Sequence record: NC_049850.1
DNA: 64,000 nucleotides
Reading direction: 5' to 3' (one strand)
The position numbers and the translations under genes are program-made. The notes beneath the pieces are model-generated. The model ran no database searches, was not told the DNA's origin, and saw only the letters and a program-made list of their open reading frames with translations. Numbering within the stretch: the first letter of the stretch is position 1; each line of letters begins with the position of its first letter. Of this stretch, positions 1-64,000 are shown piece by piece.

Positions 1-561
1 TGCGTCCTGATCTGCGAGTGCGCTCAGCCCGTTCTGGCTCCAGTACCAACCGGCACTCATGAACAGATCGGCAGCTTGCGTCACAAGGTCAGGATTGCTG
101 ACGACGCGCGTGTCCCCGTAGATGGCTTGGCTGTATGCCGTGTAGTTCGAGCGCCCCGTCAGGTGGAATGCACCTCGCCCGCGAAACAGCCAGCCATCAC
201 CAGAAGCCACGTTGCCGTTGCCCATGCGCGAGGCATAGACCAGATTCGCAAGCTTCTGCGGGTTGCCAACATAGCTCGGCGCATACGCCTTGCTGGTATC
301 GGCTTGGTTCATGGTGAACCGCGAAGGCCACACGGCGACCAGCCGTTCCGGCGTCGTGTAGTTCAAGTTCTCCACGAGCTTCGAGAAGCCCGCAGTCTCG
401 TACGCGGCTTGCGCCATGAAATAACGCACACGGCGCGGACTCGCGTCGATACCGAATTTTGCCATCGCCGTGTTTGCTGCGTCTGCCATCCCCTGAAGCT
501 GTGCGGCCGGAATTTGTGGCGCAAATTTTGCGAGTTGCGCGCTCGTGATTGCGTATGCCAT
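1..561 (-). CDS. GH19 (chitinase-like) endolysin, 3' end truncated by window edge
   Basis: Manual translation (not in ORF track): MAYAITSAQLAKFAP...YFMAQAAYETAGFSKLVENLNY...LANLVYASRMGNG...GDGWLFRGRGAFHLTGRSNY...SAGWYW. These are typical phage GH19 motifs. Start overlaps upstream stop (TAATG). Confidence 0.9.
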   Translation of the reverse strand, partial: MAYAITSAQLAKFAPQIPAAQLQGMADAANTAMAKFGIDASPRRVRYFMAQAAYETAGFSKLVENLNYTTPERLVAVWPSRFTMNQADTSKAYAPSYVGNPQKLANLVYASRMGNGNVASGDGWLFRGRGAFHLTGRSNYTAYSQAIYGDTRVVSNPDLVTQAADLFMSAGWYWSQNGLSALADQDA

Positions 562-1025
562 TAGTTCACCTCAAGAAATCCGATACGTGCGTCAACGACA
601 CCGTTCTTGAAAGGATTGAATTTGTAGATCATCTGAACGTGCGCCGTGTACGTGCCGGGGCGCAGGTTAGGAACTACCAGATCGATCTTCTCAAAAGCGA
701 AACCTTTGACCTCCACGTTCATGTGTTGCGGATACGTGTAGACGACGTTGCCTGCGGCGTCCGTCAAGAACACGTTGTAGACTGCACGTCGTTCGGTCTT
801 GCTTTCGACGATGAGTGGTGGGTGGATAGAAACTTCGGACCCCGCACTAACTTGGTAGGTGTCCCTGATTGACACCGTTGTCTCTGGCGCGGGTTCGACG
901 ATCCAGACACAGGCCAAGATCATGAGCACGACCATCACCCATGGCGATAGTCGTGTGATCCATTGATCGACCCATAGTCCGAAACCAAAAAGTGCGTGGT
1001 GGCCGTTTCCTGCGAGCGTCTTCAC
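561..1025 (-). CDS. Membrane-anchored protein with beta-rich C-terminal domain, inside lysis cassette
   Basis: One hydrophobic segment (WVMVVLMILACVWIV) followed by a beta-strand-rich domain; lies between holin and endolysin. Confidence 0.6.
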   Translation of the reverse strand: MKTLAGNGHHALFGFGLWVDQWITRLSPWVMVVLMILACVWIVEPAPETTVSIRDTYQVSAGSEVSIHPPLIVESKTERRAVYNVFLTDAAGNVVYTYPQHMNVEVKGFAFEKIDLVVPNLRPGTYTAHVQMIYKFNPFKNGVVDARIGFLEVN

Positions 1026-1026
1026 G

Positions 1027-1386
1027 TCATTCTCCTTTGTTTCCCTCAGTCGCCGGAGACTGGGCCGCGTCGTCCACCTTGAACCCCAGACTCTCCAAAC
1101 GTTTCGTGTAAAAGCTTTCGAACAGCGCGATTGCGCGTGTCCCCATGAGACCGGCCGTCGCGATCAGGATTGCTGCAATCGGCCCGTCGATGTTGAACCA
1201 CTCGCAAGCCCAGAACGTCATGAGACCCGCGAATCCCGCCGTGATCAGGTCGCGCACCAGCGTGACGAACCTGAAATCTTGCCCGTTGTTGAGGTACTTG
1301 ACTGCGCCTCCGAAAATCGCGAGTCCGAAAACCCACGCGTACGTGCTCAGTCCGTAGCCGAACGGGTCCTTGTCACCCTGAAACAT
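1027..1386 (-). CDS. Holin (LydA-like)
   Basis: 119 aa, 2-3 TM segments, KDP N-terminal motif, GFAGL and AGLMG motifs, charged C-tail; upstream of endolysin. Confidence 0.8.
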   Translation of the reverse strand: MFQGDKDPFGYGLSTYAWVFGLAIFGGAVKYLNNGQDFRFVTLVRDLITAGFAGLMTFWACEWFNIDGPIAAILIATAGLMGTRAIALFESFYTKRLESLGFKVDDAAQSPATEGNKGE

Positions 1387-1485
1387 GATCGTGCTCCATG
1401 TCAGTCACTCCTAGATTAACCCGTTATAAAATTGGCGAATCCCATAAAATTGGGCTAGTAAATAGACCGGCAACAGGAGAAAACT

Positions 1486-1788
1486 ATGAAATACGGCGTC
1501 ACTTTCTACTCGAACCTCAACGTCCTCAACCACGTGGACAACAGTCGAGAGGTTGGCATGTTTGTCAAATCTGTGTTAGAATCTGAGGATGCCCGAAACC
1601 CGCTTGAGAACATTGAACTTTTTCGCGCGGCACGTGATCGCCTGAATGTCGAGATCGAAAAGCGGTTCGGTTCGGGCATGGAAGTTGTGTTGTTGGACGC
1701 CGAGGATTTCGACTTCGAAGCCGACGAGTTCAGCGACGCGATCTGTGTCAGCGTCCGCTCAAAGGAGAAGGGATACACCGTGCAATGA
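1486..1788 (+). CDS. Hypothetical protein
   Basis: GGAG RBS; ATGA-coupled to the exonuclease. Confidence 0.7.
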   Translation: MKYGVTFYSNLNVLNHVDNSREVGMFVKSVLESEDARNPLENIELFRAARDRLNVEIEKRFGSGMEVVLLDAEDFDFEADEFSDAICVSVRSKEKGYTVQ

Positions 1789-2699
1789 AGAAGGGAAAGA
1801 AAGGAAAAATCTATGTGGCAGATGGGAACTGGCTGCTGCATCGCGTGTTCTTCACGTTGCGCACGCACCGACCCATAGAAGAGGCTCTGCCGTACGCGTT
1901 TCTGTCGTTGGTATGCAAGGACGCGATTGCGACGCGTGCCGATAGAATGCTCATCGCGTTCGACGGCCCCAAGGTGTTCCGGTACGCGCTTTATCCGGAG
2001 TACAAAGCAAATCGCGACGACAAGAAATCGAGTGGGCCCGTGGTTGACACGCAGTTCACGCAGCCGCAGGGCGATGTGTACGACTACCTGCCAGACGTGT
2101 ACAGACTGTTGACCGAGGCCGGTATCACGTACTTCCAGCCGCGCAAGTACGAGGCAGATGACGTGCTGCGCTCCGTGGTGCACGAATACGTACCTGAGTA
2201 CAGCGTCGTGTGCGGAGCGCAGGACAAGGACGACTACCAGTTTCTTGGCCCCGGTGTCTCGCTCTACGATTCGTCTCGCAAGGGGCCGGACGGCAAACCC
2301 AAGCCAGCGACGATCACCGCAAAGTCAGTGATGGAAGAGTTTGGGCTGACTCCAGCACAGTTTCTCCAGTACCAGATTCTGCTGGGCGATCCAATCGACA
2401 ACATACCGCGCATCGGAAATTTCAAGCCGCTAGGAATCCGAAAGAAATTGATCGAGCACGGTACGATTGCAGATTGGTACAAGGCAGAGCCGGACGATCA
2501 GCGAACGTTCGACGTGAACCGTGTGAAGATAGCGCTGAACCGGAAACTCGTGACACTGTGCAAAGGCGTGCTGCCGCCGTCTACTCCGGACGAGTGGAAG
2601 CCGCCCAAGGTAAAGAGTGACGAGGCGCACGGATTTCCTGAGACCTACCACGCGTGGCACTCGACGCTGTACCCGAAGTCTCGTGGCCTTTTCGGCTAA
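1785..2699 (+). CDS. 5'-3' exonuclease / flap endonuclease (PolA N-terminal, T4 RNase H-like)
   Basis: DGNWLLHR, AFDG, YPEYKANR, EADD, DKD and LLGDPIDNIP motifs. Confidence 0.92.
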   Translation: MKKGKKGKIYVADGNWLLHRVFFTLRTHRPIEEALPYAFLSLVCKDAIATRADRMLIAFDGPKVFRYALYPEYKANRDDKKSSGPVVDTQFTQPQGDVYDYLPDVYRLLTEAGITYFQPRKYEADDVLRSVVHEYVPEYSVVCGAQDKDDYQFLGPGVSLYDSSRKGPDGKPKPATITAKSVMEEFGLTPAQFLQYQILLGDPIDNIPRIGNFKPLGIRKKLIEHGTIADWYKAEPDDQRTFDVNRVKIALNRKLVTLCKGVLPPSTPDEWKPPKVKSDEAHGFPETYHAWHSTLYPKSRGLFG

Positions 2700-2700
2700 A

Positions 2701-2740
2701 GAAAAACCCCACATGGACCGCAATCCATGTGGGGTTTTTG
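2701..2740. terminator. Bidirectional intrinsic terminator
   Basis: AAAAACCCCACATGGA-CCGCAA-TCCATGTGGGGTTTTT between convergent genes. Confidence 0.9.
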
Positions 2741-2742
2741 TG

Positions 2743-5178
2743 TTACGCGGAGCCCTTCAGGGTGAAGGCCGCGCTTGCGAGTGCCGTGTCGGCTGCGAGC
2801 GGGCCGACAACCAGCAGCGTGTCGCCTGCTGCCAGATTAAGGGCTGACGCCATCGTAAAGGTGGGCCGATTTGCGCCTACAGCCCAGTTGATGGTGCCTA
2901 CCGTGGTTGCCGTCGTGCTGCCAGCCGGGATGCGCTGGATGTTGAACGTGGTAGCCGCAGCCGCGCCCGTCTGCGCATAACCAGAACTGCCGGTCAAGCC
3001 AGCCGGAAGTGTGACTGCACGCGTGATCGGCATTTGCAGCACGATCTGCGAAGCCGTCATGGTGCCGCTCACACCGCCTGCAATGTCGTACGCCTGTGCA
3101 GGAGAGGTGCCGCTAACCTTGATCCAGTTCGTGTTGAACGCCAGCACTATATCCCCGACAGCCCAGCTACTCGTACCGTCTAGGCTGGTAGTACCGGCCA
3201 CCGTTACTCGGTAGGCCGAACCGTTGCCCGGAACAGTCTGGTACACTTGCTGGCCTGCGGCCTGCCGGAATGCCGTATCGATGGTTTGCTGACCGCCCGT
3301 CAACAGCGCCGTGTTCGGGTCGATGGTGCCAAGACCCTGATACTGGGACACGTGGTTAGCGCTGGCATCCCAGTCACCGATCACGTACACGGCCCCGAGA
3401 GGCAGTTGTGCGCGAGGCACGCGACCATACACGTAGCCATCTGTGGGGCCCGCGCTGCCCGTGTTCTGGTCAAGCGTGGCCACGCCTCCGGGCTGACCCT
3501 TCTGCGTAGTGGGTATAGCACCAACGTCGGAGGCGCTGAGCACTATGTTGGCATTGCTATAGCCGTTGACTGTTTGAATCTGGGTCTTCAGCAGGCCCGT
3601 TGAGTCGACGGTTAGACCCGCGCCCACGATCACGGCACCCAGCGTCGTGGTCGTCGCAATCGGAATCGAGCCGTTAGGAACCGTGTTCCATGCACCCCAC
3701 GTGTTGTTGACGCACGCGCGGTAGGCCATGCGCGTGCCCGATTTCCACGTTTGCACCACATCACCGCCAGTTCCAGTTGTCGTGAACGGCGCGACTTCTA
3801 GGATAGCAGCATCGGTTGCTGCGTTCGGCGTATTGAAGAGTGAGCTAACATCGGCAGAAAGCACAAAAAACAGGCCGGTCTGCTTATAAGCATTCATGTC
3901 AGCAGCGGCCGGTATTCTTGTTGGATGAACAAGACCAACTGTGGTATCCTGCACGACCACGTTTCCGTTTGCGTCGGGACCCACACCGTTCACAGTCATC
4001 ACGGGGCTGATGCCTAGGTCGAGGGTGCCGTCCCCAGCAATCGTGATGTGACCGTTGGTCGGGGCCTTCACACCACCAAGCGTCGTGGTAGTGGCCACCG
4101 GCAGCGTGTACGGCACCGGCTTGTTTATCAGGTCGTTGTAGTCACCCGTGGCCGCTACCCGCGCCGCATCCGGAATGTCCCCGATCTTCAGGTTCACGTC
4201 CCCGGTCTTTCCGTTGACGCTGGTAACCGGGAAGATGCTCGAATTCACGTTCAGCACGCCTTGCGTGGTGATGGTCAGCGTGTTGCCCACGATCACGGCA
4301 CCAAGATCAGTGTGCGTCGCAATCGGCAGGTTCGGAATCGTGGTGCTCAATGCCTGTCGGCCGAACACCACGATTTTGTCACCGACCGCAGGCAACTGCG
4401 CCAGCGGAGACGAAAACTGGAGCGTGGCGTCGGTCGAGGTCGTGATGACGCCCGTGACGTAGCGACAGAAGCTGAAGTTCTGGCCCGTCGCAAATTCAGC
4501 AATGATCTCGCCTGTGTACGCAGGGCTCATGCCCGGCACGTAGTCAGCAAGCGCGATCTTCACGGATTGCGTACCGACACCAGTGATCGTGGCCATCGCC
4601 TGATATGCGTAGTCGTACGCATCAAAGTTCCAGAGGCCGGAGCGGTCGGTGTAGGCGATGAACGCGGACTGTTTCTGGTCGACGCCCGTGATGATGTAAG
4701 CGTTCGGCGTTGCGTTGCTCGATTGCGGCAACTGATCCGGAGACCCGAGAACCGCCATCCGAAACTGGTTGTTCGATTCAGCCGTGTCGAGCCACATTTC
4801 GTAGTTCGTATCCACGACCGACAGGAATTCGTCGATGCGAATGGCGTTGCCGAGGCCCGGGCTCGATACCGATTCCTTTGTGATCAGTTTGTTCGAGACC
4901 GCGAGCGAGAAAAGTGTGTTGCCCACGTACATACCGATCTCACCGAACGCAAACGGTCCGAGTGAGTAATCGAGGTACGCGCTGTACTTCACGACGTTCG
5001 GATTTACTACGAACGGTGCTGTCGGCACGCCCTCGTAAATAGTATTGCCGTGGATATCAACGTCGCTTGGGCTTGGCGTGTAGTTGTACTGGTCGCCAAT
5101 TTTGAACGACGTGATGGTGATCGGGCCGGTGGCCGCCCTGATCAGGGCTTCCCCGGCCGTTGTGAGTTGTACGAACAT
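2743..5178 (-). CDS. Tail fibre protein
   Basis: N-terminal QLTTAGEAL...ITITSFKIGD baseplate-attachment-type domain; three P(I/V)ATxTxLGxV repeats each followed by a (T/S)VNG motif; knob-like DMNAYKQTG...TWGAWN segment; Gly/Thr/Ala rich. Confidence 0.88.
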   Translation of the reverse strand: MFVQLTTAGEALIRAATGPITITSFKIGDQYNYTPSPSDVDIHGNTIYEGVPTAPFVVNPNVVKYSAYLDYSLGPFAFGEIGMYVGNTLFSLAVSNKLITKESVSSPGLGNAIRIDEFLSVVDTNYEMWLDTAESNNQFRMAVLGSPDQLPQSSNATPNAYIITGVDQKQSAFIAYTDRSGLWNFDAYDYAYQAMATITGVGTQSVKIALADYVPGMSPAYTGEIIAEFATGQNFSFCRYVTGVITTSTDATLQFSSPLAQLPAVGDKIVVFGRQALSTTIPNLPIATHTDLGAVIVGNTLTITTQGVLNVNSSIFPVTSVNGKTGDVNLKIGDIPDAARVAATGDYNDLINKPVPYTLPVATTTTLGGVKAPTNGHITIAGDGTLDLGISPVMTVNGVGPDANGNVVVQDTTVGLVHPTRIPAAADMNAYKQTGLFFVLSADVSSLFNTPNAATDAAILEVAPFTTTGTGGDVVQTWKSGTRMAYRACVNNTWGAWNTVPNGSIPIATTTTLGAVIVGAGLTVDSTGLLKTQIQTVNGYSNANIVLSASDVGAIPTTQKGQPGGVATLDQNTGSAGPTDGYVYGRVPRAQLPLGAVYVIGDWDASANHVSQYQGLGTIDPNTALLTGGQQTIDTAFRQAAGQQVYQTVPGNGSAYRVTVAGTTSLDGTSSWAVGDIVLAFNTNWIKVSGTSPAQAYDIAGGVSGTMTASQIVLQMPITRAVTLPAGLTGSSGYAQTGAAAATTFNIQRIPAGSTTATTVGTINWAVGANRPTFTMASALNLAAGDTLLVVGPLAADTALASAAFTLKGSA

Positions 5179-5224
5179 AGTTTCTCCTGACGTGTTGTTT
5201 GCGTCTCCTTATTAAATTGACAAG

Positions 5225-6154
5225 ATGGCAATCCTCAAACCGATAGCCACGCAAACCCTTGCACGTTCGATCACGAAGCTGTACAGGGATGCCGTGGCAA
5301 ATTACCACCGGGCCGAACTCGGGGACCCGACGCGCGTGCTGTTCTTGCGCCCGTCGCAACTCCCATTCTGCCCAGCCGACTTTTTCGTCCAAAACGCGGC
5401 CCATGGGACGATGCGCAGCCTAGACTTTGCAGGCTGCTTCTACACCAGTGTCGGGACCGTGGTCCATGAGGTGTTGCAGCAGGCGCTGTGTCTCTCGGGC
5501 AAGCTGCTGGCCAATTACGAGTGCAAAGAATGCGGAACGTGGCACAACATGTCGTACAAGTACGAATGTTGCGGATTCCCCACGACCTACCACGAACTGA
5601 GCATCAAGTACAAGGGCATAAGCGGCCACATCGACGGCGTGCTCGACATGGGCGATGGCACGCACTCGGTTATCGACTTCAAGACGACTGGCGTCAATGC
5701 GGCGGCCAAGAAAGCGAAAGACCCGGGCGTCGTGTACGTCGAACAGATTGAGGCGTACGCCGTACTTCTCGAACTTCAATACGGGTTGAAAATTTCAGGA
5801 ATTTCTGATATCTTCGTACTTCGCGACAATCCGACCAAGGACCCTGCGATCTTCACGCGCGCGATCACGGATGAACGCCGTTCGGTGATCAAGAAGCGGC
5901 TGAAACGCTACCTGAAGATGCACCGCGAGACGTTGGACGTGTCGACGCTGAAAGAGGCGCTGGCGCTGCTCGAATACGACCGGTGCACCAACCCCTACTG
6001 CCCGGTCTGCAAGCTGGATGACGAGGGCCGACGCCGGGAAGTCAAGAAGGCGTACAAGCTGGGCAAAGCCGCTGGCCACGTTCCGATCCGGGGCATGGCA
6101 GAGCGTGCAATCGCGGCCAAAGCCGCAAGCAGCAAGAAAAAGAAAGCCGCCTAG
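5225..6154 (+). CDS. Cas4/AddB-like PD-(D/E)xK exonuclease
   Basis: RPSQLPFCP, GTVVH, ISGHIDG, VIDFKT, QIEAY; split 4-Cys set (FCP ... CTNPYCPVC); extra CKEC...ECC insert. Confidence 0.8.
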   Translation: MAILKPIATQTLARSITKLYRDAVANYHRAELGDPTRVLFLRPSQLPFCPADFFVQNAAHGTMRSLDFAGCFYTSVGTVVHEVLQQALCLSGKLLANYECKECGTWHNMSYKYECCGFPTTYHELSIKYKGISGHIDGVLDMGDGTHSVIDFKTTGVNAAAKKAKDPGVVYVEQIEAYAVLLELQYGLKISGISDIFVLRDNPTKDPAIFTRAITDERRSVIKKRLKRYLKMHRETLDVSTLKEALALLEYDRCTNPYCPVCKLDDEGRRREVKKAYKLGKAAGHVPIRGMAERAIAAKAASSKKKKAA

Positions 6155-6167
6155 TAAATAGGTGGTG

Positions 6168-6190
6168 CAGGGGCCTAGGCCCCTGTTTTT
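6168..6190 (+). terminator. Intrinsic terminator
   Basis: Perfect palindrome CAGGGGCCTAGGCCCCTG followed by TTTTT. Confidence 0.8.
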
Positions 6191-6205
6191 CGTTCTGGAG
6201 GAAGA

Positions 6206-6421
6206 ATGGATTACGTTGTGCGGTATCAACGACGCTGTGTCCCAAGCGCTGATCGCATGCGCCCGATGGCCCAGTTCCCGGGTGTCGTAAAGCTGGATCG
6301 GGTCGCGATGACGCTCGTGCGTGTCACGTGTGAGGGCGACCACGCGGCGTTTCTCGCGGCCACCGATCCGGAAGGCCCGACCTACGACTGGAAACGGATG
6401 CCGCAGGATCAGGGCAAATGA
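6206..6421 (+). CDS. Hypothetical protein
   Basis: GGAGG RBS; coupled to next gene. Confidence 0.6.
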   Translation: MDYVVRYQRRCVPSADRMRPMAQFPGVVKLDRVAMTLVRVTCEGDHAAFLAATDPEGPTYDWKRMPQDQGK

Positions 6422-6738
6422 ACCACCCGCTTGTCCGGAACCAAAAAGACGAGTATGATGTGTACATTGGCCGACCCTCGCGTTGGGGAAATCCGTTTTC
6501 CCTTGAGGGCGGCACTCGCAAGCAGGTTCTAGCCCTGCATCGTAAGTGGATCGACGGCCTGATTGAAGCGCCGTGCGGAACACGACCTCCAACCCGCGCT
6601 GAAATACGCAGAGAGTTGCGTGGCAAACGCTTGGGCTGCTTCTGCCGCCCGCGCGCCTGTCACGGTGACTATCTTGCGGAGATCGCGAACGCGAGCACTG
6701 GAGGTGGTCTTTTTGCCAATGTGAGGAAAAAGTCTTGA
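6418..6738 (+). CDS. DUF4326-family protein
   Basis: VYIGRPSRWGNPF and RGKRLGCFCRPRACHGDYL motifs. Confidence 0.85.
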   Translation: MNHPLVRNQKDEYDVYIGRPSRWGNPFSLEGGTRKQVLALHRKWIDGLIEAPCGTRPPTRAEIRRELRGKRLGCFCRPRACHGDYLAEIANASTGGGLFANVRKKS

Positions 6739-6801
6739 CCCTTGACGAATTTGCTGGAGATTGGCAGCAGTTGATCAAGAATTTCGTGGCCGACTATAAG
6801 G

Positions 6802-7824
6802 ATGGCGGCCGTAAGAACAAGCAGACGCAGGTACGCCCTGCCGAACAATGGATGGAGTTGCTGGATGACTACGTTGAACACAACACCGACTTCGGCGGCC
6901 TTCGCAGGTGATCCGGATATCGCGGCCCTAGGCAAATCGATTGCGGAGTTTATCCGCCTCAGCATGGACCGCAAAGGCTTCATGCGCACGCTGAGCGAGC
7001 AGACGGAGTTTGCGCGCACCCTGCACACGTGCCCGGAGTACGGACATGACGAATGGTGCGAAGCGCGTGCGATCCTGCGCCGGGCGGCCAAGCGCGGTGC
7101 CCGACTCGCGAGCCTTCCGTATAACAGACGCCTGCGGATCGTACTGCGGGAACTCAGGAGGAATAAGCAGCAATGAAGATCAGACGAATCTCAGTGTCCC
7201 TGTCGAAGACGATTCAGGCGGCACGGTTCGAGCCCGTTGAGGTGGGCTTCTCCATCGACGCCGATCTCGAAGATGACGACGACCTCGCAGAGGCGCGCGC
7301 CGAACTCTACAAGGAAGCATCGAAGTCGGTACGGCTGATGATGAAGCGCGATCTCAAGACGTGGCGCGCAGAACACGACCAATGGCATGAGGAAAATTCG
7401 TGATGACTACAGAAGATGTGAAGCAAGCATTCGCCACATTCCGGTCTACCGGCACCGTGAGCGTGATGAAGACTGCCGTCGACGCGCTGGTGTCGGACGC
7501 CAAGTTCCTCGTCAAGTCCGGTGAGTTCGACATTCTTCCGGGTGACGCGCAGGACCACATCGAGCAGGCAGAAGATGCGCTACGCAGTGCCGCGTGGTAT
7601 CTGGATGCCGCTCTGTACGCACTCGGGAACTCGCGCCAATGACACCGCAGCAACTGAAGAAAGCAGCGATGTACCTGTGCGCGCTGCGCGGACTCGATCC
7701 GAACGAGTTGGTGGCCCCAGACCCGAACGCACACCACACCGTCTACCAGTGGCGTCTGGCCGCTGACGAGATCGAGGCGCACCAGCAAATCGAAGCCGCT
7801 ATCTACCACGCAACAAAAGGGTAA
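6802..7824 (+). CDS. Run of 4 small hypothetical proteins (6802-7176, 7173-7403, 7400-7642, 7639-7824)
   Basis: Chain of 4-nt start/stop overlaps; start of first ORF uncertain. Confidence 0.65.
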
Positions 7825-7827
7825 TTG

Positions 7828-8982
7828 ATGTTCGCAAACGCAAAGAAGAAAACCGCAGCCACAACCGTGGACACGGAGCAGCATGCGCTGCATCGCAAGT
7901 ACCGTCCGACGAAGCTCGACCGCTATCTGGGTCAGGAAGCTGTGGTGACGCGCATCCGTGGCATGCTCGAAACCGGAAAAATTCCGAGCGCGATGGCGTT
8001 CTTCGGGCCGCGTGCCGCAGGCAAGACGACGCTCGCGCGTATCATCGCGACCGAGGTCAACGGTAAGCCTGTCGAGAAGCAGGGCGACTACAAGGAACTG
8101 AACGCCGCGACCCAGAAGGGCATCGACGACGTACGGGAACTCGAAAAGCTGTCGAAATTCCGCGCCATGTCAAAGCGCCGCTTCATCGTCATCGACGAGG
8201 CCCAGCAATGGCTGTCGAACGCACAGGCGGCACAGGCCGTACTCAAGCCGCTGGAAGAGCCGTCGAAGGATACGACGTGGATCATCTGTTCGATGGAGCC
8301 GGAGCGCTTCAACGCCACTGAAGTAGGCCGCGCCATCCTCTCGCGCTGCACCCAGTACGTGCTGGACGCGCCCACGGTTTCCGATCTCGGGAAGCAGGCC
8401 CTGCGAATCGCCAAGGGCGAGGGCATGGACTACGTGCTGGACGAAGATCGCGCGATCATCAAGCAGGTGGCCAAGAACTGCAACGGGAACATGCGTGAAC
8501 TCGCAAACCTGATGCAGTCGCTTCAGCAGTTCTACGACGGCATTCATGGCAAGAAGCCCAAGCTCCTGACACCGGAGGACGTGACCACAGCAATCGCAAG
8601 TACCGTTAGCGCCGACGAGAAGCTGGCAATCCAGTTCATGGTCGCTGCGTACTCGCGCAACTACGCAGATGCGTACGCGGCCCTGCTCGACGTGAGCGAT
8701 CAGTTCGGATTCGTGAAGAAGCTGGTGTGGATCGCCCAGTTCATCATGGGCATGGACGTGCTCAACGGGGCCAAGCATCCGAAGCTGTGGTGGAACACGG
8801 CAAACAAGGCAGTGTATGCAGAAGTCAAGAAGATGGGCCTGAACCGTGGCTTCAAGGCCGCTGTGCTGGCCAAGCTTCTGCACGTGCAGGCACAGGCAGG
8901 TCAGTTTGCGATCCCCGCTACCGATCTGCTGGCCGCACACTCGTACGACCTTTTCATCGAACTCGACCGACACGCAAAGTAA
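7828..8982 (+). CDS. dnaX: Clamp-loader ATPase, DNA Pol III gamma/tau (DnaX)-like
   Basis: LHRKYRP, Walker A GPRAAGKTT, GIDDVR, Walker B IVIDEAQ, ILSRC arginine-finger motif; the Zn module of bacterial DnaX is absent. Confidence 0.88.
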   Translation: MFANAKKKTAATTVDTEQHALHRKYRPTKLDRYLGQEAVVTRIRGMLETGKIPSAMAFFGPRAAGKTTLARIIATEVNGKPVEKQGDYKELNAATQKGIDDVRELEKLSKFRAMSKRRFIVIDEAQQWLSNAQAAQAVLKPLEEPSKDTTWIICSMEPERFNATEVGRAILSRCTQYVLDAPTVSDLGKQALRIAKGEGMDYVLDEDRAIIKQVAKNCNGNMRELANLMQSLQQFYDGIHGKKPKLLTPEDVTTAIASTVSADEKLAIQFMVAAYSRNYADAYAALLDVSDQFGFVKKLVWIAQFIMGMDVLNGAKHPKLWWNTANKAVYAEVKKMGLNRGFKAAVLAKLLHVQAQAGQFAIPATDLLAAHSYDLFIELDRHAK

Positions 8983-8985
8983 CCT

Positions 8986-11238
8986 ATGCACCACATCCAC
9001 ACGTTGCTGCTCGAAAAGGTAGGCCCCTTTCAGAAGCGCACTGTCTTCAACATACCGCCCGGCGTAAGCACGATTTACGGGCTCAACCGCGCCTCCGGAA
9101 AAGCCTCGAAGAACAGTAACGGGGTGGGTAAGTCGTTCCTGCTTTCGATGATTCCGGAAATCATCCACGACGTTCCACAACTCGGTGAGAAGTCGGATCG
9201 CGTGAAGCAAGGCATCAAGGAACTGCGCTTCAAGAGCCACAGCGGCAAGGAAGTGATCGCGCGCCGGGCGTCGCGTGGCAAGACCGATAAGCTGGAACTC
9301 TCGATCAACGGCAAGGAGAAGGAAATCCGGACCGTGGCCGAGGCCAAGCGCGTGCTCGCGCGCCTGTTCCCGCTCACCGAGGCCGACTATCGAACGTACG
9401 TGTCCATCGACGCGCGAGTCCCGCACCCACTGGTCATGGGCTCTGGTGCCGAGCGCAAGGCATTCCTTACCGAGTTCTTCGGACTCGACAAGCTGGACGC
9501 CGAACGCAAGCTGTATGTTGCTGAGTTGTCCAAACTTTCGAAGGTTCGTGCCGCCTACGACGAGTTGCGTGCACAGATCGAGCGCGCCCGCGAAGACCTG
9601 CTTGATCGCGAAACGCTGGACCGGTTGAAGAAACGCGCGGCCACCATCAAGAAGAAACTGTCCGCGCTCCAAGCGCTGTTCACGGAGGCGCAGGAAACAA
9701 CGCGTCTCGTGGCGTTTGCTGAGTCGATGGGTCCGCAGGTGGGAATCATCCAGAACGCTATCGGAGAGATCACCGAAGAATCGTTTGCAGATCATGTGGC
9801 GCAGATCAAGTACGAGTACGAGCAGACGAAGGCCAACATCGAAGAAGCGGAAGCGTACGAGCAATACAAAAAGGACGTGGCGCGCTACAATGAGGCACTG
9901 TCCAAGGTTAGCGAATCCACCCAATCTCTTGTCGAAACGAGTGGACGTGATCTCGCGGTCGAAATGGCCAAGAACGCGTACGACGCGTACATGCAATTGC
10001 AGGGCAAGGTGCGCGTGCTCGAAGCACAAGTGGCCGAGTTGCAGGAAGAGGTAGACGCCGAGTTGCCGGAGCGCGTCAAGCGGCCGGATGAAAACGAGGC
10101 TGATCTTGAGACACTGGTTCGTGTGTACGAGCACCAGATCGAGCACGCCGAGAAGTTCTCAGAAGGTAAGTGCGAGACCTGCGGCCAGACCGTGGTCATC
10201 AAGGACCCGAAAGTTTTGGCCAAGCGCCTGAAGATCGCGAAGCAGAAGCTTTCGGCCCACGCAAAGTACGAGGCATACCGGAAGGCTCGGGCCGCGCAGC
10301 AGAAGGCTGAGGTTCAGTTGAATGCCGCTCAGTCAGAATTGGAGCGTGTGAAAGCCCAGCAGAAAAAGCACCGGGCTAACGCAAAGGCACACAAGGAACT
10401 GGCGGCACTTCCTCCGGAGCCCGAAGAGTTCACGGGCAAGAAGCTGGAATTGAAGGTGCTGCGTCGCATGCTGGAAGAGATCACGGAACGCCGGTCGCTG
10501 CTGCGACAACTGGCCGACCACCTCGATACCATCATCGCGATTCAGAAGCTGAAGAAGTCGGATATGGAGATCGTGAAGCGTGCTGAAGAAGCAGCTTCCC
10601 AGATGAGCGATCTTCAAGAGCGGCTGTCGAGCGCTCAAGCCAAGATCGAAATGCACCGCACCGTTCGTGCCCGTATCGCGGACATGAAGGAGAGGGTAGC
10701 CGAAATGGAGGCACAGCTTGCCGAGGAAGAGGCGCTGAAGCATTTGGTTCAGGGCTTCCAAGACAAGAACCTGAAGAAGATGGCTATCGAGGCTATCAGT
10801 CAACGCCTGATGGTCCTGATCAACCGGTATGCGTCACGCGTGTTCCCAGAAGCATTCCAGTTCGAGTTCCAGTGGGACACGGACATCCGGATCATCGTGC
10901 ACAGGCCGAACGGCAAGGAGCCATCGGACGTACGGAAGCTGAGCGGTGCAGAGGCCGCGATCTTCACGTTGGTGATCGTGTGTGCGCTGCTCAACTTCGT
11001 GCCCGACCACAAGCGATGCTCGCTCATGGTTCTGGACGAGCCCGACGCACATATGAGCCCAGAAATGGCCGAAGCCATGTATAATGTGGTGAAGATTCTC
11101 AACACGATGGTGCCGTCTATCGTGATCATCACGCCAAAGACGGACCGCGTGTTCCAAGACTCGAAGCCATTCACGATTGTCAAGGACGCAAGCGGCGATT
11201 CACGTATCGTAGAGGGCTTCCCTCACGAGGTAAAGTAA
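8986..11238 (+). CDS. Rad50/SbcC-like (T4 gp46-like) ATPase
   Basis: Walker A (GLN...NGVGKS), long coiled coil, CETCG zinc hook, LSGAE signature, LMVLDEPDAHM Walker B/D-loop. Confidence 0.9.
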   Translation: MHHIHTLLLEKVGPFQKRTVFNIPPGVSTIYGLNRASGKASKNSNGVGKSFLLSMIPEIIHDVPQLGEKSDRVKQGIKELRFKSHSGKEVIARRASRGKTDKLELSINGKEKEIRTVAEAKRVLARLFPLTEADYRTYVSIDARVPHPLVMGSGAERKAFLTEFFGLDKLDAERKLYVAELSKLSKVRAAYDELRAQIERAREDLLDRETLDRLKKRAATIKKKLSALQALFTEAQETTRLVAFAESMGPQVGIIQNAIGEITEESFADHVAQIKYEYEQTKANIEEAEAYEQYKKDVARYNEALSKVSESTQSLVETSGRDLAVEMAKNAYDAYMQLQGKVRVLEAQVAELQEEVDAELPERVKRPDENEADLETLVRVYEHQIEHAEKFSEGKCETCGQTVVIKDPKVLAKRLKIAKQKLSAHAKYEAYRKARAAQQKAEVQLNAAQSELERVKAQQKKHRANAKAHKELAALPPEPEEFTGKKLELKVLRRMLEEITERRSLLRQLADHLDTIIAIQKLKKSDMEIVKRAEEAASQMSDLQERLSSAQAKIEMHRTVRARIADMKERVAEMEAQLAEEEALKHLVQGFQDKNLKKMAIEAISQRLMVLINRYASRVFPEAFQFEFQWDTDIRIIVHRPNGKEPSDVRKLSGAEAAIFTLVIVCALLNFVPDHKRCSLMVLDEPDAHMSPEMAEAMYNVVKILNTMVPSIVIITPKTDRVFQDSKPFTIVKDASGDSRIVEGFPHEVK

Positions 11239-11248
11239 GGAGAAGCAA

Positions 11249-11971
11249 ATGGTATTGAATGCGTACGGCCTTGTCGACGCGTCTCCGATTCAGGTGTCGG
11301 AGACGCTGCGCGCCCTGAACCTGAGCCACACTTTTGTCGGCGGCTTCGGTCGCACGACGCACACGACAATCGATGGCCTGTCGGCAGAACAGCCGGTATG
11401 GCCAATCATCATCGACCGGGTGCGCAACATCCACAAGGTGAGCGTGCCATACGATCGGCTCGTATACTTCGTGTGTGACGCGCGGGCCCAGCTTAGTCTG
11501 TGCAACGTCGACCAGTCCCTGTGGCCCGAGAAGCGTGAGGGCGATCTTGACACGGCCGTGATGAACGCGCTGCGCGCCCTGAACCCGGAGCCCGGAATCG
11601 CGTGGTCGTTGACGATGCAAGAGCCCACGCTCGACGATTACGTGGGGCAGGCTGCGCAGCCGTCGTTCCTGAATCTGATGCAGGGCGTCACCTGCAAGAT
11701 CAATCCCTATTCGCTGCGCAAGGAAGCGCAGCGGATGGCTGTTGCGTATTTGGCTTCCGGCATCAGTCGACCGGCGCTCCGACGCGCGTACCGTGGGAAT
11801 TCGAAGCTCGTTGACCTGATGACGATTCTCGATTCACCGGATGCCCTGAATCTGCGCAACGCCGTGGTGGCGGCCCGCACCAGTACGCCTGATCGTGTGG
11901 CCCCGGAATTCGGGGTCCACAGCTTCGAAATATCGTACATCATGCGTTCGTTCGCTACCAACGGCACCTAA
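11249..11971 (+). CDS. Hypothetical protein
   Basis: 240-aa ORF with GGAG RBS; no motif recognised. Confidence 0.75.
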   Translation: MVLNAYGLVDASPIQVSETLRALNLSHTFVGGFGRTTHTTIDGLSAEQPVWPIIIDRVRNIHKVSVPYDRLVYFVCDARAQLSLCNVDQSLWPEKREGDLDTAVMNALRALNPEPGIAWSLTMQEPTLDDYVGQAAQPSFLNLMQGVTCKINPYSLRKEAQRMAVAYLASGISRPALRRAYRGNSKLVDLMTILDSPDALNLRNAVVAARTSTPDRVAPEFGVHSFEISYIMRSFATNGT

Positions 11972-12024
11972 TTTAATAGGGCTGAAGTGTGAAAGCCCAC
12001 ACTTCATCTGATAGGAGAACTCTT

Positions 12025-12393
12025 ATGGCTTCGTACATCAGGCTGTATCTCGTTCCCGTCAATGGCGTTCAGCAGGTGATCGACGTGGACGCGACACTGC
12101 TGATACGCAACGGCGGAAAGTTCGAGCCCCCGCAAATAGCGAGCGCAATCGATCTGGTGAAGGTGCCGAGCACCAACACCTTCACGCCGTTTGTTCCCGG
12201 TGCCGTGGACGTTTCGCTCACGACACCAAACGTATGGAACGTGCGTGTGTGCTGGCGCGAGCCTGTCGGAACCGACGATAACCCGAGCACCGAGATCGTG
12301 ACGACCACCGACCCATCGGGCGGTGAGTGCGTATGCGGCATTACGTGCGATGGTGTCGCTATCACCTATGTCCCTGTTATCAACGTGTACTAA
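12025..12393 (+). CDS. Hypothetical protein, possibly virion-associated
   Basis: GGAG RBS before ATG 12025; rich in Val/Thr/Pro beta strands. Confidence 0.6.
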   Translation: MASYIRLYLVPVNGVQQVIDVDATLLIRNGGKFEPPQIASAIDLVKVPSTNTFTPFVPGAVDVSLTTPNVWNVRVCWREPVGTDDNPSTEIVTTTDPSGGECVCGITCDGVAITYVPVINVY

Positions 12394-12405
12394 GGAGTAC
12401 CACAA

Positions 12406-13257
12406 ATGGCAACTTACAAACCCAGCTTCCCGCGCATCAACGAAGGTCTGAGTGCACCCTCCGACCAGACCGTGGTTCCGGTGCTGACGCCGCAAATGCG
12501 TGTCATCGGCTTTGCGTCCATCGCAAAGACAACGTTCACGGGCTCGGAAACGACGCTCACGCTCGCCTCCGGCCCGGTGCCGCTCGTCAGCGTGCAACTC
12601 GCGCCCATCGTGGACACGAACGATGTGAACGGCACGCGCGAAGTTCAAGAATTCATGGCCATCATGTGGCCTGAAAACGTGCAGTACCAGCGCCCGTGGA
12701 TCGGCTATCCGGAACTCGTGCTCGCGGACGATCCGCACATGATCGACTACTGGGGCTTCTGGTCGCTGCCTGTCAACACCATCATGTATCGATTCAGCAA
12801 GGGCTACTACTTGACCGCACTCCAGTTCAATCTGGCTCCGGCCGCCGCGCGTGACGACACGACGCCGCCGACTCCGACGCCGCCGACCGATGGCGCTATC
12901 CGCTGGGCCGTGTCGCTCGACAAGGCAACCGTGCAGCAGACGTGTGCGTTCATCGACTTCAACTGGGTCGAACTGTTCAAGACGAACCAGTACGTGATCG
13001 CCAAGGGCAACGACGGCCCGAACCCGCTGTCGATCTCGGTGACCCAGCAGCCGTCGACGGGCGAGTTCAAGGCGAGCGTGCTCAAGGGCATCGGCCAGTC
13101 GATCATCGGCCAGAACCAAGTGCTCTACGACACGATCCGTATTCTGCGCCTGCGTGACCCGCAGCCGGGCACGTACACGTTCAAGTTCGCGGTCACGGTC
13201 ACGAACGAGACGGGAGCCCCGACGTATCCGGTCACCCTGACACTGACGGTGGTGTGA
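12406..13257 (+). CDS. Putative virion structural protein
   Basis: Beta-rich, Thr/Pro linker (TTPPTPTPPT), Ig-like C-terminal ending (PGTYTFKFAVTVT...YPVTLTLTVV). Confidence 0.5.
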   Translation: MATYKPSFPRINEGLSAPSDQTVVPVLTPQMRVIGFASIAKTTFTGSETTLTLASGPVPLVSVQLAPIVDTNDVNGTREVQEFMAIMWPENVQYQRPWIGYPELVLADDPHMIDYWGFWSLPVNTIMYRFSKGYYLTALQFNLAPAAARDDTTPPTPTPPTDGAIRWAVSLDKATVQQTCAFIDFNWVELFKTNQYVIAKGNDGPNPLSISVTQQPSTGEFKASVLKGIGQSIIGQNQVLYDTIRILRLRDPQPGTYTFKFAVTVTNETGAPTYPVTLTLTVV

Positions 13258-13661
13258 TCATGGTCGCCAGCAAGCTTACGAACAAGACGAGTGAGTCGGA
13301 CCTTCGGAACCTTGCGGCGCTGGGCGAACCCCTCAGCCAATGGAACTTCGACCTCGTGGTCGGTGGTGAAATTGACTGGGAGGTTTCCCGCGTCGACGTG
13401 GAACGAGGCAAGATGCGGATCAAGCGACTGCTCACGACGACAAGCAACCCCAAGAACCTGACGAACAAGACGGTGGACCTGCGGCTGTATCAGTCAGTGG
13501 GCGACACCCCGAAATGGATCAGCGCAATCTACCAACTCGGTGATCGCGTGGGCCTCGAAATGAGCGTGAACGCAGGCGGCTCGCTGCACGATGCGCCGCC
13601 CGTCATGGTCACGGAGGTGTACACGGTGAAAGGTCTGCTGTACTTCTCGCAGTCGCAGTAA
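13254..13661 (+). CDS. Hypothetical protein
   Basis: Coupled to upstream gene. Confidence 0.65.
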   Translation: MIMVASKLTNKTSESDLRNLAALGEPLSQWNFDLVVGGEIDWEVSRVDVERGKMRIKRLLTTTSNPKNLTNKTVDLRLYQSVGDTPKWISAIYQLGDRVGLEMSVNAGGSLHDAPPVMVTEVYTVKGLLYFSQSQ

Positions 13662-13695
13662 ATAGCAACGTAATCACAAAACCAACACTCGTCAT

Positions 13696-14778
13696 ATGCG
13701 CGCACAGGTCGAAACTGTACTAATCAACGAGGCGGTGAAAGTCATCACGCGTCTCGCACCGCCAGTGAGCGGTGCAATCACGCTCGAATCGACGGGCGCG
13801 GTTCTCAAGGTCCACAGTCAGGCCGAACTGAGCCGCTGTTCCGTCACGCTTCCGTGTGAAGTGGAAGGCGAAATGCTGATCGCGGTTCCGACCGAAGCGA
13901 TCAGCGCGGCTGTAAAGGGCCACGATTCCGTGGAACTGGAATTGAAGCAATCGCTTCTCCGGATCACAGACGGCGCGTACAATACGCGACTCACTACACA
14001 AGACGCGCTCGAACTCGAAATCGAAGAAGACAAGAGCGATGCGAAAGTCTGGAAGGTGAGTGCTGAGCAGCTTGCGGAATTGCACTCCATGGTCAAGGCC
14101 GTGGCACTGAAGCCCGTGGCCAACATGGCTACGTCCATCATGCCGATCTCGATCCGGCTGACGAAGAAGGGCGCGTTCGTTGCCTGCTACGACGCGAACC
14201 GTATGTGTTTCATGCAGAGCAAAGATTTGGTAGGAGACCTTGACATCACGGTCCCGCTCGACCTCATGAGCGCGGTGCTCGACTCGTTCAAGGGTGCGTC
14301 CTGTACGATCAAGGTCACGGACTCGTTGGTCTATGTCCAGAACCCCGTGCTCGATGTGGTGCTCGCGCTCCCGGCCTCCGATGAAGACGCGGTGATCGAC
14401 ACGGACATGGTGCAGGAGAAAGCGCGCGAGGTCCGCAAGGTAGACGGCACGGTCATCGAGATCGTGAAGAAGGACATCATGGCGTTCATGGACAACGCAC
14501 GGGCCGTCGCAACCAAAGAGCGCTCGGAACTCGCGATCACTACCGACAAGGGCAAGATCGGGCTGCTGGTCAAGACCACGAACGGCGTGTCGAAAACAAG
14601 CATCGGTGGCGGAGTCACCGCGAAGCTCTCGATGAAGGCCGACTTCGAATTCTTGGACGAGACGCTGCGCAAGTGCTCCGATCAAGTCCAGATCAAGTTT
14701 GTGGACGACGCGCAGTCCTTCATCATGGTCAAGGCCGCAAACGGCGTGTATTCGCTGGTTGCACTCAATCAGGACTAA
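13696..14778 (+). CDS. dnaN: DNA Pol III beta-type sliding clamp
   Basis: 360 aa, matching the length of bacterial beta; repeating alpha/beta pattern; ACYDANRM aligns with beta's VATDGHRL; DnaX-like gene nearby. Confidence 0.7.
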   Translation: MRAQVETVLINEAVKVITRLAPPVSGAITLESTGAVLKVHSQAELSRCSVTLPCEVEGEMLIAVPTEAISAAVKGHDSVELELKQSLLRITDGAYNTRLTTQDALELEIEEDKSDAKVWKVSAEQLAELHSMVKAVALKPVANMATSIMPISIRLTKKGAFVACYDANRMCFMQSKDLVGDLDITVPLDLMSAVLDSFKGASCTIKVTDSLVYVQNPVLDVVLALPASDEDAVIDTDMVQEKAREVRKVDGTVIEIVKKDIMAFMDNARAVATKERSELAITTDKGKIGLLVKTTNGVSKTSIGGGVTAKLSMKADFEFLDETLRKCSDQVQIKFVDDAQSFIMVKAANGVYSLVALNQD

Positions 14779-14780
14779 CG

Positions 14781-15400
14781 ATGGAACAGACACAAGAATG
14801 TCGGCTGTACGTGCCGATGGAGCCGTACCTTTTCTATGAGTCGGAAGGCGGGTACGCTCTGAACAAGGGGCCGCACACGCTGCCGCAGGATGCAGTCCTC
14901 AAAATCGGCGGCCCCATTCCGCTGTCCTGCATGTTCGATTGCTTCTGGCTACTGCACGAAGGCCAGAAGGTTGGCTACTACTTCCGCACCTCGTTTCAGG
15001 TGCAGAACGGTGGTGGCTATATCTGCGCCTACATGGGTGCTGCACGCGGACAGGCAGACAAGGTAGAAATCCTGCTGAACACCGAAGACCTCGTGGTGTT
15101 CCACTATCCGGGCAAGGGCACGATGATCATCAGCCCGCATGTCGGGCGAGAGGTCAACCAGATTTTTACAGAACAGTGATGAACATATTGATCTACATGG
15201 TGGCCGTTGTAGTGACGGCCATACTGGCAGGGGCGGCCGGCGTGGCGGGTGCGTGGTTCGCGACCCGCAAGCAAACGGAACTGGTATCGGCCGTGGTGCC
15301 GGGCCTCATTGGCTTTGGTGTAGGCTTCCTATCTGTCATGGTCACGATCTCGCTGCTCACTGACTATTTGTTCGCAAAAGGGTACATTCATGGCCACTGA
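14781..15400 (+). CDS. Hypothetical protein (14781-15179) and small 2-TM membrane protein (15179-15400)
   Basis: TGATG overlap; hydrophobic segments in the second ORF. Confidence 0.6.
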
Positions 15401-15932
15401 ATCCGATCTCGCGTCATTTCTCGACGACTTGAAAGAGGACGCGAAATTCAAGAAGTTTCGGCTGATCTTGAAGAACACGCGCGAGAAGATGAAGATCGAG
15501 CGCGACAGGGCCGAGGCGTTGGGCCTCATGGCAAACCGGACCTCGCGCTCGCTGCACGGCCGCAAGCAGTTCAGCCCGAAGTCGTTGCTCGAAGCCACGT
15601 CGAACGACCTGAGTGCCCGCGCGCGGCTCGTCGAGATTCGTGTGCGTGCCAAGGTCAACATCGATCTGCTGGTAGAAGCCTGCGACGCGCTGCGAAACCA
15701 CATCTACACCGAGTACGCGGACGAGATTCGACAGTTCGGATCGTCGGCAGAGCAACGCAAGGCACTGGTGGAGCGAGTGCAGGGCACGGCCCGCACCATG
15801 ATCGTCGAGGCTAACGCCATGATCGACATGCTCGACCAGATCATCAAGGACATCGACAGCGCGAGCCATCACCTGCGTCACATGGTGGACGTGCTCAAGC
15901 TGCTGGATGGCAGCAAGGGGAAGATCGTATGA
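15390..15932 (+). CDS. Helical protein, possibly UvsY-like recombination mediator
   Basis: All-helical; C-terminal LDQIIKDIDSASHHLRHMVDVLKLLDG resembles the UvsY C-terminal pattern; near a UvsW-like helicase. Confidence 0.4.
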   Translation: MATESDLASFLDDLKEDAKFKKFRLILKNTREKMKIERDRAEALGLMANRTSRSLHGRKQFSPKSLLEATSNDLSARARLVEIRVRAKVNIDLLVEACDALRNHIYTEYADEIRQFGSSAEQRKALVERVQGTARTMIVEANAMIDMLDQIIKDIDSASHHLRHMVDVLKLLDGSKGKIV

Positions 15933-17030
15933 TCTGGACAGTGATACACGCTATCCTGAGCGGCATCGGCTGGTACTTCTGGGCGCTGTTCGGCATCTTC
16001 GTGATCGCGCTCGGCGGCATCAGTGGGTTCTTCAGTGGCATGCTGTTCGCATGCTTTGACGCCAAGGATGGCCGCGAAGCCCCGATGATCGTGTTCGGTA
16101 CGCTGCTCGGGGTGGCAACCTCCCTCATCATCTACTGCAACTACGCACCACACCCATGATCGACAAGTTCTACGAATGGCTGCGCGGTGAAATCCTGCCC
16201 GAGCTATGGGAGCACTACAACCTACGCCGTGGGCCCGGGCCGCGAGAAATCGTTGGCCCCGTGCACTGCTGTGTTTTGGTCGAGCGGCCTTCGGGCCCAT
16301 TCGAATTGATGGTGCTGCGCCAAGACGACAAGGCCGTGCGCTACGCCACTTATCTGGCTTCGCTGTACGCTAAGTACTGGATCGAGAAGGCACCGGCTCC
16401 GGGCCCGTGCCGACTCCGGCTGCACGGCGTGCTGGCACGTGCCGCCATCATAAACATGGACACGTCGTTCTCCTACGAATTCGACGACGGCATCACCATC
16501 GGGGGCGAGACGCCCTCAACCACTACCGTAACCCTGACTCGGACCCAACGATGAGCACTATCATCCTTCGAAACAACAACACGGGCATCGACGCATGCGC
16601 GTGCCTCGACCGTGACACCAACACGATTCTGGCGTCGATTACGGCCGATCAGATCATGAGCCCGATTGGTGCGATCCAGTTCACGCCGGGGGTCCTGAGC
16701 GATCAGGCGCAGTTCATCAAGACCCTGCAATTCATCCGTATGGAGTGCCAACTTTCGTACGGCGGTCGCATGCGACTGAAGCTGGAGGACACGCAGGCCG
16801 TGGCATTCGCGCTCGCGATGTCTGGCCTCGTCGACTCGACTGACGAGACCGTGGTGCTTGCGTGGACGAACCTGACGTTCGAACTCACGCTCTCCAGCGT
16901 GACGGATACTGGAGCCCAGCAGTCGATCCGTTTCGTCGGTCAGAACTTGGCTGGCATCAAGAACATCGTGCGCGCCCAGAACGTGACGCTGTTCATTTCG
17001 GCCAAGAGCGCGTGGCCCATCGGTGGCTGA
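15929..17030 (+). CDS. Three hypothetical proteins (15929-16159 membrane, 16156-16554, 16551-17030)
   Basis: ATGA overlaps. Confidence 0.6.
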
Positions 17031-18564
17031 GGTAAAGCCAATCACGGTGCACGCCCGTGAGGCTTTCTTCATCAAAAAGCAGGACCTCCCATTGGACGTG
17101 CGGGAGGAACTGATCGAGAAGTACAAGTTCCGGTTCTACGAAGACAAGTCGTGCAGGCAGTGCGAATTCTTCGAAGACCGGCACTCGGATGCCTGTGACA
17201 ACTGCGGCGCGTTCTTGGGCGGTGCCGACCTAGCGTCTGTCGTCAAGATGGGCGAGAAGGACTTCATCAAGACGCCTCTGGGTGACGCGGGTGGCCTGAA
17301 GCAAGTGCTCGAAAAGAGCGACATCCAGTTCAAGTTCAAGAAGCACTTCCCGGACAAGACGTTCAGTAGGCCGATCAAGTTCACGGGCACGCTGAAGGAC
17401 TATCAGCCGGGGGCCGTGGAAGCGATCCTGAAGCGCAAGCGCGGGGTCCTGAAGGCACCACCGCGTTCGGGCAAGACCGTGATGGGCGCGGCGGCCGTAT
17501 GTCAACTCGGCAAGAAGACGATCATCATGGCGTCTCAGCGTGAGTGGATCATGGGCTTCCAAGAGACGTTCATCGGGTCCGACACGCAGGCCGCGCTGAC
17601 CGACTGCCGCAAGGACAAGATCGGTTTGTGCAAGACGTACGAAGATTTTCTGAAATACGATATCTGCCTCGTTACGTGCCAGACTTTCTGGAGTGATAAA
17701 GGTCGGAAGCTTTTGCGCAAGGTTCGCGACATGTTCGCGATGTTGCTCGTCGACGAAATCCACACGGGTGCGGCACCGAAGTACGCATCGGTTATCGCGG
17801 CCCTGAACTGCGAATACAAGATCGGGCTCAGCGGCACGCCGAACCGCAAGGACGGCCGGTACGTGCTGATGCGGAACCTGATGGGTCCGGTGATTGCCGA
17901 TATCAAGGTCGAGCGCTTGCGTCCGCACGTGCGTCTCGTCAAGACCGCGTATTCGCAGAACACGAAGGGGCAGGTGCAGTGGACGCGACTGGTATCCGGA
18001 ATCGAGAACAACCCACAGCGCCTGAAGCTGATTGCTGAGTGGGCGGTGAAGGACGCGAACAACGGCCACATGATCCTGATCCCGATGGCGCTGACGAAGC
18101 CGATTAAGGCGTTGGTGGCCGCCATCAACAAGATCGCGGGTGCCGAGATCGCAAAGCCGTTCCTTGGGTCCGGCTCGATGAAGAAGACGGATCGAGACCG
18201 CATCCTTCAGGAAGCGCGCCAGTACAAGATCAAGGTGCTGGTGGGGACGACGAAGCTGCTGACGACTGGCACGAACATTCCGCGTGCCTCGGCCCTGTAC
18301 CTGCTCACCCCGTCCTCCAACATGGAGAACGCGGAACAGCGTGGGGCCCGGGTGCTGACGCCGTTCGAGGGCAAGCCAACGCCGATCTGGCGTATCTTCC
18401 TCGACAACGTTGGCGTAAGTCGTCGATGCCTAGCGAATGAGTGGTGGGGTTGCATGAAGCCGAAGTTCAAGCCGGTCATGACCGACAAGGACGAGAAGAT
18501 GTTGCTCGATTACCTGAAGCAGAAGGGTAACGGTGGCTCGATGGAAGGTCGCATCGAACTGTAA
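17023..18564 (+). CDS. Superfamily 2 DExH helicase (UvsW/Rad25-like)
   Basis: LKDYQ Q-motif, APPRSGKT, LVDEIH, GLSGTP, EQRGARVL; N-terminal CRQC...CDNC. Confidence 0.9.
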   Translation: MAEVKPITVHAREAFFIKKQDLPLDVREELIEKYKFRFYEDKSCRQCEFFEDRHSDACDNCGAFLGGADLASVVKMGEKDFIKTPLGDAGGLKQVLEKSDIQFKFKKHFPDKTFSRPIKFTGTLKDYQPGAVEAILKRKRGVLKAPPRSGKTVMGAAAVCQLGKKTIIMASQREWIMGFQETFIGSDTQAALTDCRKDKIGLCKTYEDFLKYDICLVTCQTFWSDKGRKLLRKVRDMFAMLLVDEIHTGAAPKYASVIAALNCEYKIGLSGTPNRKDGRYVLMRNLMGPVIADIKVERLRPHVRLVKTAYSQNTKGQVQWTRLVSGIENNPQRLKLIAEWAVKDANNGHMILIPMALTKPIKALVAAINKIAGAEIAKPFLGSGSMKKTDRDRILQEARQYKIKVLVGTTKLLTTGTNIPRASALYLLTPSSNMENAEQRGARVLTPFEGKPTPIWRIFLDNVGVSRRCLANEWWGCMKPKFKPVMTDKDEKMLLDYLKQKGNGGSMEGRIEL

Positions 18565-18574
18565 GGAGTTGATA

Positions 18575-18937
18575 ATGAGGATTCACAAGCGGATGCCCGC
18601 GCGGCTCCGGAAGAAGTTGATGCAGAAGCAGCGGCCGTTTGGCACATACACCAGCACGCGGGGTGTTGCCATTCTCGATGCCATCATCGGTAAGGAATTG
18701 CCCGGCGTTGGTATCGAAAACACCATCCAGAAATGCCGCGCCATGTTCGACGAGCGTGCTAACATAGACGCAGAGGCACGTGCGCGGGCCGAGCGTGTTG
18801 GACTGGCTGATGAGTACAACGAGCAGCAGTACTGGCCAGAAGTTCCGGCAGGGGACCGCGTGGACCTGAAGCGTGGCCGCCGTGGTGGCACTGTAGTGGA
18901 ATTCGGCGTGGGTGATATCCACGTCTGGTCCAAGTGA
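18575..18937 (+). CDS. Hypothetical protein
   Basis: AAGGAG RBS; basic N-terminus. Confidence 0.65.
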   Translation: MRIHKRMPARLRKKLMQKQRPFGTYTSTRGVAILDAIIGKELPGVGIENTIQKCRAMFDERANIDAEARARAERVGLADEYNEQQYWPEVPAGDRVDLKRGRRGGTVVEFGVGDIHVWSK

Positions 18938-18948
18938 CGCAGTAAATA

Positions 18949-18986
18949 AGAGGGGCGGACACCCTAGTGTCTTGCCCCTTTTATTT
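18949..18986 (+). terminator. Intrinsic terminator
   Basis: AGAGGGGCGGACAC-CCTA-GTGTCTTGCCCCTTTT followed by a T-rich tract. Confidence 0.75.
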
Positions 18987-19036
18987 TGTGTACGAATGGT
19001 GTATAGTGCGCGCAGCACACTAACAGACGAGGACTG

Positions 19037-19813
19037 ATGGAAGCAATCAAGGGCGGGGCTCAGGGCCCCCGGCGCGGGCGTGGCCCGTACCGCAAGAAGG
19101 AAACGCCGGTCAAATACGACCCGGCCGATGACATCGCGAACGAGACACCGGCACCTGATATCGACGACGAACCCGCACCGAAGGCCAAGAAAGTAGAGGT
19201 CGAGGGTGCCGTATGTTCGGTCCCGATGCCCAAGGTGATTGAGGTGAAGCGGACGCCCGGTGTGCTGGGCGTCGTACCCGGCTGGGTATGGCGGTGCTCG
19301 AAGTTCCGGTGGCAACCGCGTGATTTCGGAACCGAGAACGAGAGGTTGCGCGAACGCGTGATCGACAGCAGCGTTCAGGACAGTAGCCTGTGCCGATTCC
19401 TCGAAGACCCGACAACGCCCATGACGTACTGTGTGGCCGGTTCTCCGGACGACCGGCAGGCCCTGTACTTTGCGGCCTATCTGGTGTCCGAGTTCCAGCG
19501 GCGTAGCCACAACGCAGTCGTCTGGCACAATCTGTACGGAGGGTTCGACAATCCCGTGCTCAAGAAGTACGACGATGACTCGAACATCCCGGACCCGGGC
19601 TTGCTGGTGCTCACGAACCTGAGCCCGCAAGCCACAAACACAAAGCTGGACAAGACGCGCGACCTGCTCACGCGTTTTGCTGGTATCCCGCGTATCCTCG
19701 TGGTGGCAGGCGAGGACCCGATTTCTTTCTGCGCAGCGCGCCTCAACGTCGAGGTCAATGCGATTGCGTATTTCCGTGGCAACACGTTGAAGCAACGAGT
19801 AGAGGTGATTTGA
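19037..19813 (+). CDS. Degenerate DnaC/IstB-like AAA+ protein
   Basis: Order of elements matches DnaC/IstB (CVAGSPDDRQALYFAAYL at the Walker A position, PGLLVLTNL at Walker B, RDLLTRF...PRILV) but the GKT and DD residues are absent. Confidence 0.45.
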   Translation: MEAIKGGAQGPRRGRGPYRKKETPVKYDPADDIANETPAPDIDDEPAPKAKKVEVEGAVCSVPMPKVIEVKRTPGVLGVVPGWVWRCSKFRWQPRDFGTENERLRERVIDSSVQDSSLCRFLEDPTTPMTYCVAGSPDDRQALYFAAYLVSEFQRRSHNAVVWHNLYGGFDNPVLKKYDDDSNIPDPGLLVLTNLSPQATNTKLDKTRDLLTRFAGIPRILVVAGEDPISFCAARLNVEVNAIAYFRGNTLKQRVEVI

Positions 19814-20154
19814 TGGCAGTAGTCAGAACCGCGCTGTACATTCAGGACCTGCTGGGTCCGCTGCACGAAGCGTACGTCGACTTTCATTACCAGCACGGCC
19901 GCAACCTGAAAAACGATCCGGACCTTACCCGCGTGTTGCGCGAGACCATTACGAAGGTGTTGGAGACGAACCTAGCGTTAGGCATCATGTGGGGGCTGTA
20001 CGTGGGCGACTACAGCACGAGCCGAGCCGTGAACGTGAACGGCAAATGGGAACCCAACTGCGCGGTGCGTGTGTCCATCGACCTGTACGACGTTCGATTC
20101 ATCATCGACCTGTCGAGCGTAGGTCCCGTCCTCAGCATGGAGGACGTGGCATGA
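19813..20154 (+). CDS. Hypothetical protein with tail-sheath C-terminal-like pattern
   Basis: NDPDLTRVLRETITKVLETNLALGIMWGLYV. Confidence 0.35.
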   Translation: MAVVRTALYIQDLLGPLHEAYVDFHYQHGRNLKNDPDLTRVLRETITKVLETNLALGIMWGLYVGDYSTSRAVNVNGKWEPNCAVRVSIDLYDVRFIIDLSSVGPVLSMEDVA

Positions 20155-20432
20155 GGATCACGATCAGCACCGAGTACAAGCTGTCGGTCATCAGCGAATG
20201 GAAGTGGCTGAACGGCCAGAAGTCGATCAGCTTCATCGACGGGAGCCCGCGTATCCTGCTGGGCGGCCGCGAGTCCGTAGCGTTCCCGGTGGAAGTGGGC
20301 AACATCTACATGCGGGACCCGAAGAACCCGGGCCTCGATTACAAGATCGTGCGGCCCCGCGATCTCAAGAGCTTCGTCTCGGACGAGACTTATGCTAAAA
20401 TTCTCGAACTTCAACAGGAGGTATGGAAATGA
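20151..20432 (+). CDS. Hypothetical protein
   Basis: GGAGG RBS; ATGA overlap. Confidence 0.65.
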   Translation: MRITISTEYKLSVISEWKWLNGQKSISFIDGSPRILLGGRESVAFPVEVGNIYMRDPKNPGLDYKIVRPRDLKSFVSDETYAKILELQQEVWK

Positions 20433-22264
20433 CCGAAACTCAACTGGACCAGATACGCTCGGACGCTCTTGACCTGACCATCAAGAGCGCGACTCTGGTT
20501 GTCGAGGGTTACCTACGCAACAACATCAACGAGACGGGCCAGAAGCTGCACGGTGGTGTGACGGCACTGATGCTGGAACGATTCTTTCTCTACTGCTCCG
20601 TCGTCATCGTTAAGGAATCGGGGCGCGTGCGTGCCTCGGTGGAGGGCACGCTTCGTGCGTTCCCTACCGATGAACTGTCCTTTCAACGCAAATTCGAAGT
20701 GGAAGTCCTGAACGTGGAAAAACCCATCTACATCAACGGTGAAAAAGCGGAACGCGCTATCTGCGCGGCATTCGTGATAGCGAGCGCGGCATGCCCAACG
20801 TCGCAGGAAGTGGAGGCCACGATGCACCGCGAGATTCGGGCGCAGGGCATTCGCAACTACCACCTTGAGTTGGGCGATCAGCCGACGCTCATACTCCGCG
20901 CGGACCCGGAGCGCGGGCTCTACGCAACGTGCACCATCAATCTATTCAACAGTTCGTCGGTCGCGGAAGCGCCGGTCGCTGTCACACTGGTGGACGAGAA
21001 GCGCAAGAGCAACATCATCGAGGACGATGCACGTGAGGCTGCAACCGTCGTGTCCAAGTACGCGCGCAATATGGCGTACACACTGCGCCGTAGCAGTCCG
21101 GCTCAGGTGCGTGCGGGGCTCACGGCGCAGGTCGAGCAAGCGTTCAGTGAAAAGTTCACGGACATCATGACGAATGTGCGCGTCTACGACGACGTGTCCG
21201 GTGCCGAGTTCGAGGTCACGGCCCGTCACCGGCTCATGCAGGCCGTGCACCACATCAAGTTCCACGTGGATTTCGTGCACGAATTGAACATCGCGGAACT
21301 GCGCTCGGCTCTCGACACGGCCTTCCGCATCAGTGTCGGTGCCCGCTGTGGCAACGACCACAACGCGCATCACGACAAGATCAAGCAGGACCTGACGGAC
21401 GCGGCGTACGCATACGATGAGCACATCCAATGTGCGTTTTCGTTGCTCTCGTCTGCGGCTGGCCTGCAATGCGTTGTCACTGTAGTGGACCCCGAGTATG
21501 ACCGCGTACCGGATTCATCCGTGGCGTTCGCACTGTTCGTTCCGGTGGCTGGCATACAGGAGCCGGGAATGGTAGAGCGCGACCCGTACGAGTTGGTCGA
21601 GTCGGGTCACGGCGGCATGAAGGTGGCGCTCGCGAAGCTGGACGATGACGACGTGGAAGACGATCTCGATGAAGGTGATAGTGAGGGATGTCAGTCCGAA
21701 GAGCCGCAAGTCGAGTACGACGTGCCGTCGCGTGGTATGGCAGTCGATATGGCGGCCAATGCATCCCGCCTGCAATCGCAGTTGAGCAAGGACTCGGCCT
21801 TCGCGTGGTCGTGGCACGACCAATACGCGCAGTCGATCCTGCCGTTCATGACGGGCAACAAGCCGGACAAGTTCCTGACTGCGCACAGCATAGCCCGGCA
21901 GATCATGATCAACACGTGGGGCATCGATCCGAAGAAGTTGCGTGAATGGCGTACCGGCGTCGAGTACAAAGCCGAATGCCTCGAACACGAGCGTCAGGCG
22001 CAGTGCGAAGACCGCGACCGCAAATGGAAGCTGGTGTACGGCACATGCAAGAGCGCGTTCAAGGCTGGTGTCGCTTATGACGACATCAAGACCCTGCTGG
22101 AGCATGTGGGCGACTCGCTCGGTGACGAGTGGAGTGTCGAAGTCTGGTTCTCGGAACCTCGCGTAGGCGAGCGTTCGCGAGGCACCGCCCACATCGAAAT
22201 CATCAACAGCGCAAACCCGGAACTGACGTTCTCGGGTGAGTGCACGGACTGGGAGAAGGATTGA
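20429..22264 (+). CDS. Large hypothetical multidomain protein (about 611 aa)
   Basis: Long ORF with RBS; acidic linker (DDDDVEDDLDEGDSE). Confidence 0.8.
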   Translation: MTETQLDQIRSDALDLTIKSATLVVEGYLRNNINETGQKLHGGVTALMLERFFLYCSVVIVKESGRVRASVEGTLRAFPTDELSFQRKFEVEVLNVEKPIYINGEKAERAICAAFVIASAACPTSQEVEATMHREIRAQGIRNYHLELGDQPTLILRADPERGLYATCTINLFNSSSVAEAPVAVTLVDEKRKSNIIEDDAREAATVVSKYARNMAYTLRRSSPAQVRAGLTAQVEQAFSEKFTDIMTNVRVYDDVSGAEFEVTARHRLMQAVHHIKFHVDFVHELNIAELRSALDTAFRISVGARCGNDHNAHHDKIKQDLTDAAYAYDEHIQCAFSLLSSAAGLQCVVTVVDPEYDRVPDSSVAFALFVPVAGIQEPGMVERDPYELVESGHGGMKVALAKLDDDDVEDDLDEGDSEGCQSEEPQVEYDVPSRGMAVDMAANASRLQSQLSKDSAFAWSWHDQYAQSILPFMTGNKPDKFLTAHSIARQIMINTWGIDPKKLREWRTGVEYKAECLEHERQAQCEDRDRKWKLVYGTCKSAFKAGVAYDDIKTLLEHVGDSLGDEWSVEVWFSEPRVGERSRGTAHIEIINSANPELTFSGECTDWEKD

Positions 22265-23002
22265 TGCTGAAATACATGCGTGGCTTTGACTGTCTGGGTG
22301 TTTCCACGGTAGAGGCCACGGGCCCGACCGAGGAAGATTACGCGCGGCTGAACGAGAAGATGGCGCGCGAGCAACGGGACTTCGATCTGATGGCCGCCGA
22401 GATCGGCAGTCTTCAGCTTGCGGGGACCGCCGACCGCATCAACGAGGTCGTGTACGAGGTGGCCAAGCGCTATTTCAAGGAAGTGGCGCTTGTCTGGAAC
22501 CTGAACGACATCTGTGTGGCCGTGCTCGACGCTGAACTCGAAATGATGGTGTGGATTCCGTTTACGAAGTTCGGCCCGATGTTTGCAATCGGTGCCGAAG
22601 TCGATCCGTATTCGAAAATCGCGCTGGGGAAGAACTGATGCGAGATTGCTACTTCATGGGCACGGGCGGATGAACGCACATCAGAGACGTATTCGACGCC
22701 GGGCCGCATTTGGCTATCCGGTGGTTCGTGCACTCAAGGGCTGCCTGCGCAAGCTCCGGGCCGGGGACATTACGATGGACCCGGTGCCGATTTTCCCGAT
22801 CCCACCCGTACCCGGGCACGCGATCCCGCTGATGGTGTTCGACTGGATGGACGCGGACCCGGCGTTTGCGGCCGACGTGCGCATGGCCGTGGCCCCGCGT
22901 GAAGCACGAGTCCAGTTCACGGTGCCGCGCATGGACCCAGACATGGAGCGCATGGTGCAGGACGAGTACACGGAGCATCTGCGCCGCACCCTGTCCAAGT
23001 AA
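22264..23002 (+). CDS. Two hypothetical proteins (22264-22638, 22670-23002)
   Basis: Coupled ORFs. Confidence 0.6.
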
Positions 23003-23038
23003 ATAGGTAGTTCCGATCAACCTGTAAATCAAAAACGA

Positions 23039-24412
23039 ATGGCAACAAAAGCAAGCCCACGTGCCGAACTAGCGGCGCTCCGGGCCATGACGCACAAAGA
23101 CAAGCGGGTGAGCGGAACCCTTCTCTCGCTGGTCGACGAATCGTACTTCCATTACACCGAAAGCCAAGAAGTCTATCAGGCGATCTTGCGTCACATGCGG
23201 GAAACCGGGACAACCCCGGCCTACCGTATCCTGATCGAGGACCCACAGGTCTCGGAGCAGAGCCGGAAGTTCCTGCGGGACAGCCAGCCAACCGTCACCA
23301 ACATCGACGAGGCGACGAAGACGGCACGCCTGCTCAACAAGTACAGGCAAATCCGGGGTCTGGAAGAGTTGGCCGTCCAGATCGACCAGACGCTGAACGC
23401 GAAGGGCAAACTCGATGTGAGTGCGCTGCTCGAAAACGTGGCGACTGGACTGGCAACGACCCGCAGCACCAAGAGCACGAAGGACTCGTTCACGCACTTC
23501 GGTGTCGGCAACAACGCGACGGCAATGGTCAAGGACTTGCTGTATGGTGAGGACAACGATGAGATCATACCGACCGGCATACCCGAATTCGACCGTCGGT
23601 CCGGGGGCATTGCGCGCGGCGCAATGTTCAGCATCGCCGCGACTTCGGGTGCAGGTAAGTCGACAATGGCAAACGCGCTGGCCATCAACATGGCGACCAT
23701 GGGCTACAAGGTGCTGATGGTGCCGCTCGAAATGAGCACCAAGGAAATGACGGCGCGGACGATGGCCAACATCGGTGACTTCGATGTCACGGACATCCTG
23801 CGCAAGAAGCTGGCGGCAGGCGAGCGCGATTTGGTGATGAAGCGGTACAAGCGGTGGGCCAAGAAGGTGAAGGACGCGGGTGGCCGTTACACGATTTTCA
23901 AGCCCGACATGGACATGACAATCGAAGAGGTGGTGGCCGCCACCAACGCGTACGATGTGGATGTCATGATCATCGACTATATCTCGCTGCTGAAGGGCGC
24001 TGACGGTGATGATCAGTGGCGTCAACTGGGGAGCATCGCCCGATACGCGAAGATCAACGCGGAATCCACGAACCGGGTCAACATCTTGCTCTGTCAGTTG
24101 AGCGAAGACGGGAAAATCCGGTATTCGCGAGCCATCAACGAGCACAGCAACAACGCGTGGACGTGGGCCCCGACGAAGGAGCAGAAGGAAACGGGGCTCG
24201 TGACCATCGAGCAGCCGAAGTCGCGTAACTCGGAGCCGTTCCCGTTCCCGGTGCGCATCAACTACTCGCGTATGCGGGTCGAGCAGGCACCTCAGTCCGA
24301 CGATCTGGGTGAACCGGGGGCGCTCGGCGCACCTGTGTCAACCGATCCAAAGTCTGAGCAGAGACGCAAACGTGCGAAAGAAGTGCCAAACTTGGCGGAC
24401 ATGAGTGATTAA
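23039..24412 (+). CDS. dnaB: DnaB-like replicative helicase
   Basis: TGIPEFD, AATSGAGKS Walker A, PLEMS, IIDYISLL, LCQL, KSRN. Confidence 0.92.
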   Translation: MATKASPRAELAALRAMTHKDKRVSGTLLSLVDESYFHYTESQEVYQAILRHMRETGTTPAYRILIEDPQVSEQSRKFLRDSQPTVTNIDEATKTARLLNKYRQIRGLEELAVQIDQTLNAKGKLDVSALLENVATGLATTRSTKSTKDSFTHFGVGNNATAMVKDLLYGEDNDEIIPTGIPEFDRRSGGIARGAMFSIAATSGAGKSTMANALAINMATMGYKVLMVPLEMSTKEMTARTMANIGDFDVTDILRKKLAAGERDLVMKRYKRWAKKVKDAGGRYTIFKPDMDMTIEEVVAATNAYDVDVMIIDYISLLKGADGDDQWRQLGSIARYAKINAESTNRVNILLCQLSEDGKIRYSRAINEHSNNAWTWAPTKEQKETGLVTIEQPKSRNSEPFPFPVRINYSRMRVEQAPQSDDLGEPGALGAPVSTDPKSEQRRKRAKEVPNLADMSD

Positions 24413-24424
24413 CCGGAGAAGAGA

Positions 24425-24743
24425 GTGAGTTACCACCCGTACTGCGCCGACGAAGGATTCGAGATTCTTGGGTCCTTCAACGAATTGCCGCCCGATCACT
24501 GGCTGCGCAAGCCCGCCCCGCACGTGGTGGACGCCCTATGGCGGTCTGTAGACGCCCAACGTAATGCTGAACACGAGATCAAGGTATATGAGTGATTTTT
24601 GGAGCGCTGGCCACGAGGCCGACACGATCAAGAAGCTGCGCCAACTGGGCATCAGCCCCCGGTTCTGGGAGAGTGAGCCCACGTCGTTTGAGGACGCGCT
24701 CGACAGGTTCTGGCGCAGTGCCGATGACTGGAGAGACGTATGA
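24425..24743 (+). CDS. Two small ORFs not in the track (24425-24595, 56 aa; 24588-24743, 51 aa)
   Basis: Manual translation: MSYHPYCADEGF... and MSDFWSAGHEAD...; they fill the gap and overlap neighbouring starts and stops. Confidence 0.6.
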
Positions 24744-25111
24744 GTCAACTAGGAATCCCGCCTACCGCCCTATATCTGGACGAGAAGACGACACGCACGC
24801 TCCATGACGTGAAGTCGCATCCGCGTCCGTTTCAGGATGTGTGGGACGGGAACAAGCGGGCGGAAGTACGCGTCAACGACCGCGATTACGGGCAAGGGGA
24901 CGCGCTGCTGATCCGTGAATACGATCCGGGGCCCCGACCGTGGGACCGGCATTCCGCTTTCTATACGGGCCGCGAGATCGTGGCGATCATCACCCACGTG
25001 CAGCAGGGTTATGGACTGCCTCCAGACCTCGTGGTACTCAGCATCGACGTGGTGGACCGGCAAGAACGTCCTGTCCTTAGCGGGGTTAAGGAAGAACGCA
25101 AAATTTTTTGA
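24740..25111 (+). CDS. DUF3850 / ASCH(PUA)-like protein
   Basis: HDVKSHPRPFQDVWDGNKRAEVRVNDRDYGQGDALLIREY...YTGR. Confidence 0.8.
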   Translation: MSQLGIPPTALYLDEKTTRTLHDVKSHPRPFQDVWDGNKRAEVRVNDRDYGQGDALLIREYDPGPRPWDRHSAFYTGREIVAIITHVQQGYGLPPDLVVLSIDVVDRQERPVLSGVKEERKIF

Positions 25112-25148
25112 GCCCCGTATAAACGTTTCACCGTAGAAATGAAAACGA

Positions 25149-25190
25149 AAAAGCCCCGTGCAACTCAATCGGTTGCACGGGGCTTTTTTA
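25149..25190 (+). terminator. Intrinsic terminator overlapping a sigma70 promoter
   Basis: AAAAGCCCCGTGCAAC-TCAATCG-GTTGCACGGGGCTTTTTT. Confidence 0.85.
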
Positions 25191-25201
25191 TGGGCTATGA
25201 T
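25173..25201 (+). promoter_or_regulatory. sigma70-type promoter
   Basis: TTGCAC-N17-TATGAT. Confidence 0.75.
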
Positions 25202-25232
25202 ACGCATATCGACTACTCACAAGGAGCAGACC

Positions 25233-25736
25233 ATGAACTTCGAAATCCACTACGCTCCGGCTTCCACCGTCGACGGACTGCGCCGTGGCACGCTCATGAG
25301 CTATTCGTACCTGACGGGGAGCCCACGCACCCGGCCCGTGGTCCCGCACCACGTGTATCTGTTCGTAGATGCGGATAACGAGGACAACCAGCAACTGGTG
25401 TTGATCACGGCTGTAGAGGAAGAGGATACGGGATGGACGAAGGTGAGTGCACGCGCCGTCCACACGCAGGCAGGTGAGGTTACGGAAGAACGACCGGCAC
25501 GCGGTATGAGTCTGGTGCAGCATGTGCAACTCGTGCTGGATGGTCCGGGCTCCGATAAACTCGATCCATATGTCCGATTCCACCTCGAACGCGGGATCGC
25601 GTGCGCCCGGTCCCAAACCCCGGTTCTCGAAGAGCAGGAGCGTGCGTCACTGAAGCGTGCGGTCGAGGCGTTGAAGAAAATGGGATGGGCAAAGGATTAC
25701 GAGGTGGTGAAGAACTTCGTCGACCGCTCTCAGTAA
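25233..25736 (+). CDS. Hypothetical protein
   Basis: AAGGAG RBS; first gene after the promoter. Confidence 0.7.
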   Translation: MNFEIHYAPASTVDGLRRGTLMSYSYLTGSPRTRPVVPHHVYLFVDADNEDNQQLVLITAVEEEDTGWTKVSARAVHTQAGEVTEERPARGMSLVQHVQLVLDGPGSDKLDPYVRFHLERGIACARSQTPVLEEQERASLKRAVEALKKMGWAKDYEVVKNFVDRSQ

Positions 25737-25742
25737 AGCCCA

Positions 25743-27296
25743 CTACACCAGATATGGGGAATCCACGACCCGCACCGGCTTCTTCTTGCCCTTGATCGCA
25801 AGCATAGAATTCACGGTTCTGGATTCCCTGCGCTTTTCATCCGCCTGCTTTACCATCCCCGGGTTCTGTCGACGTGCCTTAGCGATTTTCTGTGCACGCT
25901 CGTCGACGATCACCCTAGCCAGTTTCCCGCGCGTCACCAGCACACCCGTCTTTCGCTCGATCTCGCGCCCCAGCTTCCGCTGGCTTGTCCGGATTTCACC
26001 AGCCTTTGCTGCCTGCTTGAGAGAATCGAGGACAGACGCCGCCAACTCTTCTTTCGCCTTCTTCCTGTCCACAGCATCCTGTGTCTTGGCCTTGGCCCGG
26101 GCCTTGACCACCTTCTTCTTCACCTTTGGCTTGTGGAGTTCCTGTACCTCAGCCTCACTGAGTTCCTGCATGTCGGACTCAAGTTCGGGGGCTTTCCGAT
26201 GCTGGTGACCTACGCCCAACAGTTTGTCCTGCTCGTGGCGTCGACGTGCCGAATCCCGTTGTTTTGCTGCCGTGCTGCCTGCCTTTTTCGGTCTCCCGCC
26301 CTTGTTCTTCTCAAGCACAGGAATCGGTTCTGTGGATAGTTGGGATTCCGATCCAGTTCCGTCCGCGTGAACCACGTCAATCCAGTCTGCAAACGGGTCG
26401 ATTCCCACGCCAATCGTGGTGGAGTTCTGGGATTGTACAGGATTCCTGTGCTTCTCACCCTCGGCCGTAACGCCCACGCCAGCAGCCCCAATATCACCAA
26501 ACAAGTCACTGAGTTCCTTGTCGGATTGTGTTGGTGTGCCCGTGCCCGTCTGGGCCCCGATGGGTGTGCTATAACTGGACACCGATTGCTTTGGGGTCGT
26601 GAGTTCCTGTGAATTAGCGTCGATCACCCCGTTTCGGTTAGAGAGCGTGGATTCGAGCATCAGGACCCTCGATTCAGCTAGTTCTGCCCGCTGTTCGGCA
26701 TCGAGACGGGCCTGATCCTGTGGATCGATCTCTAGCCCCTGTTGGGTGGCCTGTAGTGCTCGTAGCGCATAGTTTTCTTCATTAAAAATTGGCGCTACGG
26801 GCCTCTTTTTAGGCTTTGTGCGTGGATACACAGGATCAGTAGATTGAGCGGGCACCGGTTTAATGAGGTGTTTTACGCCACCCGATTCGGACTCCGAAAT
26901 ATCGAGCATGAAGTCGTCATCGAGTTCACCAGATGCTTGGGAGTCCTCACGAACTTCGGGGCCCGGGCCCCATTCCCAGTCGTCCGCGTCCTCATCATCG
27001 TAGGAGTCCTGAGCAAGTGCGCACACACGCTTAGCACCCCCGATTTCCGAGATCGCGAGGTTGAGGTTCAGGGCGTGGAATTCGGCACCAGATTCACAGG
27101 GCTCACGCAAGACCGTGGGCTTCACCCCCATGTCGTGGAGCCGGGCGACCGTGGGATCGTGCATGAGACTCGACATCCGGATCGGCTGGTCTCCGTGCTG
27201 GACGAGCGCGAGAATCGGTTTGTTGGTGAAAGTGTAGCCCTGCACCGTGAACGAGCCGGGATGGGTGGGATCGAGTAAAATAATCAGATGTTGCAT
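25743..27296 (-). CDS. 517-aa protein with acidic low-complexity centre and basic, HTH-like C-terminus
   Basis: KNKGGRPKK motif; TSQRKLGREIERKTGVLVTRGKLARVI resembles a helix-turn-helix. Confidence 0.65.
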   Translation of the reverse strand: MQHLIILLDPTHPGSFTVQGYTFTNKPILALVQHGDQPIRMSSLMHDPTVARLHDMGVKPTVLREPCESGAEFHALNLNLAISEIGGAKRVCALAQDSYDDEDADDWEWGPGPEVREDSQASGELDDDFMLDISESESGGVKHLIKPVPAQSTDPVYPRTKPKKRPVAPIFNEENYALRALQATQQGLEIDPQDQARLDAEQRAELAESRVLMLESTLSNRNGVIDANSQELTTPKQSVSSYSTPIGAQTGTGTPTQSDKELSDLFGDIGAAGVGVTAEGEKHRNPVQSQNSTTIGVGIDPFADWIDVVHADGTGSESQLSTEPIPVLEKNKGGRPKKAGSTAAKQRDSARRRHEQDKLLGVGHQHRKAPELESDMQELSEAEVQELHKPKVKKKVVKARAKAKTQDAVDRKKAKEELAASVLDSLKQAAKAGEIRTSQRKLGREIERKTGVLVTRGKLARVIVDERAQKIAKARRQNPGMVKQADEKRRESRTVNSMLAIKGKKKPVRVVDSPYLV

Positions 27297-27353
27297 TTTT
27301 GTACCTATCTGTGTTATTGTTGGTCTACATGAAATTAGTGGAAGTGAGGAACT

Positions 27354-27596
27354 ATGAGCGTACAGATGATGCGGGTCAGACAGGAACTGGAGGCCACTGT
27401 TGTTGCGGAATACGGGCCCGGGGCCGAGGACGAAGAAATTACGATGACGCGGTATGAATTGCTGCTGCTGATGCAGGTGGGGGTTCGTCGTGTGGCGGCC
27501 CGGGACCCCGATTTGTCGTTTTTGGTGCGTGAGGGGCTGGGGCTTGGGGCCCGGGTCGAGCGTTCTAGGGTTCGGGATAAGTGGAGTAGGATTTGA
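27354..27596 (+). CDS. Hypothetical protein
   Basis: GAGG RBS. Confidence 0.5.
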   Translation: MSVQMMRVRQELEATVVAEYGPGAEDEEITMTRYELLLLMQVGVRRVAARDPDLSFLVREGLGLGARVERSRVRDKWSRI

Positions 27597-27621
27597 CAGG
27601 CGTGGAAAAGTTGGGTAAGAT
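27593..27621 (+). promoter_or_regulatory. sigma70-type promoter
   Basis: TTGACA-N17-TAAGAT. Confidence 0.8.
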
Positions 27622-27683
27622 CGGCCAATGTTGAATTAACTGGATTGGCGTGTTGAGCGCCAGCGAAACTACTGGGAGGTGTT

Positions 27684-28499
27684 ATGTCGGATCAGGTGAA
27701 TGGTGAGTTGGGGGTTGGTGAGTTGGGTGATGAACGCAGTGAATCACTCAAGGGCGAGTTGGGGGCTGGTTGTGGTCTTTATGACTTTTTCGTCGCATTC
27801 AGCAACTGGCTGGAGCGCGGCGAGTCCCAGCAATCTCTCGAACACGGCCTCGGATTCTCGCGCTATTATGGCCTGTGTTCCAATCTCAACAAGTGGCTGC
27901 TTGATCGGGACCATCGACTTTTCGGGACCGACCAACACGGTCAACCGAGGGGCTGCTTATGGTACGCACGCGTCGACGAGTTTCAACGGGCACTCCAAGC
28001 GCTGTTTGCTGATCGCGGGCTGGATCGTGCGACACCGTTTGATGCTGACGAACTGGCGTACGAGCGCGCGGCGCAAGACCATACTCTATACGTCAATCAG
28101 GGACGCCTCTCGTTCATCCGCGAAGCATGTGCCGGACGCACGCTGACCACCAGCCAGATCGAGCGTGCTGTCGACGCGTTCTACATCGATATCGACAAGG
28201 CGGCTCCCCGGATCACGCGGCACACCAAGCGTGAGTTGTTCGAGCCCGTGTACGGCCTGTGCCAGAATTTCGTGTTCTGGCAGCGTGCGCAAGGCGTTGA
28301 GCGATCACGCGTGCGCACGTTCCTGAACCGGGAGCTTACTCGTGAGTTCACGGCCGCTGGTATGGATTCTCTGTACCCGTTCAACGCGGGCCGCGCAGAA
28401 AAGTACAACGCGGAAGAAAACACGTTCCTGAACCCGCGACGCCGCAAGTGGATTCGTGATCGCGCGGCCGTCGCCCTCGTACGTATGGGGGTCAAGTGA
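27684..28499 (+). CDS. Two-repeat protein (GLCxN...PFN...NxxR family)
   Basis: Two internal copies of GLC(S/Q)N...F...(T/Y)PF(D/N)...Y...NxxRxx(F/W)IR. Confidence 0.7.
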   Translation: MSDQVNGELGVGELGDERSESLKGELGAGCGLYDFFVAFSNWLERGESQQSLEHGLGFSRYYGLCSNLNKWLLDRDHRLFGTDQHGQPRGCLWYARVDEFQRALQALFADRGLDRATPFDADELAYERAAQDHTLYVNQGRLSFIREACAGRTLTTSQIERAVDAFYIDIDKAAPRITRHTKRELFEPVYGLCQNFVFWQRAQGVERSRVRTFLNRELTREFTAAGMDSLYPFNAGRAEKYNAEENTFLNPRRRKWIRDRAAVALVRMGVK

Positions 28500-29286
28500 G
28501 TTACCAGCTTTCGATGGATGATGTTCTGGGGCTGGGCCACGGCATGCACCACATGGAAACGCGTCGGGGCATGATGACGAAAGCAGAGCCTGAACCGACC
28601 CCGGCCACGCGTCCGAAGCGCGTGAACAAGGTGTTCAGGGATCGGACGATTCGTATCAGCGCCGTGGACATGGATAAGCTGGCATGGACCTATGCCGAGT
28701 ATCTGGAGTCCGACTGCCCCGATGCCGAGAAGGATGCGGCACTCGATATCGCGCACCTGATGCTCAAAGTGCTCGACCAGATTACGGACATCCGTAAGCA
28801 TCCGAAATACGTAGAAACCAGCGACGATTACGCGGAGGCCGAGGCCCAAGCCGAGCGCGAACGCAGAGCCCGGCGCGCTAAGCGTGGACAAAACACACAG
28901 GAGAAATGAGTATGGCAGAATGGAACAAGCACCACGGCCGCCCTCTCGACCGTAGCGCGTGGACGCCGGAAGAGCATTCGATCATGGATGCCCACGAAAT
29001 GAGCACGGCCCTCGAATATCTGGTTCGCTCAGCCTACAAGCTGGGCAAAATCGCGGAATCTGGCGTCGAGGTCCTGCCCATCGAGTTCCCGTTCGAGTAC
29101 TCGGGCTACCGACTGGCCGCCGCGCTGGTAATGAACCACGACGTGGACGCGTACTACCTCGAAACCGGGATAATTGACCCGCTGGTCGAGGCGCTTCAGC
29201 GCTACGAGGAAAGTGGTGGTGCAGCCCATATCGGGTACAAGACTGGGATCATGGGCAACGAGCTTGCACCCGCACCGTATCACTGA
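28496..29286 (+). CDS. Two hypothetical proteins (28496-28909, 28906-29286)
   Basis: Coupled ORFs. Confidence 0.7.
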
Positions 29287-29292
29287 TATAGT
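29264..29292 (+). promoter_or_regulatory. sigma70-type promoter
   Basis: TTGCAC-N17-TATAGT. Confidence 0.7.
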
Positions 29293-29325
29293 CGCATTAG
29301 CTCAACATGTAAATGGGAGGTAAAA

Positions 29326-30455
29326 GTGGAAGAACCGAAAGCAAAGTTTGTGGAATACCCGGAACTCGTGGGCACGGAGCGATTCGAGGCGTTTGTGGAC
29401 CAGACACTGGAAAAACACCTCGTCGAGTGGTTCGGTGAAACGGCGCTCAAAGAAGCCGAGGGCATGATCAATCAAACGCGCATCGCTAGTATGGCGCGTT
29501 CGCTGCTCAACAAGTTCCTGTCGTACGCGCGTGTTGAACAGGGTCCGCTCCTGAAGCCGGACACCGCCATCGACGCGGCACGCGCGTTCGCCAACGTCGA
29601 GTTGCGCGCCGACCGCAAGGAACTGACGGACTGGGAAACCGTGTTCGCGTCCCAACTCGCGCGCCTTCTGGTTCGGGGGCCGCAGTGATCATGGCATTCA
29701 TCAACTGGTACAAGAAACTGTCGGGCGGCCGTGCGAGCCCTATCGCGACCGTCGCAGAGGCAATCAAGCAGGCGGCCCCGGGCCCGGACTCCAAGTACCC
29801 GACCGATGTATTCAAGGGTGACCATAAGAAACTGGTGGAGGAAGCCTCCGCGTTTCTGCGCACCAACAAACCGGGTGCCGAGTTCTACATCAGGACGAGT
29901 TCTTGGGCCGAGGATGTGGTGAAGTACGTGCTGGTGGCCCTGAATCAGGCTGGTCTGTACCCGCTTTATGAGTGGCGGATGGTGGATGTGCTAAAGCGGG
30001 AACACCCGATGATCGGCGGCCGATCCAACGACTACATCCACGTGCTGACGGTGCGTGAGCCCGTACCCGCACTTACCGCGACTGACGCACGCGAGGGTGC
30101 GGACGACGCTCGCAAGGAACTGCATGCGCGGGCCGCACGCACGGCCGCCTCGGTGCTGACCGGGATCGATATCGCAGTCGACGCCGCACGTCGACGTGCA
30201 GACCTGCGTGCCAAGATCGAGCTTGCGTACGATTATCTGGACAACAAAGAGTACGAGAGTGAGCTTCTGCGGCTGCTTCGTAACGAATTGACGGCGCGCG
30301 GGTTCCAGTACGAAATCGATATCCAGCGTGTCAGGACCGGCATGTACGACCACTCGTGGCGCGTCTGCGGCACCCTCCACTGGGGCAGCGACGCACAGCC
30401 GGATTTGTTTGACGAGGTTCCGCAAAAGGTCGTGAAGGAAGGCCGTGATGGCTAA
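29326..30455 (+). CDS. Two hypothetical proteins (29326-29688, 29685-30455)
   Basis: GGAGG RBS; coupled. Confidence 0.7.
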
Positions 30456-30897
30456 GCCGTATTACCGGGTCAGCGCGGAAATCGCTGAGGTGCAGGTCCT
30501 GTCGATTCTGTCGAACGAGGTGCAAGTCGAGTACGACCGGCTCGTGGCCGAGGCCAACACCAAGTTCTACAAGGGCTGTACCACGGTCATTCGCTCGCAC
30601 ATGGTCCACCACATGCAGAACCTGCTGGACCGGTTCTATCACTCGGACACGATTGCGGGCTACGTGATCACGTGTGATGACGACACGAATCCGGGCGACG
30701 AGTTGCACGGGCTCAACATGCTGATCCAGATTCCGCCCGGAGGGCAGCGTGGCGACGGTATGGTGGAGCACGTGTTTCGAGGCCGTCGTTCGAATCCGGA
30801 AGCGTCCAAGGCGCTTACTAACGCAGTGGCCTACGCATCGACGGTTCCGTACGAAGGGCCGGTTTCGGATGCTGATCTTTACATGGAGGGTTTTTGA
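30448..30897 (+). CDS. Protein with tail-sheath C-terminal-like motif
   Basis: IRSHMVHHMQNLLDRFYHSDTIAGYVITCDDDTNP resembles T4 gp18 IYEYRVVCDTTNNTP. Confidence 0.45.
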   Translation: MAKPYYRVSAEIAEVQVLSILSNEVQVEYDRLVAEANTKFYKGCTTVIRSHMVHHMQNLLDRFYHSDTIAGYVITCDDDTNPGDELHGLNMLIQIPPGGQRGDGMVEHVFRGRRSNPEASKALTNAVAYASTVPYEGPVSDADLYMEGF

Positions 30898-31106
30898 TGA
30901 AAGACAAACGTTACGATGCGCGGCTCAAGGAGTACGTGGAGAGCCCGGCCCACGTCGAGGCTTTCCTCGACGAGTACGAGGCACTGTGCCAGAAATTTGG
31001 CCTGAGTCTCAGCCACGAGGATGCGCACGGTGGTTTCATCATCGAGGAATTTCACGAATACAACATGAAGTGGGTGCGCGAGGCGTCCATGCAGGTGGCT
31101 GAATAA
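30894..31106 (+). CDS. Hypothetical protein
   Basis: GGAGG RBS. Confidence 0.65.
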   Translation: MMKDKRYDARLKEYVESPAHVEAFLDEYEALCQKFGLSLSHEDAHGGFIIEEFHEYNMKWVREASMQVAE

Positions 31107-31285
31107 TGGATCGAAGTGACGAGTACTACGAGGGCTACGAAGCGTTCGCCTTGGGCATGACGGATGCAGATAATCCGTACGCCGCTGGCACCGACGAGGG
31201 CATGGACTGGTTCGACGGTCTGGCGGATGCCGAGAACGACCACTACAACCCGCCCGAAGAAGGTTCGGCAAAGGAGCGAGCATGA
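31106..31285 (+). CDS. Ribosome modulation factor (Rmf)-like protein 1 (59 aa, not in track)
   Basis: YYEGYEAFALGMTDADNPYAAGTDEGMDWFDGLADA. Confidence 0.55.
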   Translation: MDRSDEYYEGYEAFALGMTDADNPYAAGTDEGMDWFDGLADAENDHYNPPEEGSAKERA

Positions 31286-31491
31286 CCCTGATCGAACTGG
31301 CAAACAAAGTGAACCAGATGCTGGCAGACGGTGCGGACCCCAATCTCGTGGTCGGAGGCCCTGATCCGTGTGGTGATCTGCTGTGCGAGTTGCTGGATAT
31401 CGGACTCGCGCATGGTGCCAATGCCGTACGCCGTGGCAAACAGCAGTACGTCGAATTACTGGGAATCTGGTCGTTACCGGACCCGAACTAA
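31282..31491 (+). CDS. Hypothetical protein
   Basis: AAGGAG RBS; ATGA overlap. Confidence 0.6.
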   Translation: MTLIELANKVNQMLADGADPNLVVGGPDPCGDLLCELLDIGLAHGANAVRRGKQQYVELLGIWSLPDPN

Positions 31492-31501
31492 CGGAGGAAG
31501 G

Positions 31502-32353
31502 ATGTCGAAGAAGATGAAGAAAGACGCGCTGGGTGACCTGATGAAGGCGTACGAGGCGTTGGAGACGGAACGCAAGTTCATGCCCGGTGCCTATACGATG
31601 GCCCGGCTCGACGGCCGTGCGTTCCACACGTTCACGCGTGGTCTGGAGCGCCCGTACTCGACGCGGTTCTCGCGATGCATGGCCGAGACGGCTGCGGCGC
31701 TCGTGCAAGATTTCCACGCTGATCTCGCGTACACCCAGAGCGATGAAATCACTCTCGTGTGGGTGCCGCGTGCGCAGGAAGAAATGATCTTCGGTGGCCG
31801 CATTTTCAAACTGAAGTCGCTTCTGGCGTCGCGTGCTTCCATCGCGTTTCTGCGTGCCGTGGCTCGCGAGATTCCGGAGAAGGCACACCTGAACCCGATC
31901 TTCGATTGCCGTGCGTTTGCGATGCCCAACGAAGCAGCGGCGTTCCAAGCATTCCAATGGCGTGAAATCGATGCGACCCGCAACTCGCTGATCATGCTGA
32001 CGCAGGCGCACTACTCGCAAAAGGAAATGCACAAGAAGGGCGTGGCCGACCAGCACAACATGCTGCACGCCAAGGGCATCAACTGGAACGACGAGCCTGC
32101 GTTCTTCAAGCGCGGGACGTACCTGCGCCGCACCAGTTACCTGAAGGAATTGACGGGTGCCGAGTTGACGCGGATTCCGCTGCACAAGCGTCCGGAAGGC
32201 CCTGTGGTCCGAAGCGCTGTATTCCCGCTGGCTGTGCCACCGATCTACCAAATCGATGCGCTTGACTGGATCATCAACGCACCGGACCCGGACCTTACGC
32301 ACCCGTGGTTCCCGAACGAGGCGCTGCGCGAGTCATTGCGCGCGTGTGCATAA
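31502..32353 (+). CDS. Thg1-like tRNA(His) guanylyltransferase / 3'-5' polymerase
   Basis: MKAYE, ARLDGRAFHTFT, YTQSDEITL, FDCRAF, WREIDATRNS, HNML...GINWND, KRGTY. Confidence 0.92.
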   Translation: MSKKMKKDALGDLMKAYEALETERKFMPGAYTMARLDGRAFHTFTRGLERPYSTRFSRCMAETAAALVQDFHADLAYTQSDEITLVWVPRAQEEMIFGGRIFKLKSLLASRASIAFLRAVAREIPEKAHLNPIFDCRAFAMPNEAAAFQAFQWREIDATRNSLIMLTQAHYSQKEMHKKGVADQHNMLHAKGINWNDEPAFFKRGTYLRRTSYLKELTGAELTRIPLHKRPEGPVVRSAVFPLAVPPIYQIDALDWIINAPDPDLTHPWFPNEALRESLRACA

Positions 32354-32364
32354 TCGTGTAAAGT
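32336..32364 (+). promoter_or_regulatory. sigma70-type promoter
   Basis: TTGCGC-N17-TAAAGT. Confidence 0.6.
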
Positions 32365-32387
32365 TTGGCCTCTTTTACGGAGGTTGA

Positions 32388-32531
32388 ATGAAAAGCGACG
32401 AGTTTTACGCCGGTCGACTTGCAGGTCTGTGTCACCGCCTGCGAGTCAACCCGCATCAAACGAAGTTCAAACGCGCTGACTGGTTCGCCGGTTACGACGA
32501 GGCAAAGCGCATTCTCAAGGAGAAGCAATGA
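32388..32531 (+). CDS. Rmf-like protein 2 (47 aa, not in track)
   Basis: MKSDEFYAGRLAGLCHRLRVNPHQTKFKRADWFAGYDEAKRILKEKQ; GGAGG RBS. Confidence 0.65.
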   Translation: MKSDEFYAGRLAGLCHRLRVNPHQTKFKRADWFAGYDEAKRILKEKQ

Positions 32532-33209
32532 AGGTTCGCAAGATCGCGAAGCGGCCCCCGACGTACCTGCGTGTGGGCACCGTGAACATACCGACCGGAT
32601 TCTACGGTGTGACGCAGCGGAAAACTAAGAACGGGGTGAACATCCACCTGATCACGGAGCGGAAGGAATTCATCGACCTGTACGGTCAGCCGGATTTCGA
32701 TACCACGGTCACGGTCACGGATCGTGGAGTCGCGCTGCTGGCCAGCCTCGATTTCCCGAGAGTGGTGCCTTACGCACAGCGGGTGCGCACATGAAGCACA
32801 AAATCCGACACTTTGTGGGGACCGTGGAGCAGCCACCGATTGAGGTGGACACCTCGATCCTCAACGATTCCACATACCAGTGGGCCAAGACGCTGGTGCG
32901 CTGGTACGACGAGATCGGTCACTGGAACAACGATTCTGAAAACTCCAGCCTCTTCAACCTGCTGAAGCAGGAGATCAAGGAATACGAGGCTCGGCAATGA
33001 ACAGATACGACAGTTTCCCCGAAATCCACCACCACGACGCGGCGGACCTAGCACGCGATCTCGTGAAGTGGATCGAGGCATCGGGTCCCGAATTGGGCTC
33101 TCCCCTTCTGGACTTCTGCTACCGTCTGGAAGACGAGATCACGGCATTCCAAGACCGTATCATTGCGGCAGACCGCGAAGCGTATTATCAGCACTATACG
33201 CAGAAGTAG
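32528..33209 (+). CDS. Three small hypothetical proteins (32528-32794, 32791-33000, 32997-33209)
   Basis: ATGA overlaps. Confidence 0.7.
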
Positions 33210-33238
33210 TTGACAAGTCCCGTTCAGTTGAATAAACT
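33210..33238 (+). promoter_or_regulatory. sigma70-type promoter
   Basis: TTGACA-N17-TAAACT. Confidence 0.85.
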
Positions 33239-33268
33239 GGCGGGACTTTATCTTTTCTGGGGCGCAAA

Positions 33269-34111
33269 ATGCAGACCAAACAGATCAACAAGCTGGAAGT
33301 CCTGAAGAACGTCATCAAATGCGACTCGAACGCCGAGGGCTGGGTCGATGTCTACAAGATGGCGGAAAAGCTGGAACTCTACAGCTTCCACGGGGGCCCG
33401 GACGACGCGCAAACCCGTCTCCGTGTGTATGCGGTCACCGAATGGCGTTGCACCGACACGCACGTGGGTCTCAGCGCCATCTACTTCGACGGCAAGCTCG
33501 TTGGCTGTATCGAACAGTGGTCGCGTAAGGGTGACGTGAACTACTCGTGGGTGAGTACCGAGGCCGCGATGGCGGTCCGCAACTTTCTGGCCGAGGGCAT
33601 GGAATTCCAGTTCCCGACCATCGGAGCCGACGACACTGTGGATTCGCGCTATCGCGTGAACTACCGTGATCAGATTCTGTGCGTCAACGGTTGGTACGCC
33701 GATAAACCGGTCACCTACGTCAAGGAGCCGCGCGCTCGGGCAGACGGGAAGTATCTGGCGTTCGACGCCGATTACGACTGCGTTATCCTGATCGCGCACG
33801 AGGACGGCACCACCGAACGGATTCCGGTGTCCGAGTTCTACATGGACCTGCACGTTCCGAAGCACGTGGTCGACGATCTGTTGACAGACGCCGAATAAGC
33901 GCGTACGATACGCCCATCTGATCACGGGAGGCCCATCATGAAGTACTTCTGGATTGCGGTTGTCGCGTTTCTAGTCTGCGACGCCTACCTGTACACCGAG
34001 AACGGTGAGTCGTATTTCTGGGGCAACCAACACCGTATCGAACGCCTTTTCAAACACGTGGCTCTCAGCCTCGGCACCTACCACGCTCAGGAGGATCAAG
34101 AAGATGAATAA
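33269..34111 (+). CDS. Hypothetical protein (33269-33898) and small TM protein (33938-34111, not in track)
   Basis: Second ORF begins MKYFWIAVVAFLVC...; GGAGG RBS. Confidence 0.65.
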
Positions 34112-35138
34112 ATACGCAGCGGAGTTCTTCGGCAAGTTTCACTACGCGGTCACGGTCGGCTACGACAGGGCCGATGGTGGCCCGTTCCAGTTCAACGATG
34201 GCATTTGCGAGAACTTCAGCGTGTACCTGCGTCGCGTTGGCGTCCCGGGCATCATCAAGGATGCGTATATGCGCGCCCTCAAGGACGCCTTCCAGTTCAA
34301 CGGACAGGACCGCGTGTTCCCGTTCAATCCGGGACGCATGGCCGAGTACAGTGAGGAAGTGCTCACGAACAAGGTCTACAAGAACGAGGAACGTCTTGCG
34401 TTCCTGCGCAACATGGTCAACGACTACGATCTGGTCGAACATCGCGTGGTTCCCAACCTGCTTGATCATTACTTCCGCGAACTGGACACGTGGCTGGACG
34501 TTAGCGCCGAAGGGCAGCGTCGGTTCCGAAACTACACCGGCATCTGCACGAACGTCGAGCACTGGCTCCAGTCCCATGGCGTGGACGATTTCGCACTCAC
34601 CTGTAACATGCGAAACCAGTTGACCCAAGAGTTCCAGATCGCGCTGAGCGCTCGTGACGAAGGTGTGTACGATGGCTACCCGTTCAACGCCAACGTCGGC
34701 CACTACCTGAAGGAAGCTCAGGCGTGCACGATCTACGACAACGCAGAGCGCGTAGCCTACATCCGTCGCCGGGCTGCACGTGCCTATCTGAACACGAGCA
34801 CCATCGACGCGTTCCTGACGGAATTCCGTCAGTGGTTCACGAACGGGCGCGCTGCCGACAACACGTTCTCGTCTGCGGCTGCTGTCTGTTCGAACCTGAC
34901 GCGGTGGATGCGGAGCACCGGAGCCGACGACTTCGCGTGCACGTGGGCACAGAAGAACCTCATGGAAAAATTCGTGCGCATGGGGCTTCACGCGCGATTC
35001 CCGTTCAACGAGCGCGCGATGGAATACGCAGACGAGCGTGACGCCGGAACGTTTTACAAAAACCCCAAGCGCTGTGCTTGGATCGAAAAGATGGGAATCA
35101 TTTCACATGCAGAACTCTGCAAGCAGTTCGGGGAATAA
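34104..35138 (+). CDS. Three-repeat protein (GICxN...PFN...NxxR family)
   Basis: Three copies: GICEN/GICTN/AVCSN ... FPFN/YPFN/FPFN ... YKNEER/YDNAER/YKNPKR. Confidence 0.8.
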   Translation: MNKYAAEFFGKFHYAVTVGYDRADGGPFQFNDGICENFSVYLRRVGVPGIIKDAYMRALKDAFQFNGQDRVFPFNPGRMAEYSEEVLTNKVYKNEERLAFLRNMVNDYDLVEHRVVPNLLDHYFRELDTWLDVSAEGQRRFRNYTGICTNVEHWLQSHGVDDFALTCNMRNQLTQEFQIALSARDEGVYDGYPFNANVGHYLKEAQACTIYDNAERVAYIRRRAARAYLNTSTIDAFLTEFRQWFTNGRAADNTFSSAAAVCSNLTRWMRSTGADDFACTWAQKNLMEKFVRMGLHARFPFNERAMEYADERDAGTFYKNPKRCAWIEKMGIISHAELCKQFGE

Positions 35139-35274
35139 GCTTGACGACCCGAAGATCGAGATCGTACGCCAATGCATCGAGCGTGCGGTCGTCGAAGCCG
35201 CTGATGGCGGCGATCTGTGGCTCACGACTTTCTTGGCCGCCGAGAAAATCGTGGACATGGTAAAGAGTAGTTGA
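35107..35274 (+). CDS. Hypothetical protein
   Basis: Short ORF; start uncertain. Confidence 0.4.
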   Translation: MQNSASSSGNKLDDPKIEIVRQCIERAVVEAADGGDLWLTTFLAAEKIVDMVKSS

Positions 35275-35299
35275 CGTAACGTCGGGGGCACTATACAGT
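35271..35299 (+). promoter_or_regulatory. sigma70-type promoter
   Basis: TTGACG-N17-TACAGT. Confidence 0.7.
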
Positions 35300-35329
35300 G
35301 CCCCTTCCAACAAGTGACTGGAGGTGTTA

Positions 35330-35536
35330 ATGAACAACGTAGCGTCCCGCATTCTCGGCATCCTGAGCACCGAACTCGATCTCGAACCCGAGCACCTGAG
35401 CGTCGACCATTCGTTCCATTTTTCGGAATTCGAAACCGCATTGGACGACGAGTTCGATCTTCTGTCTGGTGCCGTCGTCTACGAATTCATGTCCGTGCGT
35501 GACATGGCATCGCGCATCGAGCGAGTTCTGGCGTGA
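35330..35536 (+). CDS. Acyl-carrier-protein-like protein lacking the DSL loop
   Basis: SRILGILSTELDLEPEHLSVDHSF / EFETALDDEFD / SVRDMASRI align to AcpP helices I, II and IV. Confidence 0.65.
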   Translation: MNNVASRILGILSTELDLEPEHLSVDHSFHFSEFETALDDEFDLLSGAVVYEFMSVRDMASRIERVLA

Positions 35537-35901
35537 CGCATTTCACCCTTCACCAACGCGAAATCGTTGAGCGTGTATTGTCCCGACTGGAACAGGCGGC
35601 AGAGGACCCGGTGGACGGTGCTCATCAGTACCTGTGCTTGCACATAGGCAGCATCGGGCGCATGCTCAGCCACTCCAAAACACGCTATTTCTTCCACAAC
35701 CTGTTCGGGCGCGACACCCCGTACACGAAGGCGGCGCAAGCCCTGATCGAGCAGATCGCACAAGCACTCGATGGCAAGCGCGGCAACACGCTTCAGGGCT
35801 GGGTCAGCGTGCGTACCGGCTACATTCCGAACGCCGATGTCATGAACGCGGCTCGTGATGCGTGGCTTCATCGCGCACTCGAAATCGGGTATTTCGGATG
35901 A
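35533..35901 (+). CDS. Array-family paralogue (outlier 1)
   Basis: QYLCLHI...QIAQALDG...TLQGWV...AARDAWLHRAL. Confidence 0.7.
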   Translation: MTHFTLHQREIVERVLSRLEQAAEDPVDGAHQYLCLHIGSIGRMLSHSKTRYFFHNLFGRDTPYTKAAQALIEQIAQALDGKRGNTLQGWVSVRTGYIPNADVMNAARDAWLHRALEIGYFG

Positions 35902-36302
35902 ATTCGTTGCTCAAAATGCTAAAGCGCGTATTTACGCGCGGTGCCGCTGTCAATGGGGTTGACACGCGGCTGAGTCCGAAACAGATGGAGATCATGGTGC
36001 TGGTATGCGCCGAGATCAATTATCGCAACCCCGAGCACCAGCAGTTTATCTGTAGCGCGGTAACGCGCGCTGCCGAAGACCTAGATGCCTGTACGTGGTT
36101 CGGGCTGTCTCGTAGCTACCGACGCGCCGCAATCGGCATCCAGTTCCTGATAGACAGGGCCCTCAACAGCGGTGCACTCGGTCGTTGGATTTTCTATGAC
36201 ATGGGCGCACGTGCTATCGACTCCAAGAACGTGACCGCCGCCGTCAACCAGTGTCGGGCCGGTTGGCTCGAAACCATAATCGCGCGAGGACGCATCGAAT
36301 GA
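35898..36302 (+). CDS. Array-family paralogue (outlier 2)
   Basis: QFICSAV...LIDRALNSGALGRWI...CRAGWLETII. Confidence 0.7.
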   Translation: MNSLLKMLKRVFTRGAAVNGVDTRLSPKQMEIMVLVCAEINYRNPEHQQFICSAVTRAAEDLDACTWFGLSRSYRRAAIGIQFLIDRALNSGALGRWIFYDMGARAIDSKNVTAAVNQCRAGWLETIIARGRIE

Positions 36303-36514
36303 AGAAATATGTGGGAATTGCACTGATCTTGGGACTGATGCTTGCCGCGCTTGCGGCTGTCGCAAACCCGACCTCAGTAGTGATCGAAACGCGGTTCGGC
36401 TACATCCGCATCTACGACGTGTTGACCCCGGCAGGTCACCAGTGTACGATTGCGTCCTCTGAAGCTGACTCCAACAGTGCGGGTCGCGCATTGGCCATGC
36501 AGTGCTACAAATAA
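36299..36514 (+). CDS. Small secreted/membrane protein
   Basis: Signal-peptide-like N-terminus MKKYVGIALILGLMLAALAAVA. Confidence 0.6.
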   Translation: MKKYVGIALILGLMLAALAAVANPTSVVIETRFGYIRIYDVLTPAGHQCTIASSEADSNSAGRALAMQCYK

Positions 36515-36522
36515 GGAGAATC

Positions 36523-36774
36523 ATGAAGAAGCTCGTTCTGGCGGTGGCGCTCGTCGCTGCCCTCACTGGGTGCACGCGCCCGGATCAAGCACGTCGGCTG
36601 CTGACCCAACAGGGCTACACGCAGATCGAAATCACGGGCTACGCACCGTTCGCGTGCTCGAAAGACGACACGTTCCACACGGAGTTCCGTGCTGTATCGG
36701 CAGCAGGCCATCAGGTACAAGGCGTTGTCTGTTCAGCCTTGCTCAAAGGCGCAACTATTCGGCTGGAGGATTAA
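36523..36774 (+). CDS. Phage lipoprotein
   Basis: Lipobox LTG-C; GYTQIEITGY..FACSKDD...F.A...V.GVVC pattern common in large phages. Confidence 0.75.
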   Translation: MKKLVLAVALVAALTGCTRPDQARRLLTQQGYTQIEITGYAPFACSKDDTFHTEFRAVSAAGHQVQGVVCSALLKGATIRLED

Positions 36775-37158
36775 ATGCGTGCAACTCATGCAAAGCTTGA
36801 AGTCACGGGAGACCGCAGCGCCCTTATCACGGCCGACATCCTAGCGCGCTTTATCGGCAGCGAAATTACGTATCTCGCGGACTTGGTGGACGACACGCAA
36901 CCCCTGCGAGTCGTAAACCTGCGCTTCCGTGGTGATCTCGCAGACCTGCACGGTGAAAAGATCATGCTGCCGTTCGCGGATGCAGTTCGCGGCGGCAAGG
37001 CTCTCGGGCTGCTCATCAAGCGCATCAACTGCGCGACGGCGCAAGTGGGCTATGCAGCACACAGTTTGGTTGATCAGTATGATGGTGCAACCGTGGACAC
37101 CGATGCGGAAACCGGGAAGATCGTGGTGACCGTACGACTTCAAAGGAGCCGAGCATGA
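36775..37158 (+). CDS. Hypothetical protein
   Basis: GGAGG RBS. Confidence 0.65.
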   Translation: MRATHAKLEVTGDRSALITADILARFIGSEITYLADLVDDTQPLRVVNLRFRGDLADLHGEKIMLPFADAVRGGKALGLLIKRINCATAQVGYAAHSLVDQYDGATVDTDAETGKIVVTVRLQRSRA

Positions 37159-37688
37159 CGCCACGACAACGCGAAAACGCGCGGCTCGCAATCGATCAGG
37201 GCAATCGCTACCCGCCCGACAGCCTGCAAACCGCTCACTGGACGCTGGACGCGGCTCGCGGTATCATCCACGATCTGAGCGACCGTGGCTCGTTCGATGA
37301 CGCGCTGGACAAGTGCGATCAGGCGGTTCTCGACGAAATCACGGTCGCGATCCAGAACATCATCCGGGTCGCGCACGCCTCTGTTAGCGAGCACGCGGAT
37401 CAGCCGCCCTCAGCCACCGATGCGGCCATCGCGCTGGCGCATGAAGCCCAGTCGGCCGTCACCTCGATCTACGCTACGCATTTCGGTATCGGTGACGTGC
37501 AGTGGCATGAGGACATCGAGCGCGAAACTGGGCTGGACGAGCACGACCGTCAGGAATTGCAGGAGGCACTGGAACAGCGTTTCAGCGCCGTGTTCGACGA
37601 GCGCGAATTCGAGGCGTGCCGCACGGCCAGCGCTCTCGTCGCCTTTATCGTCAAGAACCTGTTGCCGTTCGAGGTCGACCGTGGATGA
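37155..37688 (+). CDS. Two-domain protein with C-terminal ACP-like domain (Ser position occupied by Glu)
   Basis: ETGLDEHDRQELQEALEQRF...EFEACRTASALVAFI vs AcpP [20 protein letters not shown]...EAEKITTVQAAIDYI. Confidence 0.7.
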   Translation: MTPRQRENARLAIDQGNRYPPDSLQTAHWTLDAARGIIHDLSDRGSFDDALDKCDQAVLDEITVAIQNIIRVAHASVSEHADQPPSATDAAIALAHEAQSAVTSIYATHFGIGDVQWHEDIERETGLDEHDRQELQEALEQRFSAVFDEREFEACRTASALVAFIVKNLLPFEVDRG

Positions 37689-39032
37689 TGTGGACGATTT
37701 CATGGACGACGGAGAACCCGTGGATCGCGATCAGGCACTCGACATCCTGAACACGGCTAGTGTGTACCTCAGCCGCTACGAGAGTGAGGCTCGGGGTTCG
37801 CACGCGGACGACGTTTGGATCGCAAACGGAAATCTGAAGCGGCTTATTTCGCAGTTGACAGCAGAGTGGTCGGCAGAGTAAACTGTCTTCTCTACAGTAA
37901 AGGAGGGGTCGCATGAAGTGGTATCACCCGAATCATGTAACACCGGATCGTGACCATTGCCCGTATTATGAGGACGACTACTCGGTCCCCGTGATCGTGA
38001 CGATGCGTCTCGAAGACGGTGATCTGGTGGTTGCGTCCACGCAGTGGATGTACTCGTACCGCGAACAGGGCTGGGTCGAGTGTGGGCTGGAGGACGGCCC
38101 GTCGCCTGCCGACTATTCGGATTACGGTGTGGTAGTGGCTTGGGCATACCCTCCTGAGCCGTGTGGGCCCAATGACTATGCGGAGGTAACGGATGTTTAA
38201 CGAAGACGAATACGGTGAGATCACCGACGATCTGTACGCACAGCGCACGATCTACGTGGCAAAGTATCACGACGGCCAATACCCGGAAGACGACGAGATT
38301 TTCGGGGCGTTCGGCACGCGCGAGGAAGCGGAGGCCGCCAACGAGGAAGAGCGTTCGAATTACACGGGCCGCTACTCACAGGGCTACCATCGCGCCAACG
38401 AACGGTATTACGGAGTAGACGCCGTGACGATGGAAACCCGTATCTCGGTCGACGACCTGCACCTGCTGCGTGCGCTGGAGGCCGGTGAATGCGACGAGGA
38501 CGAGCAGAATGCAGTGTTCCGCAGGGTAGCGCGCCTGCTGGGCCTGAGTGACGAAGACACCGACGCGGAGGACAAATGATCAACCTGACGCAACACGAGA
38601 AAAACCTGATCGCGCGTCTGCGTGACTGCCGTCAGGAACTGAGCCCGGCTGACCGTCACGGCCTGCTGGACCTGATCGACGAACTTCTGGAGGCAGACGA
38701 ACATGGCCCGGAGTAAGAATTTGGTGGAAGCGTACGAGAAGCTGACTCGCGAAGACGTGTACGACATGATCAACGGGTCGAAGGAAGGCCCGCAAGCCAG
38801 CCTCACCAACGCTGAGGTCCAGAGTTTTCTGGAACAGGTTCGCGACCTCGCGTCCAAGCAGTTCGGGATCACGCTCGTCACCGACTACAACGGCCAGTAC
38901 GGTGATGCAGGTGCCACGTACATGACGCTGCGCACCAACGACGCTGAAGCCACGTTCAAACTGATGAACGTCACGGACAACAGGGCCGAACAGAACCTGC
39001 GCGATATCGAGAACTGCTGGCGCGGCAAGTAA
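37681..39032 (+). CDS. Five small hypothetical proteins (37681-37881, 37913-38200 DUF551-like, 38193-38579, 38576-38716, 38703-39032)
   Basis: Overlapping starts and stops, RBSs; KWYHP...WAYPPEP pattern in the second. Confidence 0.6.
37855..37884 (+). promoter_or_regulatory. sigma70-type promoter
   Basis: TTGACA-N18-TAAACT. Confidence 0.7.
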
Positions 39033-39039
39033 AAAGCAG

Positions 39040-39068
39040 TTGACGCGACACAAAACGGACCCTATACT
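39040..39068 (+). promoter_or_regulatory. sigma70-type promoter
   Basis: TTGACG-N17-TATACT. Confidence 0.85.
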
Positions 39069-39107
39069 GGGTCCGTTGTCATTTCTAGACCCAGAAAGGA
39101 GATTTCG

Positions 39108-42100
39108 ATGGATATTCAGGTTGTCGCTGCCGCAATTTTCGGGTTTTTGGCCGGTGCCCTGCTCATGTTCCTGATTTTCGAGAACGTGCTGCTCAAGAAA
39201 GCGGTTGCGCAGACCGAAAAGCCGAAGTATGATGGCGGTCAGTACACAAACAGCGCGAAACCGAACAAGAATCGGGCCGATCCGGAGTGGCAATTCAGTG
39301 AATCGAAGTACATGAAGGCCAATTTTGGCCCCGACATCGATCCTGACCTGCATCCGTTCGGTGAACCTGAGCAAAATTCGGGTGAAACGACGACGGTCAC
39401 GAGTTCCGGGTACACGGTGAACGGAAAACCCGCGACTCCGGAGCAGGAAAAGGTGATCAAGGAGGCCATGGGGCTGGCGGACACCGCATTCGAGACCGCG
39501 AGCACGAGTTTCAGCCAGATGAGCGACGCGTTCAAGGCGCTTAGCAAGATCAAACCTCAGTAAAAGGGAGAAAACGATGCTTAACCACAATGACGCCAAC
39601 GTGGCATGGGCCGAATACATGGCAATCCGGGCTGACGGGAGCCGTGATCTGAGCGAGCGCGATGCGTTTGTCGTATTCCTCGAAGGTTTTGCGAAGCGCG
39701 TGGCCCATGCCGCCCGTGCCGAGTCCTATACGGACCGCCAGCACATGGAATACGTGGCGCACGCACTCGGGTTCGATGCCGAAGACGTACTGGATGACAA
39801 CGACGGTGATGGCCCGTACATCCATACGCGCAGCCGCACTCTCGAACCCCTCGTTCGCACCGAACACGCGATGCTCGTGGCGCTCCAACTGGTGCTCAAG
39901 GTCGAGCAGTGCGAGATCGCTGGTGCCAGACGCGAAATCAAGGTCACGGAAGTGGACGGCCCGACCACGGGAGCCGCAACGTACACGGCAATCGTCGAGC
40001 ATCCGGCATCGGAGCACGATATGCAGATCGCACTGAATCGTGCAATCGTCATGTGCGCCTCGATCATGGGCCAGCGCGAGGACCTGTTCTGATGGCCCCG
40101 ATTACCATAGAAACATTCGGTCTGCTCTGGTTCGTGGCCGGTATCTGTGCCACGCTAATCATTCAGGGCATATGGCGTGTTCTGAATCCGCCTGAAGACA
40201 AGGTGCAGGACGTGGACAAACGCCGACGCCAACAACGGGAGTACGACCATGAGTGAACTCTGGGAAAATCCCTTGTTCTCGCTCGAAGAACGTCTGGAGA
40301 TCGCGGCCGGTGCCGTGCAATTCCACAAGCGCATCATTGCCCAGTTGCGTGCGAAGTGTGCGGAGGCCGCTGTGAAACTGGACGAGGTTTCGCGCAACGC
40401 CGACTCGTGGCACTGCGACTGCAACGCCATCGACGACGTGGCTGACCGGCTGCGCGAACTGGGTGACGCACGATGACGTTGCCCGACTCGTTTTACAGGA
40501 AGCAGCACGACTCGATCCAGCGCTCGTTGGCCCGGCTATCCGAAAAGCTGAAGTTGTTGCGCGACGCGTGCCCGCACCTGAACGTGCAGAAGAAGGCGCG
40601 CTCGGACACCGGTAACTGGAGCCGTAGCGACGACCGCTACTGGTATGACTGCACGTGCCCCGCGTGTGGCAAGCACTGGACGGAGGACCAATGAACGTGA
40701 ACGACGCGTTGAAAGAAGTGATGCACGAGATACAGCACATGCCGGTCGAAGAGTTGCGTGCTCTCCACGAAGCCTCCAAGAACGGCCCGTGGGCCGAGGT
40801 GTTCCGTGCACTCTATCGTGATGCTGTCGACATCGAAGCCCCGGAAGAAAGTGCGGTTCCGAGCATGGCGTGCGTTGGTCGCAAAATCAAGGGTGAAGTT
40901 GTTTGGTACACGCGACCGAAACGTGGCTACCTGTATCAAGTGGCCGATCCGTGCTTCAAGATCGAGGGCCCGACGTTCGAGGACTGGGCACGTGATCATG
41001 GCTACGAACTCAGCACAGATGTTGAAGGTGACTACGAAAGTCAGAGGACGCGCGCCGCATTCGAAGGTTGGAAAGCTGCTAAAGCTGGAGGCTAAATGAC
41101 AAAAGATACGCTGAATATGCTCATCATGGACCTGCAAGAAGAAGGTTCGGAGTTGAGCGAACGCGCAGCCGTCTCCATCCACAAACTCCGACGCGATCTC
41201 GGGTTCGCGCGGGGCCGGTTGCGTGCGATCACTGCGCAGAACGAACGGCTGGAAGAAAGCGCAAGCCTGCACACGTGGCGAGAGTCCGAAGAACAGCGGG
41301 CACAACGTGGAGCAATGATGTGATGGATCGTGAAGAATTAAAGGTACTGGCGCTCGAAATGGGTGTCGGTGAAATGGTCACCCGCAAAAAGACTGGTAAG
41401 GACTGGTTCTTTGCCTCGGAAATGACGGGCAACGAATTGCTGGCCTACGGTGAAGCCGTCCTAGCGCGGGCGGGTAAGCCTCCGCGCCTCGATCTGCATG
41501 CGTCGTTCGAGCAGTGGTGGACGCACGGCATGAAGGATGGAGAGGAACGTGCCGATGTAATGCGACAGATGCGTGTAACTTGGGACAAGTTTGGCACGTA
41601 CGAACCGTATCGGAAAGACTGCCAAGATTCGTTCACGTCGTTTGCGGCTTGCTACGCACTTATCTACACAGGAGAATTTGGTTATGCCTGAAATCATCAG
41701 CGCCGGTCAACTGCCGGGAAACAAACGCTACGAAGCCACGTGCTCGAACTGCCGTACGCGTTTCTCGTTCCTGCAAAAGGAAGCACAGCACGGCTACGAC
41801 CGCAACGACAGCTACCTGTCGATTAGGTGCCCGCTCGCTGGGTGTGGACACATGGTGAACGTGTCGACCAGCACCAGCGCGGGTAGCTCTTGGTATGCGG
41901 ATCGCTAATGGCCATCATCGACACGATGCCTGCGACCCATCTGGAGTTCGCGAAGGACCCGAACGAGACGCGGCCCGAAGTCCTGTGGGCCGAGATCGAG
42001 CGTCTGCACGCTATGGCCTACCACTCGAACGGCACCCTGTGGCAGGAACTCGCAATCGAGGAAAAGATGAAGCGCATCAAGATGGAGGCCGGTGTCATGG

Positions 42101-42198
42101 CCAACATCCGGGACTTGCTTTGTTCGGTGACCGGGGTTAAACTGGATACCCTTACGATTCAACGTATCCTCAAAACCGCACAGGGAGAGCAAGCATGA
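39108..42198 (+). CDS. Ten small hypothetical proteins (39108-39563 TM, 39577-40092, 40092-40256 TM, 40249-40476, 40473-40694 Cys-rich, 40691-41095, 41096-41323, 41323-41691, 41684-41908 Cys-rich, 41908-42198)
   Basis: Continuous translationally coupled run; CxxC pairs in two members. Confidence 0.65.
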
Positions 42199-42599
42199 AG
42201 ACGAAAGAGATTCTGAATCTACTGCTGGAGATCAATCGGGCTGTGGCACGGGCCCCCGACAAACCTCTGGGCTTGGGCACCGTCGAAACTTTGGGTCGTG
42301 CCATCGAGGCGCTGAGCAAGAAGCAGAAGCGTAAGTTCGAGCGGCATGTCAACGACTGGTTCACGCGTGAGGTTGCCCGCATGTCGGCTACCAAAGCGCA
42401 TCGCATCGACGGCTGGGAGACGCTGGAAGAGTACGGTTTCGAGGTGCATGGTGGGACGGACGATGCCCCCGTCAACGACTACCAAGAACTGCAACACGCA
42501 ATCGAGCGTGAGACCGGCGTAAAGATTCCGCTGTTCGTGCTCTACCACACGACCATCGAGGGCATCATCCAGTACATCATTCACGGAGGCGCACAATGA
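42195..42599 (+). CDS. Protein with C-terminal ACP-like domain (no DSL)
   Basis: TLEEYG...DYQELQHAIERETGVKIP...TTIEGIIQYI. Confidence 0.55.
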   Translation: MKTKEILNLLLEINRAVARAPDKPLGLGTVETLGRAIEALSKKQKRKFERHVNDWFTREVARMSATKAHRIDGWETLEEYGFEVHGGTDDAPVNDYQELQHAIERETGVKIPLFVLYHTTIEGIIQYIIHGGAQ

Positions 42600-42799
42600 A
42601 GCGAGTTGCAATCGACTATCTGGTTCTGGGCGAGCACGGGCAATCCTTGTCGGAGTTCGAACGCGTGGTGCTCAAGCACCTGCTGCGTGGCTACGAACTC
42701 GTCGGCGGCCCGTGGCACGATCCACAGCGCGGGTGCATGCGACAGGCCGTGGTGGAGTATCAGGACAGCGAACCCGCAACCCAACACGTACAGGACTGA
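42596..42799 (+). CDS. DUF1737-like protein
   Basis: DYLVL...FERVVLKHLLRGYELVGGP...MRQAVV. Confidence 0.6.
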   Translation: MKRVAIDYLVLGEHGQSLSEFERVVLKHLLRGYELVGGPWHDPQRGCMRQAVVEYQDSEPATQHVQD

Positions 42800-42804
42800 C
42801 GAAC

Positions 42805-43577
42805 ATGGCAGAATTTTGCGATCTGTGTGCCGAAGACATGGGATTCCCCCATTCGGATTTCGAGGGCATCGGTGAAGTGACCGACGCTGACGGTAGCCCG
42901 TGGTACTACACGGTGCTGTGTGAAGGCTGCGGCCCGATTCAGGTGACGGGCGACGGCCGCAACGTGAGCCGCGAGTTCGACCGTCAGGAGGCGCTGCGTA
43001 ACAGCGCGGGAGCCGGTGATGCCCCGCAAGCACGATAGCGACTGGACTGCGATCTACTGGGGCTCGGACCCTGCGCGGCCGGGCCGTCTGTACCCGACAG
43101 TCAGAATCGTGCTCGGCTACTGCGATGGTGAAGAGTACGGATTCAGCCACGGGCTCCCCACCAACGTATTCTTCGACGACGAGGATGCGGCAATTCGGTG
43201 GGCACAGCGTGTGGACGCATACATCGAAGAGGCGATGCGCGGCTTCATGGAAGAGGCTGCGGATCGTATGTTCAGGAAGGAGAAAGACAGTGATTGACCA
43301 TATGGCAAACGCGTTCTTCGTGTACACGGCGCTCGCGTTCACGGGAATCGGGGCAGCGGTCGGGGTGCTGGCGCACGCCCACCATCGACGCAAGCGCGAT
43401 CTCCGAACCACCTACGAGTTCAGCCAGTTCTGCGAGTGGGCGGCCAAGAGGGGCTACGATCTGACGCTCACCTCCCATGTGTGGGATGTGGATAGCGCCG
43501 GAGACTCGCGGTACGTGTTCCAGTCGTTCACGACGAAAGCAGCATGGGATGCGTGGCTCGGGAGCGTCTTTCGATGA
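42805..43577 (+). CDS. Three hypothetical proteins (42805-43038 CxxC pairs, 43019-43297, 43290-43577 TM)
   Basis: Overlapping coupled ORFs. Confidence 0.6.
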
Positions 43578-43801
43578 AAGCCATCGATTATCTGAAAAGC
43601 CTGCACGAAGTGTGCGCTTTCCAATCCACGGAACGCCGTGGCACCGGCCCAGCCTCCAACTCGGAACTGGGCCGTTGGCTTAAAAGCGGTGCGCTCCACG
43701 TGAACGGAAAAGCCTACGGTCCCATGGACAAGATCGAATTCCCGATCACGTCAGTCGTCCTGTTCCCAAAATCGAAGCGCAGTCGTTCGACCCTGCTGTA
43801 G
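43574..43801 (+). CDS. S4-like RNA-binding domain protein
   Basis: ASNSELGRWLKSGALHVNG matches the S4 SRxxARRLIxxGAVxVNG pattern. Confidence 0.55.
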   Translation: MKAIDYLKSLHEVCAFQSTERRGTGPASNSELGRWLKSGALHVNGKAYGPMDKIEFPITSVVLFPKSKRSRSTLL

Positions 43802-43809
43802 GAGATTCA

Positions 43810-44070
43810 ATGTTTGGCATTCTGAAGAAGATTTTCGGGGACCCCGAAGACCCGACCGTGTGCGCTATGGCCTACGCGCGTGGCCGAAGCTATGCACTAG
43901 GCGAGTTCCTTAAAGTGGACTACAACGATGATGCCGAGCTTGGTCCCGTGGTAGACCGCCTGCAAGCTGAGTGCTGTGGCAGTTTCAACACAACGGGCAA
44001 AGAGCACGCGTTCGACCGTGGCATTCAGGCTGTGCTCGACGAGTACTACACCGAGCAGGGTATGCCTTGA
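43810..44070 (+). CDS. Hypothetical protein
   Basis: GGAG RBS. Confidence 0.65.
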   Translation: MFGILKKIFGDPEDPTVCAMAYARGRSYALGEFLKVDYNDDAELGPVVDRLQAECCGSFNTTGKEHAFDRGIQAVLDEYYTEQGMP

Positions 44071-44095
44071 CAGCGTAGGCAGAACTATTTAAACT
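44067..44095 (+). promoter_or_regulatory. sigma70-type promoter
   Basis: TTGACA-N17-TAAACT. Confidence 0.85.
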
Positions 44096-44121
44096 TGCGC
44101 CATTCCATTCAAGGAGAGCAA

Positions 44122-45273
44122 ATGTTTCCGACAATCAAACATATCAACGATCTGCAACCGTTCGTTGAAGGCATCGAAGAGATCAAGTTCCTGAAGCAGC
44201 CGGGTCAACGCACGGTCGTCTGCTACACGTTCATGGACAGCCACACGTTCGACACGCCGAAGGCCCGTGAGTGCCGTGGTATCTCGTTCGACATCAACGG
44301 CAACGTCGAGAGCCGCCCGCTCCACAAGTTCTTCAACATGGGCGAAAAGCCGTGGCTCATGGAGGACAACATCCGACGCGCGGGGCGCGCGGGTGCCATC
44401 GTCGGCATCTACAACAAGATCGACGGTTCGATGGTGAACACGTCGTACTCGATGGCCAGCGGCTTTGCCTACAAGTCGAAGAAGTCGTATTCGAGCGATA
44501 CCGTCCTCATGTTCGAGAAGCATGTGCCGGTGCGCATCGACGAGTTCTCGCGCCGTGTCGCGGGCATGGGCTACACCGCGACTTACGAGTTCACGCACCC
44601 GGAAGCCCAGATCGTGGTTCCGCACGCGGTGCCCGACATCAAGCTCCTGCACATCCGGGACAACACGACGGGCGAATACGTGATGCTGAACAAACAGCAC
44701 ATGATCTGGGACCTGATCCACGCGCACGCGGTGCCGTATTCGGTGAATCTGCTGCCGGAACTCTCGGTCGACGCCGCTATCGACAGTCTCGAATCCATGA
44801 TCGACAACGAGGGCTTCGTCTTCCAGTTCGCGGACGGTGACATGGTGAAAGCCAAGTGCCCATGGTATTCGTCGAACCATCGTGCGGTCTCGTACATGCG
44901 CGAACGCGATATCGCGGTGCTCGTGCTGAACGAGCAACTGGACGATCTGAAGGGCACGCTCGTGAAGCTGGGTCACGATCTGGGCCCCGTCGAAGAGGTG
45001 GAGCACCGGGTCAAGGAGCGCATGCTCCAGATCGACCGTGACATCGAATTTCTGGCGGACATCGGTCGCGTGCTCCGCGCCTCGAACCCGGCAGGCTGGA
45101 AAAAGGCGTTTGCGGCGTCCCACTCGAAGCTCGAAGTGTTCGGCCTCGCGGTCAAGCGACTGGAAGGCCGCGACGAGCAGATCGTGAAGTGGTATACGCG
45201 CTCGAAGCTGAAGGACGAATTCGGGCTACGCTCGCTCCTGAACGCAAGCCAGCAAGAGGCAATGGAGGGTTAA
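44122..45273 (+). CDS. RNA ligase, T4 Rnl1-like
   Basis: ECRGISF, SRPLHKFFNMGE, motif I KIDGS, TATYEF, EGFV, MVKAK. Confidence 0.9.
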   Translation: MFPTIKHINDLQPFVEGIEEIKFLKQPGQRTVVCYTFMDSHTFDTPKARECRGISFDINGNVESRPLHKFFNMGEKPWLMEDNIRRAGRAGAIVGIYNKIDGSMVNTSYSMASGFAYKSKKSYSSDTVLMFEKHVPVRIDEFSRRVAGMGYTATYEFTHPEAQIVVPHAVPDIKLLHIRDNTTGEYVMLNKQHMIWDLIHAHAVPYSVNLLPELSVDAAIDSLESMIDNEGFVFQFADGDMVKAKCPWYSSNHRAVSYMRERDIAVLVLNEQLDDLKGTLVKLGHDLGPVEEVEHRVKERMLQIDRDIEFLADIGRVLRASNPAGWKKAFAASHSKLEVFGLAVKRLEGRDEQIVKWYTRSKLKDEFGLRSLLNASQQEAMEG

Positions 45274-45961
45274 ATGATCAGCGCAACAGAACTTCGTGCG
45301 CTTTACTGTGATCCTGTGGCCGCTACACTGGGTCGCGTAGAACGAGCCCTAGTCCAAAACTTGGATAAGGCACTCGACCGCAACAAGGGCGCGACACCGC
45401 CGCGTACCAGCGTGTTCGTGGACGCATCGCTTTCCGATGACGAGCTAGAGCGCGTGCGCACCGTTATCGTCGCCAACGGCTTCGGGTTTGCAGTCGACCT
45501 CAGCTACGGTAACGCGCTGCTGCGAAGGATCATCGTCACGTGGCAAGCACGGGCCAGACGCCGGGTCCCGGACCAGCAAACCGTCACGATCTCGGAAACG
45601 ATCGTGCACGACCGATCAGGAGCGCGCCAAGCATGAAAGACAAAGACGTTGTGTTGTGGATTTGGGCCGTGGTAGCCGCAATCATCGTGTGCTCGGCTCT
45701 GGATCACTTAGGGGTCGCGTTGTGAAGTACTTGATCTACGACTGGTGCATCGACATCGGTGTCTGGAACAAGCACGACGACATAAACCGTGTGATCGACG
45801 CGCTTGCGCAGCAGGGTTACGTGACGGACGATGTGGTGATCACCTCGATCTGGATCAGTCACTCGCGCAAAGCCGACAGCAACTGGTTGCCGATGGACAA
45901 TCTGACCGACGAAGAGTTGGCGGCTGTCTTCATCGGCTACTGCGAACGACAGGAGTGTTGA
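45274..45961 (+). CDS. Three small hypothetical proteins (45274-45636, 45633-45725, 45722-45961)
   Basis: Coupled ORFs. Confidence 0.55.
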
Positions 45962-45963
45962 AA

Positions 45964-46800
45964 ATGTACGAAACGATGGATGCCCGGATCAAGGACGCGC
46001 TGGATCACGTGGAACGCACGCAGGGCGTGAAAATCCTGATGGCTGTGGAATCGGGCTCGCGCGCATGGGGCTTCGAGAGCCCGGACTCGGATTACGACGT
46101 GCGGTTCATCTACGTGCGTGCGTTCAACGAGTACCTGACGGTGCGCGAGCGCCGTGACGTACTGGATTGCCACACGCAGGGCTTCAAGGACTGCCTGAAG
46201 GGCACGCCCATGGATCACCCGGACCTCGATCTCGTGGGCTGGGACGTGAAGAAGGTGCTGGCTTTGATGCAAAAGTCGAATCCGCAACTTCTGGAATGGA
46301 TCAACTCGCCTGTCGTGTATCGCGGCAACCACGCGGCCGTGGATGACCTGTATGTTCTGGCCCACAAGATGCTGCGTGCGCGGCCCGTGATCCAGCACTA
46401 CCTGCACATGGCCAAGGGCAACTATCGCGAGTATCTGAGGACGCCGATGGTGCGCTACAAGAAGTACCTGTACGTGATCCGTCCTCTGCTGGCCGCGCGC
46501 TGGATGCTGGAACGCCTCGATCCGCCGCCCGTGCGATTCGATGTGCTGAACGCGGCGGTCGGAGACGAGGGCTTGGGGGAACCGCTGGCTCGTCTGCTGG
46601 AAGTCAAACGCCGTTCTGGTGAGGCTGAATTGCATCCGGCCGACCCGGCACTGAACCTGTGGATCGAGGACGCGATTCGCGATATCGAAGACGCGCTGGC
46701 CTACGTTATGGAGGGTCCGGATCACGGGCTCGATCTGGACGCCGAATTCCGGGACCTGCTATACGCGTGGGCCCCGGGTGCCGTGGGGACCAGACAATGA
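45964..46800 (+). CDS. Pol-beta superfamily nucleotidyltransferase (RlaP/YcgL, PF10127-like)
   Basis: AVESGSRAWGFESPDSDYDVRFIY, LDLVGWDVKK, KSNP, KKYLYVIRPLLA. Confidence 0.88.
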   Translation: MYETMDARIKDALDHVERTQGVKILMAVESGSRAWGFESPDSDYDVRFIYVRAFNEYLTVRERRDVLDCHTQGFKDCLKGTPMDHPDLDLVGWDVKKVLALMQKSNPQLLEWINSPVVYRGNHAAVDDLYVLAHKMLRARPVIQHYLHMAKGNYREYLRTPMVRYKKYLYVIRPLLAARWMLERLDPPPVRFDVLNAAVGDEGLGEPLARLLEVKRRSGEAELHPADPALNLWIEDAIRDIEDALAYVMEGPDHGLDLDAEFRDLLYAWAPGAVGTRQ

Positions 46801-47631
46801 AGCTGCTGTCAACAGGGAAGTTGTATAACTCGTCGTACTCGGGCTGTGAGGGCTGGTCCTCGTGTCTGGTTGGCACGATTTCGCTTGTGGCCGACACGCA
46901 GCGGGAACTGGACGCGCTGAAGGTGATGCACGAGCAGGATCAGCGCCAATACTCCGACAAGTACACGCGTCGCGAGGTTGTGTGGGAGGACGCATGAAGG
47001 TCAGAAAGATCGCGAAGCGCGCTCCCAAGTTCCTGACGCGGCACTGGAACGAAGAGGTGGTGCGCATAGCGGATGCGCTGGAACGGGACGGAGAAGAGGC
47101 GTTGCGCGCCATTCAAGTGAGTCACGTGCGCTTACCGGGCTACGAAGACGTGTATACGCAAGGCCCGTTCACCATCGAGTTCAAGCCGCAGCACCAGCCG
47201 AAGATCATCGAGTGGATCAACGTGAGCACGCTCGGTGAGCAGGTCCAAAAACGTGTCGTAGGAGGTGTCAAATGAGTAACGCAGCAGTAGAAGCAATCAA
47301 GTTCGCGCTCGATCAAGGGCTAGACGGCCTGTCGTTCCTGAACGCGTGGCTGCACGGTGATTTCGATGTCCTGCGGCGCGAGTGGCCGGAGGCCCCGGAA
47401 GACGTGTACCCGGTGATCGGTGAAGTCCTCGATCAGAAAGTGCCGCTTCCGAACGGTGAGTACGTGCTGATGTACCCGACCTCGACTTCCGAGATCGAAG
47501 GAGATAGCAACGTGCAGGAGGTGACATTCAAGGTGACGTTCGATCAGGACAACAAGGTGTCGCCGGAAACCCTGCTGGGCGGCGCGCAGTCGAGCCAGCT
47601 TGGGCACCGGTTCGGTGCACCTCAGTCGTAA
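46797..47631 (+). CDS. Three hypothetical proteins (46797-46997, 46994-47275, 47272-47631)
   Basis: ATGA overlaps. Confidence 0.65.
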
Positions 47632-47635
47632 ATGG

Positions 47636-47664
47636 TTGACGTGTGATGCAACTATCGGTATAAT
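47636..47664 (+). promoter_or_regulatory. sigma70-type promoter
   Basis: TTGACG-N17-TATAAT. Confidence 0.9.
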
Positions 47665-47706
47665 TCGTTTCATCAGTTAGGCAATCGGCGTAGCGAAAGG
47701 AGGTTC

Positions 47707-48485
47707 ATGACGTACAATCAGTGGAAAGACAAGCTGTTCGAGATTTACCGTATGTATCGTGATACGGGGCGTGGTGCCGATGCACAACTGGCGATGGCCG
47801 CTGAATGCCATCGAGCCCTCCACTTGGAGAGCGTGACTTACGAGTTAGTGGTGACTCCGCATGACATGACCAGCTTTACCATTGACATGTACATCAAGGA
47901 CCCCGACGAGCCCGAGTTCTTGGTCCATGAGCAGTTCTCGGATACGACGATGGGCGAATGGGCGATGCTGAATTCTCTGATGACCGATTTCGATGTACAA
48001 CACGAAGGAGCAATGTATGGCAACTAAGAATCACGCACCCGAATTTCTCGTCACCGTCGACGCGCAGAGCAAGGCAACAGCCGTACTCGAAGTGCAGATC
48101 ACGTCGAAGCTGGATCGTAGTCTGGTGAATCGTGCGGCTGGCCTGTATGGCTTCTTTCAGGTAAGCGGTGAAGAGGCCGCTGACATCGTATCGAGCGGCG
48201 TGGCGCTCACCAAGTTGCCGTCCGTCCTGTCGCTCGTGGGCTTCGGTGCCGCGAACCTGAAACCGAAGCGGCTGTTCCCGGACACTGGGGCGTTTCCGTT
48301 CGGCAAACCCGAGGGCGCGTATGTCGTCTGACTCACGGATCAAGCTTCCGCGCGAACTGGAGGCCGCGATCCACAAGCGTCTGGTTCCGCTGTTGTACAA
48401 GCGCGATCAGGGCCGGGTGATGGGCGTGATCCGCGAAGAGTTCAGCCGGTATTTCGCGCAGCAACAGAAACCCACGCATCAATGA
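47707..48485 (+). CDS. Three hypothetical proteins (47707-48027, 48017-48331, 48321-48485)
   Basis: RBSs; last ORF (54 aa) found by manual translation. Confidence 0.65.
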
Positions 48486-48510
48486 AAAAGGGCCCAAATG
48501 GGCCCTTTTC
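48485..48510. terminator. Bidirectional terminator at the convergence of the two gene blocks
   Basis: AAAAAGGGCCC-AAAT-GGGCCCTTTT. Confidence 0.85.
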
Positions 48511-48605
48511 TGTATCTGATGTATGCTGAGTCACTTTGGCTCTTTTAGGCCCTGTACGGTGCGTTTTTAATGAAGAAAACAGCATCCTACAGGGCCTTGT
48601 TACGT

Positions 48606-50486
48606 CTAGCTCTTGAGCGCGGCACGCCGGTTCTTCAGCAGCGCAATTTCCGCCTCGATCTCGTGGTTGCCGGGATCGCGTTCCAGCTTCTTGTTGAGAC
48701 GCACGATCTTGGCGCTGAGGCTTCGGTACAGCTTGATATTGTCGCCCATGGATTCAGCGAACCTGCTGCTGCGTGCCGCCTGATTGACGACGCGTGCTTC
48801 GTGCTTCTCCTGAGCCGTTGCCCCGTTGTACGACCAGCGGTGCATTGAGCCCAGCGCCTCAGTCGTGTCGACCGCGATCTTCGGGTAGTTGTGCATGCGG
48901 GCCCGGACTTTTTCCGCAAGCCCCATAGTCGACACAATGGCCAACATACGCTTCTTCGTGTTGTGGTTCCGAATGTTCCCGCGACCAAGAGACTGGATCG
49001 CCTTGTCGACCACATAGTCCTCTGCCACGTCATAGTCAGGCAGCAGCGCGGTCAGCAGTTGATCGAGCAGCGGTGGCGGATTGATGGCGGCCAAGAAGGC
49101 AACGACGTTCGAGTGCATGAACTCGTTACGTCCCTCGACGGCACCCACGCTCAGGTGATGGTAATACTTGCGGTTGAACGCGTGGCTCAGATACTCCTTG
49201 TTGACGACGACCACGCCCTGCTGCACCACGTTGTCACGTTTGACCGGAGCATTGTCTTTCCACCACGACTTGATCAATCGGTTGCTGGATTTCACCATCC
49301 ACGCAAACACGTCGACCTCGCACCCGATTTCGCGCATGTACGATTCGAGTTCGATTTGCTCGGGTTGCAGAATCCCCTTCTGCACGTCGGGATCGCGTTT
49401 GGCCCGCACCAAGTCCTGCAAGTGCTCGGTCGTCACACCCAACTCTTCCATCTTCAGCTTGAACGGCATCAGCTTTTCCACCGGCATGATGACGCCGCGA
49501 TCCAACTGGTTCTTGCTCGGCATCGCCTTGTCCATGAGAAGTGGGACAATCGTCAGCTTCTCGTATCGGGCACTGACCTCCGAATGGGCCTTACCAAAAC
49601 CGCCCGGCAGATGCTTGTTCAGGAATCGGTCGGTCTCGTTCTGGACTTGACAGCCCTCCATCTTCAGCAGGTGGTACATCTGACTGTTCTCGAAGTCGGC
49701 ACTCATGATCATGACGCTCTTGAAGCCCACGAACGGCTGGCTGGGCAACGTGATCCCGATGAACGAGCGCTTGGAGCCGTGGCCACGGAACGATCCGAAC
49801 ATCTGCATGCGCACCGGCCCATCATCACCAGTACGCAGCGCGTCGTATATGTTGACGAGCGTGCCAAACGACCGCGCGTCGCCCTTCATCTTCACGAGAC
49901 TGGCCAACCGGTTTGCGGGCAGCGAACGCGCGCGCAGCGTCATCAGGCCCTGCGCCTTCTTCCCGGTAACGCTGACGAGTTCTTCGGTATCGAACAGTTG
50001 GTGGAACAGGCGCTCGGTGGGCTCGTCGAACGTCATGTTCATGTTCTCGGTCACCCACTTGCGCGACTCGTCGAATATGACAGTCGTTTCCTTGAACTTC
50101 GGGTGTCGGCGCAACTTGATGAAGGCCGCGTGTGTCAGGAACAGAATCGAGCCCGGCAGAAATGGGAGCGGGGCCTTGGTGTCAGTCGAGCGCCCGTCGA
50201 GCGCGGCCCGGATTCTCTCGTCGACGGTGGCCGTGGTCGACGTGTGTTTGTCGGCCGAGCGCGCGTACTCAGCACGTATCATTCGCTGCTCGTTCTCGTC
50301 GAGCAGGGCCCGGAGATTACCCAGCGTCTGACGCAACAGGGCTTGGGTCGGAGCCACGTAGAAAATGTAGCCCGTGCCCTTGACGCCCCTCATGCCACGA
50401 CGGATGTGCTTGGCCATGAAGTTGACGGCGGCCCGAGTCTTGCCAAGTCCGGGAACGCCGGACACGTATTGAACGGTAATGGTCAT
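48606..50486 (-). CDS. SF2 helicase-like protein, candidate origin-binding protein
   Basis: GVPGLGKT Walker A at the extreme N-terminus, YVAPTQALL (Ia), FLTHAAF (Ib), VIFDES (II), IQSLGRGNIR (VI); likely start 50486, not 50645. Confidence 0.7.
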   Translation of the reverse strand: MTITVQYVSGVPGLGKTRAAVNFMAKHIRRGMRGVKGTGYIFYVAPTQALLRQTLGNLRALLDENEQRMIRAEYARSADKHTSTTATVDERIRAALDGRSTDTKAPLPFLPGSILFLTHAAFIKLRRHPKFKETTVIFDESRKWVTENMNMTFDEPTERLFHQLFDTEELVSVTGKKAQGLMTLRARSLPANRLASLVKMKGDARSFGTLVNIYDALRTGDDGPVRMQMFGSFRGHGSKRSFIGITLPSQPFVGFKSVMIMSADFENSQMYHLLKMEGCQVQNETDRFLNKHLPGGFGKAHSEVSARYEKLTIVPLLMDKAMPSKNQLDRGVIMPVEKLMPFKLKMEELGVTTEHLQDLVRAKRDPDVQKGILQPEQIELESYMREIGCEVDVFAWMVKSSNRLIKSWWKDNAPVKRDNVVQQGVVVVNKEYLSHAFNRKYYHHLSVGAVEGRNEFMHSNVVAFLAAINPPPLLDQLLTALLPDYDVAEDYVVDKAIQSLGRGNIRNHNTKKRMLAIVSTMGLAEKVRARMHNYPKIAVDTTEALGSMHRWSYNGATAQEKHEARVVNQAARSSRFAESMGDNIKLYRSLSAKIVRLNKKLERDPGNHEIEAEIALLKNRRAALKS

Positions 50487-51055
50487 TTGTAGAAACGTAC
50501 AAACGGTTGAGGTACTGTAAAATTGGGGATCGGGGGTCAGGTCATGGCTCGGGTCCTCTAGGACGCGGAAATAAGGTGAAAAAGTGCAATAATTGAGGTA
50601 GGTGTAGAAACGCCTCGCTCCTAAATACATTAAGGAGTGACCCATTTACACGCAGGGTGGGTTCGGGAGGGGCGCAGCCCCTTCCGGTGGGGTGAGCGCA
50701 GCGAACCCCTCACCGATCAATTCACGCAGCAACGTGTTCAACAAGGGGTCTCGTGTCTGCTCTGGGAATGCGTGTCGCTTCGCTCCACGCTGCCCACTCG
50801 CTTCGCTCGTGATTGCTGTCGCTCAGCCGGGGCTGCGCCCCGTCAACCTAGGTGCCCGGCCCGAACGTGGTTTTGACGCATTCTATTAGGAGTGGGTCGT
50901 TTATACTCACGCTCCTGAAATGCTAGTTTTTATGCTTATTTTGAAAAACAACGAAAAACCCCAAAAACGAGGGTTCTTGGGGTCTTGATGTGTGTTCCCT
51001 TACTTTGCGGTTTTAAGCATCGATTCCGCGTGTTTTTAATGAGAAAAACTACACG
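50487..51055. repeat. Non-coding region with GCG(A/C)AGC mini-hairpins, a 13-bp inverted repeat, short direct repeats and an AT-rich flank
   Basis: GGGGCGCAGCCCC 50669-81 / GGGGCTGCGCCCC 50829-41; GCGCAGC 50696; GCTTCGC 50777 and 50800; TGTAGAAACG x2; TTGAGGTA x2. Confidence 0.8.
50940..50985 (-). terminator. Intrinsic terminator (minus strand)
   Basis: Minus strand reads ACCCCAAGAAC-CCTC-GTTTTTGGGGT followed by TTTTCGTTGTTTTT. Confidence 0.6.
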
Positions 51056-52322
51056 CTATTCGGGCTTAATCTGGGCTCCACATGACGGGCAGAAGTTGAG
51101 GTGTACGACCTTCCTCACGTTCCAGTCCCCGTACTCGATGGTGTGCTCCCACAGTTCGACGAACGGGTCGTAGGTCCGCAACTGATCCGTGACCCCGAGC
51201 CCGGCCCTTACGTCTTGCAGGTATTGTGCACGCTCCGTGCAGCACGCCGTCATCAGTCTAGGTCCGCACGCAGTTGCGTGTACAGGTCGACCGCCTTCTT
51301 GGTCGGCGCGTACGCCTGCTCGAACGAGCGGCCGCCATCCGCAAGCGTCGCCTGCATGATCGGGACCGCGAACCCGTTCTCGACCAGAAAGTCGACGGAC
51401 GCCGGGTTGATCGTGGACTGGGCGACGGGCCCGTGGTCGATCATGACGTTGAGCGTGTTGATCACGGCCTGCAACCGATCCTGAGACAGGTCGATGAATT
51501 CGTACGTCAGATCGTCGTACTCGTGAACATGCGTCATCACGTCACGCAGATCGCGGTAGATTTCGTTGACCGTGCTGCTCGCCACCTGCGCGAGACGCGG
51601 CAGGATGCTCGTGTGCACGACGTGGGCCAGATGGGAGAGCCGGGCCATGCGCTGACCCACGATCAGTTCTGCTGCTGTTTGCGTTGTCATGCTTTTCTCC
51701 TTAGAACATTTCCAGTTCGGCGTTGGCGGACACGAAATACGTCTCACCACACTCGTCGCATTTCTGCTCGACGCCGCGCGGATCGCCGTACCAGCCGTCC
51801 TGCTCTTCGCCGCAGTACGGGCAGTTGATGTGCATGGCCTTGACCGTGACCGTCTGCACGATACGATGGTCATCGGCCGTGGTCGGCGGTTTCTTACCGG
51901 CCAACAGCCCGGTTTCCTTGTCGCTCATTTTCTCTCCTTGCGTTGTAAGTTTCGATCTGCATCAGATGACGACGCACTTCCACCAACGTCGAGTGAAAGT
52001 TGCGGCGCACGCGACTCTGGTTCCCAAGCAGGTAGAAAATCTCATATCCGGTTTCCCATTCGTAGCTGCCATCCAGTTGCTGAACGCGACCGGCCCACGG
52101 ACGAAAGTGCGGCTTTTCACGAATCTGGGCGGCAGTACGCGGGCACCCGGTCCCCGGATGGCGCACCATCCTGTTGGCCGAGAGCATGGCGTGCACCCGC
52201 CCGATTGCGCCGTCGAGCGTGCGGTGTACGGTGGTGCGCGGACGCTGCTGCATCCCACACGTGCCTCGCACGGTCCATCGACCCTGCTGAAACTTCATAT
52301 GCGGCTTCGGGTGGTATCGCAT
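51056..52322 (-). CDS. Four hypothetical proteins (51056-51253 and 51701-51928 Cys-rich; 51253-51690; 51894-52322)
   Basis: RBSs; CPSCG and CPYCG...CDECG motifs. Confidence 0.65.
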
Positions 52323-52348
52323 GTTACCTCCGTTGAATAGATGCCGCC

Positions 52349-52377
52349 ATTCTAGCGATAGCCGATCACGTGGTCAA
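52349..52377 (-). promoter_or_regulatory. sigma70-type promoter
   Basis: Minus strand TTGACC-N17-TAGAAT. Confidence 0.8.
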
Positions 52378-53081
52378 GAACTTCTTACGCTTGTAATCCC
52401 AGCCGAGCGCCGTGTAGAAGTTCCAGATGTTGCCGTGCGTGTTCTTCTCGATCTGGCGCAGAGGGTTGTTCTCGATTCCGTGTGTACTGTCGTAGAACTC
52501 AAGCTGGAACTTCCAATCGTCCTCGAACTGCATGTTCCAGAAACCACGGTCGAGTCGCTTCTTCGCGTAGAACGCGCTACCGGCTACCCTCTGCCAATGA
52601 TGGACCCATGCGCCAAGCGTCTGGTTCGAGCGTCGGTAATCCGGGTCGCCGTACCCCGGGATCAGCACTACGTGCACGTTGGTTAGGACACGCGTCGCGT
52701 ATTCCGGCTCGTGATACTCAACGAAGTGCACGCGTCTCATGCTCGAAATTCCAATGTTGTCCAGTTCCACCCGATACTGGTGAAAAAGTCGTAGATCGAC
52801 CGATGGCTCTTGCTCTCGACATGCCGCAACGGATTGTCCGGCACGTAGTCCCAGCCGTCTGCGTACGCGTTCCAGTCACCGATGTCCATGTAGGTCGTGA
52901 ACTTCCGGAATCCGGGCACCCGGTTCTTCATGTTCTGGCGCACGCGTTCCACCTGCGCGCGACGCCAGCCGCTGAGTGCGGTAGCCGCGTGGTAGCGTCC
53001 GACTTCCCCGAGCCCGGGGATGCCAATGTCGTGCAACACGTGCGGCTGCGTACGCCACTCAAGCACGTAGATTCGATCCAT
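52366..53081 (-). CDS. Tandem paralogue pair (52737-53081 and 52366-52740)
   Basis: Shared IPGxG and NPLRxxExxxHxxIxxFxTxxGW motifs. Confidence 0.75.
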
Positions 53082-53089
53082 GTCTCTCC

Positions 53090-56000
53090 TTACCAGTTTT
53101 CGATCATCCAGTACACCCACGCCATCCGCGTCTTTCTGAGCAGCGGGTCGGCGTCGGTGGTCCGGATACGGTGCTGCCACCACAGCCACTCGTCCAGTCC
53201 GGAACAGCGGTCGAGTAACCGGGCGACACGGACGATCAGATTGTCGACCGCGTTGTTGATTTCTCGATCCGTGAACTCTTGGCGTAGGCCACCGGACGCC
53301 CGGTAGATGGCGCTGCACACACGGTCAGCCTGCCTGTCTTCGAGCCACATGTAGGCACGGCACAGGATACGGCGTTGCAAGTCCGTGATGCCAAGCTTTT
53401 CCGCGAACTCGATCTTTTGCTGTTCACCCCGCATCACCAGTTCTCCAACATGAACTGAGTCCACGCGATCCGCGACTCCTGAACCCACTTGTGATTCTGC
53501 GAATAGGCTGGGTAGCCGCGCCGTGCCAGCCAGTCCGTGTATGAGATACAGCAGTCGATTTCGTTGTGGATGCGCCGCGACAAATCGCGCTCGGCCGCAA
53601 ACATGGCACGACGCTCGGACGCTTTCGGCATCCGTTCCGCAACGATGTCGTTGACTCCATGTCCGATAGCGCCGCAGATGTACGTGTTGTTCCCGGCGCG
53701 CAGATGCTGGAGAGCACGAACCAACAGTTCTCGATGTAACTCGTTCATAACCAGTTCTCCAGCATGAAATCCATCCACGCGATCCGCGACTCACGCAGTT
53801 TCGCCGTGTCCTGATCATCGATGTGAACCTGACCAGTGTGATACAGCCACGCCGAATAGCTGCCAACCGGACTCAGGGCCGCGTGGATACGCGCGGTCAG
53901 CCGGTCTGTGGCCTCAGTCAGATACCGGAACTGATCGCGGCGTTCGCGCTCCGTGATCATGCCCGTCCGCTGCATTTGGTGGACACTGCGCATACATTCC
54001 TCACGTGCCTCGAACAGTGCAAAGCAGATCATGGAGTTACGGCCGTCGACCATGCGATCACGTGCGACGCGTAGCACACAGCGTGCCGTATATCGGATTT
54101 TTGCGTTGTTGAATTCTTCGGTCATACCCAGTTCTCCAGCATGAAATCCATCCACGCGATGCGGGTGGCGCGACGGGCCTCTACGCTACTGTGGCCCGTC
54201 CCGTACGGAATGCCGTGCCGCATTTGCAGCCACGAGTCTAAGGAACTTGCGCCCCCAAGCTCCTGACGAATGCGAGTCGCCAGTTTCTTGTGTGCGAGCC
54301 CGATGTATTCGAGCGCCGCAGCCCCATCTTCCACCGTGATCGTGCCCGCGTTCACCTTCTGCTCGACGATAGTGCTGTGTTCCTCAGCCACGTTTGCGAG
54401 GGCAAAACAAATCATGCTGCTCTGCTTTCGCACGATGCGGAGCCGCGCGCACACCAAGAGCAAACGTGCGTAGTTCTTAACGGCGTGAGCCTCTACAATA
54501 TCGTCGACTTCTTGTGTTTCGCTCATACCCAGTTCTCCAGCATAAAGTTGATCCACGCTAAACGCGTGGCCCGCATCGGGTCCATGAGTTCTCGGGCCCG
54601 GAGTCCACGCGGCAGATGCCCATTATTCAGAACCCACGACGTGAGCGACGTGTACCCCTGCAATTCGAGCAGGATGCGGTTATGCAGCGCGTCACGGGCC
54701 GCGTTCATCACGTCGATCACGTGGTTGCACTCGGTGGCCGACAGGCATCCGCGCAACAACGCGCTCCGGGCCGCAGCTACATGGTTGTCCTTTACGACCG
54801 AGATCGCGGCACAAATGTACTGCGACCGGCCTTCCTCGAATCGTTCGCGCGCCCCTTGCAACAGTGTCCGCGCCGCTGACCGAATTTCGTCATGCGTGGG
54901 CGTCATGCGGCCTCCACCTGCTCGATCATCCACTGGACCCATACGATGCGGGTCTCGCGGATTCCCTTCAGGTCGTAGTACGGATCGTTGCTGTTACGCA
55001 GTTGCCGGGACGACCAGCCGTTGAGCGTAGTGTACGGGTAGATCAGGATATTGATCCACGCACCCAGATCACGCCGGGCACACACGAGATCGTTCAGCGT
55101 GTAGTTCTGGTTCGGGAGCAGGAGATTCAGGTACTTGTAGGCGCGATCCAGTGCGTTGCACAGGAACTCTTCATCCTTGTTGCGGATATAGCCCTTCGCC
55201 AATTGCAGCAGCCGGATTTTCAGCGCTTTGTGTTGCATGGTCACCTCCAAAAGAAAACGAGTTGCAAGAATACAGCGCGGGCCGTACCTTGTCAACTCGT
55301 TTTCATCACTTCCAGTTATCCAGCATCCACTGAATCCACGCGATCCGCGTTTCTTGTGTGAGCGCTGCCGGAAGGTAGCGCTGGTTGTAGCCGGTTTCCT
55401 TCTCGATGTACGATTCCAGTGTCCACCGGAAACCCATCTGATCGCGCTCGGCACCCATGGCCGCAGCCAGAATTCCATACACGTGCTCGCGCAGGTCCTC
55501 GGCGGTATCGACCATGTTGCGCTCACGCCCGATCTTGGAGATCAGGCAGCACACGAAGTCGTCACCACGCAGCAGCCGTCGCTGTGCCTCTTCCAGAATC
55601 TGGCGGTATTCAGCCTTCATGCGACTGCTCCGGATGCTTGAGGCGGCCACGTGGTTCCTCGTCGTTTTCCGCGCGCTCGACACCGACCGTGTAATTCGCA
55701 GTCGAGGCCGTTACGGTGGCCAGCACCGCAGTAAGTTCGACCGGCGTCAGCCCGTGCTTGGAGCCGAGGCCCTGCATGAACGTGTACAGTTCTGAGGTTG
55801 CGAGTGCGACACCCCAATGTCGCTCGTGAATCGGCATCAGTCCCATTATGCCCAGTTCTCCATCATGTAGGTGAGCCACTGGACACGCGTTTCCTTCATG
55901 TCGCGCTTGTCCAGACGTTGGTGACCCGTGCACAGGCGCACGAAGTCGTCGAGGACAACCGGCTGATCTTCCGGGGTCCGTGTGCAGTTACGCAGAATCT

Positions 56001-58012
56001 GCGTCACGTGCGTGCGCAGCACCTCAGCCGCGTCCGGCGCGTTCAGGTGGTTGCCAGCGATACGGATGGCCGTACACACGAGCATCACACTGTCCGTCTC
56101 GATCAGATCGCGCGCCTTTTCCAGAATGCGGTAGTAGGTGTCACGCATCTGCATCTTCCCCTTCCTGCTCTTGTTCCTCGGCCGCGATGCGCGGCAATTC
56201 GCGGGTGAAATCGATATCCTGCTCCACCATCCACCGGGCCCAAATGGCACGCGTCTGCTGGAGGTCTTCGAACACAAGTCCCGCTGCCTCGTACCCGTGG
56301 ACGCGGTGAAGCCATGCTTCGAGCGTGCCCCCATCACCCAGCACCTTACTGATGTACCACACAATCTCGCTGGCTTCTGCGCTGATGGTGGTGCCCTCGA
56401 TTTCCAGCGCGTTGAAGAACGAACCGGGGCCCTCGACCTCGGCGCGGGCACGCTGCTCGCGATTAATCTGGACAGCCGCCCCCTCGATTGCGTGGCACAG
56501 GAACGAGTGGACGTTACCGCAATGCGAATTCTGGCCCGGGCCATTTTCGAGCACCAGTTCTGCGGCACGCAGCAGAAGTTGCTTTTGGATTTCTTTCATC
56601 GTCATTCTCCCATCATGTGACGGAGCCACGCGAGGCGGCCAAGCTTAGCGCGTTCGTTGCACGTGCTGCCGCGCGGTACTCCCAAGGTGTACGCCACCCA
56701 GCTTTCGTAGGTATTGAAACCCTTGATCTGGGACTGAACGAACCGCACCAGTTCTGCACCGGCCTGAACGTACTCACGCTGCTCATCCGTAGTCAGTCGG
56801 GCCGCCGGATTGTCGATGAATCCGGCGCTGCGCCCCGTCAGAATGTTGGCGGCACCCTCGATTGCGTGGCACAGGAAGTGGTGCTGATCGTACTGCGCGG
56901 ACGCGATCACCAGTTGGTGGGCGAGCGCCAGAATCTCGTATTTCTTGCTCTTCATTGCCAGTTGTTCTCCATCATCCACGTGATCCACGCAAGGCGCGTT
57001 GCCCGCATCTTCACTTGTTGTTCGGGGCCCGCCATGCTGGCCAGCGTCAGTTCCGGATGCCCGTTTTCGCGCAGCCACACTTCGAGCGTGTGGGCGCGTG
57101 AGCCGTCCTTCAACTCCAGCAGGTTACCGATGTGGTAGTCGATATCCAACTCTGCGATATGATACGCTTCTTGCTCCTGCGCCGTCAAATCAGCCGTGAG
57201 TTGGGTGACTGCCCACTGAACGGCGCTGCACACGAATTCCTCGTTGCGCGCCTGAATCAGGTCCCATGCGGCCCGCAGGATTTCCCGGTGAATGTTCTTC
57301 TGCATCACCAGTTCTCCAGCATGTGCCGTACCCACGCGATGCGAACTTCACGCGTTCGCACGATGTGCTCGACTTTCGTCACCAGATCGTAAAGCGGAAT
57401 GCCCAGCTTCTTTTCCAGATAACTGTCGATGGTGCAGGAACCCGGGACCTCGCGGTCGAGAGCCGCGTTGATCGAGTTGTAGAGGGAGCGCGAGGCCACG
57501 CGCATTTCCTGCGAGCGCGCTGTCGGCCAACGCCACACGGCACGGTGGTCGACAGAATCGCCGCCCAGCGCGCTACCCGCGCTGGCCACATGGCCGCAGA
57601 TCAGGGTTCGCTGGTCGACCGGTGTTGCGATAAGCCTTTCGAGTACCACTTCGAGGATTTCACGTTCTTGCGATGTCAGCATCCATTAACTCCAGTTGTC
57701 GAGCATCCACGTGATCCACGCGATGCGGGTTTCTCTTAGTGCCTGCTCCTGCGCACGCTGCTCCGTGTACGACAGATTCCACGGATCGTTCCGGATATGG
57801 CCGTGCTTCACGAGCCACGTGTTGAGCGAATGGGAGCCCTCCAGCAGCGTCGCGATCCGGGCCTTGATGGATTCTGCGGCATGTTTAGCGACTGCCGTAC
57901 CATCGGCCTTCGCGTACCGGTCGACGGCGACGCAGATGTACGTGTACCGCTTGCACGCGATGTCGGCTCGCGCCCATAGCAGCAGGTCGATTTCCTTGCT
58001 AGTCAGCTTCAT
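53090..58012 (-). CDS. Tandem array of 13 paralogous 102-154 aa genes plus one unrelated 78-aa ORF (55610-55846)
   Basis: Members: 57686-58012, 57305-57682, 56952-57305, 56602-56955, 56141-56605, 55846-56154, 55306-55620, 54903-55238, 54523-54906, 54122-54526, 53745-54125, 53434-53748, 53090-53434. Shared (I/L/V)CxA, (T/S)LxxW and RxxRxAWxxxMxxxW. Confidence 0.9.
55267..55295 (-). promoter_or_regulatory. sigma70-type promoter inside the array, enclosed by an inverted repeat
   Basis: Minus strand TTGACA-N17-TATTCT; arms AAAACGAGTTGCAAG (55254-68) and CTTGTCAACTCGTTTT (55288-303). Confidence 0.8.
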
Positions 58013-58160
58013 GGCCAGCCACCTCCACGTGAGCCACGCATTTCAGGCCCGTAGTGTATTCGATGAATGCCGCGCACTCCCAGTGCTTTTCGGCCGCACG
58101 GTCTGCGGCACCTGCGAGCGCCGCGAGAAGCAGAATCGCACCCAGAATCATCTGTTTCAT
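57999..58160 (-). CDS. Small secreted/membrane protein (53 aa, not in track)
   Basis: MKQMILGAILLLAALAGAA...; GGAGG RBS. Confidence 0.6.
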   Translation of the reverse strand: MKQMILGAILLLAALAGAADRAAEKHWECAAFIEYTTGLKCVAHVEVAGHEAD

Positions 58161-58190
58161 GGAAACCTCCCCGATGTCTAAAGCGCTACT

Positions 58191-59485
58191 TTACACGCCC
58201 GGCGACTGCCGCGCAACAGAAATATCATGCTTTTTGTACGCGGCCTCGCAAACCACGTCCGCGCTCAGCCAGTTGGCAGCGGCCACACGCTTCATCGCCT
58301 TCACCCACTCGCGACGGAACGCCACGGAATCGGCACCGAACGAGGCCAGCGCGTCGTGCTCGAATTGCATGGAACTGAGCATTTGACGGTGCGGCCGAAG
58401 TTGGGCCTGCCATTCGGAGAACGCAGGGTTCTGGCATTCGGTCAGGAGAATCGCGTCGATGTGATTGCCCTCCAGTGATCGATCGTACAGGTCGTCCGGG
58501 ATCGCGTGTCCAACCACGCACTTACAGCCGTTGTCGCCCCTGTACATGCAACCCCAGCCTCCGTCCATCTTCGTGATGGTGGAAGGGCGGCCCTGCTCCA
58601 GAATAGCGAGTGCGAGGTGGTCGAACAGGATTTGTCGTGCGTCTCGAATGTCGTCGTAGCTCATCAGAATTCCTCGTCGTCGTTGGGGGTGGGTTTCACA
58701 CGCGAGAAGAACATCAGTTCCTTCAGGCAGTCCATGCGTGTCGCGCACACCCGCGTCGCATGCAGAGGATCACCGTCGTCGCCATCGGGCCATAGCATAG
58801 CCACGAATTTGTTGTCGCCTTCAGTGCTGATCGTGATCGTTTTGTGGTTCACCGTAAACCACGCGATGATCTGTTCCGGTCCGTACTGGGGAATCTTGCC
58901 CTCTTTCTTCACCCGGTTTGCCAGTGCCTCGATGGCGCGAACGTACGTCGGGCCCATTGCTTCGAGGCCAATAACACCGTCCCAGCGTACGACCACCGCG
59001 TCCGGTGCCGAGGTCACGACACGGATACGCTGGCCCTGAGTATTCAGGAACTGGAGCAGCGTCGCGATGGACATGCTTTCGGTGAAACCCGTAGGCTCCT
59101 TGGCAACCTTCATGCCCTTGGCCTTGCGTTGCGACACGCCCTCGTCGGCACTCACGTACACGTTGACGACGCCGTTGCCGACGTAGGTCGCAGTATCACC
59201 GAAAACCTTTTGATCGTGGCTCGTGGCCTTGGTCCGGAGTTCGGGAATCGATTGGAAAGTGCAGTGTTCGAAAGCGCGGCGGCCGTCCGAGAACAGCGCG
59301 TGCACCCGCACCACGTGTGGGGTCAGGTATACCGTCTTGTACTTCTTGTTGCTGAACGTGTGATTCATCGTGGGCCAACGACGGCGCGCGTCCGCCAGAG
59401 CATCTGCTTCCGTTTCGTAGTTCAACGCCATATCGTTCAGCGTATCGTGGTTCATGATCTTCCATTGTTTGGGCAACGCCGCCAT
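58191..59485 (-). CDS. Two hypothetical proteins (58191-58664 with CMYRGDNGCKCVVG motif; 58664-59485)
   Basis: TGATG overlap; AAGGAGG RBS. Confidence 0.7.
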
Positions 59486-59518
59486 GCTCTGCTTCCTCCT
59501 TGTTAATCGATGGGCCGG

Positions 59519-59547
59519 ATTCTACTGCGCGTTCAACGCCGTGTCAA
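59519..59547 (-). promoter_or_regulatory. sigma70-type promoter
   Basis: Minus strand TTGACA-N17-TAGAAT. Confidence 0.9.
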
Positions 59548-59870
59548 CGCCGTTCGATGATCATGTACTGGGTGCCGCGCACGTCCGGGTTGGTGCGCAG
59601 ACGACGCGTCAGCCCCGGCCACCGGTTATCCGCATCGTCTTCCGATTCCGTGTGGTACAGGTAGAACCGACGCCACTGATGCTCCGAGGTCTCCATGTCG
59701 ATCTCCAGCACGTCCACGTAGTCTTCGCCCCGGCTGGTCTCCGCCAGATCGAGACGCTTCAGAATTTGGTCTTCCGACAGCGGCTGTCCCGACAGCACTT
59801 CATCCACGTAATCGTTGTGGGCACCGCTCGGATAATACTGATGGTGTGCAAAAATCATGGTCTTCAGCAT
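59544..59870 (-). CDS. Hypothetical protein
   Basis: GGAG RBS. Confidence 0.65.
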   Translation of the reverse strand: MLKTMIFAHHQYYPSGAHNDYVDEVLSGQPLSEDQILKRLDLAETSRGEDYVDVLEIDMETSEHQWRRFYLYHTESEDDADNRWPGLTRRLRTNPDVRGTQYMIIERR

Positions 59871-59883
59871 TTTCTCTCCATAA

Positions 59884-59920
59884 ACAAAAACAGGGGAACC
59901 ACATTGTATGGTTCCCCTGT
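59884..59920 (-). terminator. Intrinsic terminator
   Basis: Minus strand ACAGGGGAACCAT-ACA-ATGTGGTTCCCCTGT followed by TTTTGTTT. Confidence 0.85.
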
Positions 59921-59927
59921 CTGGGTG

Positions 59928-61241
59928 TCAATAATTTAGCCGTTCGTCTTCTTTGGCCCAGCCCGCGAGTACCGCGTCTGCCGCCTCGTCGCAATCTGCT
60001 CCGTGCAGTGCGCGCGTCACCGGGACCGCGCCTTCTTCCGACAGGTACAGGCACGCGAACACCGAACCGCTCTTGATCGGCAGCGGATGGCTGATGGCAT
60101 CGTAACGTGCGGCGGCCAGTGCATTGTTCTCGATCTCGGTGCGCAGGTCACGAAAGCGCTGCCGCAACGCGTCGTCTGCGCCCGTATCACGCTTGAGCAC
60201 GATTTCGATGTAGTTCAACAGTGCCACGTCTTGCTTGCTCAGCACGGTCATGTGTTCTCCTTCATGGGTTGTGGAAGTTCGTCGTAATACTGATGGGCAC
60301 ACAGCCAGTCGTAGATGAGAGGTGCCGCTTTGAGGTCGTCTGCGTAGAACAGTTCGAGCCATGACCCCTTGATGTAGAGGTTGCAGAACCGCTGTCCCAT
60401 GCGCAGGCCGTCGTTGAGCCGCTTGTGCTCACTCACAAACTGCATGTGTGCCGCGTTGATCACGATGATCTCCTATTTGATGACCAGATGGAAGAGGAAG
60501 TACAGGACACACGGAATCCCGATACCGACAATGATACCGGTGGCCGTCGCATTGTCCTCTGCATCATGGAACACGCCACGCACCTTCATGAACGTGAGCA
60601 TCAGGATCATGACGGCGCAGCACGCTGCTACCAAGAACAGAATGGTATCGTCTGCGCTCATGATCAGCCTCGCGCCCGGATGTAGGCCATAGCCTTGTCG
60701 AACGCCTCTTCGAACTCGCGCTCCGTACTCGCGTACTCGCCGCTGCCCCAGAAGTAGTCGAGGCCGCCCTCGTGCTCGATGCTCAGGCACGTGGGTTTGA
60801 CCGATACCGAATACTGTGCGTAGTCGCCCACGCCGTAGGTGAAACGCACCTCGACTGTGCGGTCTGCGTCGACGCGCTGGTAGATGCGATGGACAACGGC
60901 ACCGTCACCTTCGTCCTCGTCGTCGCGCCGGAAGATCGGGACCTCGATGTTGACGTGGGCCGTGCGTCGCTGGGTGTAGTGCAGAACGTGTTCCATCATT
61001 CCTCCTTGAACGTTACATCGTCTCCGCGATCATAGGCTTCCGCCAGATCAGCGGCCTGCTCGCGCATTTGCTGAGCCAGATTCGAATGATACGCGGATGA
61101 ACTCGGCATGTCAAATGCATCTGCCTCGACGGCCCACGAATCGTGCAGGTCAGCCAGCGCCCGCAGCGCCTGCGGTGACTGCGAGAGCATGCGCGACTCC
61201 TGCTCCCCGATCTTGAACGTTCGGAATACGCGATCAGCCAT
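59928..61241 (-). CDS. Five hypothetical proteins (59928-60251, 60248-60463, 60473-60661 TM, 60664-60999, 60996-61241)
   Basis: Coupled ORFs with RBSs. Confidence 0.65.
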
Positions 61242-61251
61242 TTTGAAGTCC

Positions 61252-61479
61252 TTAAGAATGAGGAATCGGGCCGCGATCCGACTCCATCGCGTAGATGTAG
61301 GTGGCACCCCAGCCGAGCGCAGACCATCCGGTCAGCAGGTTGAGCACGGCGATGCCAAACACACGGTGGTGTTCACGGCTGATCGCAACGTACGTGGGCA
61401 CGAAGTACATGAATATGAGGATCGCGCCCCCGATGATCGACCACGCGTCGCCCCAGTTGAGGGTCAGGGTAATCAGCAT
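61252..61479 (-). CDS. Superinfection immunity protein (T4 Imm-like) 1
   Basis: YFVPTYVAISREH...IAVLNLLTGWSALGW. Confidence 0.85.
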   Translation of the reverse strand: MLITLTLNWGDAWSIIGGAILIFMYFVPTYVAISREHHRVFGIAVLNLLTGWSALGWGATYIYAMESDRGPIPHS

Positions 61480-61673
61480 CACGCCTTCCGTTGGTTCGTG
61501 AACGCCCACACGAGAGCGCCGCCCCAGCCGATCAGCGACCAGCCGAATACGATGTTCAGGGCCGCGATAGCCGTTACCTGCGGGTGTGCGCGGCGGACTG
61601 CCACGATGGTCGGGGCCATGTACAGAACCACGGCCATGACCACGACGCAGATTGTTACGATGAAGCCAAACAT
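61479..61673 (-). CDS. Superinfection immunity protein (T4 Imm-like) 2
   Basis: YMAPTIVAVRRAH...IAALNIVFGWSLIGWGGALVWA. Confidence 0.88.
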   Translation of the reverse strand: MFGFIVTICVVVMAVVLYMAPTIVAVRRAHPQVTAIAALNIVFGWSLIGWGGALVWAFTNQRKA

Positions 61674-61682
61674 TTTCTCTCC

Positions 61683-62298
61683 TTACGCGGTTTTGAGAAG
61701 TTTTTCACGGATACGTTGAGCGAACGCGTGTTGGATCACCTGTGCCTTGCTCATTTCGAGGCTGGTATCCCCGATTTCCGCGTCCATCAGACGAAGGATA
61801 CGGAGAATGACACGGTGCTCCAGTTCACGTGTGGTCGCGATGTCGGGCTGGACCTCGGCCACGCTTAGCAGCCACTGGGCGAACGCGTACACCTCGTCAT
61901 CGTCGGCCACGATCTTGAACTGGGAATACGCCATGTTCGAAAGCAGGTTAGCCGTATCGTAGCTGTCGACGCCCCGGATTTTCACCTCATTCGTCAGCAT
62001 CGGCAATCCTGAAAACGAATTCGGTCTTGACACTGGGACGCAGGATCACGTCCGCTGCGTACACGATGTCGCCTACATGTCCTTCACGCAGGTACTGCAC
62101 GCTGTCAATCAGCTTGATCGCGGCCACGATTTCGCGGTCTCCGGATTCGCCCTCCGAAAACAGGGCCGCCGAGCCCAAATATGTAGTCCAGTACGGACTG
62201 CCGTGATCGGTGGCGTACGCGAAATACAAGAGGCGGCCGTTTTGCTGCTGACACACGAGCATGCGTTTCAGCGGCGGTTGCTTGAATTCAATTGGCAC
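61683..62298 (-). CDS. Two hypothetical proteins (61683-62000, 61987-62298)
   Basis: Overlapping ORFs. Confidence 0.6.
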
Positions 62299-62827
62299 CG
62301 GAGCCCCCGCACACTTTGTTGATGAGGTCCCAGTACAGATCGATCATGAGTTCCGCGATCTCGTAGACCCGGTGGAAGCCCATGAAATCCTCCAGATCGA
62401 CTGCGAACAGGGATTCGAGGTGCTTCTTCACCATCTGGTACGCTTCGTCCGTGTAGCCGAGATCGGTGTACAGATCGTCGGAAAGGCCGATGTAGAACGT
62501 CTCGGCCCGCTTGTTCGGACAGTTGTAGCACAGGACACCGCGAACCACGGTCTTCACGAATTCCGCGACTTCCACACGGTTGGCCACATTCGGATACTCC
62601 ACGTCATAGAACGGGAACACGGTCATGTAGTACTTGCCGTTTTCCAGAACCGTGAACTTGGGGTTGGGCGTCACGATAACGCCTTGATCCTTGACCGGCT
62701 CCTTGTTGGGGCCGACGCCTAGCGCCGCACCCCACGCAGCCTGAAGGTCGGCAGGCAGGATGTAGCCACGCACTTGCAGCACTTCTCGGTGGTAGCGTTC
62801 CCACCACTGTTCGAAATTTTCAGCCAC
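62288..62827 (-). CDS. Protein with C-terminal ACP-like domain (Ser position occupied by Asp)
   Basis: FVKTVVRGVL...DLYTDLGYTDEAYQMVKKHLESLFAVDL...RVYEIAELM. Confidence 0.55.
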   Translation of the reverse strand: MAENFEQWWERYHREVLQVRGYILPADLQAAWGAALGVGPNKEPVKDQGVIVTPNPKFTVLENGKYYMTVFPFYDVEYPNVANRVEVAEFVKTVVRGVLCYNCPNKRAETFYIGLSDDLYTDLGYTDEAYQMVKKHLESLFAVDLEDFMGFHRVYEIAELMIDLYWDLINKVCGGSGAN

Positions 62828-63982
62828 CGTTCGTTCTCCCGAAAAGCTTGTCCATAGATTTGTCGAAACTGATGTCGACGAGCAGGAAACAGGCGGCCAT
62901 TGCCATAAAGTAGGCCCCCTTATCGAACCTCTCGAACGCTACCGCGTCGACAGCGCCCACGAGCATAACAATGCCCGCCACCAATTTAAACATTCCCACC
63001 CTCCAGTTCGCCCTGAGCCAGAACCCGGATCATGGGGTTCGTGAAAGCCACGTTGAAACTGTCGATGCGTTCGGCACTCACGTCGGCAAGCAGCGTGAAT
63101 GCTTGCGTTCCGAACTCACGCTGAAAATGCCACACGGGAACGCGCACGTCGGTCTGCCCCAAGCAGTACGCTACATACGGCGCAATCTGGTTCAGCGTTG
63201 CTTGATCGGGAACCACGATCACGACAGCCGGATTGTCGGCGTTAAGTGCATCGTACATCACGTTGTCGATCCACTCGAACAGACGCCCCGGGATGATGTG
63301 GTCCCGGTCGTGCGTGCCCACGAACGCGGTTTCGTGATACACGTCGCAGTCGCTGTAAATCAGCGTATGCTTCTCGTCGCTGGGTGCGTCGAACGCCACC
63401 GGCTGCTGGATCGACCATCCGTTGCGCTCCGCATCGAACGAGACGCGGATGCCTCGCGACATGCGCACGCTTTCCTGATCGATCTCGACGACGCGGACAC
63501 GCTGACCCTGATCTGGTGGCTGAACGTCCGGATACGTGAGCGTGACGTACAGAGTGCCCCGCTCGTTGTCGTGCACGTCGTAGTTTCGCTCACAGTAGTC
63601 CGAACGGAAGGCCAGCGGCGCGTCCATGAGCGTACGGATACGACGACGCACGGTCGCGGCGCTACTACAGTCCAGCATGCGGGAGATTTCCTCCAGTTCG
63701 CTACGCAAATCCCTGTGGCTCATCTTATACCCCCGTCATACGAACGACAGCGTACGGATTGGGTTTGACGTGGAAATCACCGAACGATTCAGCCACGTTC
63801 CAGTCGCGTCGACCAGTCGGGCTGATAACCGTGGTCACGGCCACCAGATCGCGCGTGTTCAGCTTGCCCGTCGCCCGGTCACGCCCGTAGTGAAGGCGGT
63901 ACTCGTGGTCGTACAGGATTCCGGCGTCGATACGTTTGATGTAGGCTTCACGTGCAGCCGCAGTCTGGAACGTTCGGTGCAT
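62820..63982 (-). CDS. Three hypothetical proteins (62820-62993 TM, not in track; 62986-63723; 63725-63982)
   Basis: Coupled ORFs. Confidence 0.65.
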
Positions 63983-64000
63983 GTTGTACTGGTCCTCGCG

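Follow-up and report, generated by a model that had tools for sequence, protein, structure and literature searches.

The question raised by this locus is why a stretch of about 40 bases recurs at the ends of successive genes in one part of a phage genome, and whether that stretch does anything beyond encoding the ends of the proteins. The window, the whole 64,000-nucleotide stretch of NC_049850.1 analysed here, comes from the Burkholderia jumbo phage BcepSaruman, in which genes 388-401 on the minus strand include 13 paralogs of the all-helical family phrog_8421, which lie head to tail and form two polycistronic units. We put at roughly three in four the probability that this repeated cassette is the C-terminal-helix code of ancient paralogs with an end tuned as a Shine-Dalgarno (SD) site, and that it offers passive homology within a stable array without being a dedicated recombination element. 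Read this way, the repeated cassette is an ordinary outcome of tight gene packing. The array genes, their junctions and a second, smaller array are as follows.

57686..58012, minus strand: g1 (BcepSaruman_401), family member; tail codons 57686-57727 (…RIAWITWMLDNWS); GGAG at 57693-57690, from TGG-AGT, 7 nt ahead of the g2 start.
57305..57682, minus strand: g2 (_400), family member; tail 57305-57343; TGATG overlap; GGAG at 57317-57314, 8 nt ahead of the g3 ATG.
56952..57305, minus strand: g3 (_399), family member; tail 56952-56996 (…MMENNWQ); ATGA overlap; GGAG 11 nt ahead of the g4 ATG.
56602..56955, minus strand: g4 (_398), family member; tail 56602-56637 (…HMMGE); GGAG from GGA-GAA, 7 nt ahead of the ATG at 56599.
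56141..56599, minus strand: g5 (_397), family member with an acidic C-terminal extension; GenBank start at 56605; purine-rich tail GGAAGGGGAAG ahead of the g6 start.
55846..56148, minus strand: g6 (_396), family member; tail 55846-55887; TAATG overlap; GGAG 11 nt ahead of the g7 ATG.
55610..55846, minus strand: g7 (_395), 78 aa, a non-member inside the array.
55306..55620, minus strand: g8 (_394), family member; tail 55306-55347, in which GAT (Asp) replaces GAG, leaving no GGAG; a spacer, not a start codon, comes next.
55239..55305, minus strand: 67-nt spacer dividing the array into two units; a strong hairpin and U-run (terminator-like) containing a promoter-like TTGACA-17-TATTCT, then GGAGG, whose GGAG lies 6 nt ahead of the g9 ATG.
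54903..55238, minus strand: g9 (_393), family member; tail 54903-54950 (…WMIEQVEAA); ATGA overlap; GGAGG from GTG-GAG-GCC, its GGAG 5 nt ahead of the g10 ATG.
54523..54906, minus strand: g10 (_392), family member; tail 54523-54564; GGAG 8 nt ahead of the g11 ATG.
54122..54526, minus strand: g11 (_391), family member; tail 54122-54163; GGAG 8 nt ahead of the g12 ATG.
53745..54125, minus strand: g12 (_390), family member; tail 53745-53786; GGAG 8 nt ahead of the g13 ATG.
53434..53748, minus strand: g13 (_389), family member; tail 53434-53472; TTG-GAG keeps GGAG 8 nt ahead of the g14 ATG.
53090..53434, minus strand: g14 (_388), last family member; tail 53090-53128; ATC-GAA, hence no GGAG.
53089-53084: GGAGAG past the g14 stop, belonging to the gene after g14.
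35533..36302, plus strand: second mini-array (genes _342 and _343), distant from the main array and of the same family.

A scan for GCGTGG-N9-ATGCTGGAGAACTGG, allowing up to three mismatches, returned nine copies (53093, 53437, 53751, 54128, 54529, 55312, 55852, 57308 and 57692), all on the minus strand and all at gene ends, against a chance expectation of zero from 100 shuffles; a repeat search gave the same stretch as families D1-D3, with nine copies each. The earlier note on this DNA had claimed such a recurrence at array gene ends, and this is borne out: its coordinates are the stop-codon ends of array genes, its junction strings are correct and the sites that it listed are real. Its list was incomplete, however, missing the weaker copies in g9 (54903-54950), g4 (56602-56637) and g5 and recording that in g3 (56952-56996) only as a variant. 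The g5 copy is internal (~56215-56251), the protein running about 25 residues further.

The repeated codons belong to a recognizable protein motif. The ends of the array paralogs encode R-[IL]-A-W-x-x-[WF]-M-[LMI]-E-N-W, and in a PHROG profile scan of ten proteins (g1-g3, g8, g10-g14 and the non-member g7) nine matched phrog_8421 (E 5e-10 to 4e-4), among them eight of nine array genes, with significant matches over most of the length. There was no match of g2 to that PHROG profile, and the array profile matches it at 6e-26. Searching with the family profile gave 13 strong copies each in BcepSaruman and its relative BcepSauron, and at least 1440 representative proteins or clusters at E<=1e-3, of which distant members retain Y-I-C-x-A and R-L-A-W-I-D-W-M-L. 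The motifs [YF]-[IVL]-C-x-A and R-x-x-W-…-M are shared across the family, and L11, C27, R96 and W99 are invariant across 46 of its sequences. An AF2 model (pLDDT 96.7) has five helices, of which the cassette is the last, and family members in BFVD align with this predicted fold at TM 0.7-0.8. The cassette is the set of codons for the family-defining C-terminal helix, and it recurs because of amino-acid constraint on a motif that is a hallmark of the whole family.

The tails also lie where the next gene is expected to be initiated. Array genes are on the same strand, with stop/start overlaps of the form ATGA or TGATG/TAATG; 11 of the 13 junctions have gaps of -8 to +3 nt, and only those after g8 (67-nt spacer) and g14 (8 nt) are wider. 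Stops run into or adjoin the next start (ATGA, TGATG), which puts the last four to five codons where ribosomes would bind to begin the next gene. In the mechanism that we propose, synonymous-site selection retains NNG-GAG there, giving GGAG, and where Glu is lost the same four bases come from other codons, in g1 (TGG-AGT), g4 (GGA-GAA) and g9 (GTG-GAG). An ATGA overlap likewise forces the last sense codon to end in A; the rare codons GTA and TTA serve to make ATGA, and g12 ends in TTA (1% of Leu codons) because of this overlap.

The earlier note had proposed that the tail is at once coding sequence and the SD site of the next gene, and codon choice supports it. GGAG is present 4-11 nt ahead of the next start at all ten abutting junctions, as against about 3.4 expected from the protein sequences and codon usage, and none of 4000 resamples reached ten (product of the per-junction probabilities, 1.6e-5). 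The motif Glu is GAG in nine of ten copies versus 52% genome-wide. The spacing is 5-8 nt at eight junctions and 11 nt at two: the 8 nt claimed earlier holds at g2>g3, g10>g11, g11>g12, g12>g13 and g13>g14, the others being 7 nt (g1>g2, g4>g5), 5 nt (g9>g10) and 11 nt (g3>g4, g6>g7). The 11-nt spacing is a poor one and counts against the SD reading.

That GGAG is incidental, a product of amino-acid constraint and ordinary codon bias with no translational role, is very improbable. Such constraint does account for part of the cassette, in that ATG and TGG are single codons, CTG, AAC, ATC and GCG are preferred ones, and the motif is conserved family-wide at the protein level. It does not account for the excess of GGAG, for its re-creation from other codons after loss of Glu, for the use of rare codons at ATGA overlaps, or for the appearance of GAA and GAT exactly at the tails that need no SD (g14 and g8, after each of which the next gene has its own). 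Nor does it fit arrays of the family that arose independently in other phages and end in a different tail, E-T-G-E/D: in two of them (L011 and L014) the tail Gly, wherever the following gene overlaps, is encoded by the rare GGA/GGG (10 of 10; background 0.28-0.37), and the residue at this place is Arg in three of the four tails without it. Arg and Thr codons of the BcepSaruman cassette are randomized (for Arg, CGC 6, CGG 4, CGT 3), and therefore shared descent does not explain the GGAG bias.

From these patterns in the sequence, GGAG would function in coupled translation; a search for RNA runs containing the phage found none. The in-gene SD is generic operon packing and not a special device: of the 134 CDS in the window, 87 come within 6 nt of the preceding gene, and GGAG spacing over the window's genes peaks at the same 5-8 nt. 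We give almost no credence to the cassette being a cis-acting RNA or DNA element, such as a structured RNA, a processing site or a protein-binding site. Part of the synonymous conservation in R-I-A-W is left over and would suit such an element, but RNAalifold on 12 junctions gave 0 pairs and no consensus structure, Rfam gave no match, openness between SD and AUG does not exceed that of synonymous resamples (mean z 0.24), and the motif is without dyad symmetry.

Could the cassette also be a substrate for changing the array? The earlier note had inferred that crossover in it would yield a self-maintaining, expandable array, and had pointed to more than 30 nt of identity between two genes whose middles are unalignable. 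The identity is real: g11 and g12 have an exact run of 33 nt in common (54128-54160 and 53751-53783), a direct repeat flanking exactly one gene, which extends to 42 nt in BcepSauron. Their middles are indeed unalignable as DNA, but not as protein (31% identity); synonymous sites in the bodies are saturated, with the same codon at 12 of 31 identical residues versus 7 of 8 in the tail. Unequal crossover between paralog tails, adding, deleting or swapping whole genes, draws on this repeat, on the contig breaks or double-depth unitigs that three independent public runs show at g11/g12, as the same repeat would produce, and on the one unit by which L014 exceeds L011, two distantly related arrays that are otherwise collinear (one duplication or loss in ~10 units).

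We nevertheless regard it as unlikely, and most of the case for an expandable array goes unsupported. BcepSauron matches BcepSaruman in the main array, with 13 copies each in identical order, and X1, a ~95%-similar phage from a sludge metagenome (~221x), is collinear, its contigs breaking at the g11/g12 repeat and its unit lengths and depth fitting one copy each; no tail-to-tail joints were found in the X1 run. Copy number is unchanged between Saruman and Sauron, X1 fits the same layout, and the array is stable in this respect. No recent duplicates are present: the paralogs are all ancient (mean body identity 21%; same-codon fraction 0.44 versus 0.40 expected, with synonymous sites saturated), and their similarity has no relation to distance along the array (Mantel r=-0.02, P=0.84). 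Every pair other than g11/g12 has at most ~23 identical nt in common, a length at or below the minimum for efficient homologous recombination, and two nearby whole-gene indels (Sau344 and gene 386) have breakpoints that are not tail to tail. Evidence that the cassette drives gene gain or loss is weak, and the cassette is not a dedicated recombination element.

The extent of nucleotide sharing bears on a further explanation, that gene conversion between neighbouring paralogs homogenizes their 3' ends, which we consider improbable, and somewhat more so than unequal crossover. In its favour, 13 paralog pairs have 15 nt or more of unbroken identity, versus 2.85 expected when proteins are fixed and codon usage is context-aware, the adjacent g10-g13 have the most similar tails (0.81-0.88 nucleotide identity) on bodies of 26-31% amino acid identity, and both substitutions in the Sauron g12 tail match g11. 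Against it, copies differ at random in the Arg, Thr and Glu/Ala codons on the 5' side of the cassette, which a conversion tract would have homogenized, and orthologs are 73-100% identical versus ~21% for paralogs. A 39-nt double-depth unitig in X1 suggests that the g12 differences between Saruman and Sauron are independent single changes, g10-g13 have the Phe variant of the motif in common in a clade-like manner, and a block as similar as 93% over 29 nt is found at the N-terminal end of g4/g5, away from any junction. The g11/g12 run, present in Saruman and Sauron between saturated bodies, would fit local gene conversion too.

Why the cassette recurs at the DNA level is explained by three factors together: conserved amino acids, selection for the SD and a biased codon context. 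As to context, CCWGG has 0 occurrences in the 64 kb, and because of this absence GCC is barred before TGG: of 26 Ala codons ahead of TGG, 18 are GCG and none is GCC. By hand calculation, SD selection and context account for the sharing in the MLENW block; the R-I-A-W block has nucleotide sharing beyond what they demonstrably cover.

Comparison with BcepSauron shows mosaic gene bodies. The g4 body (56647-56926) is a divergent allele (dS 0.60) followed by an identical tail (56601-56646), and the g10 body (54544-54871) is another (dS 0.39), its last difference lying inside the tail and being followed by 198 identical nt; dN/dS, at 0.2-0.3, points to purifying selection in both, and dS is 0-0.09 in most other array genes (g5, 0.14). 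That the 46-nt g4 tail is identical inside a divergent stretch has P ~0.008, and constraint could explain this identity too. The sharpest tract boundary, in gene 343/346, is at the 5' edge of the conserved C-terminal codons, and in X1 the 5' 150 nt of g7 are replaced, beginning at the g6|g7 junction. Tracts that end in this manner are also a point in favour of unequal crossover, except that the swaps are between alleles of one locus (86% and 73% amino acid identity versus ~21% between paralogs) and not between paralogs.

Since the divergent tracts of g4, g10 and gene 343 stop at or in the tail, and since the cassette is the best-conserved stretch of each gene, the tail is probably a passive homology patch, plausibly one that serves for body swaps between related phages. 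At such patches related phages would have exchanged divergent gene bodies, and we infer that the crossovers happened inside the cassette. Selection after illegitimate recombination may instead have set the tract boundaries. A bolder proposal, which we hold only tentatively and judge to be doubtful, takes the junction unit (C-terminal-helix codons, SD, overlapping stop/start and the opening codons of the following gene) as a linker by which co-infecting Sarumanvirus lineages could exchange intact, coupled bodies of this widespread family, maintaining ancient alleles (g4, g10, gene 343) as for a counter-defence or host-takeover arsenal, with the 33-42-nt repeat flanking g12 perhaps letting a single unit be cleanly lost or gained now and then.

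The reading of the cassette as helix codons with an SD-tuned end has parallels in known coupled operons. In ccdA-ccdB the ribosome-binding site of ccdB lies within CcdA codons 70-71 (PMC9555053), and Eyre-Walker (1996), as listed in PMC2716372, is a reference on stop-start overlaps in coupled operons. Such operons (trpB-trpA, ccdA-ccdB) resemble the array in that the stop runs into or adjoins the start, the final codons of the upstream gene contain GGAG, and the initiation region downstream shapes both synonymous choices and the choice of terminal residues. They differ in that the BcepSaruman array, where coupling is predicted, repeats the solution at about ten junctions in a row, since its upstream genes are paralogs with a conserved C-terminal motif at the junction.

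The Susskind-Botstein module theory and later comparisons of lambdoid phages reportedly place exchange at conserved boundary or linker sequences. The gene-sized older tracts bounded near gene ends (dS 0.4-0.6 versus 0-0.09 in most others) resemble this, although the 'linker' of BcepSaruman is the coding sequence of the exchanged family itself, and only three or four events are visible in the comparison. Among large viruses, tandem expansions of small proteins that are specific to one lineage include the 'genomic accordions' of poxviruses. Many tandem paralogs of one small protein in a jumbo phage are a likeness; in contrast to an accordion, the BcepSaruman copies are all ancient and constant in number among close relatives, with no recent amplification. 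Bacillus phage G has a Zn-ribbon expansion of ~35 copies (PMC7824862).

Elsewhere phrog_8421 occurs as single-copy members in temperate and N4-like phages, e.g. Bcep176 gp40, BcepF1 and KPP21, whereas BcepSaruman carries an expansion of 13 plus 2 copies; further phrog_8421 arrays turn up in other large phage contigs. The E-N-W tail end is specific to the Saruman and Sauron copies, and the Sauron counterpart of the mini-array at 35533..36302 has three copies.

The array lies within positions 53000-58200 of the window, which megablast matches at 100% identity to 239000-244200 of the Burkholderia jumbo phage BcepSaruman (MK552140, 263,735 bp; genus Sarumanvirus); the related phage BcepSauron is 96.1% identical across the same interval. 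The array consists of genes BcepSaruman_388 to _401 on the minus strand, numbered here g1 (_401) to g14 (_388) in transcription order, and has the following landmarks, together with two other gene groups.

57686-58012, minus strand: g1, first array gene in transcription order
55610-55846, minus strand: g7, unrelated to the other 13 array genes
55239-55305, minus strand: 67-nt spacer after g8, with a hairpin, a U-run, a promoter-like site and GGAGG before g9
53090-53434, minus strand: g14, last array gene in transcription order
52366-53081, minus strand: genes _386 and _387, tandem paralogs of another kind, with the common motif NPLR…GW
35533-36302, plus strand: second, distant mini-array of the array family, genes _342 and _343

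The 13 array paralogs have 16-36% pairwise identity to g1, with invariant L, C, R, W and M residues, and eight of the nine array genes scanned matched phrog_8421, an uncharacterised family. Among 1.84 billion representative proteins, a profile search picked out 1440 relatives at E ≤ 1e-3, and the distant ones retain two motifs, [YF]-[IV]-C-x-A close to the N-terminus and, at the C-terminus, R-[IL]-A-W-I-[DNS]-W-M-[LI]. The array protein model has five helices (pLDDT 96.7), the last of which is encoded by the cassette, i.e. the conserved 3'-end codons (the tail) specifying R-[IL]-A-W-x-x-[WF]-M-[LMI]-E-N-W. As this C-terminal motif is a family hallmark, it alone makes the cassette DNA recur. 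The recurrence at gene ends described in the earlier note is borne out: GCGTGG-N9-ATGCTGGAGAACTGG was found nine times in the window with up to three mismatches, every copy on the minus strand at a gene end, against a chance expectation of none, and the same stretch forms the three largest direct-repeat families in a repeat search. Weaker copies occur in g3, g4 and g9, and the g5 copy is internal. The junction strings and the 8-nt spacing from GGAG to ATG quoted in that note are correct, and the identity of more than 30 nt reported between the genes near 53745 and 54122 (g12 and g11) is an exact shared run of 33 nt, at 53751-53783 and 54128-54160. Nucleotide repeats among the paralogs are not limited to the 3' tail, since g4 and g5 also have in common a 29-nt block, 93% identical (56475-56503 and 56849-56877), that sits in an N-terminal F-L-C-H-A-I-E-G motif.

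The reading of the tail as both coding sequence and the Shine-Dalgarno (SD) site of the next gene is supported. The SD core GGAG lies 4-11 nt upstream of the next start at all 10 junctions where that start abuts or overlaps the stop, whereas synonymous resampling of the last eight codons produced it in 19-51% of cases per junction, for a mean of about 3.4, and reached 10 of 10 in none of 4000 trials. In copies of the motif without the Glu, other codons supply GGAG, namely TGG-AGT (g1), GGA-GAA (g4) and GTG-GAG (g9). Copies that do not need an SD are without GGAG: g14 uses ATC-GAA, the next gene having its own GGAGAG after the g14 stop, and g8 uses GAT and is followed by the 67-nt spacer. The last sense codons ahead of the ATGA overlaps are GTA, GTA, TTA, CAA and GCA, with TTA making up 1% of Leu codons and GTA 10% of Val codons. 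The same family forms arrays of about 11 copies in L011 and L014, two phage contigs from metagenomes, where the tails end differently, in E-T-G-[ED]-x-x. When the next gene overlaps, the tail Gly is always encoded by GGA or GGG (10 of 10 cases; background 0.37 and 0.28), and three of the four tails with Arg for Gly are followed by a gap of 27-52 nt. These tails are independent support for the SD reading.

Dual use of this kind is ordinary and unremarkable: 87 of the 134 window genes lie within 6 nt of the upstream gene and draw their SD from it, and an SD inside the upstream gene is documented for ccdA/ccdB, among others. What the array provides is a clean natural case in which the same bases spell both the C-terminus of one protein and the ribosome-binding site for the gene after it, with built-in controls that reveal the effect: the site is absent from copies with no need of it, and other phages use a different tail. 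In such arrays, polar effects on the next gene are to be expected from synonymous changes or C-terminal tags. RNA structure at the junctions was ruled out as a contributor, given start-region accessibility (-18 to +12) with a mean z of 0.24 against 60 synonymous resamples per junction, no pairs from RNAalifold over 12 junctions, and no match in Rfam. Two starts are ambiguous: that of g5 (56599-56605), for which the GenBank start at 56605 puts GGAG only 1 nt upstream and an ATG at 56599 gives a 7-nt spacing, and that of g6 (56148-56154), where the Saruman and Sauron records differ by two codons.

The spacer after g8 folds into a long hairpin (region 55232-55312, minus strand; -31.7 kcal/mol, z -4.96) that leads into a U-run, and within the hairpin sits a sigma-70-like promoter site, TTGACA-17-TATTCT. 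The arrangement resembles a terminator and a promoter in one, dividing the array in two, so that the array probably comprises two units, g1-g8 and g9-g14.

Outside the cassette, the paralogs use the same codon at identical degenerate residues in 44% of cases, compared with 40% expected from codon usage, and their synonymous sites are saturated there. Inside the cassette the figure is 65% vs 43% expected. This excess is column-specific (Ala GCG 10/10, Glu GAG 9/10, Asn AAC 10/10, Ile ATC 7/7), and the Arg codon (CGC 6, CGG 4, CGT 3) varies at random among copies, as does the Thr codon. Codon context accounts for part of the excess. CCWGG (CCTGG, CCAGG) is absent from the whole window (1-64000; about 190 expected), so GCC is barred before TGG; Ala before Trp in other genes is GCG in 18 of 26 cases. 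The absence suggests that an EcoRII/Dcm-type site is strongly avoided, and it constrains codon pairs such as Ala-Trp. In BcepSauron a single CCWGG occurs in 17 kb, and unrelated phage contigs of similar GC have 32-79 copies per 20 kb. With proteins fixed, codons resampled with context and CCWGG forbidden, 13 paralog pairs have a common run of at least 15 nt where 2.85 are expected, and the 33-nt run of g11 and g12 has P of about 0.01. Amino-acid constraint, raised in the earlier note as a possible full explanation of the nucleotide conservation, therefore does not account for all of it.

Recombination between tails had been proposed to give a self-maintaining, expandable array, a mechanism that is not supported: BcepSauron has the same 13 genes in unchanged order, an approximately 95% similar phage in an activated-sludge run (X1, ~221x) is collinear with unchanged unit lengths and depths, and recent duplicates are absent from the array. 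Paralog bodies have a mean identity of 21%, similarity is unrelated to array distance (r = -0.02), and pairs other than g11/g12 have at most about 23 nt in common. No tail-to-tail joints were reported in the X1 run. Genes of L011 and L014 find their best matches in the positional orthologs of the other array (35-52% identity), and one duplication or loss separates the two. Close to the array are two whole-gene indels, affecting gene 386 and the second mini-array, where Sauron has an additional family member (Sau344; three copies at L007 1133-2168, two in Saruman); neither joins two tails. As first stated, the recombination idea adds little that is established. In the search for more relatives in which to compare copy number, Sauron was the only phage recovered from IMG/VR by pattern and protein scans, just two of the 111 loci from a metagenome pattern scan had family members and none an array, tblastn of GenBank phages added only Bcep176, and the protein clusters included no copy from the X1 phage. 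Relatives ~95-99% identical over parts of the array were present in the activated-sludge metagenome and in three small 2023 runs (together X1-X4), and their contigs break at the g11/g12 repeat. This repeat, 33 nt in Saruman and 42 nt in Sauron (in X1, a unitig of 39 nt with twofold depth), is where short-read assembly breaks. Sauron lacks exactly the single-gene module of gene 386 (363 nt, 52378-52740), which is flanked on either side by short imperfect repeats, and part of gene 386 (52446-52593) is replaced in X1. Two neighbouring family members form one fused ORF of 243-251 aa in other large phages (L014 14100-14855 and L009 10001-10732; P0014/P0153); in the related contig L011 these two positions are distinct genes that overlap.

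Divergence between Saruman and Sauron is patchy (dS 0.60 in g4, 0.39 in g10, 0.14 in g5 and 0-0.09 in most other array genes), and the high dS of the g4 and g10 bodies indicates acquisition from more distant lineages. Positive selection was rejected as the cause, given dN/dS of 0.2-0.3 along with high dS, and so was paralog-to-paralog conversion as the origin of the Sauron alleles, which are 73-86% identical to their Saruman orthologs vs ~21% to paralogs. Of the swapping at the cassette, also suggested earlier, what holds is that the divergent g4, g10 and gene 343 tracts end at or in the tail. The g4 tract (56647-56926) adjoins a 46-nt identical tail (56601-56646; P of about 0.008 for zero synonymous changes), the g10 tract (54544-54871) ends inside the tail with 198 identical nt beyond, and Saruman gene 343 and Sauron gene 346 are unalignable and then identical at 51 of 52 positions, switching exactly at the start of the C-terminal motif codons. 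In X1, the replaced part of g7 begins at the g6|g7 junction. The conserved tail is thus a plausible passive homology patch for allele exchange, but these tracts do not show ectopic exchange between paralogs, and strong purifying selection on the tail, inside longer divergent tracts, would fit the data as well. Allele exchange at conserved patches is the classical mosaic-module picture. Elsewhere, gene _404 (58664-59485, minus strand) has a further local tract of divergence from Sauron (92 substitutions, dS 0.32), and Sauron has a 362-bp insertion near window position 50499, adjoining a gene annotated as a Cas3-like helicase.

For the array proteins, Pfam, NCBIfam and PADLOC gave no family match, and a profile search of PDB sequences only a chance match. 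In structure searches, an unnamed member of the family was all that Foldseek recovered from PDB and AFDB clusters, VIA-align wide reached a Z of 5.9 at best, a value that means nothing for a helical bundle, BFVD gave only uncharacterised phage relatives, and ESM Atlas scores were 0.65 or less. Temperate and N4-like phages also carry the family, as lone early-region genes. An accessory role in host takeover or counter-defence is weakly suggested by the arrays in large phages, the single early-region genes elsewhere and the ancient exchanged alleles. With at least 1440 clusters, a fold without known relative, arrays in several large phages and lineage-swapped alleles, the family is a reasonable target for functional work. 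Several Sauron array genes (locus L002) are annotated as, for example, 'histidine kinase?' or 'helix-turn-helix Cro subunit', labels without support in profile searches; they belong to the same small helical family, as does one further distant member at 260560-260919 of the Sauron record, annotated 'DNA helicase (UvrD C-terminal)'.
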